Part shown: in pieces, positions 1 to 64,000 of the stretch
How positions within the stretch are numbered: the first letter of the stretch is position 1
How the letters are laid out: the number at the start of each line of letters is the position of its first letter
NCBI GenBank assembly: GCA_026026165.1
Contig: JAPEUD010000012.1
Span: forward strand, 248,001-312,000
Direction: 5' to 3'
Length of the DNA: 64,000 nucleotides
DNA from: Sarea resinae
Lineage: Eukaryota
Notes under the pieces: model-generated
The model's database searches: none
Told to the model about the DNA's origin: nothing
Seen by the model: only the letters and a program-made list of their open reading frames with translations
Position numbers and translations under genes: made by a program

Positions 1-259
1 ACGTGATCTTCCAGATCCAGCAAAGCGCCAATGCAGCGTCCTGTATGAAAGCGGAGAAAGATGCTCAGGCGCTCGCCTTTTCGATCTTCCCATCCATTGC
101 CTCCAACAACCCTGCACGGCCGCGACAATTTTCGCAAAATCAGATCAACTTCGAGAGACTTTCATCTTTTTCTCGACTCTTCTCTCTCATCTCACCGCTC
201 GGAGCTCCTCCAACCCTTTCAACGGTCGATTACGAGCACAACCGTGGCATCCAGTCCTC

Positions 260-1188
260 ATGGCGAAAATGACTAGCAGGATCACGAAAAGTAGTAGTAG
301 TCATAACGCTACCGCCTACGCATCCAACATGAGGCCCGTGGCTCGTCCCAACGTCCTTGCCAGCTGCTACGCCGTCGACGCTCGTTCTATGGCGTTGCAG
401 GGCTTCCACTACTCCACTACCGGGGCTGGCGGTAAGTCTTCACTTTGCACCAAAAAGATTTACTGTCCGATTTCATCTCGAAGAAGGTCGACTGACGCAC
501 GCATCGCTAGGGGCCGAGTGGTATTCCTGAGGTCAGCTCGGGTATACCTTCACCACCCGAAAGTCCCCCACTCGCCGCCTACGCCGCCAAGAATGAGCAC
601 TCGATCTCGAGAGTAGGCAAGGCGCAGCGAATGGGGGCTGTGTACACCATTGCGGAAGAGTGTGAGAGACTTTTCTGCGAGACATTCAGAACCGTTTTCC
701 TTGGTGAGAGGGCAACGGCTGAGGACTCGCTGGCGATGGGTGCGCAAACGACAATGGCTTCAGATGGCTATTTTGGCCGCTATGGACAAGTCCGGGAGTG
801 GGTCGAGGTGTGGGACTATGTCGGCGGATCGAATTTCCGAGGGTTCGTTGCTGGCGACGCAGACGATAGGACGTTGATTGTGTTCTTTGACGATGCCGTG
901 GTTGGAAAGGACCTCAAGCAAGGGTATGCCTTGAAAGTCTGGTCTGGTCTGTTTGGCCTGGGGCTAATTTTCTCTAGGCTTATGGCGCTCATCGAGCTCG
1001 CAAGTACCGCGTGGTTGATGTGTTCCAGCCTCGTCGTATGTCTGAGCCGTGGCGACCAGCCGGCCGAGCTGAAGAGCCTGATGAGGGATCTCGGATGGGT
1101 TGGATTTGAGCTCATCACGCTCGACCGATGGGCGCATGCAAGGGATGTGACGAGCGATCAATATCTGCTCCTGGGCATGGACGTCTGA
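260..1188 (+). CDS. OAZ1: Ornithine decarboxylase antizyme (+1 programmed frameshift), ~264 aa
   Basis: Exon 260-431; intron 432-510 (GTAAGT..ACTGAC..TAG). Spliced ORF1 reads ...GGAEWYS-stop (TGG TAT TCC TGA, 519-530). The +1 frame from 529 (EVSSGIPSPPESPP...) runs into ORF 631-1188. In-frame intron 924-977. C-terminal LKQGLMALIELA..LVVCL.R..LMRDLGWVGFE is the antizyme domain. Confidence 0.93.
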
Positions 1189-1912
1189 GACAATGGGTCT
1201 CGATGGTCGCGCCCGGCCAGGGGACACGGCATGGCGTGCTACTTTATGTTTACCTTATTATTCCGATGGGTACTGTCCACTAATTTCGCCCATCATTTGG
1301 CCGGCAAGGGAGGATTTTTCGGTCATTTCAAGTTGCGTTGAAGAAAAAGCAGGCGAAGGTGGCTCGGTCAGGAAGTTATGATGGGTGTTGCTACGGGAGT
1401 CTGGAAGGTCGGTACCAAAAGCCAGACTTGAACAAAAGGGTTCCTTATCTACCATTGCCACTGCTATTGCCACTGCTATTGCTCTGGGCCCTGTAGTGAT
1501 TTCAATATAGCTTCTGTCTTTCATCTGGCACATGAGTGCAGTATCTTGAATGCATCCAGGTTGCGAGGAGCACTCTGTAACTCTGGAGTAGATTTGTAAT
1601 GCGTCTTTGCCGTCGATGTTTCGCGTGGTGGCATGATGGGCGGCAATTGGCGGGGTCGAGGGATTGCCTATCGATAAGCTGATAGGTGAGGTCTGACCGC
1701 CGCCGCGACGCAACCCAACGCACCGCAACCCACACACCACCGACCCCCTCGCGGCACCCGAGCCATCCGCAGTGCATCTGATGCGCCATCCTTTGAGATG
1801 ATTGCTCTTGTCGATGCTGCTGCTGTTGCTGCTGCCATCGAGAGTCCGTCCCCGCACTCAAGCCATCTGGAAAACGTCCACTGTCGACCACCAACAGAAG
1901 AGGGCAAAGACC

Positions 1913-3385
1913 ATGCCCTACGGCTTTGCGAGCCACGGCTCGGACCCAAAGGAGCCACTGTTCCCGCAGTATCTGTTCCCCTCGATCCCGTTCCGACGGC
2001 GTCGTCAACAACAATGGCAACAAAAACAACAGCAGCGACAATGCAGCACGGCCGACTCCGAGTCCGAGTCTGAAGCTTCCTCCTCTTTCTCTTCATCGCC
2101 ATCATCCGATTCAGCCCTGCGCGTCACGGCAGACAACGAGAGAGCCCTCTCTCGGCCCAAAGACAGACACCGGCCCTCCACGCACAAGGGGGCCACGTAC
2201 CTCCACGGCCACACCTCCCTGCTGCGCTGCTCGCGCTGCGCAGCCGACCTCTGCCTCTCGTCGCAGGTGATCAGCAAAGGCTTCACGGGCCGGCACGGGC
2301 GCGCCTATCTGGTGTCGGGGTCCCCGCCGCCTGCATCTTTTTCGTCATTTTCTTCTTCGTCGTCGTCGTCTGCGTCTGCCTCGTCGCCCTCACACACACA
2401 CACGACCACGGCCAGGGCTAGCTACACATCCTCATTCTTCTCGTCGTCCTCGTCCTCCTCCCCCTCCCCCTCGTCGTCATCGTCGTGCTCATCATCCCCA
2501 CCCTCATCCCTCCCGAATACCACCACCGGAAAACCCGTCCCGCGCACCCTGGTGACAGGCGCCCACACCGTCAGTGATCTGTCGTGTCTCTTCTGCGGCG
2601 CCGTGCTCGGCTGGAAATACGAGGCCGCCGAGGACGAGAGCCAGCGGTACAAGGTCGGCAAGTTCATCCTCGAGACGAGGAGGGTGGTGCCGGGTGTGTT
2701 TTGGGAGGAGGATGAAGAAGAGGAGGAGGAGGAGGAGGGGGAGGGACAGGGGGCACAGGGGGGTGGGAGTGAGAACCAGCAGCATCAGCATCAGCAACAG
2801 CGCATCACATGGACCGCCGCCGCGCCGCGTGCACCAAACCCTCATCAACCCCCTCATGCCCACCCCCCCAACCACACCGCCCACAACGACCACGACCACG
2901 ACGCCGACAACGACCACGACCACGACGCCGACAACGACGCCTCCATCGAATTCGACTCGCAAGACTCGGACGAATGCGAAGACCTCTTCGCGGGAGTCTG
3001 GAACCCAGTCCTGGCGCAACAGCGACGACAGCAGCGACGACAGCGGCAGCGGCAGCGACAGCAGCGGAAGACAAAAGGTACCGCGGACTCGGAAGGGCGG
3101 TCGAGACAGGGTAGTGGGGGTGGTGGTGGACGGGGATGGTTTTTTGCCGGATCGAGTTCTGGTTCTCCTAGTGGTGGTGGTGTTGATGGGAGGGGAGGGG
3201 CGAGGGTGGGGGTGGGGGTGGAAGACGGAGTTGGACACGGGAACGGCCACGGGAACGGGAACGGCCACGCGAGTACAAACGCCACAACGACGGCAACGGC
3301 GACCGAAGCAGCAGCGGAGCAGGAGCAGGAGCAGGAGCACGAGCTGGAAGGGGAAGCGGAAGGGGAGGATGTGTTCGGTGTCTAG
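1913..3385 (+). CDS. Yippee/Mis18 zinc-binding domain protein with long low-complexity tracts
   Basis: ORF contains CSRC..SQVISKGFTGRHGRAYLV and LVTGAHTVSDLSCLFCGAVLGWKYE..QRYKVGKFILE (two CxxC pairs, yippee signature). First in-frame ATG is 1913. Poly-S/E/Q/G tracts present. Confidence 0.82.
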   Translation: MPYGFASHGSDPKEPLFPQYLFPSIPFRRRRQQQWQQKQQQRQCSTADSESESEASSSFSSSPSSDSALRVTADNERALSRPKDRHRPSTHKGATYLHGHTSLLRCSRCAADLCLSSQVISKGFTGRHGRAYLVSGSPPPASFSSFSSSSSSSASASSPSHTHTTTARASYTSSFFSSSSSSSPSPSSSSSCSSSPPSSLPNTTTGKPVPRTLVTGAHTVSDLSCLFCGAVLGWKYEAAEDESQRYKVGKFILETRRVVPGVFWEEDEEEEEEEEGEGQGAQGGGSENQQHQHQQQRITWTAAAPRAPNPHQPPHAHPPNHTAHNDHDHDADNDHDHDADNDASIEFDSQDSDECEDLFAGVWNPVLAQQRRQQRRQRQRQRQQRKTKGTADSEGRSRQGSGGGGGRGWFFAGSSSGSPSGGGVDGRGGARVGVGVEDGVGHGNGHGNGNGHASTNATTTATATEAAAEQEQEQEHELEGEAEGEDVFGV

Positions 3386-3548
3386 GCCTACCGTTGCTGT
3401 TACCGTTAACGTTACCTTACGTTTTCTTTACCGTTACCTTTTTTCTTTAGATCCCGCTAGTTAGCTATCTAGAGAGAGGGCGAGGAGGAGTCGGCGCTTG
3501 GGGGGTGTCCAGGGGCGTTTAGTTGCGTTTAGGGGGAGAAGGGGGGAT

Positions 3549-3724
3549 GAGGGAGAAGAGGGAGAAGAGGGAGAAGAGGGAGAAGAGGGAGAAGAGGGAG
3601 AAGAGGGAGAAGAGGGAGACGGGGGAAAGAGACTTTGGGGTGGATGGAGAGGGAGAGGGAGAGAGGGAGAGGGAGAGGGAGAGGGAGAGGGAGAGGGAGA
3701 GGGAGAGGGAGAGAGAGAGAGAGA
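3549..3724. repeat. Polypurine microsatellite block: (GAGGGAGAA)~8, (GAGGGA)n, (GA)n
   Basis: Tandem units are directly visible between two convergent gene ends. Confidence 0.95.
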
Positions 3725-4092
3725 TTGGATATAGAGATATGTAGCAAGAGGGGGGGGGGATGAATTTAACACGGGCTCTGATCTTTTTCTATCTCTCTCA
3801 TTCATCCCACTCTTCCTCTTTCCGTTCATGTTCATGTTTCATGTCTGTGCCCACGTCCATGTCTATTTACCCATATTGGATATTCATGTTTCATGTCTAT
3901 ATATTGAACGTCCATGTCTACCTTTCATCTCCCCTTTTTGGTTTCTTTCCTTTCCTTTCCCTTCCTTTTCTTCTTCTTTTCGCGTTTCGTTTCTTTCCTT
4001 CGTATCTAGACTAGACTACCTGACTTTTTGCTAAAGTTGAAAGAAAGCCTTCCCCCCGCACCTCCCAGAAAAAAAGAAAAAAAAAGAGTAAC

Positions 4093-5892
4093 CTAGATCT
4101 GCTCCTCGAACTGCCGGACCAATAACCCCTTTTGCGCGAGAAAGTCCTTGACCTGCTTGACCGTGTAATCGCCGCGATGGAACTGAATGAGAGCGCAGAG
4201 CACGTTCTATTAGCCGGATGGATTTGCCAAAGAGAAGGAAAAAAAAAAGGACTACTCACCATGCCGGCGCCCAAGGCGGCATCGGTGGCGGTCAAGCGAA
4301 AGACCTCCTCAAAGTGCCCCGGGTGACCTGCCCCACTGGAGGCGATGACGGGGATGCGCACGGCGGCCTTGACGGCGTCGATGAGCTCGAGGTCGAAGCC
4401 GGCGTTGGAGCCGTCGCGGTCGATGCAGTTGAGCAGGATCTCGCCGGCGCCCATGGCCTCGACGGCGGCGACCAGCTGCGTGACGTCGACGTCGCGGCCC
4501 TCGCGCCCGCCCTTGATCGTGCATTGGTACCAGCAGTACGCCTGGCCTTGGGGCCCCGGGTGCGCCGTGTGGATCGTGTGGTGGGGCGTGTCGGTGGGCG
4601 AGGCGACGTAGATGCGCTTCGGGTCGACGCTGACGACGACGGCTTGCACGCCGTAGGCCTGCGAGATGGTCTCGATGGCCGTGGTGCCGGACAGTTTCTT
4701 GCCCGCGGCGAGGTAGGCCTCGGCGGCCGTGACGGCGTCGGAGCCGATGCTGACCTTGTCGGCGCCCGAGGCAAAGTACATGCGGGCGACGTCGAGGGCC
4801 GCGATGCGCGTGCCGTCCAGATCGACCGTGTCGCGGATGCCGCCGCCGATGGTGAGCGGCACGAAGACGGTCTCGGACGTGCGCCGCAGGATCTCCAGCA
4901 TCGGCGTGTCCGCCACCGGGCAGTTGCGGAACGACGTGATGTTGAGAAACGTCACCTCGTCCGCGCCCTGCTCGTAGTATTTGCGCGCCATGTCGACCGG
5001 CTTGCCGAGATTGCGCACCTGGCCGCCCGCCGACGCGTCGCCCTTCTCGCGCACGTCGTACTGGTCGCCCTTGGTGACGACGAGGTCGCCGGCGTCGTTG
5101 GCCCGCACATCCAGGCAGGCGATGACTCTCCGCGTGAGACCCTCTTGCGCAGCGCCGGCCGCGGCGACGGTCGGGTTGATGTCTCCTACGCGCGTACCGT
5201 CCAGGAATGCCTTGAGTACTCGGAGGCCGGCCACGCTGCTCTTCTCCGGATGGAACTGCGTGGCCAGGATGTTATCCTTGATCACCGCGCCGACAAACTC
5301 CTCGTCTCCATACCGAGCCGTGGCGACGGTCCAGCCCAGTCGTTCCAGTTCTCCTTCCCGGTATGGCGCCGCATAAGAGTGCACGTAGTAGTACTTGCTC
5401 GATGGCTGTAGACCGTAGAAGCTCTTCGACGCCTTTTGCCCCTCGGCAACGGTATTTGCAGAGTTCCATCCAATGTGCGGCACGCTCTTCTGGGCGTCGT
5501 CGAATCGCTTCAATTGACCGGGGATGAAGCCTAAGCCGGGCACGGCTGGATCCTCTTCCGACCCTTCAAAGAGCGCTTGTAAGCCCACGCATATCGCCAT
5601 GAAAGGTTTCCCGGATTTGATGTGTTCGCGAACGGGTTCGAGATAGCCGCCTTTCGAGAGCTGGGAAAGACAATGGCCGAAGTGGCCGACGCCGGGAAGG
5701 ATGAGTTTCTGCGCACAGAAGCAGGTCAGTCCCAGCACACGATGCAGCGCAAGTTGATGGACGACTTACTTCCGCTTTGACGACATCACCGGGCTCTTTG
5801 ATCCACTCCACAGTATAGCCAACCTTTTCGATGGCGTTGACCAGAGAGCGGACGTTGCCCGCCACATAATCCAGAAGGTGGACGGTCGCCAT
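4093..5892 (-). CDS. HIS7: Imidazole glycerol phosphate synthase HisHF (glutamine amidotransferase + cyclase)
   Basis: [17 protein letters not shown].., [42 protein letters not shown]. Introns 5709-5769 and 4183-4259. Last exon [19 protein letters not shown]-stop. Confidence 0.96.
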
Positions 5893-6040
5893 GCTCAAAG
5901 TCACTCGATTGAGCCTCAAGGTGGCGTCGACGAGCCTTACAATGCTGCAGCAAGCTTCGACTTTGATTTTCACGTTGGCGGGGTAGCTATCATGTTCGAT
6001 TCTAGAGCGCGCGCAGACTTGACGCTTTTGATAATCTCGC

Positions 6041-6047
6041 TGAGTCA
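6041..6047 (-). promoter_or_regulatory. Putative Gcn4/CpcA element (TGACTCA) ~150 bp upstream of HIS7
   Basis: Perfect TGAGTCA on the + strand. HIS7 orthologues are classical general/cross-pathway control targets. Confidence 0.55.
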
Positions 6048-6323
6048 CTCGCTACCACGCGGTTTTTGGTTCCGAGCACAAGCCACAAGCGCCCGCGAGT
6101 TCCTGCAGATACGCGAGACAACGCTACTACGACGTACTCGGAGTAGTATGTGACGGAACAGAGGCCCCTGTGACGAGCATCAATGTTGTTAATCAGATCC
6201 ATCGAAGACTGCTCCGACAGGGCACATCACCATTTGCCTCGTGATGCCAAAATATTCGTATTCGCTTGCTTGTGTACACGCCCATCGAATGCACGCACTG
6301 AGATTTCAAGAGACGACAGAAGC

Positions 6324-7667
6324 TCAAATGGGTAGGCTGGCTAGATCTATCAGTCCGTTTCGAGGCTAAACAAGATCAGCGCGTGCTTAACTCGAAAGGG
6401 GCCATAGGACGCCTTACGGGTGAAAATTGTCTCAAATGCACACCACCCTCTTTGAAGACCGCTGCTGTCTGGAGCCAATCAGCAGAAATATCTAAAGCTG
6501 GGCACTGGACCTCATACCTCCGTATCCATGCTGTACGCTTGGCTGTAAACAACTTCCGATATGCCTACTTGGGTGATTTTGATGCTGCAGGTTAGGCATG
6601 GACATCTGGGGCAAGATGGTTAGTATCTAGAGAGACTCGGAACCATTGCAAGGCATACGTATCGCAGTAGAGGATGGTCTTTTCCCTGATGCGTTCTCTC
6701 CCTGCTTCCAATAACGCATTCTCTTCGGCGTGGATGCACAAGCACGTGGCAAGCCCGACGCCAGCGCCGTTGCCGTCATTGCACCTAGGACCTGGCAAAT
6801 ATCTCAGATGCTTTCCATGCAACTAAACTTCAAGACTTGACTCACATCCCCCTTCGTTGCAATTTCGAAGGTTTCTTGGTGTACCGTTATAGCCGGTACT
6901 GATCACCCTTCGATCCCGAACCAACACACATCCCACCCGTCGCTTCATGCAATTACTACGTTGCGCCGCCAAGGCTGCGAGCCGCATAAAGTATTGATCC
7001 CAGCTCGGCCGCAAACGCTCGTCGTTTGTCAGATCGAGCGTCGACACAGCAGCATGCAGACTCTCAAGGGAAGAAGTCGAGTTCAAGAGACGGACTTCAG
7101 CTCGGTCTGTCAATCGGACGACTCCAGAGAGTGGATCGTAGAGATGCGCATCGTTGCGTATCACAAAATCCTCGAGAGTCGGAGGAGTCTGTAGCTGTCG
7201 CTCACACCTATCCTGAGATTAACATCTTGATGGTAAACAGGACCTGGGTGCACTTACCGGGCCTTGTATCGGCTCCACCTGATACCAAGGGGCGCATCCA
7301 CACTGACTAATAGGAAAAAAGGTCTTCGAAGGAGTATTTCCACCAGCTCTTCATCCCAAACGCAAATCTCCGTCGTTAACCAGCGCTTGTTCCAGTTTCT
7401 GGTTACGAAGTCTAGCAATGCTTCGGTATCGGAGAAACCGAAACTTTTTGGATTACTCGTCTGCCCCCTCTCAATTGCTCCCGAAGCTGCCTGCTTTGGA
7501 GCCGCGCGTGATGCAGTCTCAGCGAGGTGAAGCACCTGAAAACCACAGTGGTCAATCAGGAAGTTGGCGACAGATTGCTTGCCAGCACAGATGCCTTGTC
7601 GCGAAATTAGCTTCCCGTCCCGTCACACCATCAGCTTGGACTGACCTCCACAGAGACCGACGAGCAT
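6324..7667 (-). CDS. DCD1: dCMP deaminase (N-terminal P-loop-like region + deaminase domain), multi-exon
   Basis: MLVGLCG|GICAGK start; RPSWDQYFMRLA..RSNCMKRRVGCVLV..GYNG; CLCIHAEENALLE; CPCLTC. Last exon PRNGLIDLASLPI-stop. Confidence 0.92.
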
Positions 7668-7772
7668 CTTTCGAGCGGGAGTCCGAAGATCTGCTCGAAT
7701 ACAAATAGGCCAATATCTTCAGAAGGATTCTATCTCGAATCTCGACTCTAGTGTCTACGATGTAGTTGGGTA

Positions 7773-7816
7773 ACGCGCGAAGAGTTCGCCGTAGTAAGAC
7801 GCGCCCGGTTGACGCG
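7773..7816. promoter_or_regulatory. Three ACGCG (MCB-core) motifs upstream of DCD1
   Basis: ACGCG at 7773, 7799 and 7812, ~105-150 bp upstream of the DCD1 ATG. Confidence 0.45.
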
Positions 7817-8262
7817 CAGCGAGCTCTTTGGCCCGTTGGAGGACAGCCCTCGAGTACCTAGGTAAGGTAGGTAGGGTGGCTGGAGCCCAAAGGTACCCCA
7901 TACCTTCTCAGACCATACGAGAGTGCGGCATGATCCGCGTACAGAATACGAATACGCCGTGCTCTCGTGCCCCCACCACCGAACGACGGCCAATGCCTCT
8001 CACCCCTCGCCCTCGCCCTCATCCGCCCGTCAGTCGGTAAAGTCGTCATGCGTCATTGGGCCGGCACACCACCACGAGCTCATCCCTTCCGACCCTCAAG
8101 CTCCCATTATCAAGCAGCAACCTCGCACAAGACCAATTTCACCTCTCGAGGGCATATCAGGAGGTGTCATCTAGTACCCATCAGTTCATCTTTATCACGA
8201 CTTGGAAAAGACAAAAGGACGAGAAGACGAAAAGACAGAAAGCCACCCTCTTTGTTCGCTTC

Positions 8263-8300
8263 ACTCCACCTCATCTCACCTCACCTCACCTCACCTCACC
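8263..8300. repeat. (CACCT)n pentanucleotide repeat in the ATG7 5' region
   Basis: ctccacctcatctcacctcacctcacctcacctcacc. Confidence 0.85.
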
Positions 8301-8346
8301 GCCTCCCACAGCCGCTCGCTGATGCGCAGAAGCACCCACGCACAAA

Positions 8347-10874
8347 ATGGCACCCGCGAGGATTCGTTTTGCTCCCTTCGCTTCTGATATAGAACTCCCC
8401 TTTTACGCCTCTCTGGCATCCCATAAGATCAATCATGATAAGCTGGACGACTCGACCCGGCGACTGCTGGGTCTATACGAAATACGGCCAAGTGACACTG
8501 CCGATAATTCATGTCGCATGCAGATTCACAGCAGTGCCTTGACTAGCGATGAGTGCGTGTGCAGTCTCGGTCTCTGTTTGGTTCTCAAACACTAAGCAAC
8601 CATCTTATACAATAGGGTTCCCTCAGGTTACTATCGTGCCGAGGGCATGATAAAAAATGTCAACACTATCGAAGAATATAAGAGCCTCGATCGGACAGCT
8701 ATATTGCACCGCGCAGGTCGAACAGTAAGATACTCTAGTAACCGCAAGCATATTGATGCTAAGTGCGACTTCAGATTTGGGAAGCAATCAACGACGGTAC
8801 AATATACTCCTGTCCGTCTCTGCTTTCTTCCTTCTTCATGATCTCGTTCGCCGGCCTGAAAAAGTACAAATTCACCTACTGGTTTGCCTTTCCCGCTCTC
8901 CACTCGAGTCCGGCCTGGAGACATGCCTCAGAGGAAGAAAACAGTATTGCCTCTCATTTCACCGGTCCCGAGACCAGTGCATTGGTCGACAGCGTACAGA
9001 CGTGGCGATATAGCGTCGATGCTCGCCAGCATGGCTTTTTCCTTGCCAAAAGGGTCCACGGTGCTCCCAAGGATGAGTCAGGCGGAGGGGCGGAGAGCCA
9101 TGAAGACCCACATGAAAGGCCACGACCCGCGACCCCTGGGACATCGGGGCCTCATCTCGACTTCAGTTGGGTAATTGCTCCTTTGTCAAGCTACGAAGAC
9201 GGGTTCTTTAGTGGTGTTGAGCCACACGACCGTTTCGTTTGCTTTGCAGATCCGTCGACTTACGAGCAAGGTCCGGGCTGGATGTTACGAAATCTTCTGG
9301 TCCTTATCCAGCAAAGGTGGAAACTTGATGATGTGCAGATACTTTGCTATAGAGACACCCATTCACGGCGTGACGAGGGCCGAAGCATTGTGTTCCATCT
9401 GAAAATGGAAGAAGCACCGCCGAGCGAGAAGGATGAAGCATCAGGAACTCCGGAGATGCCCAAGGTGACAGGCTGGGAACGAAATCGGGATGGCGTACTT
9501 GGCAGCAGGACTGTTAGCCTTTCTGAGTACATGGACCCGCAAAGGTAATCACCAGTCATGGGTGTCTATTCATCGTTCGTGGCTGGAGATGCTGACGATA
9601 TATAGACTAGCTGATCAGTCTGTGGACTTGAACCTCAAGCTCATGCGGTGGCGAATAGCGCCAGACCTAGACCTAGAAAAGATCAAGGAGACGAGATGTC
9701 TGCTCCTCGGGGCCGGAACGCTTGGCAGCTATGTGGCACGAAATCTTCTTGTGAGTACAGCTTACGGTTCTGCATGATCTGGGCGGCTAACCTCCGTGCC
9801 GCATTTAGGGTTGGGGTGTTCGCAGGATCACATTCGTAGACAACGCTTCCGTTTCTTTCTCTAATCCTGTCCGACAACCGCTTTTCAATTTCAAGGATTG
9901 CTTAGAGGGTGGAGCGAAAAAGGCATATCGTGCATCCGCGGCGCTGCAAGAGATATACCCCGGCGTCCACTCCTCCGGTCACGTCCTTTCCGTGCCGATG
10001 GCTGGCCACCCCATTACGGATGAGAAACGAACAAAATCGGAATACGAGACATTGAAATACCTGATTGAAGGCCACGACGCTATTTTCCTACTCATGGATA
10101 CTCGAGAAAGCCGTTGGCTTCCGACGGTCATGGGCAAGGCCGCGGGAAAGATCGTCATGAACGCCGCCCTGGGTTTTGACTCATTCGTCGTCATGAGACA
10201 CGGTGTCAAATCCCACAAAAGCCCAGAAGATGAGCTGGGCTGTTACTTCTGCAACGACGTTGTTGCTCCAGCCGACGTGAGTATCCCATTGCGATCATTT
10301 GCATTCTTCACTCGCAACTAATCCTGCGTACATCAGTCCGTCAAAGACCAGACCCTCGACCAACAATGCACCGTAACGCGTCCCGGCATCGCCGCCATGG
10401 CATCGGCGATGCTAGTCGAGCTTCTAGTATCCATCCTGCAGCATCCAGACGGGCCCGCCGCCCCAGCCCCAGTCTCGCAAGACGAAGACCGCGGCAGCCA
10501 TCCCTTGGGAATCATCCCGCACCAAGTACGCGGCTTCCTCTCCAAGTTCCAGACCATGGTCATTCGTGGCCGCAGCTTCGACAGCTGTAGCGCGTGCTCG
10601 GGCAAGATCGTCGGCGCCTACAAGCGCGATGGCTGGGAGTTCGTGAAGAGGGCGCTCAATGAGAGGGGCTTCGTCGAGGAGCTCAGTGGTTTGGCTGAGG
10701 TGAGATTGACTCTGATTTTCAGGCGGCTTCTCGAGACACCCGAGTTTCTTTTGCTGTGATTGATGCTAATCGTGGGCGTTGCTCTAGGTTCAACGCACAG
10801 CCGAGGCGGCAGAAGGTGATATCGAATGGGACGAAGAGGTCCCGGATGAAGACGCAGAAGGCGAGTTGATCTGA
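8347..10874 (+). CDS. ATG7: Autophagy E1-like activating enzyme Atg7, multi-exon
   Basis: [90 protein letters not shown]. Last exon ends EGELI-TGA. Confidence 0.96.
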
Positions 10875-11979
10875 TGTGATGTGATGCGATCCGATCTGTC
10901 TTGGGTAGCAAGCCATGGACAGTAGTACATTCGAGAGATGGGACTCTTTTCTTTCTTTTTTTCTCCATTATTCTCTGGCAAATCTTTTTTTTTATCTGTG
11001 GAGATGCCTGGTGGGCGCTCCGGTGCATTTGGAAAGGGTATCTATCTATCTACTAGAGACGGCGGCGCACTCACTCTTTTTTTGGTCCGATGTTAGTCTT
11101 TCTTCTCGCAACGGCGCGCGCGTCTCCACCACATGTTCTGGATGGGACGGGGTTTTTCTCATCATCATCATCATTTAGTATCTTTATCATCATCTTTTAT
11201 CAATATCGGATGCATGCCATGTCATTCCATGTCATATGATGTACATCGTCTACAAACAATGCCATGGTAGGTAGTCTCACCGCAAACTTGAAGTTTCTTT
11301 CTCTTTTTCTTTTCTTGGGGGCCGATGCCGTGACGGCACCGGGCCTGAGTGAGACATGCAATGAATGTCCTGAGGGCTCGACTTTTGATTTGATTTGATT
11401 TGATAACAAGAAAAAGTTGGATGAGGATGTCAGTCACTGGGCGGTCCGTTTGCCATTGGCTTATTCACTGCATACATATTGACACGCTTACGTGTGTGCG
11501 TATGTGTCTGGTAAGGGGTGTAGAGGTAGTAGTAGGTATGATGGATGGAGCAAACACATCTCTAGATTTGGTTTTATTGGGTTTGGTTTGGTTGGGTAGC
11601 AGCCTAAAAACAAGGTTTTTTGACTTGTCATGACTGAAAAATGAAAAACGAAAAATGAAAAAAAGGAAACCCTGGCTTCTAGAAAATCTAATTCCGCCTG
11701 CCCACACGTGCGCGCGGTGTCGTGGGCTCGGGTTCTGTGGGTAGCGTAGACAGACAGACAGACAGACGGACAGACAGATGGATGGGACGGATGGGACACT
11801 GTCGTCTCGTTGTTGTGCATAGTAGTGCGGCGCGGAATGTGGTGAGTTGGAGGAAGGCATATGAATCCCCTCGCCACCCCGCATGTCACATCCCGCATCC
11901 CATACAGCAAGAATGGGGAGGAAGAGAGAGGGAAAAGAGAGAGAGAGAGAGAAGATGGGAAGAAGGGGTTATTTTATTT

Positions 11980-13213
11980 TTAGAAGGGGGGCAGCCAGAA
12001 GGGATAGCCGCCGTTCTTCATGCGGAAGATGCTCATGAGGAAGCTGTACATGACGAGCATGATGGCGCCGTAGACGAAGACGGCGACTTGCTGTTTTTTC
12101 GGATCGGTCATGCGGGGCACCTTGAGGGCGAGCGCGATGGTCGCGAAGGAGAGGATGCCGTCTGTGAAGGGGGAACAGCATGTGAGTTTGGTGGTGCTCT
12201 CTTGTGGCAGGTGGGTTTCGGAGAGGAAAAAGGGGGGCTTTCGGGGAATATCTTACATATAGCTGCGAGAATCTGCGTCTCCATGCCGAACTGGTTGGAG
12301 AAGCCGCCGGCAAAGTAGCTGATGCCGCCCTTGCCGTCGCCGGCGATGTAGGGCACCTGTCTGATATGGTTGAACATCTGGCCGCTCGTGAAGAGCAGGA
12401 TGGCGATCAGGCTGCCGGCCGCCCAGAGGTTTCGGTTCTGGAGCACGGGGACCAGGTACGGCCACGCGACGCTGCATACACTGATCATGCCCAGCACGGC
12501 CGTCGTCACGGAGATGATGCGGATGTAGTTGACTGGGCGGACGACTGGTGGTCGGGGTCCGTCGGGGAGATGGCGGGATACCCACGAGTGGATCTGCTCG
12601 GCCGATTGACGGCTGTGGATGGAAGGACTATCGTTAGTGTCGTACGTGATAAAGGGACATGGATCGCCATCGCTCTCGTGGGCAACTCACCCAACGGCGA
12701 AATCAAATCTGATGGGTTGGCCATCGAGCTTGGCACCTGGGCCGGTCGTGGGTGGAAACAAGAGGATGACCGGGGCGGTCTGCAGCATCAACTATGGACG
12801 GACTCTAGGTCAGCGACGAGTCCTCGTGTTCGAATTGGCCTGGACTGCTTCGGTAGGAATACTTTTTGGAACGTGCCCCTCCCGTCGGTGAAGTCCAAGG
12901 TGCCAAAGAGCAATCTCGACTCCCCGCGCTTGTCGCCCTTGGTCCAGCTGCGGGCGAGCGTGTCCCATTCCGGCTGGAACTCTCGACAGAGCTGGCATCC
13001 GAAGCGGGCCTCGAGGGCGGTAAGCAAGACGGCGACGGAATAATCGCGCGGCGACGCGGTCAATTCGTCATATGCGATGTCGTCGAGCTTCAATGGGGAC
13101 GAGGAGAGGGAGCGGGCGTGGAAGTCCTGGAAGGCATCGCCGGTGGAGGGTTTCTTGGCCGCATAGGCGGCGATGGGGAGAAGACAAAGGGTGAGAGCTT
13201 GGAGGAGCTTCAT
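11980..13213 (-). CDS. OST3: Oligosaccharyltransferase OST3/OST6-family subunit
   Basis: Signal peptide MKLLQALTLCLL; thioredoxin-like CQLC motif; TSGQMFNHIR; FGMETQ; C-terminus FRMKNGGYPFWLPPF-stop. Confidence 0.92.
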
Positions 13214-13730
13214 GCTGCGGGCTATTTGACGGTTTCGAATGTGGACGACTGCTGCATCAGATCATAGATGGGGCCAGGGCAACGACCGATGCGATTCCAT
13301 CAATATAAACCGAAGCTGACTTTGAAATAGGGCAGAGCAGAGCAGGGGAGTATTGCAGACGGGCTGTTTGGGAGCTGATCGAGTCGAGTCGACGACTTGT
13401 CCTCAGCAGCAACAGCAGCAACCACCTACGGTCTACCGTAATAATCTGCTGGAGTGGAGGCTGTCGTAATCATGTATCTTTTGTGCTGTTCAACCTCACA
13501 AAAGATACTCTCTTTGCGTGAACGGCTTTCTTGTCCTTCCGTACCTGGCTCCCTCTCTCGTTTTGTTTACATTGCTCGCTTTCGTCGTTCCGTCGCGTGC
13601 GCAGTGCATCAACGCTGCTTGTGGCTTCCCTTCCCAACGTCCTCCGTGAATTGACACCATCAAGTATCAATTGGCCTCCACAAACTCTTGAGCCTCACAG
13701 CGACGCGCTCATCTACACCTTCGTATCTCC

Positions 13731-15521
13731 ATGGCTCCCACCAAGGAGGCTCCGGACAGTCTTGATGTTTCCGAGGTATGGCATTCCCCGCCCCGCTGCT
13801 GTCAGGTTGATGTGCCCATGCTAATCGGGAGCGTAAATAGCTTCGGCACGCGCTGCAGATCAAGACTCAGGAATTAGCTTCCGAGACCATTCTGCGAGAT
13901 GTCAAGATCATATGCGAACAGGAAGAAACGCGACGGATCCGAGTGCGCCTTCTGTTGCTTGAAGATGAGAATGATGACCTGCGTGACCAGCTGGCGCAAG
14001 ATGATGATCGCATAGACGAGCTAGAGAGATCTCTCGATGACTTGCGCGCCGAGCTGGACGAGAGAGAAGCAGACCTACAGCGCGCGCAGACTGATCTGAG
14101 AGCCAAGACCAGAGAATCTGATACTTTGAAGGTAGTCATATCATGCGCCTTTTTGGGGGCTCCAGACGCGTTGGCTAACCACGACATAGGCGGAGTTGGA
14201 AGCTCTGAACAGTGTTTCGGCGGATTCCACGAAGCTTTTGACCGAAAAGCTAGCGCTCGTCCGCGAACTGTCGAATCTGAAGCCTGAGCTTGATCATCTC
14301 CGTTCACAAGCAGCGTCGCATCAATCAGCCCTTTCTGAGAAGCTTGCGTTGCAGAGACAGCTGAGCACGCTACAGGTATCTCTGGAGGAAGAAAAGCGCG
14401 CGTCTCAACGCGTCTTGGCCAAGGAAGGTAAATCCAGCCAGGCAGATGCGAAAATCGAGGGGCAATTGGAGGAGCTGCGGAAGGAATTAGCCAAGGAGAA
14501 GCGTGAAAGGGAAAAGGCTGAAAGGGAGACAAAGAAGATCTCGAGTGAATGGGAGGGGAAGAAGGAGATTCTCGAAGGCAAACTTGAAGCGTTCCGGAAT
14601 AAGTTACGATCAACGAAGGATCAACTGAAGGAATCGCAGTCCGAATTACAAAAGGCGCAAGCTGCTGCTGTAACGCGAAATGCCCAACCTGCCGAAAGCG
14701 ACGAGCTGAGGAAGCCGACCAGGAACCCTCGCAAGCGTCCGATGGCCCAGATGGATACCGATGCCACGTTCGGCACTCCTGGTGGCGCGGTACTGGCTAC
14801 GAAGAGAGGCAGACGAGCTTCTGCTCAACCAGGGGACAAGTCCACCTTCTCTATCACTCCGTTCCTGAACCGCACCGCGAGCATTGCCCCCCAAAGCTCT
14901 CCTGAACCACAAAAAGACGAAGATGGAGATGCCGATGCCGAACGACCAGCTACCACTGTCGAGGACGAGAATGACAGGGCCGTTCATTCAAGGTCGCCAT
15001 CTGTCATGTCAGATACCCAGAGTCTTCCATTCACTAGAGTGTCCACCCAAAAGGGCAGACCTCTGAGTACTGCACGGTCTGGCAAGGGAAACGCAAGCAC
15101 GGCCCATCCCCGAAATCGAAGATTGCCTTCAATGCTCGAAAAGGTCACAGAGGAAGACAACGAGGAGAATGTTCCTCCAGCACTTGAGAGCAACCCTACA
15201 GCGGCAGTGCCAGCCACCAAAGCTAAGAAGCCCCCACTAAGCTTCGCAAGTATCCTTGCAGAAGATGTTGAGCCAAAGAAAAAGAAACGCAAGCTGCTCA
15301 GTGCCGGGCCGATAAAAACATTGTTTGACGACGATGATGCGGAGGCTACGAAGACAGCCGCTGCGAAGAGCTTGTTCGGAGGGCCCAAGGGATTTGCGGC
15401 TTTAGGGAGAGGATTAGGCGGTCCGAAGGGGATTCGGAAGGGCGGTCTCGGCGCTGGAACTGGGGAATTAGCAATATTCTCACCACTGAAGAAGGATAAG
15501 CGCGCTGTGGCGGGGCCATGA
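13731..15521 (+). CDS. Uncharacterised coiled-coil protein with disordered, S/T-P-rich C-terminus
   Basis: MAPTKEAPDSLDVSE|intron|LRHALQIK..RVRLLLLEDENDDL..|intron| then ORF to 15521. Heptad-rich N-terminal half; KKKKRK NLS-like stretch. Confidence 0.78.
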
Positions 15522-16012
15522 GAGTGGAACAGGTCACTTGGGGAGGAGTACTCGGACTGGTGTGGACTACGGCGTTCGTGTATCGAAGGCGTAATTTGAG
15601 ACTTGGATGTTGTTCTGGTGAGAGAGGGGGCTCATTTCATATCGTTGTCCAAGATCTATCGCCCGCGACTGTGCTCTAATTCATGCTCCAGTCCATTGGC
15701 TGCCCTGTCTGTCGTCGCCAACACATATTGACCATGATAATAAAACTGAGGTAAAATGTGTTTGTAAATCTATATATGCCTTCCTGACCCTCAAATTGTA
15801 AATAATAGGGTGGAGTATCAAAGCAGTTGCACAAGTTGAAAGCATGGCAGAACATAGGCCGTCCTAAAGCTAGGGTTCTCGGACAGGCGATAAGACGATA
15901 AGGTTATAGAGATCTGGAGCTTTAGCGACATCGACTTGCATCAATTTCATTTCCTAGACACCCAAGCTACTATGATAACCAGACACCGATCGAGCACCTA
16001 GCATGTGCATTC

Positions 16013-17389
16013 ATGAGTCTTCCCTTTCCGCATATGCTCTCTATACGCGCTTTGCGATGCTTAGCCGATAGCCTTGTCTGCGCGCGGCCCGGAGCGGCTC
16101 CATTGCTGTACTGCGCGGGTCCTATTCATCGTGTGCTTGTCGCGACCAGCTCTGGCGCGCGCCCAGGGCCTCAAGCAAGATGCGCATCCTCATCATCGTC
16201 GTCTAGGAGGTGGCAGAATCGTCAGGGCAAGGATCGGTTTTCGAAGGAGGCAAAAGTACAAGGTCTCAAGAGTAGAGCGGCGTTCAAACTATTAGAGGTA
16301 ACGCCAGCCGTCGTCGCGTGCGGTCACTTGCGGGGCTTTTCCTGACGGGGAAGCAGATCAATGAGAAGCATAAGATATTCAAGAGGGGCCAGACGGTTGT
16401 GGACTTGGTATCAAGCCTTCTCTTTTTACTTGGAGTACGTGATCGCTTACAACGGGTCAGGGTTTTGCGCCGGGCTCGTGGTCTCAGGTCTGTTGTCACA
16501 TATTCTAGCTCCTACTTTATGTCTAGATGGCTCACTGTTGCCATTCATAGGTTGCGGTCGACCGGACTTCTCCAAATGGACGTGTTATAGGCATCGATAT
16601 TATCCCGGCTCAGCCACCAAAAGGGGTGTCGACGATTCAGGGCAATTTCCTTTCTCCGGCCATCCAGGCAGAGGTGAAGGATTTCCTACTCGATCCCGAT
16701 CGAGGGAGGCCTCGAGAGCAGCAATTTCTGTCCTCGGAGGACCACGTTGAATCCTTATCTGAAGAAGGGCTTGAAAGGAGGGAAAGAGACTATATAGATC
16801 TTGAACGGAGGGCAGACGTGTCAGACTTCTCTGATAGCAAGGACGAATCAACGCAAAGTCGCATCAGCAAAAGAGCAAAGGAGGAGATCGAGGGAAGAGT
16901 GGTAGATGTGGTCATCAGCGATATGTCCGCGCCCTGGGCTCAGACCACTGGATATGGGAAAAGGAGTCTAAGTAACCCGTATTATAGGATGATGAACACC
17001 AGCGGAATGTCCTTTCGGGATCACGCAGGCAGTATGGTATTGATCCGTTGTCCCTTTGGCTAGTCTTCAGCGACAGCTTAGTAACAGAGGATAATAGGAT
17101 CTATGTCTGGCCGCCCTTCAGTTCGGCTTCGACACGCTGCACACCGGAGGTCACTTTGTTTGCAAGTTCTATCAGGGCAATGAGGATAAGCTGCTTGAGA
17201 AACGGCTGAAGAAGCTTTTCCAATCGGTGCATCGGGACAAGCCGGAGTCTTCACGAAGTGTAAGTCAACTCGTCATTTCAGCAGTCTGTGATCTCGCTTC
17301 TCATCCGTGAGCAGGAGTCGAAGGAAGCCTACTTCGTGGCGCTGCGGAGAAAAGAAGGAGTGTCTCGAGAAGAAGTCTTCGGGGAGTGA
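16013..17389 (+). CDS. MRM2: FtsJ/RrmJ-family mitochondrial rRNA 2'-O-methyltransferase, multi-exon
   Basis: Basic presequence; KSRAAFKLLE; VVDL|GFAPGSWSQ; IQGNFL; SDMSAP; FVCKFYQG; KPESSR. Ends EEVFGE-TGA. Start codon uncertain. Confidence 0.88.
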
Positions 17390-18109
17390 TGACTGTCTGT
17401 GGATAGTCTGTATGATAGCTCGTAAAATAGCCCTCGAAATTGGCATGATTTGATTCGAGGGGGGAATTTCGAGCTAGTTGCTGTGCTTTGTTCTCTTTTC
17501 TCATATCATGACAGATCATAGCAGTATCGACTTGCATATCTGCACTTTCACTACCTCGTACTCTACCAGACCCTGGGCGTACCAAGGCCGGTCCAGAGAC
17601 GGCCAAGGACGGCTCAAGGCTTCTGTGGTTTTTCCAGAAGACGGCATGAGTGGGCGTGCCGCGGTCGAGGGCGTTCCTGGTCGACGCAGTACGGGTAGGC
17701 AAGGTACCTCCGAAATACTACTCTGACTACTCTGTTGTGTGGCGGCCTGACGATGCAAATTTATTTCTTTTCGCGGGTGAACGTGACCGCCCCAGAAAGC
17801 TTGAATGTCTTGGACACGCGGCTGCGATGCGCGCCCATGCTTCTGCGTCTTCTAGCCGATTGCCCGAATAGGCAGCTGGTCGAGGCAACCTAGGTTCCTT
17901 CGTGTCTTTCTGTCCGATCCTTCTCCTCGTTCGTTTCTTCCCTGCCTGCATCTTCTTCCCCTTCTGCCTCTTCGGCGAATGCCAGCGGGTGCCGGCGAGT
18001 CACTCCACTCCAAAGCGCGGGCGGCTAGTACTCTAGAGTACTGGTGGTGGCAGTACTACTGTAGTACTACTGTAGTACTGAAGTATGTAGTACTCTCCTC
18101 GACGACCGC

Positions 18110-18143
18110 GCGGACCGTGGACCGTGGACCGTGGACTGTGGAC
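18110..18143. repeat. (GGACCGT)n 7-bp tandem repeat
   Basis: cggaccgtggaccgtggaccgtggactgtggac. Confidence 0.85.
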
Positions 18144-18577
18144 GGTCGGGTGACAACCTCACCGCAGTCATAGCCGTCCGTCATGGAAAAGGCCCCCGGA
18201 GTCGCGAAAAGGCCAAAAGGTCATGTTGCCCTGCATTTAGCACCGAATTGTTGCGCGATTTCGCTTAGGAACGGCACTTTGCCGACTACTATGTAGAAGC
18301 AGAAGCAGAAGCAGAGTAGCAGTACGGCGTGGACCAGGCCTCGCCACACCCACATGGTCGTACCCGCTACTTGCGCAGTTACTTGCGCAGCGACTTGGCC
18401 CCGATCTAAGATGCCTCCCTACCTCCAGGTACCTTACTCATAGTGTGGTAGCGACGTCCGACCAGCCCAGAGCCTGCAACCGCTCCAATCTCGAACTACT
18501 GAAATTTTCAGAGAGACCCCACCGCCGTGCCATGATCACTGGTCCGGCCACGAGGGATCCATTGCACACATTCGGAC

Positions 18578-18584
18578 TGAGTCA
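18578..18584 (+). promoter_or_regulatory. Putative Gcn4/CpcA element upstream of the amino-acid permease
   Basis: Perfect TGAGTCA ~450 bp upstream of ATG 19028. Confidence 0.45.
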
Positions 18585-19027
18585 CGGAACAGGAGCACGG
18601 TGTGCAGCACAAATTGCATTCTGTAGATATGGCTGGGGAAATAATAAAACCTGCTCGGCCCGCGCGGGCAGAGAGCTCGCACCTGTCCATCTGGCAGCAT
18701 CATCAATCCGTCTCAATTGCGCGCAAAAGACCCATGCGACTTCCTCCTCGGATTCTGTTATGTCATAGACACCCACCTCTCTAGTCTCCTCAGCATCTTT
18801 GGTCCGACGCCCGTTCAAATACCCTCCCTTCGCCTGCTACTCCATCTGCCCCTCTTCCCTCTGCCATTGAACCACGAAAGACCCGTCACGAATCTTTGCC
18901 ATTGCAACACTTCTCCCTGGACGCCCCATTTCGAAGCCCCGAGCCGCTCAAGGCCGCACTGCGGGCTATCACGTTGACTACAGGCACAACACTCTCCTTC
19001 CCGTGAGCTGTGAGCTCGGCCGTCAGC

Positions 19028-20739
19028 ATGGGGGGACCAGAAGACTTTATCACCATCCAGAAGGATACGGAGAAGGCCGACCCAATTGCAGTCTCGTTTG
19101 ACTCTGCCCAGTCTCCTGGCAGCGAAGATGCCGAGAAGAATGGAGCGGCACCCCAAGAGCTTCAGAGGAAGCTGAAAAGCCGTCATCTGCAGATGATTGC
19201 CATCGGTAAGCCGGCAGCAGCCAGTTCTCAGGCTTTTCGACGGAACCAATTGCTGATTCCTGAAAAGGCGGAACCATTGGAACAGGCCTTTTCATCGGAA
19301 GCGGGGGTGCACTCTCCAAGTCCGGACCGGCCGGCGCGCTCATTGCCTATCTCTTCGTCGGCACCGTCGTCTACACCGTGATGACTTCGCTGGGAGAGAT
19401 GGCGACCTATATACCAATTGCAGGAGCATTCACGTCGTACGCGACACGGCTGATCGATCCCAGTCTCGGATTCGCCATGGGGTGGCTCTATTGGTTCTCA
19501 TGGTCGATCACGTACGCTTTGGAGCTCACTGCCACGGGACTCATCATTCAATACTGGGACAAGTCCATCTCAATTGGCATCTTCATCGCCGTTTTCTGGG
19601 TTGCCATCACGCTGATTAATTTCCTCCCCGTCGGCTTCTACGGCGAGTTCGAGTTTTGGTTTTCCATGATCAAAGTCCTGACCGTGCTCGGTTTCATGAT
19701 CTTCGCCATCTGCATCGACGCCGGCGCAGGCAAGCACGGATACCTCGGTTTCCACACCTGGGGCAATCCCGGCGCTTTCGCCCCTTATCTGATCAAGGAC
19801 AACGAGGCTCTGGCCAAATTCGTCGGTTTCTGGGCGGTGCTCATCCAGGCCGGTTTCTCCTACCAGGGAACAGAACTCGTCGGCATCGCAGCGGGAGAGG
19901 CCGAAAATCCCCGTAAAACCGTACCTGCAGCCATCAAGAAGACTTTCTACCGAATCCTGCTCTTCTTCGTGCTCTCCATCTTCTTTATCGGGCTGCTCGT
20001 ACCGTACGACAATCCCGACCTCCTCTCCGGCGCCTCTAACGCGTCGGCTTCTCCCTTTGTCATCGGCGCCAAACTCGCAGGCGTCAAAGTCCTGCCCGGC
20101 TTCATCAATGCCATTCTACTGTTCGTCGTCCTCTCCGCCGCAAATTCCAACGTCTACTCGGGCAGTCGCGTGCTTGTTGGTCTCGCCAACGACGGCTACG
20201 CCCCGGCCTTCTTCAAGCGCACCTCCAAGGGCGGCGTGCCTTACTACGGCGTCGCCGTCACCGCGGCCATTGGCCTGCTCGGCTTCCTGAATTGTAGCAA
20301 CAGCGGCGGCACGGTGTTCAACTGGCTGATGAACATCACGGCGGTGGCGGGCTTCATCACGTGGTCGTGCATTACGGGATGTCACATCTGTTTTATGCGG
20401 GCAATGAAAGCGCAGAACATCCCGCGCGACAACCTACCGTACAAGACGATGCTGCAGCCATATTCCGCGTGGTACGGCCTCTTCTTCTGCATTCTGATCA
20501 TCATCACCCAAGGTTTCACGGCATTTATTCCTTGGTCTACCAGCGAGTTCTTCGCCGCCTACATCAGTGTCATCATCTTTGTCGCGCTGTATCTGGGCCA
20601 CAAGATTGTCTATCGCAGACCCTTTGTCAAGGCCGCCGAAGCCGATCTGTTTACGGGACGCTTGGAGGAAGAGACCCAGGTTTGGGCCACGACCGTGCCT
20701 ACGACCATGTTGGGAAGGATGTGGGAGACCATCATGTAG
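19028..20739 (+). CDS. Amino acid permease (APC/YAT family)
   Basis: LKSRHLQMIAIG|GTIGTGLFIG; SLGEMAT; YGEFEFWF; FSYQGTELVGIAAGEAENP; ASPFVI. One intron near 19206-19267. Confidence 0.94.
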
Positions 20740-21846
20740 GAACTTGTCTCCCTCGAGCAAGTCACGATGAGCAGCATGCATGCATGGGCGCGAGCGAGCG
20801 AGTGAGCGACAAAGCACAGGAGTTTTCGTCTTGTTATCAGGAAAAAAGGGGGATTTGGGGGGAGAAAACAGGGGAATACTGGTTAACGGTCTACCATGGG
20901 TCTTATGTGCTCTAATATTCCTCGGTTATCGCCTCTGGGCCGGTCTCCATCTCTTACGCCCGACTTCACGCCTGGCTGTTCCTCTTTATCTTCATCTCTC
21001 CATCCTTTCGGCAGAGAAGCAGGTACAACCATAACCCCTACGTCTGCTCAAACGCCTCCCTAAGTCACCAAACCAAACTCTCGAAAGCCCCCCCATCCAC
21101 ATCGAACAGCTGAAATGGAGGCCCCAAAGAGGGTTTGAAGAAGCCGAAAAGGCAGCAAAAAGAAATGATGGTCATGAAGATAAGAGGCGTATACCATGTT
21201 TTGTTCTCCTATCTCCGCATTTCTCTATCTTTTCTTTTTTGGGATCTTTGATCTTCGCATGCATAGGACGGCGTTTCTCGTTTTCAAGCTAGTGAGCGAC
21301 TGCAGGGTGGATTTTGTTCATCTATGTTCAAACTTTTTTTAATCTATAGATGATAGATTTCAATTGATTCAAGAAGATTATCAGTGCTCCATACGAAAGA
21401 ATAGTGATGTCAGGAAGATGAGTGAAATGATTTGTTTGTAGGAGATCTCTTTACCTTTTGGTTAGCCAAGTATTAATCATTACTGGGTTTTCGGGATCTT
21501 ATTCCCGCCCGGGCTCCTTTCTCTCTATATTCGTGTTGTCGCTTCTGTTGTGATTACGGTGTATCACTTGCTCCTTTTGAGCGTGCATGTGTATGAGCAT
21601 AAGCACTTTGGCACGGAGTACGAATACATAGCCGTTTGAAGGCCTCGTAGGGCTGATTCTCGCTTGAGATGACATCGACTTGCCCGGGTCCATGAATAAT
21701 CCCGGAGCGAGTACTCCGTAGTGAACGACGTATACGAATCCAACAAGCACAGTGGCCGACCCAAAGACAGTCATTACCAATGAATCTCGTGAACTCATAA
21801 GATCAATTCATGCTATGGGCATCATACAGCTCGTCCCGATCTTCTC

Positions 21847-23819
21847 ATGAAAAAGTCCCCCTCATCACCGCCACCAGCGGCGAATCGTGGTGACAAAGAA
21901 TCACTGCTCTCGCGGTCCGCCCAGGGCGTGAGCTTCCTGATCCTCCTCCAGATCGGCTCGCGCGCCCTCACGTTCGTGGTCAACCAGATCCTGCTGCGCT
22001 ATCTGTCTCCCGAACTGCTGGGCATCTCGACACAGCTGGAGCTGTACTCGATCTCGGTGCTCTACTTCTCGCGGGAATGTCTGCGGGTCGCGCTCCAGAG
22101 GGTGCCAGACTCGAGTGACGGTCGGTCGACGAGCGAGCATGATGGTGGAAAGGCCGTCGACGGAGGAGTGGCAGCTCGATCTCGTCCGCGTGGCCTGGAA
22201 GGCGACGTCGATGCGGATACGCCCTCTGGCAAGCTGCAGGCAACGGTGAATACATCATATATCGCGATTGTGCTAGGCGTGCCTCTGGCCTATGTTCTAG
22301 GGCACCTCTACCTGAGGTCAAGCATTCCAAGTGTGCCGTTCCTCAAAGAATCCCTGGTCATTTACGGCACCGCGGCCGTGGTGGAGCTCTTCACCGAGCC
22401 AGGATTTATCGTCACGCAGACCAACATGCTGTATAAGGTGCGGGCCTCTGCCGAAGCCACAGCCACCACGGCACGATGTCTGATTGCGTGTGGCTCTGCC
22501 ATTGGGGCCAGCATGGCGAACAAGGACGCCGGTGTTCTACCGTTCGCTCTAGGCCAGATGGGCTACTCGTTGGTGTTGTTCATAGTATATTACTGGAAAT
22601 TGAATCAAATCACTGAGCTGTCAGGACTATCTTTCTTGCCCAAGCGTCTGTTCTCCAGGTATGTTGTTACCTTTGTCTACACCGACACGTCATTGACTTT
22701 CACTGACGGCCTTCATCGTAGAAGAGACCAAAGCCAGTACATATTTTCCTATCTCTCGCGGCCGCTGTGCGCCCTCGGCGTCAGCCTATACGTGCAATCG
22801 GCCGTCAAGTACGTGCTCACGCAAGGCGACTCCTTCATCGTAGCCGCATACACCAGCCTGCAAGACCAGGGCGCATACGCCCTAGCCTCGAATTACGGGG
22901 GCCTGATAGCGCGCATGGTCTTCCAGCCCGTGGAAGAGAGCAGCCGGAACCTCTTCGCGAAACTACTGGCGCCGCCGTCCTCGGACGACGAGAAACGGAA
23001 GAAGGACGACGACGAGGCCGCCGCGCAAGGGCTGCACTCAGCGCGCAACATCCTCCACTCCATCCTGAAACTCTACCTGCTCCTCTCGACGTGTGCATGC
23101 GCGCTAGGCCCGACCATGGCGCCGCAGCTGCTCCGGCTCGTCGCCGGCTCGCGCTGGGCCGACACCAGCGCCGCGCGCGTCCTGGCCACGTACTGCTACT
23201 ACATCCCCTTGCTGGCATTGAACGGGATCACGGAGGCGTTCGTGGCGGCGGCGGCCAGCAGCGCGGACCTGCACGGCCAGTCGGGCTGGATGCTGGCCTT
23301 CTTCGGCGCCTTCGCCGCCGCCGCCTACGCCTTCCTGCACGTGCTCGCCTGGGGCGCCGAGGGCCTCGTCTATGCCAACGCCGTCAACATGGCCCTGCGC
23401 ATCGCGTGGAGCTGGCATTTCGTCGGCCGCTATCTGCGCCGCCGTGGCGCCGCGGCGCTCGAGATCCGCGACGTCGTGCCCCGGCTCGGGACCGTGTCCG
23501 CGGGGCTCGGCGTCGCTGTTGTTCTGAGAGCGTTTCAGAGCACGGCTCGGGGTCAGATGGCTGAGCTGGTCGGCACCTCGTTGCTGGCGGTGCCTTTTGT
23601 GCTTTTGCTGCAAGTCTCTCTCTCTCCCCCCACAGTTGAAAACATCAGGATCATCCTCGTTACCACATCTCCCCTTCGATCTACCTACCTACCTACCTAC
23701 CTACCAGCTGAGCCCACGCTGACCAAACTTCCAGTATCTTCTTTGAGCGAGAATTTCTGATGCATTGCTACTCGATGCTACGCCCACGCCCACGCTCGAC
23801 GGCAGCAGCAGCAAAATAA
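21847..23819 (+). CDS. RFT1: Oligosaccharide translocation protein Rft1
   Basis: SRALTFVVNQ; LYFSRECLR; KYVLTQGD; QGAYALASNYGGLIARMVFQPVEE; NGITEAF. In-frame intron 22659-22721. Likely GC-AG intron 23610-23734, giving IFFEREFL..AAAK-stop. Confidence 0.92.
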
Positions 23820-24083
23820 GCTATTTGTTTTATAGTAGAATGATGAAAGGAATCGAAAATGAAAAATAGAAAAATGAAAAATGTATATACACTTGCACAT
23901 GCACCTCTTCCCCTTTTTCCCCTGGAAGGAAAAGCAATTGAGCTAGTCCTCTCTCTCCCTTCTCTCCCTCTCTCTCAGTCTGATCTAGATGCGATGAGAC
24001 GCGATGAGACGCGATGCGAAGATGCGATGCGATGCGCTACCCGTAATCGTGAATCTAACTTGAACACCGCCCAAAAAAAAAAC

Positions 24084-26437
24084 TTAATCAAACCTAATCT
24101 TGGTCGCCGTCTTGGTCGCGGCGCCCGTGTCCTTGAAGAAGGCGCCGTAGGCCTCGTGGCCCTTCTTCTTGACCGTGGTGCCGAACTTCAGCAGCTCGTC
24201 CGGGATCGGCTGGTTGGCGGCTTTGAGGACGTTGATTAAGCTGCACGGAAGTGGGAAAAAAAAGGTGCGTTAGCGTTTCTTTTCTCCTTTTTAAAGATTG
24301 AGTTTGGGGGGGGGGGGGATGCGATTATTGGGTAGAGAGATGATGAGGATGAAGGAGAAGGTGGTGATGATGATGATGATGATGATGGGATGGGTGGATT
24401 GAGGGATTTTGTTATGTAAGAGGGACAAGAGAAACTTACGCTCCCGATTGGGCTTTGTCGTGTTCGGTGAAGAGAGTGATGGCGATGCCGTCGGCGCCAG
24501 CGCGACCGGTCCTGTAAGACAAAAGACAATCGTAAGCACGTAAAGGAAGAAGAGAGGAGGGTAAAGGTCAAAAGAAAGAAAAAAAAGTCTTCGCTGATCT
24601 TGCCCACACACAACTCACCTGCCAATGCGATGGACGTAGTCCTCGACGGTCAGGGGAAACGTGACATTAATGACCATCTTGACGGCGGGGATATCGAGGC
24701 CGCGGGCCGCGACATCGGTGGCGACGAGCAGCGGCACCTTGCCGGACTTGAAGGCGTCGAGGCTGGCGGTGCGCTGCTGCTGGCTGAGATCGCCGTGGAT
24801 GCCGGCCACGCGCAGGCCGCCCTGGACGCGCAGGAAGTTCTCCACCCGCGTGGCTTCCTTCTTGTAAAGGCAGAAGACGAGGATGCGGTCGTCACGCTGG
24901 CGGCCCGATTGGTGCTGCTTGAGGAGCTGGAGGAGCCGCTGCTCTTTGCCGCGCGGGTCGACCACCTCGACGGTCTGCGCGATGCGCGTGTTGGCGCGCA
25001 GCTCGCCGGTTGGGTTGTCCCCGATGGCGATCTTGACCGGCGTGCGCATGAATGTGGCTGCGAGGTCTTGCACGGATGTCGGCCAGGTGGCTGTGAACAT
25101 GAGCGTCTGGCGGTGTTCTTTGGGGGGCGTGGTGTTGATGATCTTCCGGATCTCTTCCTCGAAACCTGCAGGGCGCAATGTTAGCATCGGACTTTTCAGA
25201 CGTGGGGAAGAGAAAGATGGTGGTATCTCAGGGGTAGCTAGACAAGCAGGCAGGCAGGCAGGCAGGCAGGCAAGTAGGTGGCTAGGTCGGTACCTTTATC
25301 CAGCATTCTATCAGCTTCATCGAGCACCAGATAGCCAACGTTACTCAGGTCGGCAGAGCCCTCGTTGATCAAATCGTTCAGGCGGCCGGGTGTGGCTACG
25401 ACGATACTGGCCGTCTTCAGCATCCTCCGCTGGTCCTCCTTGGCCACCCCGCCGTAGACGCACACGACAGAGAGGCCGGCGGGCGTGGCCAGCTTGATCA
25501 TCTGGTCGTGGATCTGCATCGCCAGCTCCCGGGTCGGGGACACAATGACGGCTTTCGCGCCTCTCTGCTTCTTGCTCTTGGGCAAGGAGTCGATATAGCG
25601 GATGCAGGGGACGCCAAAGGCCAACGTTTTGCCAGAACCCGTCTCGGCCACGCCGACGACATCCCGGCCCGCGAACAGGAATGGCCATGCCGCGGATTGA
25701 ATGGGCGTTGGCGATGCAAATGTCTTAAATGGTGCGCGCTGCGCCTCGTCGGTGATCGGGAGGAAGGAGAAAGAGGTGATGGGACGTAAGACCGGCGAAG
25801 TGGACGACGGGTCCGTGACCGTGATGAAGTGCTTCTGAAGGAAGGAGTCGATCTCGGCTTGCGGGAGTGCAGTCAAGGCAGGATCCTGGACGTATGCTCC
25901 GAGCGAGGACGAGACTGGAACGACGGACCCAGAGACGGTGGTAGATGCGCGAGTATTCGCAGCTTCATTAGTGACACCATTCGTAGTAGCAGTAGTCGAC
26001 GACTCCAGCTCGGCTTCATGTCCGGTTTTCTGCTTCTTCGCGAGCTTCTTCGCCTTTCGCTCCGCCTTTTCGGCCTTCCGTGCAGCCTTGGCGGCAGCAG
26101 CGTCTTCATCTGCTTTATCCTCGCTGTCGTCCTTGACTTCGGCCTCAGGATGACCTCTTTCGTCCTTCTTGGCTTTCTCCGCTTTCTTCAACTTCTTCAG
26201 CCTCTTCTTCTCCTTGCGCTCTTCTTTGGAAAGCTGCTTCTCTCCGTCAGCGTCCACATCGTTCGACACAATTGCAGCAGCCGACGAGTCCCCGTTTGCG
26301 ACGACGGGGTTTAGGTTCTCTGCGCTGGATTTGGATTTCCGGCTTTTCTTGCTTGGATGCACCACCGCATCGGCTGAAGAATCAGCAGCCTTCTCGGCCA
26401 ACAGAGCCGCATCTTCTCGAATTCTCTTGCCCATCAT
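24084..26437 (-). CDS. DBP3: DEAD-box RNA helicase Dbp3
   Basis: Lys-rich N-terminus; [50 protein letters not shown]-terminus [23 protein letters not shown]-stop. Confidence 0.95.
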
Positions 26438-26705
26438 GCAATTGTAACTGGATATCCTCGTGGCAGTAGAGTAGTGTGTTTCGTCGCATTCAACAATATT
26501 CGCCTACTTACCGGTGCACACTTTTCCACGCCACAGATTTATTTTCTCGATCTTCCGTCTACCGAAAGCTACGACCCCTACTAGATCTAATCTAATCGGT
26601 TCGAGATTGCTCCACATCATCTATCAATTGCGCTGACCACAAACTTGCGATATCCTTCATTAATCTAAAGTAATTCTATATCCTTAGACTCCGACACTGA
26701 TCCAT

Positions 26706-28014
26706 CTATTTTATAACGCAGATGATCTTGCCCTTTGTAACATTGCGCTCCATCAGCTTGTGCGCTTCGACAATCTCCTCGAACGGAAGGACTGTGTCGA
26801 TATAGACCTTGAACGAGCCATCCTTGAATTTGGGCAAAGCATGCTCAACCACTAGGTTTCTCAATTTGCCTTGATAATCCTCGTCTCGGCTTCTCAGGCT
26901 ACTCCCCTCGAATCTTAGCCTCTTTCGAACAAATCCACTTATATCTACCCCAGCGGGTAGCTTGGTCCCACTCATTGCACCCAGGTGGACAATATGGGCA
27001 TCTCTGGCTCCCACGTCGAGGTTTCCCTGAAAGTAGCTCTGTCCGATGAAATCGATGATTAGATCGACGCCTTTCCCATCGGTAGCCTTTAGTATTTCCT
27101 TTGACCAGTCCTCGGTATGGTAATTGAATCCCGCAGTGGCGCCGAGCTCCTTCACGCAAAAGTCAATCTTCTCCTGTGAGCCCGCCGTGACATATATGGC
27201 GGATGCCTTATCATGGCGGCTTAGCTGGATACCGGCAATCGAAACCGAGGATGCCCCAGCATGCCAAAGGACGGATTTGCCGGCCGTGTACTCGCCAACG
27301 TAGTACAGCGCCTGGCAAGCCGTGATCCAAGTCTGCAAAGAGCAATGTGGTCAAATTTAAGTTGTGGTATCGTAAGGCAGTGTCATTTACCTCTGGAATC
27401 CCTGCAGCCTCCTCCCAAGACATCTCTTTTGGCTTGTGGATGAGCATTTTGGTTGATACGGCTATGTATTCCGCATATGCCCCTTCGCAGATAAGTTTAG
27501 TATCGTAACCTCGAACTATCCAGACCCTCAACTCACCTCCATACGCCAATCCGAATACCTCGTCTCCGACCTTGAAACCTCCCTCGGCTTTGATTGCTAC
27601 GCTTTCGATGGTCCCCGAGAATTCGACACCCAGGGTTTTCGATGCCTGCGGTGGGACCGGGTACTGCCCTTCTCTCTGCAGCAAATCCATTCGGTTCAAA
27701 CCGAAGGCCCTGATCTTTACAAGGGCGTCTGTGTCTTTAGGGGTAGGCTTAGGTATGTGATCGACAAACAAGCTCTCCGCCGGCCCCGTGCCATTTTTGA
27801 TACCTATCATTGAAATGTTAGTCATGAGCGATCGATACCGGCAAGGCGGAGTCCAAGGCGGGAGACACGAAGATCGACGAGCAATTTCACACATCAACGA
27901 GGCCACGTCTAATGTATAGACTGGCGCCAAGGGAGGCAAGTTCCAGATATCACACACGGTATATAGTGGGCAGTTGGGGAAAGGCATACCAATTGCGCGC
28001 ATCGTTTCGCCCAT
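26706..28014 (-). CDS. NAD(P)H quinone oxidoreductase, PIG3/zeta-crystallin MDR family
   Basis: MGETMRAI|GIKNG; GLNRMDLLQREGQYP; LGVEFSG; GGAYAEY; PETWITA; HAGASSVSIAGIQ; NVTKGKII. Confidence 0.92.
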
Positions 28015-28940
28015 GTTCACCCAAAGTTGAATGTTAATTCAAGTCCTTAAAGTAGAGATATTGATTAATTGCGGCCGTTTGACGCAGGGAACAGCGGTTT
28101 TTGTAGAGAAATCTTTTTAACGCTGTGAGTATTTGATTGTGGAGAACACAACAAGTTTTGCTTGAATCTAGTCCGTGCTTAAATCTCTCCCCTCAAAAAA
28201 TATAAAGGCCGATGTGATATGGACATGGAAATAATGACGTGCCCGGGGGTTGCGGTCTTATTTAGAGCACGGGTTGTATGAGGGGTGATTGGAAAGCAGT
28301 GGGGAAGTAGCGCTACCTGATACGAGGAGCCTGAATACTTCTCTCGCTCGCAGATCTGGCAGCGAAAGGAAGTATGAGGATGCCGGAGATCTTGTATGCG
28401 GTCCTTCTTGCGAATTATCATTATCAATATTGTCTAGACCAGAGTAAACGAGGGGCGACCGACCGCGTAAGAGAAGCTGAAGCAAGGTCAGTTCACTCAA
28501 ACAAACATCGCGTAACCGCAGTCATGTTGACTAATATATCTGTTCGGACGTGGAAGATATTCCCCGTTTTCTCGCTATCATCGTAGATGGAGTAAAGCAA
28601 GCGGATAGGTTGAGTGTCCTGAGTCCATGTTCGTTTGCAGACGAGAGCATCTACACAGTAGTAGAGCGCCGAGGTGGCCCTGGAGAAACAAACCTGTAGA
28701 GCAATTGTTTTATGCCACCCATTAAATCCGAAACCCTTGAGCGCTGGCTAAACAATCGCAGGAACCGATCCATTGTAGGGCACTTGTCGAACGACGAACG
28801 AATCTTTGCTCGAAAAGAAATGCGACGACTTTTCGTCTGTCCTCACCAGCAACTTCTTACTCTATAGATCATCTTCACTTTTGTGCTTCCATCTATCTGT
28901 TCAGTGCACTGCCCGATGGGTGCAAATACAATGCACGACG

Positions 28941-30826
28941 ATGTCGATTTCAAGAGCGAATACAGAACATACGCCCATCAGCGGCGATGCCATCCTGCTT
29001 TCACCTGGCTCTATCGATGTCCTCACACAACAGTTAGCCTCGATTGTTGCGGAGGTCAAATACCACGAGATCTGGGGAGTGGATCTCCGCAAAGGAGACC
29101 CAACACAGATCAGAACTATCATGGTTAATGTGAGCGATCCATCTTCGTTATTAGGAGCGGCCACTTAATCAGGCAGTATCTCTCCCAATCTTTTGCTATT
29201 CCGGAATTGCAAGTTCTTAGAGCACGGAAGGCCATTGTCGACTCGCTCTGGTGGCGGAAGAGGCAAAGGCCGCATATGCTCATCGCTCGGCACATCAGCG
29301 TACTTACCACACTCAACTTGGTGCATATCACATATCTTCCAGACTCGTATGTGATGTGGACTACCATAGATGAGAAAACGATGAAGAGATATTCACTTAT
29401 CACAGAGGAGCTCCGGTCAGAATCAGGGCTGGTCGGCCTATGCATATCCGCGATTGAAAGTCTGATTCGCATCATGTTTGAGCATTATCCTGCATCCTCG
29501 GATCTCAAAGCTATTCACGTCTTGGAATGCCGACCTTTCTCCTCACCAGATACTCGCCCACATAATTTGGGATACCGATCGAAGCTTTCTGGAGCCTTGA
29601 GAACTCTTATCACCGTGCTCTGCTCTCATTATCCACACACTCTCAGGGAGCTGTACATCATCAGCCCAGACTTGGACTTCCTTGCTACCCTTCCTCTGCC
29701 CGACGCCATTGCCCCGAAACTTACCATCTTGACAAAAAAACAGGATCTTGCTGTCCATCTGGGGTCGAAAGTCCCATCTGATTTTGGTGGAAATGGTGCA
29801 TCCCTGATTGACAGCGATATCCTTCGAAGTCATAAGGGCTATGAGGAGTCTGGACATTCTAACGTCCCTACACATAATCAGACGGAAGTCAGATTCAAAG
29901 ATACCGAAGGAACTAATGATGCTCAGGAAGTGTCCGAGGAGCCGACAAAGACTGGTGAAGATAAAGCACCGCGTCTGATCTACTCGGACAAAATCGGACC
30001 ACCAGACATCATCCTAGATCCGAAAGATCTCGAGTCTTCCGCTGAAATGTGCCCCAATAAAATGGGTGCCCGGCTTGTTCACTGTGATTCGGACATGGTC
30101 GTCAAGTTTGGACTCGGCGTCCGTCTAGCGGAGGCAGAGGCAATGCATTTGGTGTCTAATCGGACCACTATACCAATTCCACGCCTTCTGAGTGCTTACA
30201 TTCTGGATGGTACATGCTATATCATTATGTCTTACGAATCTGGTGAGCCATTGAATAGGTTTTGGGACAAGGCTTCAAAACAGCAGCGGGAAAGCGTGAT
30301 CGACCAACTTCGCGACAGCGTGCGTCAGATGCGAGCTATTAAAGGCGACTTTATTGGCGGAGTGGATGAGTCTCCTTGTCGGGACGCTCTATTTGAAGCA
30401 GGGTGGGCCGACGAGAAACACACATATGGTCCTTTTAGCTCCGAGAAAGACTTCAACGAAGGCATCATTCAGGCACTGGAGGATAGACTCCCACCAGAGG
30501 TACGCGACAGTCCGAGAGATCCGCAGTCGTCTTTTGAGATCTCCGAGTATATCAACCGCCAGACAGTGCGCGGACTCAAGGGCCATGAAATCGTCTTCAC
30601 CCACGGAGACCTCGCATATCACAATATACTCGTCCGGGAGGATGGCACTGTTGTCATCATCGACTGGGGTCTGGCAGGGTTCTGGCCTGCGTACTGGGAG
30701 TTCTATCGTGCAATGTTCAACCCGGGTTGGAAGGAGTCGTGGGATTTGGAGGTGGAGAAGTTTGTGCCGCCCTACTACGTCGAGTGGGCTACTCTCAAGC
30801 GTACTCTTGCGATCATGTGGGGGTGA
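28941..30826 (+). CDS. Fusion of a divergent CRAL-TRIO/Sec14 (Sfh5-like) N-terminus with an APH/choline-kinase-like phosphotransferase, ~612 aa
   Basis: Exon 28941-29129; intron 29130-29176 (GTGAGC..TTAAT..CAG); exon 29177-30826. N-half: HEIWGVDL, SLWWRK, HYPHTL, VPSDFGGNG. C-half: VVKFG..EAEAM..IPIPR, HGDLAYHNIL, IIDWG..PAYWE. Confidence 0.8.
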
Positions 30827-31755
30827 GGGGAGACTCTGCTCACCTACAGGGGCCTGGCAGTGGCTCTCTGAACTGGGTAGAAAGCTTCCATCTAAGGCAT
30901 ATCCTTTCTGCTTTTTTGTGGCTTTTCAAGTTCACCGCCCGAGACTGCACATTGCGCCCCAGCAAGCCTCTGATGCAAAGATCTCAAGATGCAGATCGCT
31001 TTCCGAGACTCCAACGTCTTCAGCAATCCAAAGACATGGGGCCGCCAGGCAGGCAGGCAGGGCGATGGAATGATCAAAGGGGCCAGACTCTGTCAGAGGT
31101 AGATAGTAGACTAGGTAGTGGAAAGCGTATGCTAGAAGATAGGGGAGAGAACAGAGCGGATAGTGGAATTCTATCTTTCCAGAACGTGGTGTAGAAAGAC
31201 ATATAAGTATACGAGATACACAGCAGCATACCCTCTATATCGAGCAGGATTTCGAACTTCAGATTCCATCTTAGCGACTAACGACAAAACATCGCCCTTC
31301 CTTATTGATCAGTCTGATATCATTCATTCTTCAAATTCCTAAAGCTTCAACTGATTAGATTTGAACTCTTATATCTCACCACCACCACTACTACCACCAC
31401 AAATGCCTGTAGTGGATCCCTGAGAGATATCAATACCTCTGGCTGACACGACGCGGAGAGGGGTGGAAAATGGACAGGAATGCGTAAAGCAAGAAGCTCT
31501 TATTATTAGCCCCCTGACCTATGAGACATAACGCCTTACAAACATCAGATTGGGGGCGAGCAAGCTATGCTGCCTTTAAATCAAGAAGCAGAACGGAAGA
31601 GAGGTTTGATCAGCCCCTCTTTGTCTAAGTTTCTGAGTGGAGCGGAGCACCTTGACCCTTTGCGTCATCTTCCGGCAATAAGAAACGCTTGCCGTGCATA
31701 TACGCGCAGAGAACAACAACAGTCTAGCTATTTTTTTGAACCGACGAAGACGCCA

Positions 31756-33898
31756 TTAGTCAAGAGAATACGCCTTGATCAGATTCGCCAGCTTGACGGC
31801 CTCGGTGGAGTAATTGATAGCGTTGGCGAATGAGACCTGATATCGAACCCTGTACGCTCGGGAAAGAAAAAAACATATCAGCAAGCTATCAATATGCCGA
31901 GCAAGGGAGGATGAACAACGAACCTCTGTTGGTCTTGAAAATTGTCCATTTTGGCCCGACATCGGAAGATCCACGGCCTGCAATTGGCTTCCTGGAACGC
32001 GTCTGCAGCTGCCTTCTCGTCGTTCTCTTTCAGCTCCATCAGCTGGTCCGCGCTCATGCCCATGATCAACCTTCCCACCTCGTCAAAACAACTCAGCCAG
32101 ATTTGGCCCGTGTGATCGGTGACGTTCAGAGACATGATATATCGGTATTCGGGCTTGGGGTGTGTCTTGTCGCACTTCTCGCAACGCCATTGCCCAGGAT
32201 CGATTTCGACGACCTTCTTATTACAAGATTCGGAAAGACAGGCTGGGTAGGCGAAGACGTCTTGCTTGACGTAGATGATCGTTGCCTTGGCCGTGAAGTA
32301 GTCCGTATTCTCCGACATGCCTAGATTCTCATCCTTGACCTCGGCAATCGTCTTGTATGATTCAGCTCTACCAGCGCCGGCGGTAGGGGCCATTGAAGCA
32401 TGACTGGTGAACGTATCAGTTTGACCTCGGGCATCATACCACCCCTTGAGCTTGTGCGCTTCATCAATGTCGGGATCCACGGTCATGGAGCCAGAGCTTA
32501 GCAAGCTCAAACTTCTCCCACCATAATCGGACACTTTTACGCCCTTGAACGCAATGACGGAATCCAACGGTACGTCGAAATTTGTTGCCGTCGCGCCCCA
32601 GATGGTCAATCGCACCGAGAAATTGGTGTTATCGACAAGTGTGAGATCGCGCTTGTCGTAGGGCTTGCTAGTAGTCTTCGAAGTAATTTGAGACACTTCG
32701 CCAATTTCTTTCAGGACCCCTATGGTATCGATTGTGGTGTCTTTCTCGACAGATTGTAGGTCGCCGATGTTTGTGAAATTGAATCTGACTTGAGGAACGC
32801 TATCTTGATCTTCGGCCTGGAGTAATGAATGAGATTTCTGTGTTGCCACTTTATATGGCCGGATTGACTTACTTTCTCGACCATCGTGTCTCTTTCAAAA
32901 GACAGCTCATAGTCATTGTTCAGATTAGTGAACTGCTTCTTCGCCAATTGTACTCGGCAAGGGCTTGTGATATAGTAGACACTGCCTTCATGGAGGATGT
33001 CGTAGAGCATGTCACATTGGTCGTTGAAGCCCGTTGCTTTGATCTCTCCGCTATCATCCAACAAGTTGACACTGAAAAGCTTCCCTTCACCGTTTTTATT
33101 GTGCCATGTCTTGATATCAGATTTATGTGTGACTCGAGCCTTGATCGTCCATTTGTGGGCGTACGGCGACAGAGCCTCGATCGGGTATATGTTCGCGTGG
33201 GCAGATGATGCACCAGGGCCCACAGGTCCGCGAGACTGTAACGAACGATTCTGGGCTGGCTGTTGTGCCTCTTGAGGCTTATTGCCATAGAAGCCATTAC
33301 TCGAGATTGTCGTTGGCTGCGCCGTGTTTTGATCCTCCGACTGGAGCTCTAATGCTTTGGGGTCGCCAATCTTTTCACATTCTCCAAGCCACTCGAGCAC
33401 CTCGAGGTCAAGTACAATGATGATCCTGACGCTCTTTGTCAGAGTTGAGCGTAAAGACGGCGAGTAGTGCCTACCTCTTGCCCTTGACTTGATTCGCTTG
33501 GTATGATTTAAGTCGACAGAAAGATCCCTTTTTGAGTTTCCCGTCACGGACGACATGGTTTGCCTCTGTGGTAGATGAGGGTCAGTACCGACCCTATGAG
33601 CATCAAAACTATGATGGACCACTCACGAGTGGCAAGCATGCTCTGTACAAAGTTTTGAATGTCGCTGAAGACCACCCGATACCTCTCGGGAGCATTCGGC
33701 TGACCGGCCAAAGGCTTGATTTGTACGCACTGAAGAACTGGTTCAGCTACAGAAGAGTCTGCATTGCCTCCGGCAGAGAAGATCGCGCTGTAGACATGTA
33801 AGCAGGATGACGAAGCCCGGGAGTAGATCGGAAGAAAGACGAGACTGAACGTACTTCAAGGCCCCTTGAGAGACATGGGATGCGGGATCAGAAGCCAT
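31756..33898 (-). CDS. RFA1: Replication protein A large subunit (RPA70), multi-exon
   Basis: YRVVFSDI; IYPIEALSPYAHKWTIKARVT; GEGKLFSVNLLDDSGEIKAT; YPAC..CNKK..CEKC zinc finger. Confidence 0.96.
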
Positions 33899-34296
33899 CT
33901 TGGACTTTTAGAGGATTCTGGAAAAGATGGTTGATGGTTATGGAGCGGTGCTGCCGACCAGGAGCTTCTGCGGAACTGACGTGGTGGCGATCGACGGAGT
34001 TGTTTGGGGATGGAGAAACAAGCGACGCGATGGCGCGTTGAGTGGTTTCGTGTTTGGGCACCCCGCCCCCGCTACGCCTTGTATCGTACCTACTACCACG
34101 CCCAGCTACGTTACACAGTTGATAGCTAGGCTGACGACGAGTATTCATTACATCCGTTGCCTTTATTCATGATCCATCGTGTGATTGAAGTGCTGCCCTT
34201 GAGACCTCGTGTGCCGCACTAAACCATTCTGTGGCCTCCTTTCAAAGAGAATACTTTCATATCACCGTTGACGTCTTGATCCTACATCTCTACAGT

Positions 34297-35692
34297 ATGT
34301 CAGAGCCAGAGATAGCTACCAAGGCCCCCGAGAGTGACGCGGCCGAAGACAGCCATGCCCTGGGAGACACTCCTGCTCAGACTGGCGCAAGCATGGGCGT
34401 AAGCATCCACACGCATTCTTTACGCGCGATCTAATGGTCTCATGATAGGAGCATTGTGTGACTGATAGACCCACACGTATGTACTCGAAGAAGCCTTTCA
34501 AATGCCATGATGCGGTGACTGAGGCCTTCTTCAGCTACTGGGAATACTCCAACCGGCGTCAGTTAATTGACTACCTCATCCTATTCATCGGCTTACCTGT
34601 CACAGGAGATTTCGAAGTTGGGAGGCGTTGATGTTTGCAGACCATCTTGTGTGTGGCCGTTACGGTCTTGACTGACCGTCCATGCAGGTTTACATCACTA
34701 AGCCAAGCGACTACCCTCATTCGCCATCAAAATTGCTGCTTCTCCTCACCTCAGGTACTGGAATACATTCTGTCAACAATCAGCTCCAAGCAGACAAATT
34801 TGCTGGAGAGGGTTTCCTGGTAGTGATGCCGGATCAGTCAGTCTTGTGTATCGCATGCCATGAACCATGAGACCTAACACTAGGCACTTTGTAGATTTGC
34901 TGGGGATCCAGCCCCCAGTAGCGGGACAGGCCCTCAAACCTACGAAAGCCATAATCCTTCCTTGATTGAGCAAGTGAAGCTTCGAGCTGCAGAGACCGCT
35001 AAATCGTTTGTACTCGACATGTGGCTTGCACGCCATACCCCTGAGAAGGTCATGCCCTTGCTCCAAAACGTCATCGAGGGAGCCAAGGAGGAATTTGCTG
35101 ATGCAGTGGCAAGCGGCGATGGCTTATATGCTGCCGGATACTGTTTTGGGGCAAAATATGTATTGTTGCTCGCAGGTGAACGTTCTGATGCTGCTATGTG
35201 GGGTCAGGCTCCAAAGGATGAGGAGGAAGGACTCGTCTCCAGTGGCCCCCTTATCAAAGCTGGAGCAATAGCCCATGGTAGTCTTGCCGTTGAGATCAGA
35301 AGATTCTTACTGATGGTAAATAGGCACTCTTATCATGAGGGAGGATTTTGAGACCCTCAAGTCACCGGTCACAATAGCTTGTGTAGGTTCGTTTGGCACT
35401 CCTTGATCCTTGCCTAATGACTACGTTCTCACCTTTTTCTAGAGGACGACTCATTATTCCCAGACGCCTTGCGAGAAGAATGTCGCCAATTGCTCGAAAG
35501 CCGTAAGACTGAGCACGAAATCAAGGTGTACAGTAATGTCCCTCATGGTGTGTAGTCTTGAGCCTCGACTCGTATCAGTTCTCTAATACACGTTTAGGTT
35601 TTGCTGTCCTCGGTGAGTATAACGATCAAAAGATTCAAGATGCTCAAGCTTCGGCCTATGATCAAATGCTGTCATGGCTGCAGAATCATTAA
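34297..35692 (+). CDS. Dienelactone hydrolase family protein (many short exons)
   Basis: GEHCVTDRP; LLLTSGTG..NNQLQAD; GYCFGAKY nucleophile motif; EDD; VPHGFAV. Microexons 34449-34476, 34535-34557, 34606-34632. Confidence 0.88.
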
Positions 35693-36398
35693 GAGGGTCC
35701 TTATCTGTCATACTATTCTCAGAAGGCCATGGAAGAAGCATCACCAGCGTTCGTGTAGTACTTTGGCAGGACGTGAGCTAGCAATACAACGAGAACGTAG
35801 CATGCCTAAGTCTCGGTCGTTTCGCGCTCGTGCGTATTATTGCTGCTGAAACGGATATGATGAATGAGACAACGAGTATATGCAATCAGGCACGTCACAT
35901 TTGAGGCCAAATTCTCGCTGGTCTTAACTTTACAAATTCAAAACCTTAGTATTTTCCAACTGAGACTCCAGCAAGCTGGAGGGTTTCTAACGTACGAAGT
36001 ACCCAAGGTATCTACCTAGGTACCTAGGTACCTGGTAGGTGTCGCGGGGTGGAGGGGGTACTTTGTAGGCAAGCGTAACCTGTAAGACTCAACAGGTACC
36101 TGCATATCACTCGTCATCGCTCACCGGAGGAATGGTGGCGGACTGACATCAGCAGGTGGGTAGGTGGTAGTAATGTTTGCTTTGTTTGTCACCAGCTAGC
36201 ATGGCCAGGTGAAGACCTAATGCTGCGAATGCTCCGTGTAAACAGATATGCAGCTCTGTTTGAACCTCAACCTCTGATTGTCACTCCTCACCGTAAACGC
36301 CCGTCTTCTCAGGCAGTCCACGTATCGATTCCCACCGAATTGCGATCAACGGTCATCTCAGTCTTTTTGCCCGCCTTGGTCAAGCCAGAAGCTTCAAC

Positions 36399-39106
36399 AT
36401 GGCGTGCGTTCATGTCAACGCACAACGTGAGCCACCAGAGCTTCTCTTTCGGATGCGCATCCCCACATAGCTAACGATATCAGAGCTCCATGCACCAGGA
36501 CCTCATCAGTCTGTCTACCGTGAAGATTGCACGCAGTGTTTTGACTCCATAGTAAGCTCTTCTGTTTTCGAGTCTTTCATACCTACTCAAGGCTGGAACT
36601 TATACAGGGTGTTTTAGGACGATCCTACGGGCCTAGATGTCTGTCTCTTCTGTTTTAATGGAGGTTGCACTGGTGAACGCAAGCACGCTCTGCTTCACTA
36701 CGAATCTACCAAACACCCGCTTGTTTTGAACATTCGGCGAACCAGGAAGAAGATCAAGGTATAAAATGCTGTGATCACACAACGGGGGCTCAGCTTTTGG
36801 CTGTCCAGACTTGTTTCGCTTGCTAATACGATTATTCTCGATTCCATATAGCGCGATGAACCGCCCCAGAAGATGTCTAAGCTTGCTATTGCAGCAGAAA
36901 CTGAGTCAGACCGATACGATACTGAAACGCATATCAGATGCTTTGAATGCAGCCTAGATGACATTGATAGCTCTTCCGGCAAGCTGGCTGCGGTCGTTGA
37001 TGGAGTCATGAATGCTATGACCTTTGCGCGGCAAGAAGAGGTGAAAGCATGGGAGCAGGAAATGACACCTTGCGAGCACACCCTTTGTTTGGAGCAAGAT
37101 CCTTCCAGGCAGATAGAGTCTCAAGGTATTTGCCCGGTGCCCAATTTCCGGTCGTGCTCTATGTACTAACCGCTGAATGATATCTAGATTTGGGTCACTG
37201 CTCTATGTGTGATCTCAAAGAGAACTTATGGCTTTGTCTGCAATGCGGTAACCTTGGCTGTGGCCGTGCCCAATTTGGAGGAGTTGGCGGCAACTCGCAT
37301 GGTCTTGCTCATTCCGATAGCTCTCACCATCCTGTGGCAGTCAAGCTTGGATCAATCACTCCAGAAGGCACAGCAGATATCTATTGCTACGCTTGTAATG
37401 AAGAAAGAACAGATCCAGAGCTTGCTGCTCACCTTGCCCATTGGGGAATCAACATTGCAGAGAGAGAGAAGACAGAGAAAAGCCTAACAGAACTACAGAT
37501 AGAGCAAAACCTGAAATGGGAATTCTCCATGACCACCGAAGATGGAAAAGAGTTGAAACCTCTATTCGGTCACGGTTTGACTGGATTGAAGAATCTTGGC
37601 AACAGCTGTTATCTGAACAGTATACTACAATGCTTATTCTCATTGCCCGTGTTCCAAGACCGCTATTTCTTTCCCCAAAGTACCCCACCCGCTTCCGAGA
37701 TACCGGCCGAAGACCTGGAAACCCAGTTGCGTAAGATCGCAGACGGATTGTTATCTGGCCGATACTCGCATCCAGATTCCGATGTTCTCGTTTCTGAACA
37801 CACGCCAGATTGTCCGCACCAGAAAGGCTTAGCCCCTGCAATGTTCAAGCATTTGATAGGAAGAGGTCATGAAGAATTCTCGACTATGCGGCAACAAGAC
37901 GCCTTCGAGTTGCTTCTTCATGTCTTTAAGCTCATTACTCGCTCTCCGCATCCTGCCCCTTTGAAAGACCCGGTACAGGCGTTCAGCTTTGTTATGGAGC
38001 AGCGCTTACAGTGCCTCAATTGCAAGAAAGTACGCTACCGGAGCGATATACAGGACAACATCTCCATCCCAGTCCCTGTTCGGAGAATCCATGGAACTGA
38101 AGGAGGAAATGAGACCGAAAAGAAGGACACATTTGCAGCTGTCACACTCAAGGAATGTCTTGACATTTTCACTGCTCCCGAACGTGTGGAACTTACCTGC
38201 GCTGCGTGTGCAAGCAAAGACGGTTTCACTAAGCGTTCCTTGTTCAAAACCTTCCCGGAAGTTCTGGCTGTCAACGCCAGACGATTTGAGCTTGTGAATT
38301 GGGTACCAACCAAATTAGACGTTCCTGTCGTGGTTGGCGATGAGCCTTTCCTTCTAGACACATATAAGTCTCCTGGACTCCAAGATAATGAAGAAGTCCT
38401 TCCAGAAGATGCCGATACAGCAGATCGGCCGAGCTTTACTCCCAACGAGCTTGCCATGGGCCAATTGGAGGCTATGGGCTTCCCCCGTGTCCGGTGCGAA
38501 AAAGCCCTCCATGCGACCGGAAATGCGGACGCTGAGGCTGCAATGAACTGGCTCTTCGCACACATAGATGATGACGATATAGACGTGCCCGTTGATCTCG
38601 GTGGAGTGAGCGGTGGCGGTGCTAGCGGAGAAACAGTTGATCAGGAGAAGGTAGAAATGCTTGGAAGCATGGGCTTCCAATCTGCGCAAGCTAGAAAGGC
38701 CCTACTAGAGACCGGAGGAGACGTTGAACGCGCCGTCGAATGGCTCTTCAGCCACCCAGATGACCAAGGCGATTTCGTTCATGATGAAGGCTCCGCCGCC
38801 CAGACAGCCGCGGTGACGAAAGAAGAGAGGACCCTTCCGGGAAGTGAGGCATTGCCGGCTACGTTCCAGCTGCAGTCGATCGTTTGCCACAAGGGAGGCT
38901 CAATCCATGCAGGGTAATTTTCGCTACTCCTTAATCAAAGTATGGTCACTAACTGATCCAGGCACTATGTGGCATTCGTCCGCAAGCTTGTCGGTGGGGA
39001 GGCTGGCGAGTCGTGGGTTTTATTCAACGATGAGAAGGTCGTCAAGGCCGTCGACGTGGATGAGATGAAAAAGTTTGCATATGTGTATTTTTTCAAGCGC
39101 ATCTAA
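36399..39106 (+). CDS. UBP14: Ubiquitin C-terminal hydrolase 14 (isopeptidase T), multi-exon
   Basis: ZnF-UBP (ENLWLCLQCGNLGCGR); Cys box GLKNLGNSCY; QQDAFE; two UBA domains (MGF..A); His box HKGGSIHAG|HYVAF. Confidence 0.96.
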
Positions 39107-39222
39107 GTTACGGCTTTACATTATCGACGGCTCTGTAGAGTAAAGAACGGAATTGGCAATGTTGAATTCCATGACTGGGAGCCGTGACTGTGACTCTACG
39201 ACTAGCTCCGGAGTTAGGAAGG

Positions 39223-39308
39223 CCAATCTGATAACGACGAGGCACGTGATGTGTGCACGTGATGACTAAAATCTGATCTCTGCATCTGATTCGCCCCGGA
39301 TATCTGAT
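39223..39308 (+). promoter_or_regulatory. ISU1 upstream motif cluster: CCAAT/ATCTGATAA, three further ATCTGAT, two CACGTG
   Basis: ATCTGATAA 39226-39234 overlaps CCAAT 39223-39227. ATCTGAT at 39271, 39284 and 39302 (another at 39527). CACGTG at 39243 and 39256. Confidence 0.6.
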
Positions 39309-39608
39309 CGAGTAATCGCCGACGGCCGAGACCGAGGCGAGCACGAGCTTTAATTGGACGACGGCCGAAGTTTCCCTTCTGTTACCTCACCAGGACCGCC
39401 TTCATCACCACTCTCTGCACTGACCGAGTACTAATTGCTACCACACCTATTCCCTCCACATTCCAATTCCTCCTCTACTACAATCCACCAAACCTACTCG
39501 CCACTCTCAAATTCCATCTTCCATCCATCTGATATCTCAATCATCTACTTGAGAATCAACTGTTCACACTCCGAAGCCTCTCTCCCTCTTCCGTCACTTT
39601 CACTCATC

Positions 39609-40429
39609 ATGTTCAGAAGTATCGTCGCGGCGGCACCCCGCTCCGCGGGCAGAATTCTGGCAACCGCCTCACGACCTGCCATCATCTCACCCGTCAATAC
39701 CATCGCTCCCGCTGCCATACAGATAAATGCCAGGAGGAGCTATCACGAAAAAGATAAGTTTTGTCCCATGACAAGCTTGCTTTTGGCAGGCGAACTGCAC
39801 ACGTTACTTATGACGTCGACAACTGCAATTTTGATATCGACCTCTAATCTTCTTATTTTCGCTCTGAGAGCTCTCAGCTAACTTACGATTTACTGCTCGA
39901 CCATTACAGCAAGCCTCGGAATGTTGGTTCGATGGCGAAGACGGATACCGATGTCGGCACGGGCCTGGTCGGTGCTCCCGCCTGTGGCGATGTGATGAAG
40001 CTCCAGATCCGAGTCGACCCCTCGAACAACACCATCAGCGAAGTCAAGTTCAAGACCTTTGGCTGCGGAAGCGCCATCGCGAGTTCGAGTTATCTGACGG
40101 AGTTGGTCCGAGGCATGACTTTGGAGGATGCGGGCAAGATCCGAAACACCGAGATTGCCAAGGAGCTGTGCTTGCCTCCCGTCAAACGTATGTGGATTTC
40201 GCATTCCTTTCGATCCGTTATCTGACCGCTGAGATTCTCTGTACTAACACTTTCTCATCAATCAGTTCACTGCTCCATGCTTGCTGAAGACGCCATCAAA
40301 TCCGCCATCTCCAACTACTACACTAAGAATCCTAAAGCCGCCGTCACCGATCTAGGCGGCAGGAGCGCATCGATGCCCAAAGTGGAAGTGGAGACCGTAA
40401 CAGAGCCTCTCAGTCAAGCTACCGCCTAG
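39609..40429 (+). CDS. ISU1: Mitochondrial Fe-S cluster scaffold Isu1/IscU, 200 aa if the AT-AC intron is spliced
   Basis: Presequence MFRSIVAAAPR; exons 39609-39753, 39894-40187, 40266-40429. Motifs YHEKVLDHYSKPRNVG, GAPACGDVM, FGCGSAIASS, LPPVKLHCSMLAEDA. Confidence 0.95.
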
Positions 40430-41100
40430 ATTCTCTGGGTATCCGGCTTTGTCTTTCTCTTCCACACCAATGTGATTTTTTCCCCTTCCATCAAACCCAA
40501 AAATCTTGCAGTCAACTTCTTTTGTCAATTGGGATGAAGGCTAGGGATTTCTCGATCGGGGAGAGCTGTACGTGGCACCGGCGTGTGTCTTTGTCCCCCC
40601 GGACTTTCGAATTGCGTGTCTGTATTAGCGGTTACGTTTTCTCAAACTCGTTTCTCTCGATCCGTTTGTAAATATGGCAGGCAGTGGAAGGGACTTTCGC
40701 TAATTCTGCTTGACTGAAGCGTGTGTCCTCGAAACCAACAAAAATGGTAAAATCATGCACTTTGCCAATATTCATTATCACGTCGTAGGACTACTTCTAT
40801 GGTGAATAAAGGAACGAAATCTGGAGCTTGGGAAATCTCTGCTCTGAGACTTTTGGTCAGGTGAACTAGAGCTAAAGTGAATTGAAACTTTCGCCATCTG
40901 AATCCCATCATGGACATCATCTATCTGGATGTGATGGGGGGAAAAAAGGAACGAAGGGGGCTCCTAACACCCAAGGCAAACTTTGTTGACCCCTCGGCCC
41001 GGTTCCTTCCCGGTCCCATTCCTCGGGCATCCCCTTCGCTCGACTCGGCCTTGGAAAAAGGGTCCACCAACGCACAAGCCAGGCACCCCAAAAGTTTCCA

Positions 41101-42952
41101 TCAATCAGTCATCATATCCTCGTCGACGGGGCCATCATCCCAGCCGGGATCGGCCGAGACGCCAGCATTCTCGCGATTCTTGCGCGCCTTCTTGACCCAG
41201 TCGATGTAGTCCCTGCGCAGGGCCAAGCGGCCGTCGAGCTCCTTGACCTGCGCGGCCAGATCCATGATCTGCCGCGTCTGTGCGGGCAGAGTGGCCGCGA
41301 GCGATTCTTCGGACGTGGCGTGCGGGCGTTGTTGGATGTCGCTCGAGGCGAAGCGGAGGACGGGCGGTTGTGGTGCTGGCGTTTGTTGTTCGGTGGGTGC
41401 GTCTGCGGAGGATGCGGAGGAGGGGTCGTGTTTGGACCGCACCGCCGACGAGATTGTGGCTTCTAAGCCGCCCGAGGCGCTGTAGCTGTAAATGAAGCGC
41501 TCGTTTTCGACGAGGTCGGTCGGTGTTGGAGAGGTGCGTTGGGCGATGGACGGTAGGGAGAGGGCAGAGTAAACTTTCGAAAGGTCCGAGATGGAAGCGC
41601 GGCGCTGGACGGCGGGGAGTTGATTCACGAGGCCCTCGGTACGGTCCTGTATGTGGTAGTGGAAAGAGCAAGTCAGCCAACTTATTGTCTTATTCATGAC
41701 GGGTTCTGTCATTCGAGCTTCTGTGAACTAACCATTCTCCATATCAGCCGGCCGGCCTCGATTTCGCCTCTTAGTTTCGTGGCATCGCCAGATATGAATT
41801 TTTCGGCCAGGGCATCGTAGGGTTTCGCTATCGCTCGACATGATCGAGCGACTTGGTTATTTGTTGTTCTGGGAACCGCTGGGAACTGTCCACAAAGCAC
41901 AAGTGTCAATAGGGCGATCATCCTAGCAATGCGATCGCTATGCCTGTCCGGTTTCACTCACCTCTGCTCTGTCTATAAGAGCTACGAGCAACCATAGCTT
42001 GTATGCTCTGACCGTCATGGTGCTTGTGATATTATCTGATGGTGCCACTAGGATACTTGAAAGCAATAGCTCAGCCTTCGCATAGCGACGTAGACCAATC
42101 CAGATTAAGGCACCCCAAAGGTTGTATTGGAAGAAATCTTGATAGGTCAGCCTTCCAGTGAGGCCAGATCGATAAGTGATTGATAGACGTGTCCCAGGAG
42201 TATTGGAACAGGGCAGGACTTTCGACTGAGCAGGAAGTACATAATCTTCCGCGGCGTCTGGAAATAATGTGAACTCCGAGTCTAATATGGGCAGTGCAGC
42301 ACGATATGACTTTGCGGACACGCAAAGCTGCATGAAAATGGTATGAGTGGAGGTGAATGTCGAGAGATGAGGGTCGAGGCGAAGCATTGCGGTCCTAATC
42401 GGTCGGATTGCGGTAATTGGCTACAGTGGACGCTCAGTCAGAGGATTGCTTGAGATATCCGGGATACGTCCATCTTACTTTGTTCGCATTGTTGGCTGAT
42501 ATGGCTAGACACTCGAGAACGCTCCGCCACTCATTACCTGCATAGCGGACCTGAGTGGGATCAAAGCGCTCGGCGAACGCCACCATGTAAGGCCATAGCT
42601 TGCCAGTCGGCAACGTGTCTCTCGAGAAGCGGGTATTCGAGTTGGACGAAGTCGATGCGTTGATATGAGCCAGCAGAGTGTATAGGTAAGGCAGCGTATT
42701 GATAGAGGGATCCAGTATCTATAGTAACTGTCAAGACTAGTCTCCATGAGTGGGCAGAAAATGAGCCCGGGAATCACATACGTCTAGAAGATCACCCCCA
42801 TTAGGGACTCCTGAAATAAGCATACTGGCACGCGTCTGATTGAGAGTTTGCAGAAGCCCCCGGATTTGGCGATCGTATTCGACATCGGAGAGCGGCAAGG
42901 CTGGTGGAGGATGTGGAGGAAAGGCAAGAAGCTGAGGAAGTAAATAGTCCAT
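41101..42952 (-). CDS. CSN3: COP9 signalosome subunit 3-like (PCI) protein, multi-exon
   Basis: MDYLLPQLLAFPPHPP..; ILDPSINTLPYLY; FDPTQVRYAG; LRLDP..TFTSTH; YKLWLLV; SKVYSALSLPSIA. Confidence 0.78.
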
Positions 42953-43405
42953 CCTGAAATTGCTGGGCTGTGAAAGATGGATGGATAGATTTAATGCTTT
43001 GAAGGATGTGGCATTCGAGGAATCATAAATGAACTGGACCCAAGCCTCTTCTGACTGGCCGTGGAATTAGATCAATCGAGCAGTCACCGAGGCTCTCGTC
43101 AACATGTCGCGCTTGTCCTTCTTCAGTTTGATAGATACAGAGCGTCAGCACGTCTTCGAGAGCGGAGGAGAATATAGGGTTGATGTCGCTATTCGTGTGA
43201 TCTTGGCTTTTTTTTTCGGCCTCTTGTTGAAGCCTGCAGGTGAAAGTAGACCGTTTGGACGCTGATGTCCTGGTGGTAGTGAGTGGTGGTGATGGTGATG
43301 CGGATGGAGATGTCCTAGGGTCCGTGCTTTGATCGATAAGATCCGATCCGATTCAGGCGCAAAATCGTAATCAGATGGGACCTCTTCACTTTCACGATTC
43401 CAGAG

Positions 43406-43412
43406 TGACTCA
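43406..43412 (+). promoter_or_regulatory. Putative Gcn4/CpcA element upstream of PRO2
   Basis: Perfect TGACTCA ~200 bp upstream of ATG 43612. Confidence 0.5.
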
Positions 43413-43611
43413 AGGCTTCATTCTACGCTTTCTACACTTCTACACTCATAGCATTTCTCATTCTTCCTTTTTTTTGATATTGTGCTTTAGAGACCGCGAG
43501 ACGTCGAGTCGACTATAGGATTGTCACCGGCCAATTGCAATATTGAAAAGTGGACGTGTTCACCATTAGAGCTCTATAGTGGGGTCGGACGCAGTCCAGC
43601 AGATCGCAAGC

Positions 43612-45140
43612 ATGTCGCTCTCCAATTCCTCCCCTCTGGAGATCGCCCAGGCCGCCTCCGTCTCGTCGCGCAGCCTCGCGGTACTGTCGGCGCAAGCTCG
43701 AAACGATGCGCTGACTGCCATCCACGCTGCCCTTTCCTCGGCGAAGGAGGAGATCCTGGCGGCCAACGCGAAAGACCTCGAAAGCGCAGTGAAAGCCGCC
43801 GAGAGTGGGGAAATGAAACACAGTGTGCTGAAGCGGTTGGATCTGGGGAAGAAGGGCAAATGGGAGGATATGCTCAAGGGCATACTGGACGTACGGGACC
43901 TTGAAGATCCTGGTAAGCAGCGTCACATTGCCGGCCGCACCCCCATTGGCCTCGAGTAACACTGGGATCATCCGCTCCGCTGACGAACCACCTCTGCAGT
44001 GGGCAAGGTGACTTTACGAACAAGGCTTGATGACGGCCTTGACCTGGAACGAGTAACATGTCCCATTGGCGTCCTGCTCATCATCTTCGAAGCCCGCCCC
44101 GAAGTGATCGCAAACATAGCATCACTGGCTATAAAATCCGGCAACGCCGCCATCTTGAAAGGTAGGTGTCCTCGAGCAGAGAAGTGCTGTCCACCATCTA
44201 ACCTGCAGCAGGCGGCAAAGAATCCACCCACTCGTTTGTAGCAATATCGACCGTCATATCGCGCGCGCTCTCAAACACAGCTGTGCCTAATGCTTCGATC
44301 CAACTCGTCACGACCCGGGACGTCATCCCCGGACTCCTCGCCTTGGACAAACACGTCGACCTCGTCATTCCCAGAGGGAGCAACGAGCTGGTGCGCTACA
44401 TCAAGCACAACACCCGCATCCCGGTATTGGGCCACGCAGACGGCCTCTGCAGCATATACATCCACTCCGACGCCGAAGTATCCACGGCCGTCAGAGTACT
44501 AATTGATGCGAAGACCGGCTACCCCGCAGCCTGCAACAGCGTCGAGACACTGCTCGTTGACGAAGCCGCATTGTCGACCGTTCTCCCAGCTGTAGCCGAC
44601 GCGCTGCTCTCCAAGGGCGTTTCACTCCGGTGCGACACGCTCTCCAAATCGGCCCTATCCAGGACTCTTCCACAAAGCAAAGCCGTGCTCCTGCAGGACG
44701 CCATAGAAGAGGACTATAACACAGAATTCCTCGATTTGATATTAGCGATCAAGACCATCCCTTCTCCCAGCTCTAGCACGGCAACATCGTCATCATCGCC
44801 CTCCTCGGTCGAACTGGCCATTGCTCACATCAACGCCCACTCCTCCCACCATACCGAGGCGATCCTGACGCAGAGCCGTGAGATGGCCGACCATTTCCTA
44901 GCCGGGATCGATAGCGCGGGCGTCTTCTGGAATACTAGCACCCGCATGGCGGATGGCATGAGGTTCGGCTTCGGAACCGAGGTGGGGATCAGCACGAACA
45001 AGATTCATGCCCGAGGTCCCGTGGGCTTGGAGGGATTGACGATATATAAATACTTGATCAGGGGCAGCGCGCAGGTGGCTGGTGACTACTTTGAGGGCGA
45101 AGGAGGCAAGGCGTGGAAGCATGAACGTTTACCGTTATAG
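43612..45140 (+). CDS. PRO2: Gamma-glutamyl phosphate reductase
   Basis: [86 protein letters not shown]. Two introns. Confidence 0.96.
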
Positions 45141-45466
45141 AAAGCATAAAAGTTCCCAGTCTCTTCACTCCTTAATCTGCATTTGATATGACCGAAACGA
45201 TGTTCGAGAACGTAGTGGTAGATTGTGGGAGTCATGCGTTGCGTTCGGCTTCCCCCTGCTTACGGTACATGACCTTTCACAAAGCTCAATCGCCGTATTT
45301 CATTGTTGGGAAAGCTTTTCGATTGCAGTTTTGCTAGCGCAGGAGGTAGAGATCTACTTTCTCAACAAGGCATTTCGAAAAGAGTCGTGACATGATCCCT
45401 CCCCCCTTTGGTCCAATCCATATCGCCCAGGCTAGAACAACAAACGTCCCGGGAAAATGAACCTGC

Positions 45467-46311
45467 TTAGACCTTGAAACCCCTCGACCGTCTTCGTCCA
45501 CGGGCCCGCTCGAATTTCCGTCCCTTGCTCTCGACATATGGTTTCTGTATCACGTATTAGCCATCCGGATCTACCCTCTTTTACGCAGTGGCCGTCATCA
45601 GAGAGGAAAACCCACCTTGTGGCTGTGGGGGCCAAAGCCAAAATGCTTCACGGCCTCACGAGCGTTCTTAGGTCCACGGAGAAGGAGGGTGTTGGAACCA
45701 GTGGGTGCTCTCAGCGCAAGTTGATCCAGGGTCAAGCATTCTCCACCAGCGGCCTCGACGCGAGCGCGGGCAGTGGCAGTGAAGCGCAGAGCAGCGATGG
45801 AAAGCTTGGGGACTTCCAGAAGGCGGTTGTCGTCGGTAACGGTACCGATGATGACGACGGTCTTGCCGTTGTTGGCTGCTTCGGCATGCTTGTTTGCGGC
45901 ATTGGCGGCGATGCGGGAAAGGGACATAGGAGGACGGTTAATGCGCGACATAAACAGACGGCGGAGGACGGTCTTGTTGAAGTCGGAATCCGTGCGGCCT
46001 GTTCCGAGACGTTAGAGAAGCTATTCGCGACTGCCTCATCTGGCACATCTGCGACTGTACGTACGGGCAAGGAAGCGGTAAAGCTTCACGAGCAGCTTGA
46101 GATAGACATTGTCGCTCTTTGGAGCCTTGCGATGGCTGTTCTTCACGTGGTGAGCGTCCAAGTCGATACCTGATGGTAGGTGCAAATGTTAGCACTCGAT
46201 CAATTCCATTCCTTCTCCATCCTAAGGATGACGGCCACGGCAGCGTATATATAGTGCTCCTCGAGAGAGTATCTGTAGATCCAGGAAGATATGGGGATAT
46301 CACGTACCCAT
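45467..46311 (-). CDS. RPL18: 60S ribosomal protein L18 (eL18), multi-exon
   Basis: [70 protein letters not shown]. Confidence 0.96.
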
Positions 46312-48906
46312 CGTGGCGGTCGTTGGTCGATTTGTTGATGTCGATGAGTGTCGCTCTGTCGCTCTCAAATCTCGAATGTGCACTTTGGCGATCGCTTGAC
46401 CTTGACACCAACTCGGTGCGCGAGTAGGGCAAAAGCCCTTCCTCGCCAATTGATCAGGATAATACAGCTACATAGTACAGCGCATCTGATCCGGTACGAA
46501 TACTATGGTACCGCTTACCTTATCTTATCTCGATCTGATTGCCAGGACCGAAGAAGGGCTGACTTCAGCGGTTGACAATGTTCCAAAATACTTCAGGAGA
46601 GCTCGACTTGGTTCGATGTCAACATGGGAGGACTTCATCCAGCCAGTGGCTTTTCCTCTCGTCCATATCACTTGCATACACGTGTCCAGATATTCATTAT
46701 TCAACACGCGTTCTTCCTATCTCGATGCCTACGTGAGTCCCCCAGAAAGATCAAAATCGTAAGAGCTGGATCTCTAAATGCAGAGGAATTATGCTCCCGA
46801 TTTGGTCATTGCCATCATGCTTGCTGTAGTTTAGAGCCAGAATGTCTTCCTTGAATGTGGTTGCACCCCAAACTACAAGTACTCTCATTCTGTTCATTCG
46901 GCGGGTACCCATCAACATGCCTGAACTTGGTTGCCGATTGAATGGGCAGAGAGAGCATGACAAGATGACCGAGATCAAGATCGAAACGTGTCCACCTGCA
47001 CTCAAAGAACCTTCTTCATTGCCCTCCCGACTCCATTTTCCGTTCAGCTTCGTCGAAATAGCATCCTCATTCCACCTCCAGGTGCCCTCCACTTGGTCCA
47101 GCCCGCCACCTTATCCTTCAGTCAAACCATCATCGCCCCGTGGCGCCTCATTCAAGCGCCAGCACCGCGCCGGTATAAGCGCTTAATCCTCTGCCTGTCC
47201 CTGTCGCCGGTGCCGGAATCGCCGCCTCGCGTGATCCAGACGATCGGAGGACACATCTCTCTCAGCGACAAGGATCTGAATTCCTTGTTGCGGGAACCAA
47301 ATGGTGTATGAGGAAGGGCAGGTATAGACCACTGGACTGAAAGGTCTGTTTATCGAAAGGAAAGGAGGGGGCCCTGATTGATGAAGAAGGTCTGTCTGTC
47401 CTTCCGGTCCGTCTCGGAGTTAGTTTATCTTTGCACACATGTTTGCAAATGTCTCGTTTCTCCCAGTCGCGCTGGAGACAGTGAACATACCGGAGAGACT
47501 GGCACGCTTTCTTGTTCCGTTATTGCTTTCCCTTAGCAGTCGAAGGTAGGCAGGTGGGTTGATGAGCTCCTTACAAAGGCGTAACAAGTGAGAGATCTAT
47601 CAAATAATCTCCAGCGGACGGCGTGATAATAGAGAGGGGGGTGACTAGAGCCAGACATAGAGACAACAGCATGACAATCATTCACATTAGCATTCATTCA
47701 TCCGCATAAGCAGAGAACAAGAAATGATGGAGTAATGCTGATCTTATAGCAGGGCAAGCAGCACAGGCCCAGCCCAAGTCCATAGGACACGAGAGACAAG
47801 CTCTTCAATATCATTATCTTCATACCCCTATCGCATCTTTCCCTTTCATTCTTGGCTTATGGGTTGCACACCCATCTCATTCTGCTTTCCCGTCCACGCA
47901 TCCTTGCATCCAGCCCCCTAGTGCCCACGATTAGTGCTTGCGTCTGCCCTTTCCCGTAGTTGGAGGGTGAGCGTATGCATTTCCATTACAAGCAGGGATT
48001 GATGCCCATTGGAAGAGATACCACCCTCAACCTCAAGTCCACTACGAAAGCAGAAACAAAAGCCGAAGATGGCTTCCGTAGGAATCTATCCTAACATGAA
48101 ATAGTACATCCTAGGCTGTTGATACCTCTGCATCTACGTCCTTGTAGTCCATTTTTTTGTTTTGTTCTTCGGACTTCATAAAAAGTCGTATTTTGGTGGT
48201 TGGGGGTCTATTCCTAGCTTGTAGGGATGGATAGATGCCAACCCAAGCCCTCTGCGGGATAAGACCGATGACAAGCACTGTAGTCACGAAAATAGAGTGC
48301 TACTCCGTGCCGCCATTTCATTATCACTAGGAGTCGTGGTATGTTATTGTTCAATCGTTTTGGTATTCCGTAGAAGATGTTTTATAAGGCATTTCGAGAG
48401 AGACTTCATGTAGCCAAAAGGCCTAGTCTTTGCGATAGAATCTAAGATGGGGAAAATGGAGGTATCAGGAGTTAAGAATCCAGTAGCAGTCCGCGCTCCC
48501 CAACCTGCTAATACGATGACGGAATTGAAAATGTACCCTTATCCTATCATCAACTCTTCAGGGAATCATGATGTATGCGCCCCCGGCTCCTTATATGCAA
48601 ACCCGACCAGTACTAACGTGAAAAAAACGAAAAGAGAAGAAGGGAAGAAGGAGAACATAACGGACTTGAAATGGGCACACGAAGCCAATAGACCAAGCAA
48701 TCATCTGCTTAGAAACTTCTAGACGCGCTTCATGAAGGAGCTTCTTCTCGAGGGGTGCACCCACATGTATGGAGATCTAGCCCCTCGAGACGAGGAGAAA
48801 GCCATGCTCTAGAGTATGCTCTGTAAGCAGTATGCGATTGAGAAAATGGATGCTGGGACTTATGATTGCGTTGGGCAGCTTCAAATGCAGCGCCTCTAAC
48901 AAAGCC

Positions 48907-50265
48907 CTATGAGTCGTCCTCGCGTAGATTTACAAAGAAATCTCTTGCCACTTCAAAACTGAGCCAGCTACTAGCCATGCTCGGGGCAACCTTGAGCAAG
49001 TTAGGGACGATTCCCTTGTAAAGGCCTTTGAAGCCTTCTTGTGAGATGATCATCGAAGTGGCGTCCCATATTGATTTGTACTGATAACCCATGCCGGACA
49101 TGGTATTGATCTGGAATCTACGGCGCAGAACATCGCTTTTTGAGCAGAATCAGCAAAAGCTTGTGATGTTATAGAGGGGTTAGCCGGACTTACAAAGGGT
49201 ATGTGAATGTCTGGGCAACGGCGCCTGATATGCCACCGGCTGCTAACTTTCTCAAAGCGCTGGGATTCTCATCACCTTCGGGCGTCAAATATTCGCGCAC
49301 CGCTTCATAAGTCATGAAATTCAGACCAACCTTTCAACGTGTATGTTAGTCGCTTTCAAATAACAGAATGGAGAGAAAAACCCACGTAGGGAGCAACGCC
49401 GGCGACGGTAGGAATAATACCCCTATACAAAGCTAGGAATCCCCCCTCATTCTTGTACATAGTGACGAGCGTTGCCCACATTCCTGGCAGCTTCCTCTTG
49501 TATTCTTCTCCGAGTGCGGCGAATGAAGCTGATTGAATGGACAGTCTGGTCCTGACGATGTCTAATGGATAAGTGAAGACCACAGATGTGATTCCCGCGG
49601 CGCCTCCACAAATAAGCCTTCGGAAGGGCGTCAAATCCGCGCCTGGTGCAGGCTCGGCCCACTGTTTAACACGATCAGCAGCTAAACGGTATCTTTTGCT
49701 TCTTCGTGTCAAAGTAGATGACCTGCAAATTTGCGGCAGGTTCGCGGGGGGCAATGCATACCTTTTTGTAGAAGTTGTAACTTCCAAACTGCACAGCGGA
49801 GTAGGGAACTATGCGAACACAATTGGTTCCGTTACCCCTCATAAAGCCCCTCCAGCCTTCCTCTCTCCACATCTTCATTAATCCTTTGCCCACAGACAGC
49901 TTGTATTCCTCTCGCCCTACAGTCTGTATCTGGAACAAGATTTTCAGTCGCTCAAGAGGTGAGACGACCGTCCGAGATACAGCGCCAGCAAGACCACCTG
50001 CGATGAAGGCTGCGACAACAGGCTGCGACACGGCATGTCGTAGCTTTAACATCTTGGGGCCATCTGAGATTGGCAGGATTGGAGAGCCATCGACAGACTA
50101 TTGCACTGCATATCAGTCTCAAAACCCGCATGGATAAATGATACGAAAGCTCACCTTAGAGGCATTAGCAGATGCTGGAGACAGGTTTGCGATCCGTTGT
50201 AGTGGCGCATCGCGATCGCTCTCCGCATCGCCGGCGGGCGGGGTCTCTTTCCGATCTAAGCTCAT
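48907..50265 (-). CDS. Mitochondrial carrier (SLC25; YPR011C/Graves-disease-carrier-like)
   Basis: Three Px[DE]xx[KR] signatures (PLERLK, PLDIVR, PFDVLR); MRGNGTNCVRIVPYSAVQF; GLYKGIVPNLLKVAPSMA. Confidence 0.92.
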
Positions 50266-51377
50266 AATGGAACCGGTGAGTCGCACTGTGCATTCAAAAC
50301 TGAAATCGTGCCCAGGACTGTCGATTGCCTACGACAACACCGACGTCTCGCTGCGGCCGTGCTGAATGCCACCGCCCTCAGAAGCCTAGCAAGAGGCTTG
50401 AAGAAGTGCCGTGCGCCCAGCTCACGACCTCTGACGATCCAGAGGAACAACGTAAGGAGAGCTGAATCACGATGAGGGACCTGGCGTCCATTCAAAAGAA
50501 GAACGGTGATGTGATGGATCTGGCTCGCCCGACATCAGAACTCGAAACGTGGACTCGGGTGGTGAACTTTGGAGTTTGCGGATTCACTTTGGACGACTAC
50601 GACTTGTATTCGTTCCCTTGATATGTGAGATGCTGCCTGTCGACGAAGTGGAGAAGTTCTTGTACTTGATATCAAGTCCTCCAGGGTCGGCTGGCTGACT
50701 TGATTTGGGGTGAAAAGTCCTTCATGTACTTTATATCGAGTACAGAAGACTAAGGTATCAAGTCGTTGCGTTCTTCACCCCTCGACCCCAGACGGCTACC
50801 CTCGGTGAGTGAGGCATTCACTCCCAACTCTCGTGGCCGAGCTCCAAGTGTTTGCGTTACCTGGACTCTAGAATACTGCTATATATGCCTGGACCCTTTG
50901 ACATTTTGGTCACAGATCATCTCATGGAACTTCCTGTTACTGTCGCTTCTCAGGTTCCATTTCTGTAGGAGCAAGCGCGCAAAGATCATCAGCATCCGTG
51001 GAGTACTACGCAGTATAGATGCATTTCCACTGGATGCTCGAGGTACAGCCTGCCAGCCCTGTCTGGAGCAGCCCCAGAATTCTATTCCATCCCGTACTCC
51101 GTACATGGATGTGCTGTCCTTGACGTAGATTCAGGTACTGTAGCGTCACCGCAAGCAATTTTGATCACGTGAGGGCTCCGGCTCTGGCGACAACTGCAAT
51201 AATCTCCCTGGACATTCATCCAACTCGCTTCACTTCATCATCACCGTCAGCTTCTCTTGTTCATTCTTCTTCACTGCCTCACTCTGTGTGCTGTCCCCTC
51301 CCAGCTCAAGCTTGCTGCTTCTTTCGCGTGCTCACACGTCTCTGCATCCAAGCTCTCATTTTTGATACACCATCACC

Positions 51378-52435
51378 ATGTCTCGTGGAGGTGGTACCAC
51401 TCTCTATGTTACCGGCTTCGGCCACGGCACACGCGCTCGAGACCTTGCCTACGAGTTCGAACGGTACGTCAATCACGGTCGATGGATCGAGTCGTTCGTC
51501 CCATCATGTCGCTACTTTCCTCCTCCCCGTCGTTGTCGCGCCTGAGATTGTCCTCGAGGCTCCTGATCCTTCGCTCTCTTCCTTTCGATCGAAACGGTCA
51601 CTCGAACAACTTCTATATCCTCTCGCTCTATCAGTGTCTACCAAAGTTGGACGTAGGGTGGACTCTCCGATTTCGTTTGGAATGATCCGCCATCTCTTGC
51701 TCTCCTTTCAGGTCCTTCGCAGGACTGGCTGTCCCTCGTTTGACGACCGATTCTGACTTTGTAACGAAGGTATGGGCGCCTTGTCCGCTGTGACATCCCA
51801 GCTCCGCGCACGGCTGCTAGCAGATTGTAAGCCCCTCAAAGTCTCAAAATCTCGTACTGTTTTAACCTGAATCCCAGATTCGCCTTTGTCGAGTATGAAA
51901 GCCGTCGCGATGCGGATGACGCATACCATGAAATGCATAACAAACGTATCGGGAGGGATGACCTTCTGAAAATTGAGGTAAGCTATGCTATCAGGTCTTT
52001 GGTTGTTACAATTCTAATCTGAAGTTTAGTGGGCTAGAACTCCTCCATCTGCTTCCTGGCGGTTTGATTCTGGACGTGACCGCGGTGGTGAACGCGGCGG
52101 CGACCGTGGCCCAAGCCGTCGCGATCGATCCCCTCGCCGGGGTCGTTCCAACAGTCCTCCCCGTCGTCGCGGTGGTGACTTTTCTCCCCGAAAGGACGAC
52201 CGACGAGATCGAGATTACGAGAGACGTGACCGCGACCGCTCCAGAAGCCCTGATGACCGAGACAGAGAAGTCAAGGAAGATCGCGAGCGACCCGAGGAAC
52301 GGGAAAATGGAGCTAACGGAGAAGAGGCGAAAGGTTAGATTGATTCTGCGACTCTCTTAGATGGCTTGTGCTGACCCTTCAGAACCCGTTGACTCTCCAC
52401 CTCCCGCTCACGACGATCTTGATACGGCCGAGTAG
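51378..52435 (+). CDS. Single-RRM SR-like splicing factor (Srp1-like)
   Basis: MSRGGGTTLYVTGFGHGTRARDLAYEFER|YGRLVRCDIPAPR..|FAFVEYESRRDADDAY..|WARTPPS, then an RS/RD-rich tail. Exons are too short for the ORF track. Intron 1 = 51464-51769. Confidence 0.9.
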
Positions 52436-54548
52436 ATTCATCTCATGCGCTGCAAATTACTATGACAACCGTAGGTGGATCGCGGTTATCATGATATGAA
52501 TTGCGTGCCTTCAGGATATGGTCTGCTCCAGCCTTCCCCGTTGACGAGTCTGTATTGCATCAGGTAGAGTGATGCGTCAACGGCACGTATCAAAAAGTTC
52601 TAGATTGTATTCTCTCCTAGCCTTCAGATTATTCTCTCTGCCTTCCTATTTTGGCAATTCCGTTGCTTTTCTCATCACGTTTTCCTTGCGGGTGGTTGTC
52701 AAGGTTTATCTGACCAGCAGCACGATCTCGGACGGCCGGCGTAATCGAAGTTTCTTGGAACGAGGAAGTCATTCTCGTCGTCCTCGGGAGCGGGCCATTG
52801 ACACCGAGTCTACAGCATCGTATACACCATGACAGCTCATGCCATCCCGAGTCTCTACTCGCGAGCCTTCGGTCTGTTCCGTCGACGGCCCACGACCACC
52901 CGCATTACTCGAACACGGTTCGACCACAGTCAAACACGTGCACGTTGTATTAGAATGTATTTTAGCTTGAGTAGATGAATTGGTGCAAATTGGAATCCTT
53001 GAAGACTAAGACGGTATCGTGACCGTCTCTGACATGTAGTTGGTGTGATATGACATAGATCTAGAGAGGTATGGATTCCGTGGATAAGGTATCAGGCACA
53101 AGCAGCGCCCACATCACAATCATCGAGCAATTCGCCAGTGTCTCTCCTTGTTACTGTGTACAAAGTATTGGATGCAATATAGCCCGACAGGTGGCTTCAT
53201 GCTCGCACGAAGGTATCCATCTACCTAAGGTACCTACCTTACATACTTCAGTAGTAGGTTGCTTACCTTGCTTACCTGAGGGAATGCTAGCCTCCAGCTA
53301 CTGGGGGTCTGTAGGGCTGACGGGCATCCATCTGAGGGAAGAGTCGGATCGGAGATGCCAATCACCGGCTGGCGGTGGTAATCACCATCGTCATTGTTGT
53401 TATCACTCAAGCTCCATCATGATCATGGTCCGTGAGGTGGCGAGCATGACTGTATGGATGTCAGTCTGCTGACCGTGGAGACTGGGTCACACGCAGAAGC
53501 GTCTTGAATCGAATGGAAGGGTGGACAAATACTGTCCATCCGTGGAGTCGGTCAGCTTCCATCACTTTCGCTGGCGGTGGGCAAAACAATGAATGGATCG
53601 TAAAAAGTCAACAGCTCGCTCACTCATGACTTCCGGCTTACGGGAGTCGGGCAAGTCTAGAGGAGGCCATGGGAGCCCGGGAGATGTGCAGCAATCGGCA
53701 TCCGCGAGATTCCGGTTTCCGATGCTGATCTCCTCCAGCTTTCCATCCGAGGTTCTTCGCCAACCTGAACGCAACACTCGTCAAATCATTTCTGAACCTC
53801 TGATTAATCGCCAGAGGGAAAGTCTGTGCCGCTGAGTCAGCTCATGGCGGCGCTCGTTCGGAGAGCTTGACAGACTCCCCGTTCGTGATGGCTTCGATTC
53901 GTGCCAGCCCTGGAGAGCACCGAGGGAGTACGTAGTACTCTGAGTAGTACTGGCGCACGGAGACCCCGACGGGGCCGAGAGCAACGGAGTTCCACGGACT
54001 GGATGCGCCTTTATGCCCGAAGTACCAAGGGCCGCTGGGCGGGCCTTACATAGTAGTCGCGCGACCGGGGCGTTTAGCACGTAGCATGCAGCATCGACTA
54101 GGTACGATGCATCATTGACTCTCGTCATCGTGCTTTGCTCTCCGTGACACTCTAATCGGTCCAGAGATGGATCCATCGCCCATACGTTTGCCCATTCTCC
54201 CCACCGCCACCACCACCTCCGTATATATCAGCAGAAGGGCCAGCTGTGGTCGCACCTCTGGCGTTGTACTCCATCATCCTTCAATCGTGCGTGATTGTTG
54301 TGTATCACTCGTACAGATCGTTCCCTCTGCCAATCCGAAGAAGCCATCGTTGCTCCTATTGAGCTTGGTGATCCTCCTATCCAGCCGCCCACGTCTAAGC
54401 CAAACGCCTCAATCGATCCGACGACGACCCAACGATCCAACAGGATAGTCAGCCTTGTCCTCCTCCGAACAATTCATCATCATTCGAAATCTTCGTTGGG
54501 GTGCGTCGACGTCTCTTGTCGCAATCAAGACCAAATCAACCCCCCACA

Positions 54549-56914
54549 ATGTCTCCGGCTTCGGACTCAGACGAATCCTTTGACGGCGCCTCCAGCTTGG
54601 TCGGCACATTTACGACGGATGGAACCGCCGCGCTGACACCTGGCTCATTGGACGGTCAACAAGACAAAGACCATAGCGTACCAGCAAACCCCCATACCAC
54701 CTTTGCCGTCCCTGTTCGAAGGGTCGATGACCTTCGATCTAAATACAATACCAGCAGTCAGTCAATCTCTTCGTCGAGCGAAGAGGACTATGATACTCTG
54801 CAACCCGATCCTTCGGCCATGATAGCGGGAAGCAAAGGAGGGGGTGCTGAGGCTTCAGAAGGCGGGTCAGATTTGCGAAGGAATAGCTGGAGTCCCGGAG
54901 AGGTGAAGGATGAGCAACCAAAGTCGTCCCTCGACAGCAGCTCCAAAGCAGCTTCGTCCGAAACCAGTCGACCTCCACTTGAGAGGCAGAGAAGCGTCAA
55001 GGTTAAACTAGAGAAGACCGATCGGAAAGGGCGTTACATTCTGGTCGCAGATGATCGTGAGCTGCGTGAAGTCCTTCGTGAAGGGCTCGAGTACCAGACG
55101 GCCGTGCAGCAGAAAAAGCAGCGTCCACGGTTTCGGGATCTGGTTTTCACGAGGCAGTTTACAGCGTTTGACCGCCAAAATCCTCAAAGTGCAGAATCGC
55201 CATTCCACGGTTTCTTCACTTTGTTTTGGCTAGGCACTGCTCTACTGTTGCTGAAGATTGCGGCGCAAAATTGGAAGACCTATGGCAGCATCTTTGGCAG
55301 ACATGAGATCTTGGATCTCATGTTCCGTAGAGATGTCGCTGTTATGGGCTTGACCGATGGAGTCATGTGCGGAAGTACTGCCTTCTGTGTTCTCTTGCAG
55401 AAGGCCATCGTCAAAGGTTATTTACGCTGGAACCGGGAAGGCTGGATCATTCAAAATGTATGCCGCCTTTTGTTCATGGGTTGCGATCTTATTTGCCGTC
55501 ACCCCACGACAAAGGTTCCGTATGCTAACACACTTGACTTCATCTATAGATCTGGCAGACATTCTTCCTAGGTGCCGTGATTGGTTGGAGTCGTTATAGG
55601 AACTGGCCGTGGACACATACCGTTTTCATTGTGCTCCACTGCATGGTCATGCTCATGAAACAGCATAGCTATGCATTCTACAATGGATATCGTAGGTTCA
55701 ACCTCTTCATTATATCCCTTCTCTACACAGGTCGGTCTGGCCTTTTATGTTCTATCAACTAATGCCATTGTGTGCAGTGTCCGAGGTTTACCGGCGCAAA
55801 ACGTTGCTTGAGAAGAAACTTCGAGAACTCAAGGATATTGAACCAGACAATGCCATTTCGGACGGTCAAAAATACCCCACTGCCTTGTCCACGTCTCGTG
55901 AGGATCCCCAACACATTCAGAGTGTTGAACATCGTCGTCACTCATTGATCTCCAAACGCTCTTCCGCACTCAATCAAGAGCACACCGAGGTTGCGGCAGT
56001 CGCAGCAGCCATCGAATCTGGGGATCCCCTCAACCTCGAACAGATTGAATCCTTTGAACGAATCATCAATTGGGAACTGGACGACATGAATGAAGAATTG
56101 AAGGGGAAATGCTCCGAGACGCATAACTGCTTCCCGAGCAACCTCAACATCAAAAACTTTGCTGAATATATTGTCCTTCCCACGGTTGTCTACGAGCTGG
56201 AATATCCGCGACAGGAGAAGATCAACTGGTGGTATGTGGCCGAGAAGACGGCTGCCACCTTTGGATCTCTGATCGTCATGCAAGTCGTGAGTGAGGCATA
56301 CATCTATCCACATGTCATGCGCACCGTCGAGATGAAAGAGCAAGGGATGCCATTGATCGAACGATTGCAAGAGTTTCCCTGGGTCCTGAGCGACATGATG
56401 TTTCCATTCATGATGGAATATCTGTTGTCCTGGTACGTCATCTGGGAATGTATCGTAAGTTGATTTCTTTCCCATGTAGTTCTTCTCGCCTGCTGACCAT
56501 CGTCTCTAGCTTAATGTTCTCGCCGAGGTGACCCGGTTCGCGGATCGTGGCTTCTACGGCGATTGGTGGAACAGCGTTTCTTGGGACCAGTACGCGCGCG
56601 ACTGGAACAGACCCGTGCACAACTTCCTCCTGCGCCATGTCTACCACTCATCCATCTCAGCGTTCCACCTCTCGCGCTCGTCGGCCACGCTCGTGACCTT
56701 CTTTTTATCATCTTGCATCCATGAGCTGGTCATGTGGTGCATCTTCAATAAGTTACGCGGTTATCTGCTAGCCATGCAGATGTTGCAGATCCCGCTCGTC
56801 ATGCTGAGCCAGACGCGGTTCTTGAAGGGTCGCACGATACTGGGGAATGCGATCTTTTGGCTTGGCATCATGACTGGGCCGAGCTTCTTGTGCAGTCTGT
56901 ATCTCATCATCTAG
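54549..56914 (+). CDS. ARE2: Sterol O-acyltransferase (MBOAT, ARE1/ARE2 family)
   Basis: FHGFFTLFW; MKQHSY; PTVVYELEYPR; FYGDWWN; WNRPVHNFLLRHVY; HELV active-site His. Confidence 0.92.
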
Positions 56915-58080
56915 GTCGTCGTATATATGGGAAGAGGGGCTTGCTTGCGTTGTCGAGACAGGCTGGTCTTGTCGTCATTGCTGCTGTCGAGATGATCTAT
57001 GAGTTTCCAAATGTCGGTCTTTGCTGGCTCGATACCTCTCGTATTGGCGTGGCGTCGGCGTTCTCCAAGGGCTAGCGGGCTGGGTGTATGATTGACCAGC
57101 TGAATTTGGGGTTGCGCGAGGCGTGAAGTTGCACATATATCTACTCTATACATAATGGGCGAATCATCATCATCATCATTGAATGATTCTGATCATCAAT
57201 CATCATGGCTTGTGCAATGACGAGCGAAAGCCATGGGCCAAGGAAAGCGTCCCATTGAAGAAACTTTGAGTGACGGGCTGGCTGGCTGACTTGCGGGCAT
57301 TCAACAACCAACTCACTTCCTCCCCACAAGACCTACTCTTCCCGATCTCTCCCCCGTCGTTGGTGTCGTGAATCGACCAAAGAATAAAAGGGTTGCTCTC
57401 GACGTAGCATCTCCCCTCGTTGTTATTGATGTGAGGATCCGATCTATGGCTTGCCCCGGTGCCGTTGCCGGTGCCGGTGCCGATAGCCGGAAAGACCCCG
57501 GCCGATCTATGGGCTCGTACCTGAAGTACCTGAAGTGTCTACGGAGTAGAGTTTGGTGCCAGATCAGCGAGATAGAGTGCTGACAGTACTCTGCAGCGGT
57601 ACCGAGGAACTCCCCTTCATTGCCGTTTTGAGATGGTATTACGAATCCAGAGCAGATGAGATCATTTAGCAGATCAGATGTCCGATGCGTGCAGGCAGGT
57701 ACTGCGTAGGTCAGTGGGGTCGAGTGCTGAGTAGAGCAGAGAAGAGTCGAGTGGGAAGAAGGGTGCCCCTCTTTCTCTCTTCCCCCTCTTACCCTTTTGT
57801 GTGTGTACGCTCTCCTTGCATGATTTATGTAGGAGTTAGTAATAGGCCCTGTCTCGTCTCCGTCTCAATTTGACACGTCCGCATCAATTGGGCTTCCTAC
57901 CTTCTCTGTCTTTTCTTCTCTATCTCCCCCTTCTTCATCCTCTTCCTTCTCCTCTTCCCTGAAAACCCATCTAGCTAGGTAGGCCTCCTATACGCTTGAG
58001 ATCTCTCGATTCGGCGGAAATTGAGATTCTAGCTGCAGAGACTTAATCAGGGCAGCAGGCAGGCACGCACGCAGGCAGAC

Positions 58081-59035
58081 ATGGCTAGTAACCCTCCCGG
58101 GAAATGCTGCACGGTGGGCGTCAAGCATGAGGGCAAAGCCACGGGCGAGATGAAGATGGTGGGAGATGGTTTGCTTCCCCTTCCTTTTCCTCTCCTTCCC
58201 TTCCCTTGCCTCCCCTTCCCGTTTTATGCCCCCTCGAAGCCCATCCCAAACACCCTCCCCCCTCCCTCCCTCCCTCCCTCCCTCCCTCCCCCACCATCAA
58301 GCCCTTCGCACAAAAATATGTAACGTCCACCTCACTCACCTTCCTCCAACAGTGGAAACATACTTCGCCTACCCCGCCTCCAAAGACCCCACCAATGCGA
58401 TCCTCATCCTGACCGACGTCATCGGCCACGCCTTCCTCAACGCCCAGCTCATCGCCGACCAATTCGCCGCCAACGGCTACCTGGTCGCCATGCCCGACCT
58501 GTTCGCCCACGACGCCGTCCCGCTCAACTACAGCAGCACGGGGTTTTCCCTGCCGGCCTGGCTGCGCCACCACGACGTCGCGGCCACCGAGCCCATCGTC
58601 ACGGCGCTGATCACCTATCTGCGCAGCGACGCCGTGGGCGTCAAGAACCTCGGTGCCGTGGGGTACTGCTTCGGGGCCAAGTACGTCGTGCGCGCGCTGG
58701 CTCCGCAGCCGGGCGGTGGTGACCAGCAGAAGAAGATCCAAGCCGCCTACGTCGCGCACCCGTCGTTTGTCGACGCCGAGGAGCTGGCCCGCATCGCCGC
58801 GCCCCTGAGCATCGCCGCCGCCGAGACGGATGAGATCTTCACCGTCGAGAAACGGCATGAGTCGGAGAAGATCCTGGCGGGCGTCGGGCAGCCGTATCGG
58901 CTGGTGCTGTATAGTGGCGTCGCGCATGGGTTCGCGGTCCGTGGCGATCCGTCCAAGCCTGATGCCAGGGCTGCCAAGGAGGAGGCGTTTTTGCAGGCGG
59001 TGAACTGGTTCGATCGCTTTGTCAAGCGCGCTTAG
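58081..59035 (+). CDS. Dienelactone hydrolase family protein (AIM2-like)
   Basis: MASNPPGKCCTVGVKHEG; LTDVIG..NAQLIADQFA; GYCFGAKY; AHPS; AAAETD; HGFAVR. One intron near 58169-58352 containing (CCCT)n. Confidence 0.92.
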
Positions 59036-59699
59036 GCATATGAACGATACACGGATATATACATATAAACAAGAAAAAGAGGGGTAGGGGCGCAAGGAGA
59101 AAGTCTATAGAAATACATTTACGTAGAACAAAAACACAGAATCATCTAAGCTCATACAAGGCATCCAATCTCAAGCAACACATCTCAAGGGCTACACATA
59201 TACACACAATCATAATATAACATTCCAAAGAATGATATCGATCCCATCGTATCTTGTCCTAGCTAGCTAGTCTCGTCGAGGATTCATTCACCCTGCATCG
59301 ACGTGTCTATCTCTCTATCTTGTCGGTGCGGCCATTGCCATTATCGTTGTCGTTGTCATCCACCCATTGATCTGTTAATACTTCTCCGTTCAATCATAAA
59401 CATAGGCTCTTGGCACGTCCCGAGATAGTAGAGAAGACAAGACTAACGGACCGGCCGTGACAGCATGAGCTGAGTCAGTCGCCAAGACGGACCGAGACGA
59501 ACGGACATAAGTGATACGAGATCCGTGATGGTGAGAACGATCGATGACAAGTAGGATAGGCAGGAGACAAAGATAAAAAAAGACGGGATGAGTAAGAAGC
59601 ACTGGCAGAGAGAGAATAAAGACATACAGAGAAGGGCAAAGGGAAAGATAGAAGGGGGTCGACATAGACAGGAAGAACTATAGACGTAAGGAAAGTTTT

Positions 59700-61946
59700 T
59701 CACATCTTCTCGTGCGTCGCCATCAGAGAACCTAATTAGAGATAAAGTCAGTCAAGGGCTCCTAGTTTCGTATCTTCTCATCCAAACACAGGGCAAAACA
59801 TACCGATGAACGTAACAATCAGTCTCGAGCGAACTTGGCAGATGTCCTCGGGAACCAGCCAGATCGTCGCGCCCATCTTTCGCGCAATACTGATAGCCAG
59901 CTTGGCATTCGCGTACGCCTCGTCCTCGGTACGACCAGAGTACACAAGGTCGTAGTCGACATAGGAGCTCTTCATGCCATTGAGAACATCCAGCAGATAG
60001 ACGCCCGTACCAAGATTCTGGTCCTTGAAGCTGCGAATCGATGACGTCTTGCCGCCTTTACGCGACATATCATTGGCCCATCTAACCATTTCGGCGTCGG
60101 TGATCTCGCGCTTGCCGAGACGTTGGGCGAGGGCGGTGAGCGTCTCAGAAATATCCCTTCGCATCAGTTGCCACACCATGCCGAGGGTCAGGGTTCGTTG
60201 ACCGTCTGTAATATCCGCGCCTTGAATTCCGACCAAAGAGAAACCGATTTGCTTTCCGAGCTCGACGGCGTAGTTGGTGTTCTCGACTGCCTTGAAGCGC
60301 ATGAGCTCTCCACCTGCACGAGGCTTATTGACGTGTCGCCAGTTGACACTGCCTGGGATGACCTTGTCGTATGCCTGGAGTAGGATTGTGCCGTCACGGA
60401 GATCATCAAATAGAGAGTTGACTGCCGGCTGCACATCGAGGGAGTTAAGCCAAAGAGTAAAGACGCGGGCCTCTCGTTCACCTTCGGCATCGAAATCCTC
60501 CACTTCCAATTTCTCTTCTTCTGTGATCGGATCGAGTCCTGGGTGGTTGTTGAACAAGTTTGCGACAAAAGCAAGGTTCAGCTTGGGATTACCCGCAACC
60601 AGAGACGTAGGTGTCAAGAACTTGCGGCAATCGAGCTTATCTGAATTTTGCAGAACTTCCTCTGCACGTTGTAGGAGGTCCCGGGTTTGCAGAGGTGCGC
60701 GAGAGCAGTAATCAGGAGCTAGCTGGTTCAGGAGAACGGTGTAGTTCTCGCCATCCTTCACATCGCTTGAGAAATTAGATACTCTGCATTGGCGGTCAGT
60801 CACGTTTTGCGCGCTAATTATGATCAAGCACCAACCTTCGGTCCCACTTTGCGTTCTTGAGATGATAATTGAACCATCTGAGCAGGATCTGTTCCGGTGG
60901 CAATCTCAAGAATTGCTCCAGGGTTTCATCCTCTTCTAAAAGTCGGTAGAGTTCCGGGTGCAGCTTGATGTCAATTTTTCCCAACAGCCCACGTCGGATG
61001 ACTTGCCAGATCAGGCCCAAAATCAAGTGTTCCCGAACTTCAAAGATATCTTCGCTTCCGATGTTAACGACAGAGCAACCAATACCTTTCGCAGAGTTGA
61101 TGACGATGTTGTTGTTCTCTGTCATGTGAAACGCATTCAACGTCTTGATCTTTTTCCCTGGCCGATTCAATACGCGCTCATCGATGGTGTCGGGAACACT
61201 GTCGTTGATCAACTTCGCCAACACAAGTCCATCCTTGCACTCGTCAAACATCTGAAATGTATCCGTGGGAAAAGGAAGTCGGTCGCCGATATCAGGATCT
61301 CCTGCGAGCACGGCGTTGATATGCCTCGTAAATTCCGTGCGCTCATCCTCATTGATGGTGTGCGTGACATTTGCCGATGAGCCCTGAACCTGAATTCTTC
61401 CCCCTACGCTGCTCTTCGAGGCATGACCAGGACCCGAGGAGGCCGCGACTCCATTGCCCGGTGGTCCAGCTTGCCGAGTAGGGCCCGTAGACATTCGCTT
61501 CTGCGCCGGAGAGGATTCACGAAGTTTTGAGATGAGCTAGCAGACATGTCGTTAGTACCGGGAAGCATGAATCAAGTTACACAGTCAAGGAATCTACATA
61601 CATCCACATAGTCATCCAGCTCGACTCTCCTTGAGCTATCGAGCTCCACCTCCTTCAAGGCTTGTCTCACGACGTCATACGGTTGCCGTTCGGTTTGTTG
61701 CGTGGCTTTGATAACTGTTGCTTCATCTATGTAGCCCTTATCGTCCACATCGAGTTTGCGAAAAGCATCTTGCAGGCCGAAGATATCGGCTTGCTGAAAC
61801 TGAGGGTATTTTCTAAAGCCACGTTAGCCAAAGTACTGAGGCATATAAATCGACTGGTGAAACATGCAATCGCGAGGAGACAAGCTCGCGCAGTGTAAGG
61901 GAACCAGCAAGAGCGGTATTTACTTTTGGAGTTTGATGACATTCAT
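59700..61946 (-). CDS. SAC6: Fimbrin (actin-bundling; EF-hand + 4 CH domains), multi-exon
   Basis: MNVIKLQK start; CKDGLVLAKLINDSVPDTIDER; LRWFNYHL; EREARVFTLWLNSL; AISIARKMGA. Ends MATHEKM-TGA. Confidence 0.96.
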
Positions 61947-62563
61947 CTTTTGGTCGGACGCAAATTGCGACGGAGTCGATGTTGTTGTTTAGACGTGGTA
62001 AGTGGGGGGGGGAATACAGTGGAGCCTGGGGCACATGCAAGAGATATGGGCCGAATGTGTTCGAAGATGCCTACAGCCAGGCGAGGCGACGATTCCAGTT
62101 CAGGCCGTGGACGCGTGTTTGATTGAAAGCTGATGGTGAGGTGAGGATGGGTTGGTGTTTTGGGTGGGTGGTGCGTAAGAAACAGATCGGATTGGGTAGG
62201 AAGAGAGATGATGGGCTGCTCGCTGACGTTGATTGCCAAGACTCTCAGGCCCCGCCGACGGCTGTCGACCGAGCCACCGCCACCGCCACAGCCACGGCCA
62301 CAGCCACAACGGGTAGAGAAGTAACCATGAATCCCTTACCCCACTGCGCAGTACTGAATTCAGTAGACGACCATTCCCAACATGGAGCCGTTGCGGCTAC
62401 AATCATCGCACGTTCATGATCGATCAAAGGAAGAAGCAGAGTCATGTCCCATCGCAAAGGGTTTGCATTGATCTGGCTAGAGATAGTCACCAAAGGGGTA
62501 TCCAGAATCTACTCGGCCACACTCCACCATATCTTCATTCCCATCACTCGCTGTCCGGCATTT

Positions 62564-64000
62564 TCAGAAGTGTAGCAGCTCAGTCTGACCGATCGCGGAC
62601 CACTCTAGCATTCTCCGATCTATTCCCTGCTTGGTAAAAACTTCGCCCTCTTCTACGTCGTGATCGTGCCGCCACCTCAGCTGCGTGATGGGTATGTGCA
62701 TATTATACGCATGGAGATCGCGCAGCTCGTCGCGGAGGTAATCGCTATCCCGCTCCGTCCCGGTCTCAAAGCACATCATGTAATAATATCCTGAGCGATA
62801 GATGTGTCGGGCGCGCACAGCAAACTCATCACGAGACATGTCCCACCGGAACGTGTGTCCCATGTAGAAGCGGAGGGCGAATTGCTCCTTGGCTAGGCCT
62901 TGGAAGCGGAAGTAGAGTTGCTCGCTGCCCTGAGTGTAGGGATTTGGCTGGACGGAGACATTGACGGAGAGGTTGCCGATGGCGTTGATGTAGCTGCCTG
63001 CATAGTCTGAGAGAGGACGATGGGGCGCTTCTTGGATCTGGCCTCTCTGTCTGTCCAATTCATGTTGGATTTTTGTCTGGTACCCTGCGCCGGCTTGGGA
63101 GCTCTGCTTGACGAGGGAGACGTAATCGAGCGGTGGAAAGGGAGTAGAGAAGACCCTGGAGATCATCATGTGACCGATCCAGTCCGGGAGGTCGCAGAGT
63201 CCGATGGAATTCTGTAAGACTACAATTGCGCTTGAAGTTTCAGGGAATAGGTAGGCAGCGGATGAACAACCGGGTAGCATGCCTTCATGAGCATAGGCCA
63301 AGCGAGGGGCGCCTCCAATGCCGTGGTCAGGTGCGGATGGTAGCAATATCCTGTTGATCGCGCCCAGTGAGTTTGGGAGCTCAGCCCTGATCCACCCGAG
63401 TGCAAATTGCTGTCCACTGCAGGGCATATGGACGTGGCCTGCCATGATGGTCGAAAGCTGCTTCAATGGCGAACCCGGAGTTGAGGTTGTCTGATTTGTT
63501 GCTTGTTCGCTTGCTGCGACCATGATGGCGGCGTAGAAGTGTAAGAGATCATTCACGCAGCTGCGGATTCCAGCGGCTGGGGCCATGAGCGTCCGATCAC
63601 CAAGCCTCGGTGGGCTGATCTGGTAAGGGGTTCCGTCTGAGAGAGAGGCATATGATCTTGACACGTTGTCCACTTGGCCTGAAGGGTCTTCGGTGAATGT
63701 GCGACGCATACCTAGAGGATCAAAAATGCGCTTTTTGACAAACGCCCCGTAAGACATGCCGGTCAATCTCTCAATGGCTTCTCCCACAACGCAGAAGGCC
63801 AAATCGCTGTATTTCACCCCTTGACGAAATGGCCTGACCGTTTTCAGTGTGTTGAACATTTTTACGCAATCTGCCTTGGACAGCAGTAATTCATTATCCG
63901 AACCGGACCAGATGCAATCAGGAGCCAGACCTGATCGGTGGCTCAAGAGGTCGACGACGTTCAGATCTTTGCCAAGACCAGAGATGCTCTCTGCGAGCTC
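62564..64000 (-). CDS. Beta-lactamase-family (serine hydrolase) protein, 5' end outside the window
   Basis: DLLSHRSGL; YSDLAF; IFDPLGMRRT; PAAGIRS; HEG motif; C-terminal YAGSY region. The ORF is open to the window edge. Confidence 0.85.
   Translation of the reverse strand, partial: ELAESISGLGKDLNVVDLLSHRSGLAPDCIWSGSDNELLLSKADCVKMFNTLKTVRPFRQGVKYSDLAFCVVGEAIERLTGMSYGAFVKKRIFDPLGMRRTFTEDPSGQVDNVSRSYASLSDGTPYQISPPRLGDRTLMAPAAGIRSCVNDLLHFYAAIMVAASEQATNQTTSTPGSPLKQLSTIMAGHVHMPCSGQQFALGWIRAELPNSLGAINRILLPSAPDHGIGGAPRLAYAHEGMLPGCSSAAYLFPETSSAIVVLQNSIGLCDLPDWIGHMMISRVFSTPFPPLDYVSLVKQSSQAGAGYQTKIQHELDRQRGQIQEAPHRPLSDYAGSYINAIGNLSVNVSVQPNPYTQGSEQLYFRFQGLAKEQFALRFYMGHTFRWDMSRDEFAVRARHIYRSGYYYMMCFETGTERDSDYLRDELRDLHAYNMHIPITQLRWRHDHDVEEGEVFTKQGIDRRMLEWSAIGQTELLHF

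Follow-up and report, generated by a model that had tools for sequence, protein, structure and literature searches.

Type II AT-AC introns are a known and very rare class, with 24 recorded among ~610,000 introns of five species (PMC1557818). U2-type AT-AC introns are described as having a 'very strong /ATAAGT consensus', as against /ATATCCTT in the U12-type (PMC5029451), and a rule for assigning AT-AC introns to one type or the other is given in PMC1557818. Introns of human SCN4A and SCN5A and of human and Drosophila TAF2 (Sheth et al. 2006, PMC1557818) likewise run from AT to AC, begin with /ATAAGT and are kept in orthologues; these are animal genes, whereas the intron described here, the first intron of ISU1, belongs to an essential gene, that of the Fe-S scaffold, has RNA evidence for its junction and is common to several Pezizomycotina lineages. 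Introns engineered to carry a first-base A and a last-base C (Parker and Siliciano 1993 and others, cited in PMC5029451 and PMC1557818) involve the same proposed A-C chemistry, and differ in being laboratory double mutants of reduced efficiency, whereas the ISU1 intron is natural and long-lived. U12-type AT-AC introns have the terminal dinucleotides and the short distance from branch site to 3′ end in common with the ISU1 intron, which differs from them in having neither ATATCCTT nor TCCTTAAC and in belonging to a lineage reported to be without the machinery.

Two fungal systems are also close. The 3′-end intron of Aspergillus telomerase RNA, with AUA(A/C)GU (Kannan et al. 2015, PMC4299874), has the same 5′ hexamer, occurs in the same subphylum and is handled by the major spliceosome. 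Its A at +1 prevents step 2, leaving cleavage as the only outcome, and an A1-to-G change restores splicing; in ISU1 full splicing is seen, presumably due to the AC 3′ end. The nested AT-AC intron of Saccharomyces cerevisiae RPL30 (Gould et al. 2016, PMC5029451) likewise occurs in a fungus without the minor spliceosome; it is used in ~1–2% of mRNAs, sits inside an ordinary intron and has a 5′ site unlike /ATAAGT, whereas the ISU1 intron fits /ATAAGT exactly, and no functional protein would be obtained without its removal. For fungal xylanase genes AT-AC splicing is described as a hypothesis only (PMC1557818), and for Fusarium graminearum one unnamed AT-AC case is mentioned among genes with non-canonical sites (PMC3577648). 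The literature search returned no paper treating AT-AC introns together with ISU1, and the combination of AT-AC and IscU returned only unrelated work; among papers on AT-AC introns in Pezizomycotina or filamentous fungi, mostly represented by their listings, none appears to describe the ISU1 intron. ISU1 intron 1 is thus an addition to a known, very rare class.

ISU1 and the RNA junction of its first intron

The window (the whole 64,000-nt stretch of Sarea resinae DNA that was analysed) encodes on its plus strand, from an ATG at 39609 to a TAG at 40427-29, a mitochondrial-type IscU/Isu1 protein of 200 residues, split over three exons, the coding parts of which add up to 145 + 294 + 164 = 603 nt (Table 1). 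Its identity as the scaffold is evident from the translation, in which exon 2 matches Pfam NifU_N (PF01592) at an E-value of 4.9e-38 (cut-off 22 bits) and the IscU/Isu1 motifs GAPACGD, FGCGSAIASS, LPPVK and HCSMLAED are all present. Among the matches listed, the protein is up to 97% identical to fungal Isu1, and its presequence aligns with fungal Isu1 presequences, the closest of those listed being Dothideomycete entries with 57–59% identity over 48–49 residues. The gene 5′ of ISU1 (plus strand; noted within 38957-39106) terminates at 39106 with ..WVLFNDEKVVKAVDVDEMKKFAYVYFFKRI, an ending that we take to resemble the C-terminus of a ubiquitin-specific protease.

Table 1. Features of the ISU1 gene in the window, and first introns of three related genomic loci in the coordinates of each locus
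Feature	Position	Strand	Description	Basis
5′ UTR (minimum extent)	39475..39608	+		5′ end of X2 RNA contig at 39475
ISU1 exon 1, coding part	39609..39753	+	Presequence to ..RRSYHEK, plus first base (G) of Val codon	Translation
Intron 1	39754..39893	+	140 nt, AT...AC, phase 1	Joint 39753->39894 in runs X2 and X4
5′ splice site of intron 1	39754..39759	+	ATAAGT, the U2-type consensus GTAAGT with A at +1	Sequence; same hexamer in L001 and L004, ATACGT in L006
Candidate GT...AG alternative	39758..39909	+	GTTTTG...CAG; would delete conserved VLDHYS	Sequence
Branch-site motif of intron 1	39877..39882	+	GCTAAC; presumed branch A 39881, 12 nt from intron end	Sequence; CTAAC invariant in three-way alignment
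3′ terminal dinucleotide of intron 1	39892..39893	+	AC (..TTTAC)	RNA joint; same place in L001, L004 and L006
Exon 2	39894..40187	+	294 nt, (V)LDHYSKPRNVG...GAPACGD...FGCGSAIASS...LPPVK, the NifU_N/IscU core	Translation; Pfam PF01592
Intron 2	40188..40265	+	78 nt, canonical GTATGT...TACTAAC...CAG	Joint 40187->40266 'GT..AG' in X2
Exon 3, coding part	40266..40429	+	(L)HCSMLAEDAIK... to TAG 40427-29	Translation
3′ UTR, at least to end of compared stretch	40430..40650	+		X2 contig spanning 40292-40650
L001 intron 1	1394-1498		105 nt, ATAAGT...GCTAAC...CAC|TG	
L004 intron 1	1371-1498		128 nt, ATAAGT...ACTAAC...AAC|TC	
L006 intron 1	1409-1498		90 nt, ATACGT...GCTAAC...GCAC|TT	

Exon 1 ends in ..TAT CAC GAA AAA G (39753) and exon 2 starts with TG CTC GAC CAT TAC (39894), and joining 39753 to 39894 gives ..YHEK-V-LDHYSKPRNVG; the motif YHEK-V-LDHY is restored by the AT...AC join only. 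The original prediction, made from the letters of the window, held that ISU1 appears to need an AT-AC intron at this place, and every statement it made on the sequence of intron 1 holds on re-reading of the letters and translations. These include the statements that the nearest canonical pair (GT 39758 with AG 39908-09), which has a weak donor, would yield YHEKDNKPRN, and that retention of the intron would run into TAA 39879-81 after 90 codons.

Contigs of four sequencing runs (assembled contigs, not raw reads) were aligned to positions 39450-40650 at 80% likeness. X1 is the probable source DNA run, X2 is an RNA library labelled as a wood-decay metatranscriptome with 40% of the sampled words, and X3 and X4 are runs of unrecorded type with small shares of the sampled words; X5 and X6, from the same study as X1, contained next to none of them and were left out of the contig comparison. 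The joint 39753->39894 was found in a contig of X2 and in a contig of X4, each of which 'skips 140, AT..AC' with 0 letters fitting either side, as the original prediction required. The X2 contig (608 nt, depth 32.3) aligns over 279 nt of exon 1 with 4 differences and over the 294 nt of exon 2 with 3 differences, and also skips intron 2 (40187->40266). Lacking both introns, it therefore represents fully spliced mRNA. The X4 contig (223 nt, depth 2.9) aligns over 120 nt with 5 differences and over 100 nt with 2 differences. A more divergent contig of X3 begins to align at 39894, and its preceding letters encode ..QYHEK plus G, so that the junction position is shared by a more distant relative. 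Removal of intron 1 at AT...AC in RNA is thereby confirmed, and as a spliced product was assembled in two runs, the intron does not undergo first-step-only spliceosomal cleavage. At ~1–3% difference from the window, the RNA contigs derive from near relatives or other strains and not certainly from the same isolate.

Only the spliced form of intron 1 was assembled. The GT-AG joint 39757/39910 was not seen in the contigs of X1 to X4, which drop rare variants and so do not show its absence, and no RNA contig spans the interior of intron 1 (nothing in X2 covers 39778-39859), where contigs likewise cannot show absence. Other 'joints' within exon 2 in this comparison came from contigs of other organisms admitted at 80% likeness and were disregarded. 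We also considered a spliceosomal twin intron, in which a nested canonical intron creates GT or AG ends, and rejected it: the last cut would still fall after 39753 and before 39894, beside A and C.

The original prediction had named assembly errors at A39754 and C39893 as a point to check. The probable source reads, assembled separately into an X1 contig of depth 350 with 0 differences over the whole stretch, show the same A and C; as X1 may be the source data, it excludes only an error of the original assembler. X1 also yielded a second contig over 39953-40189, most of exon 2, with 47 differences in 237 nt (~80% identity) at a depth of 4.3 vs 350; it appears to stem from another fungus, present in small amounts in the sample, and not from a paralogue.

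Splice signals in the window and in related loci

The scan of metagenomes with exon 2 kept 80 loci, 6 of them fungal-like, five with 88–95% identity and one, L006, with 67%. Three of the six (L002, L003 and L005) are spliced transcripts with ..GAGAAG|GTTCTCGAC-type K|V junctions. The related genomic loci, L001, L004 and L006, all have an AT...AC intron at the same phase-1 codon position (3/3), each in the form AAAG|AT...AC|T (Table 1). The termini are therefore preserved in orthologues, as the original prediction had proposed to check, with ATACGT as the hexamer in L006. As AT-AC occurs in 4/4 genomic loci read, it is no assembly error and is older than the divergence of the intron sequences. 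In an alignment of the window, L001 and L004, the only parts of intron 1 that are kept are the 5′ hexamer ATAAGT, CTAAC and the terminal AC, and the interiors are unalignable. Intron 2 is GT-AG in all three of these loci.

L006 carries an extra canonical GT-AG intron (within 1499-1870) inside the region that corresponds to exon 2 of the window, where it splits GAPACGD; its low tblastn identity (67%) is due to this extra intron. In-frame AG dinucleotides lie close to the terminal AC in two loci: one in L004 (1499-1506) is 6 nt downstream, where an AT...AG alternative would give K-DHY, and one in L006 (1490-1498) is 6 nt upstream, where it would give K-AALLDHY.

The 5′ splice site ATAAGT (39754-59) fits the U2-type consensus at all positions save +1. 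The putative branch site, GCTAAC at 39877-82, likewise appears to be of the U2 type, with CTAAC present in the window, L001 and L004 and also in L006; CTRAC is the fungal branch-site consensus. No AG lies between the branch site and the terminal AC in the window, L001 or L004. The distance from the branch site to the 3′ end of intron 1 is 11–12 nt in three of the four loci and 21 nt in L006, and short distances of this kind are also found in the canonical intron 2 of L001 and L004. At the 5′ site the U12-type consensus /ATATCCTT is replaced by ATAAGTTT, and the U12-type branch sequence TCCTTAAC, expected 10–15 nt from the 3′ end, is replaced by the motif CAGCTAAC, of which only the distance (12 nt) fits.

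In the literature, Ascomycota are described as having no convincing minor introns, with a 'complete absence' from Dikarya (PMC10639083), and Pezizomycotina are placed among the groups without U12 splicing (PMC2846911). These reports and the letters of the intron together strongly suggest that intron 1 is spliced by the major (U2-dependent) spliceosome. The background drawn upon in the original prediction agrees with the sources as far as their relevant passages go: the signals are not U12-like when ATAAGT and GCTAAC are set against the consensus in PMC5029451, Pezizomycotina are reported to lack minor introns and U12 splicing (PMC10639083, PMC2846911), A..C termini can replace G..G in U2 splicing (PMC1557818), and an AUAAGU-type donor stalls telomerase-RNA splicing after step 1 (PMC4299874).

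The predicted RNA fold of intron 1 is unremarkable (-26.2 kcal/mol, z -0.83; 36 of 200 shuffled sequences do equally well), and a search of 39100-40900 against Rfam at E <= 1 gave 0 matches, so no intron-borne snoRNA or known element was detected. In the predicted fold, UAAGUU of the 5′ splice site (39755-39760) pairs with AACUUA just 3′ of the branch motif (39880-39885). This pairing is not kept in L001 or L004 and is probably fortuitous.

Several motifs were observed upstream of the coding sequence. Five ATCTGAT on the plus strand lie within 308 bp (39226-39533), upstream of or inside the ISU1 5′ UTR, and the whole window contains 23 vs 12.8 expected. The first of the ISU1 cluster is CCAATCTGATAAC, which we take to resemble the extended GATA site of fungal iron repressors beside a CCAAT box, and ATCTGAT itself is linked by us to iron-responsive GATA factors as an assumption. 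The sequence ATCTGATATC occurs 82 nt before the ATG in the window and in L006, and L006 (1233-1277) also has AATCTGATAAC at -48; ATCTGAT was not found upstream of L001 or L004. The cluster was considered as evidence for iron regulation and set aside, being common to the window and L006 but missing in L001 and L004. E-box-like CACGTG palindromes occur upstream of ISU1 in 3/3 loci, at -366 and -353 (39243-39261) in the window, at -180 in L001 and at -146 in L004.

Gene models of Isu1 homologues

The 240 homologues considered here are those listed by two protein searches with exon 2. A gene predictor that reads through AAA-G|AT produces HEKD, and one that reads in frame into ..A-C|TG-CTC-GAC produces xLLDHY in place of KVLDHY, so that an unrecognised intron leaves a trace in the protein. 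Such xLLDHY sequences, with a corrupted N-terminus and the intron read into, were found in 46 of the 240 (19%). The remainder comprised 191 entries with K/R-V-[LIV]-DHY (107 + 84 by search), 2 starting with ML-DHY and 1 starting with VL-DHY. Among the 46, 8 retain HEK followed by D, indicating A at +1; 10 start with M[KR]K[IM][SR], which is the +1 frame of ATG-AAA-AAG|ATA-AGT; and 19 have LT, three residues and LL, which corresponds to CTAAC read in frame, 11 nt from the end of the intron. HEKG, expected from read-through of a GT intron, occurred in 0 of the 240 listed homologues. These mis-annotated proteins fix the first base as A and the last base as C or T, not the full dinucleotides. The expectation in the original prediction that gene predictors would miss the intron is thus borne out by corrupted N-termini in 46 of the 240.

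The aberrant entries that could be named include Dothideomycetes (Saccharata, Didymella twice, Periconia, Alternaria twice, Macroventuria and Curvularia), Geoglossum umbratile (Geoglossomycetes) and Candelina mexicana (Candelariomycetes). Taxonomy was looked up for four named aberrant entries, and the class placement of the remaining genera is our assumption. The named Leotiomycete entries inspected by eye in the list of the first exon-2 search were correctly modelled. When a Sordariomycete Isu1 (P0248, Hypoxylon fragiforme) was used as the query, 0 aberrant entries were found among the 120 listed, and the 83 new ones all had KVLDHY. This full-length query scores truncated models lower, yet a 165-residue fragment was still listed; aberrant models would probably have surfaced in the Sordariomycete-centred search. 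Leotiomycetes and Sordariomycetes make up the NCBI clade 'sordariomyceta', and a single state change at its base would fit this pattern; this is a lead rather than a result, and correct models may also reflect transcript-guided annotation.

Splicing chemistry and persistence of the AT-AC termini

We consider it very probable that intron 1 truly belongs to the type II AT-AC class and is processed by the major spliceosome through an A-C contact, and that it represents an old state kept by a barrier to reversion. AAAG|ATAAGT retains all U1/U6-pairing positions except +1, and its near-perfect complementarity would secure step 1, with CTAAC serving as a normal fungal U2 branch site. The terminal C would then pair non-canonically with the initial A in place of the G-G contact, allowing the second catalytic step, so that ISU1 intron 1 would complete splicing, unlike the AU...AG telomerase-RNA introns stalled after step 1. 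In yeast and human introns, step 2 fails when the first G is changed to A (PMC4299874), and a last-base G-to-C change rescues the first-base G-to-A change in yeast and human, 'although less efficiently' (PMC1557818). The AT-AC state would be old and lineage-restricted. Its persistence may be understood as a neutral double-mutation trap, as reversion of one end only, to GT...AC or AT...AG, would severely impair step 2 in a gene that is essential; if either single reversion is step-2-defective, such a trap explains the conservation, and a regulatory role for intron 1 is not required by the evidence.

A separate question, compatible with this explanation, is where the termini came from. That intron 1 descends from an ancestral U12-type AT-AC intron, which the major spliceosome took over when Dikarya lost the minor one, is possible but rather unlikely. 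The change from GT-AG to AT-AC needs two changes in an essential gene, the indirect signature extends over three classes (Dothideomycetes, Geoglossomycetes and Candelariomycetes), and a U12-type ancestry would account for the AT-AC termini and for the repeated 11–12 nt distance in 3/4 loci. Against it, no U12-like 5′ site or branch motif is left, the distance is 21 nt in L006 and is also short in the canonical second introns of L001 and L004, and the literature search returned no paper linking ISCU to U12-type introns.

Somewhat less credible still is the proposal, raised in the original prediction, that AT-AC is kept by selection as a purposely slow splicing switch, responsive to iron or Fe-S, that sets the Isu1 level. 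AT...AC does persist in lineages whose intron interiors can no longer be aligned, engineered introns with A1 and a last C splice 'less efficiently' (PMC1557818), and the same fungi stall telomerase-RNA splicing with AUAAGU (PMC4299874). However, the alignment of the window, L001 and L004 shows no conserved intronic element beyond the core signals, neither the Rfam search nor the predicted fold (z -0.83) points to a special element, and the correctly modelled entries named as Leotiomycetes and those listed in the Sordariomycete-centred search suggest indirectly that these fungi do without AT-AC; the two-mutation barrier explains the persistence equally well. We hold it just as improbable that the termini are selected such that the A-C contact makes step 2 rate-limiting, as a post-transcriptional throttle, possibly iron- or Fe-S-responsive, that was lost in Leotiomycetes plus Sordariomycetes. 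If that were true, Isu1 output would depend on the second-step and proofreading activity of the spliceosome, and control would be exerted on the entry point of mitochondrial Fe-S assembly.

Removal of intron 1 as a U12-type intron by the minor spliceosome is highly improbable: the terminal dinucleotides and the 12-nt spacing of the branch motif from the 3′ end would agree with it, but the 5′ site is ATAAGT and not ATATCCTT, the branch motif is GCTAAC and not TCCTTAAC (consensus in PMC5029451), and Ascomycota are reported to be without minor introns and U12 splicing (PMC10639083, PMC2846911). That AT and AC are assembly errors, GTAAGT...AG being a perfect canonical intron two base changes away, or that the mRNA uses GT 39758 and AG 39909, can practically be dismissed, as the X1 contig (depth 350, though possibly source data) has the same bases, three independent assemblies of relatives also have AT...AC, the RNA junction fits only 39753/39894, and the GT-AG alternative deletes VLDHYS, which is found in 191 of the 240 listed homologues.

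On the explanation we prefer, a type II AT-AC intron kept by a reversion barrier, ISU1 intron 1 is an obligatory intron of an essential gene, backed by RNA and common to relatives with unalignable interiors. It is a natural test bed for the contact between first and last base in step 2, in fungi that also use AUAAGU without a compensating C to stop telomerase-RNA splicing. It also leads, repeatedly and demonstrably, to wrong gene models of Isu1. The wrong N-termini in 46 of the 240 listed homologues (19%) arise because predictors do not allow AT-AC, and many of the aberrant models lack the mitochondrial presequence and the YHEKV motif, which makes Isu1 entries and localisation predictions unreliable in the affected lineages.
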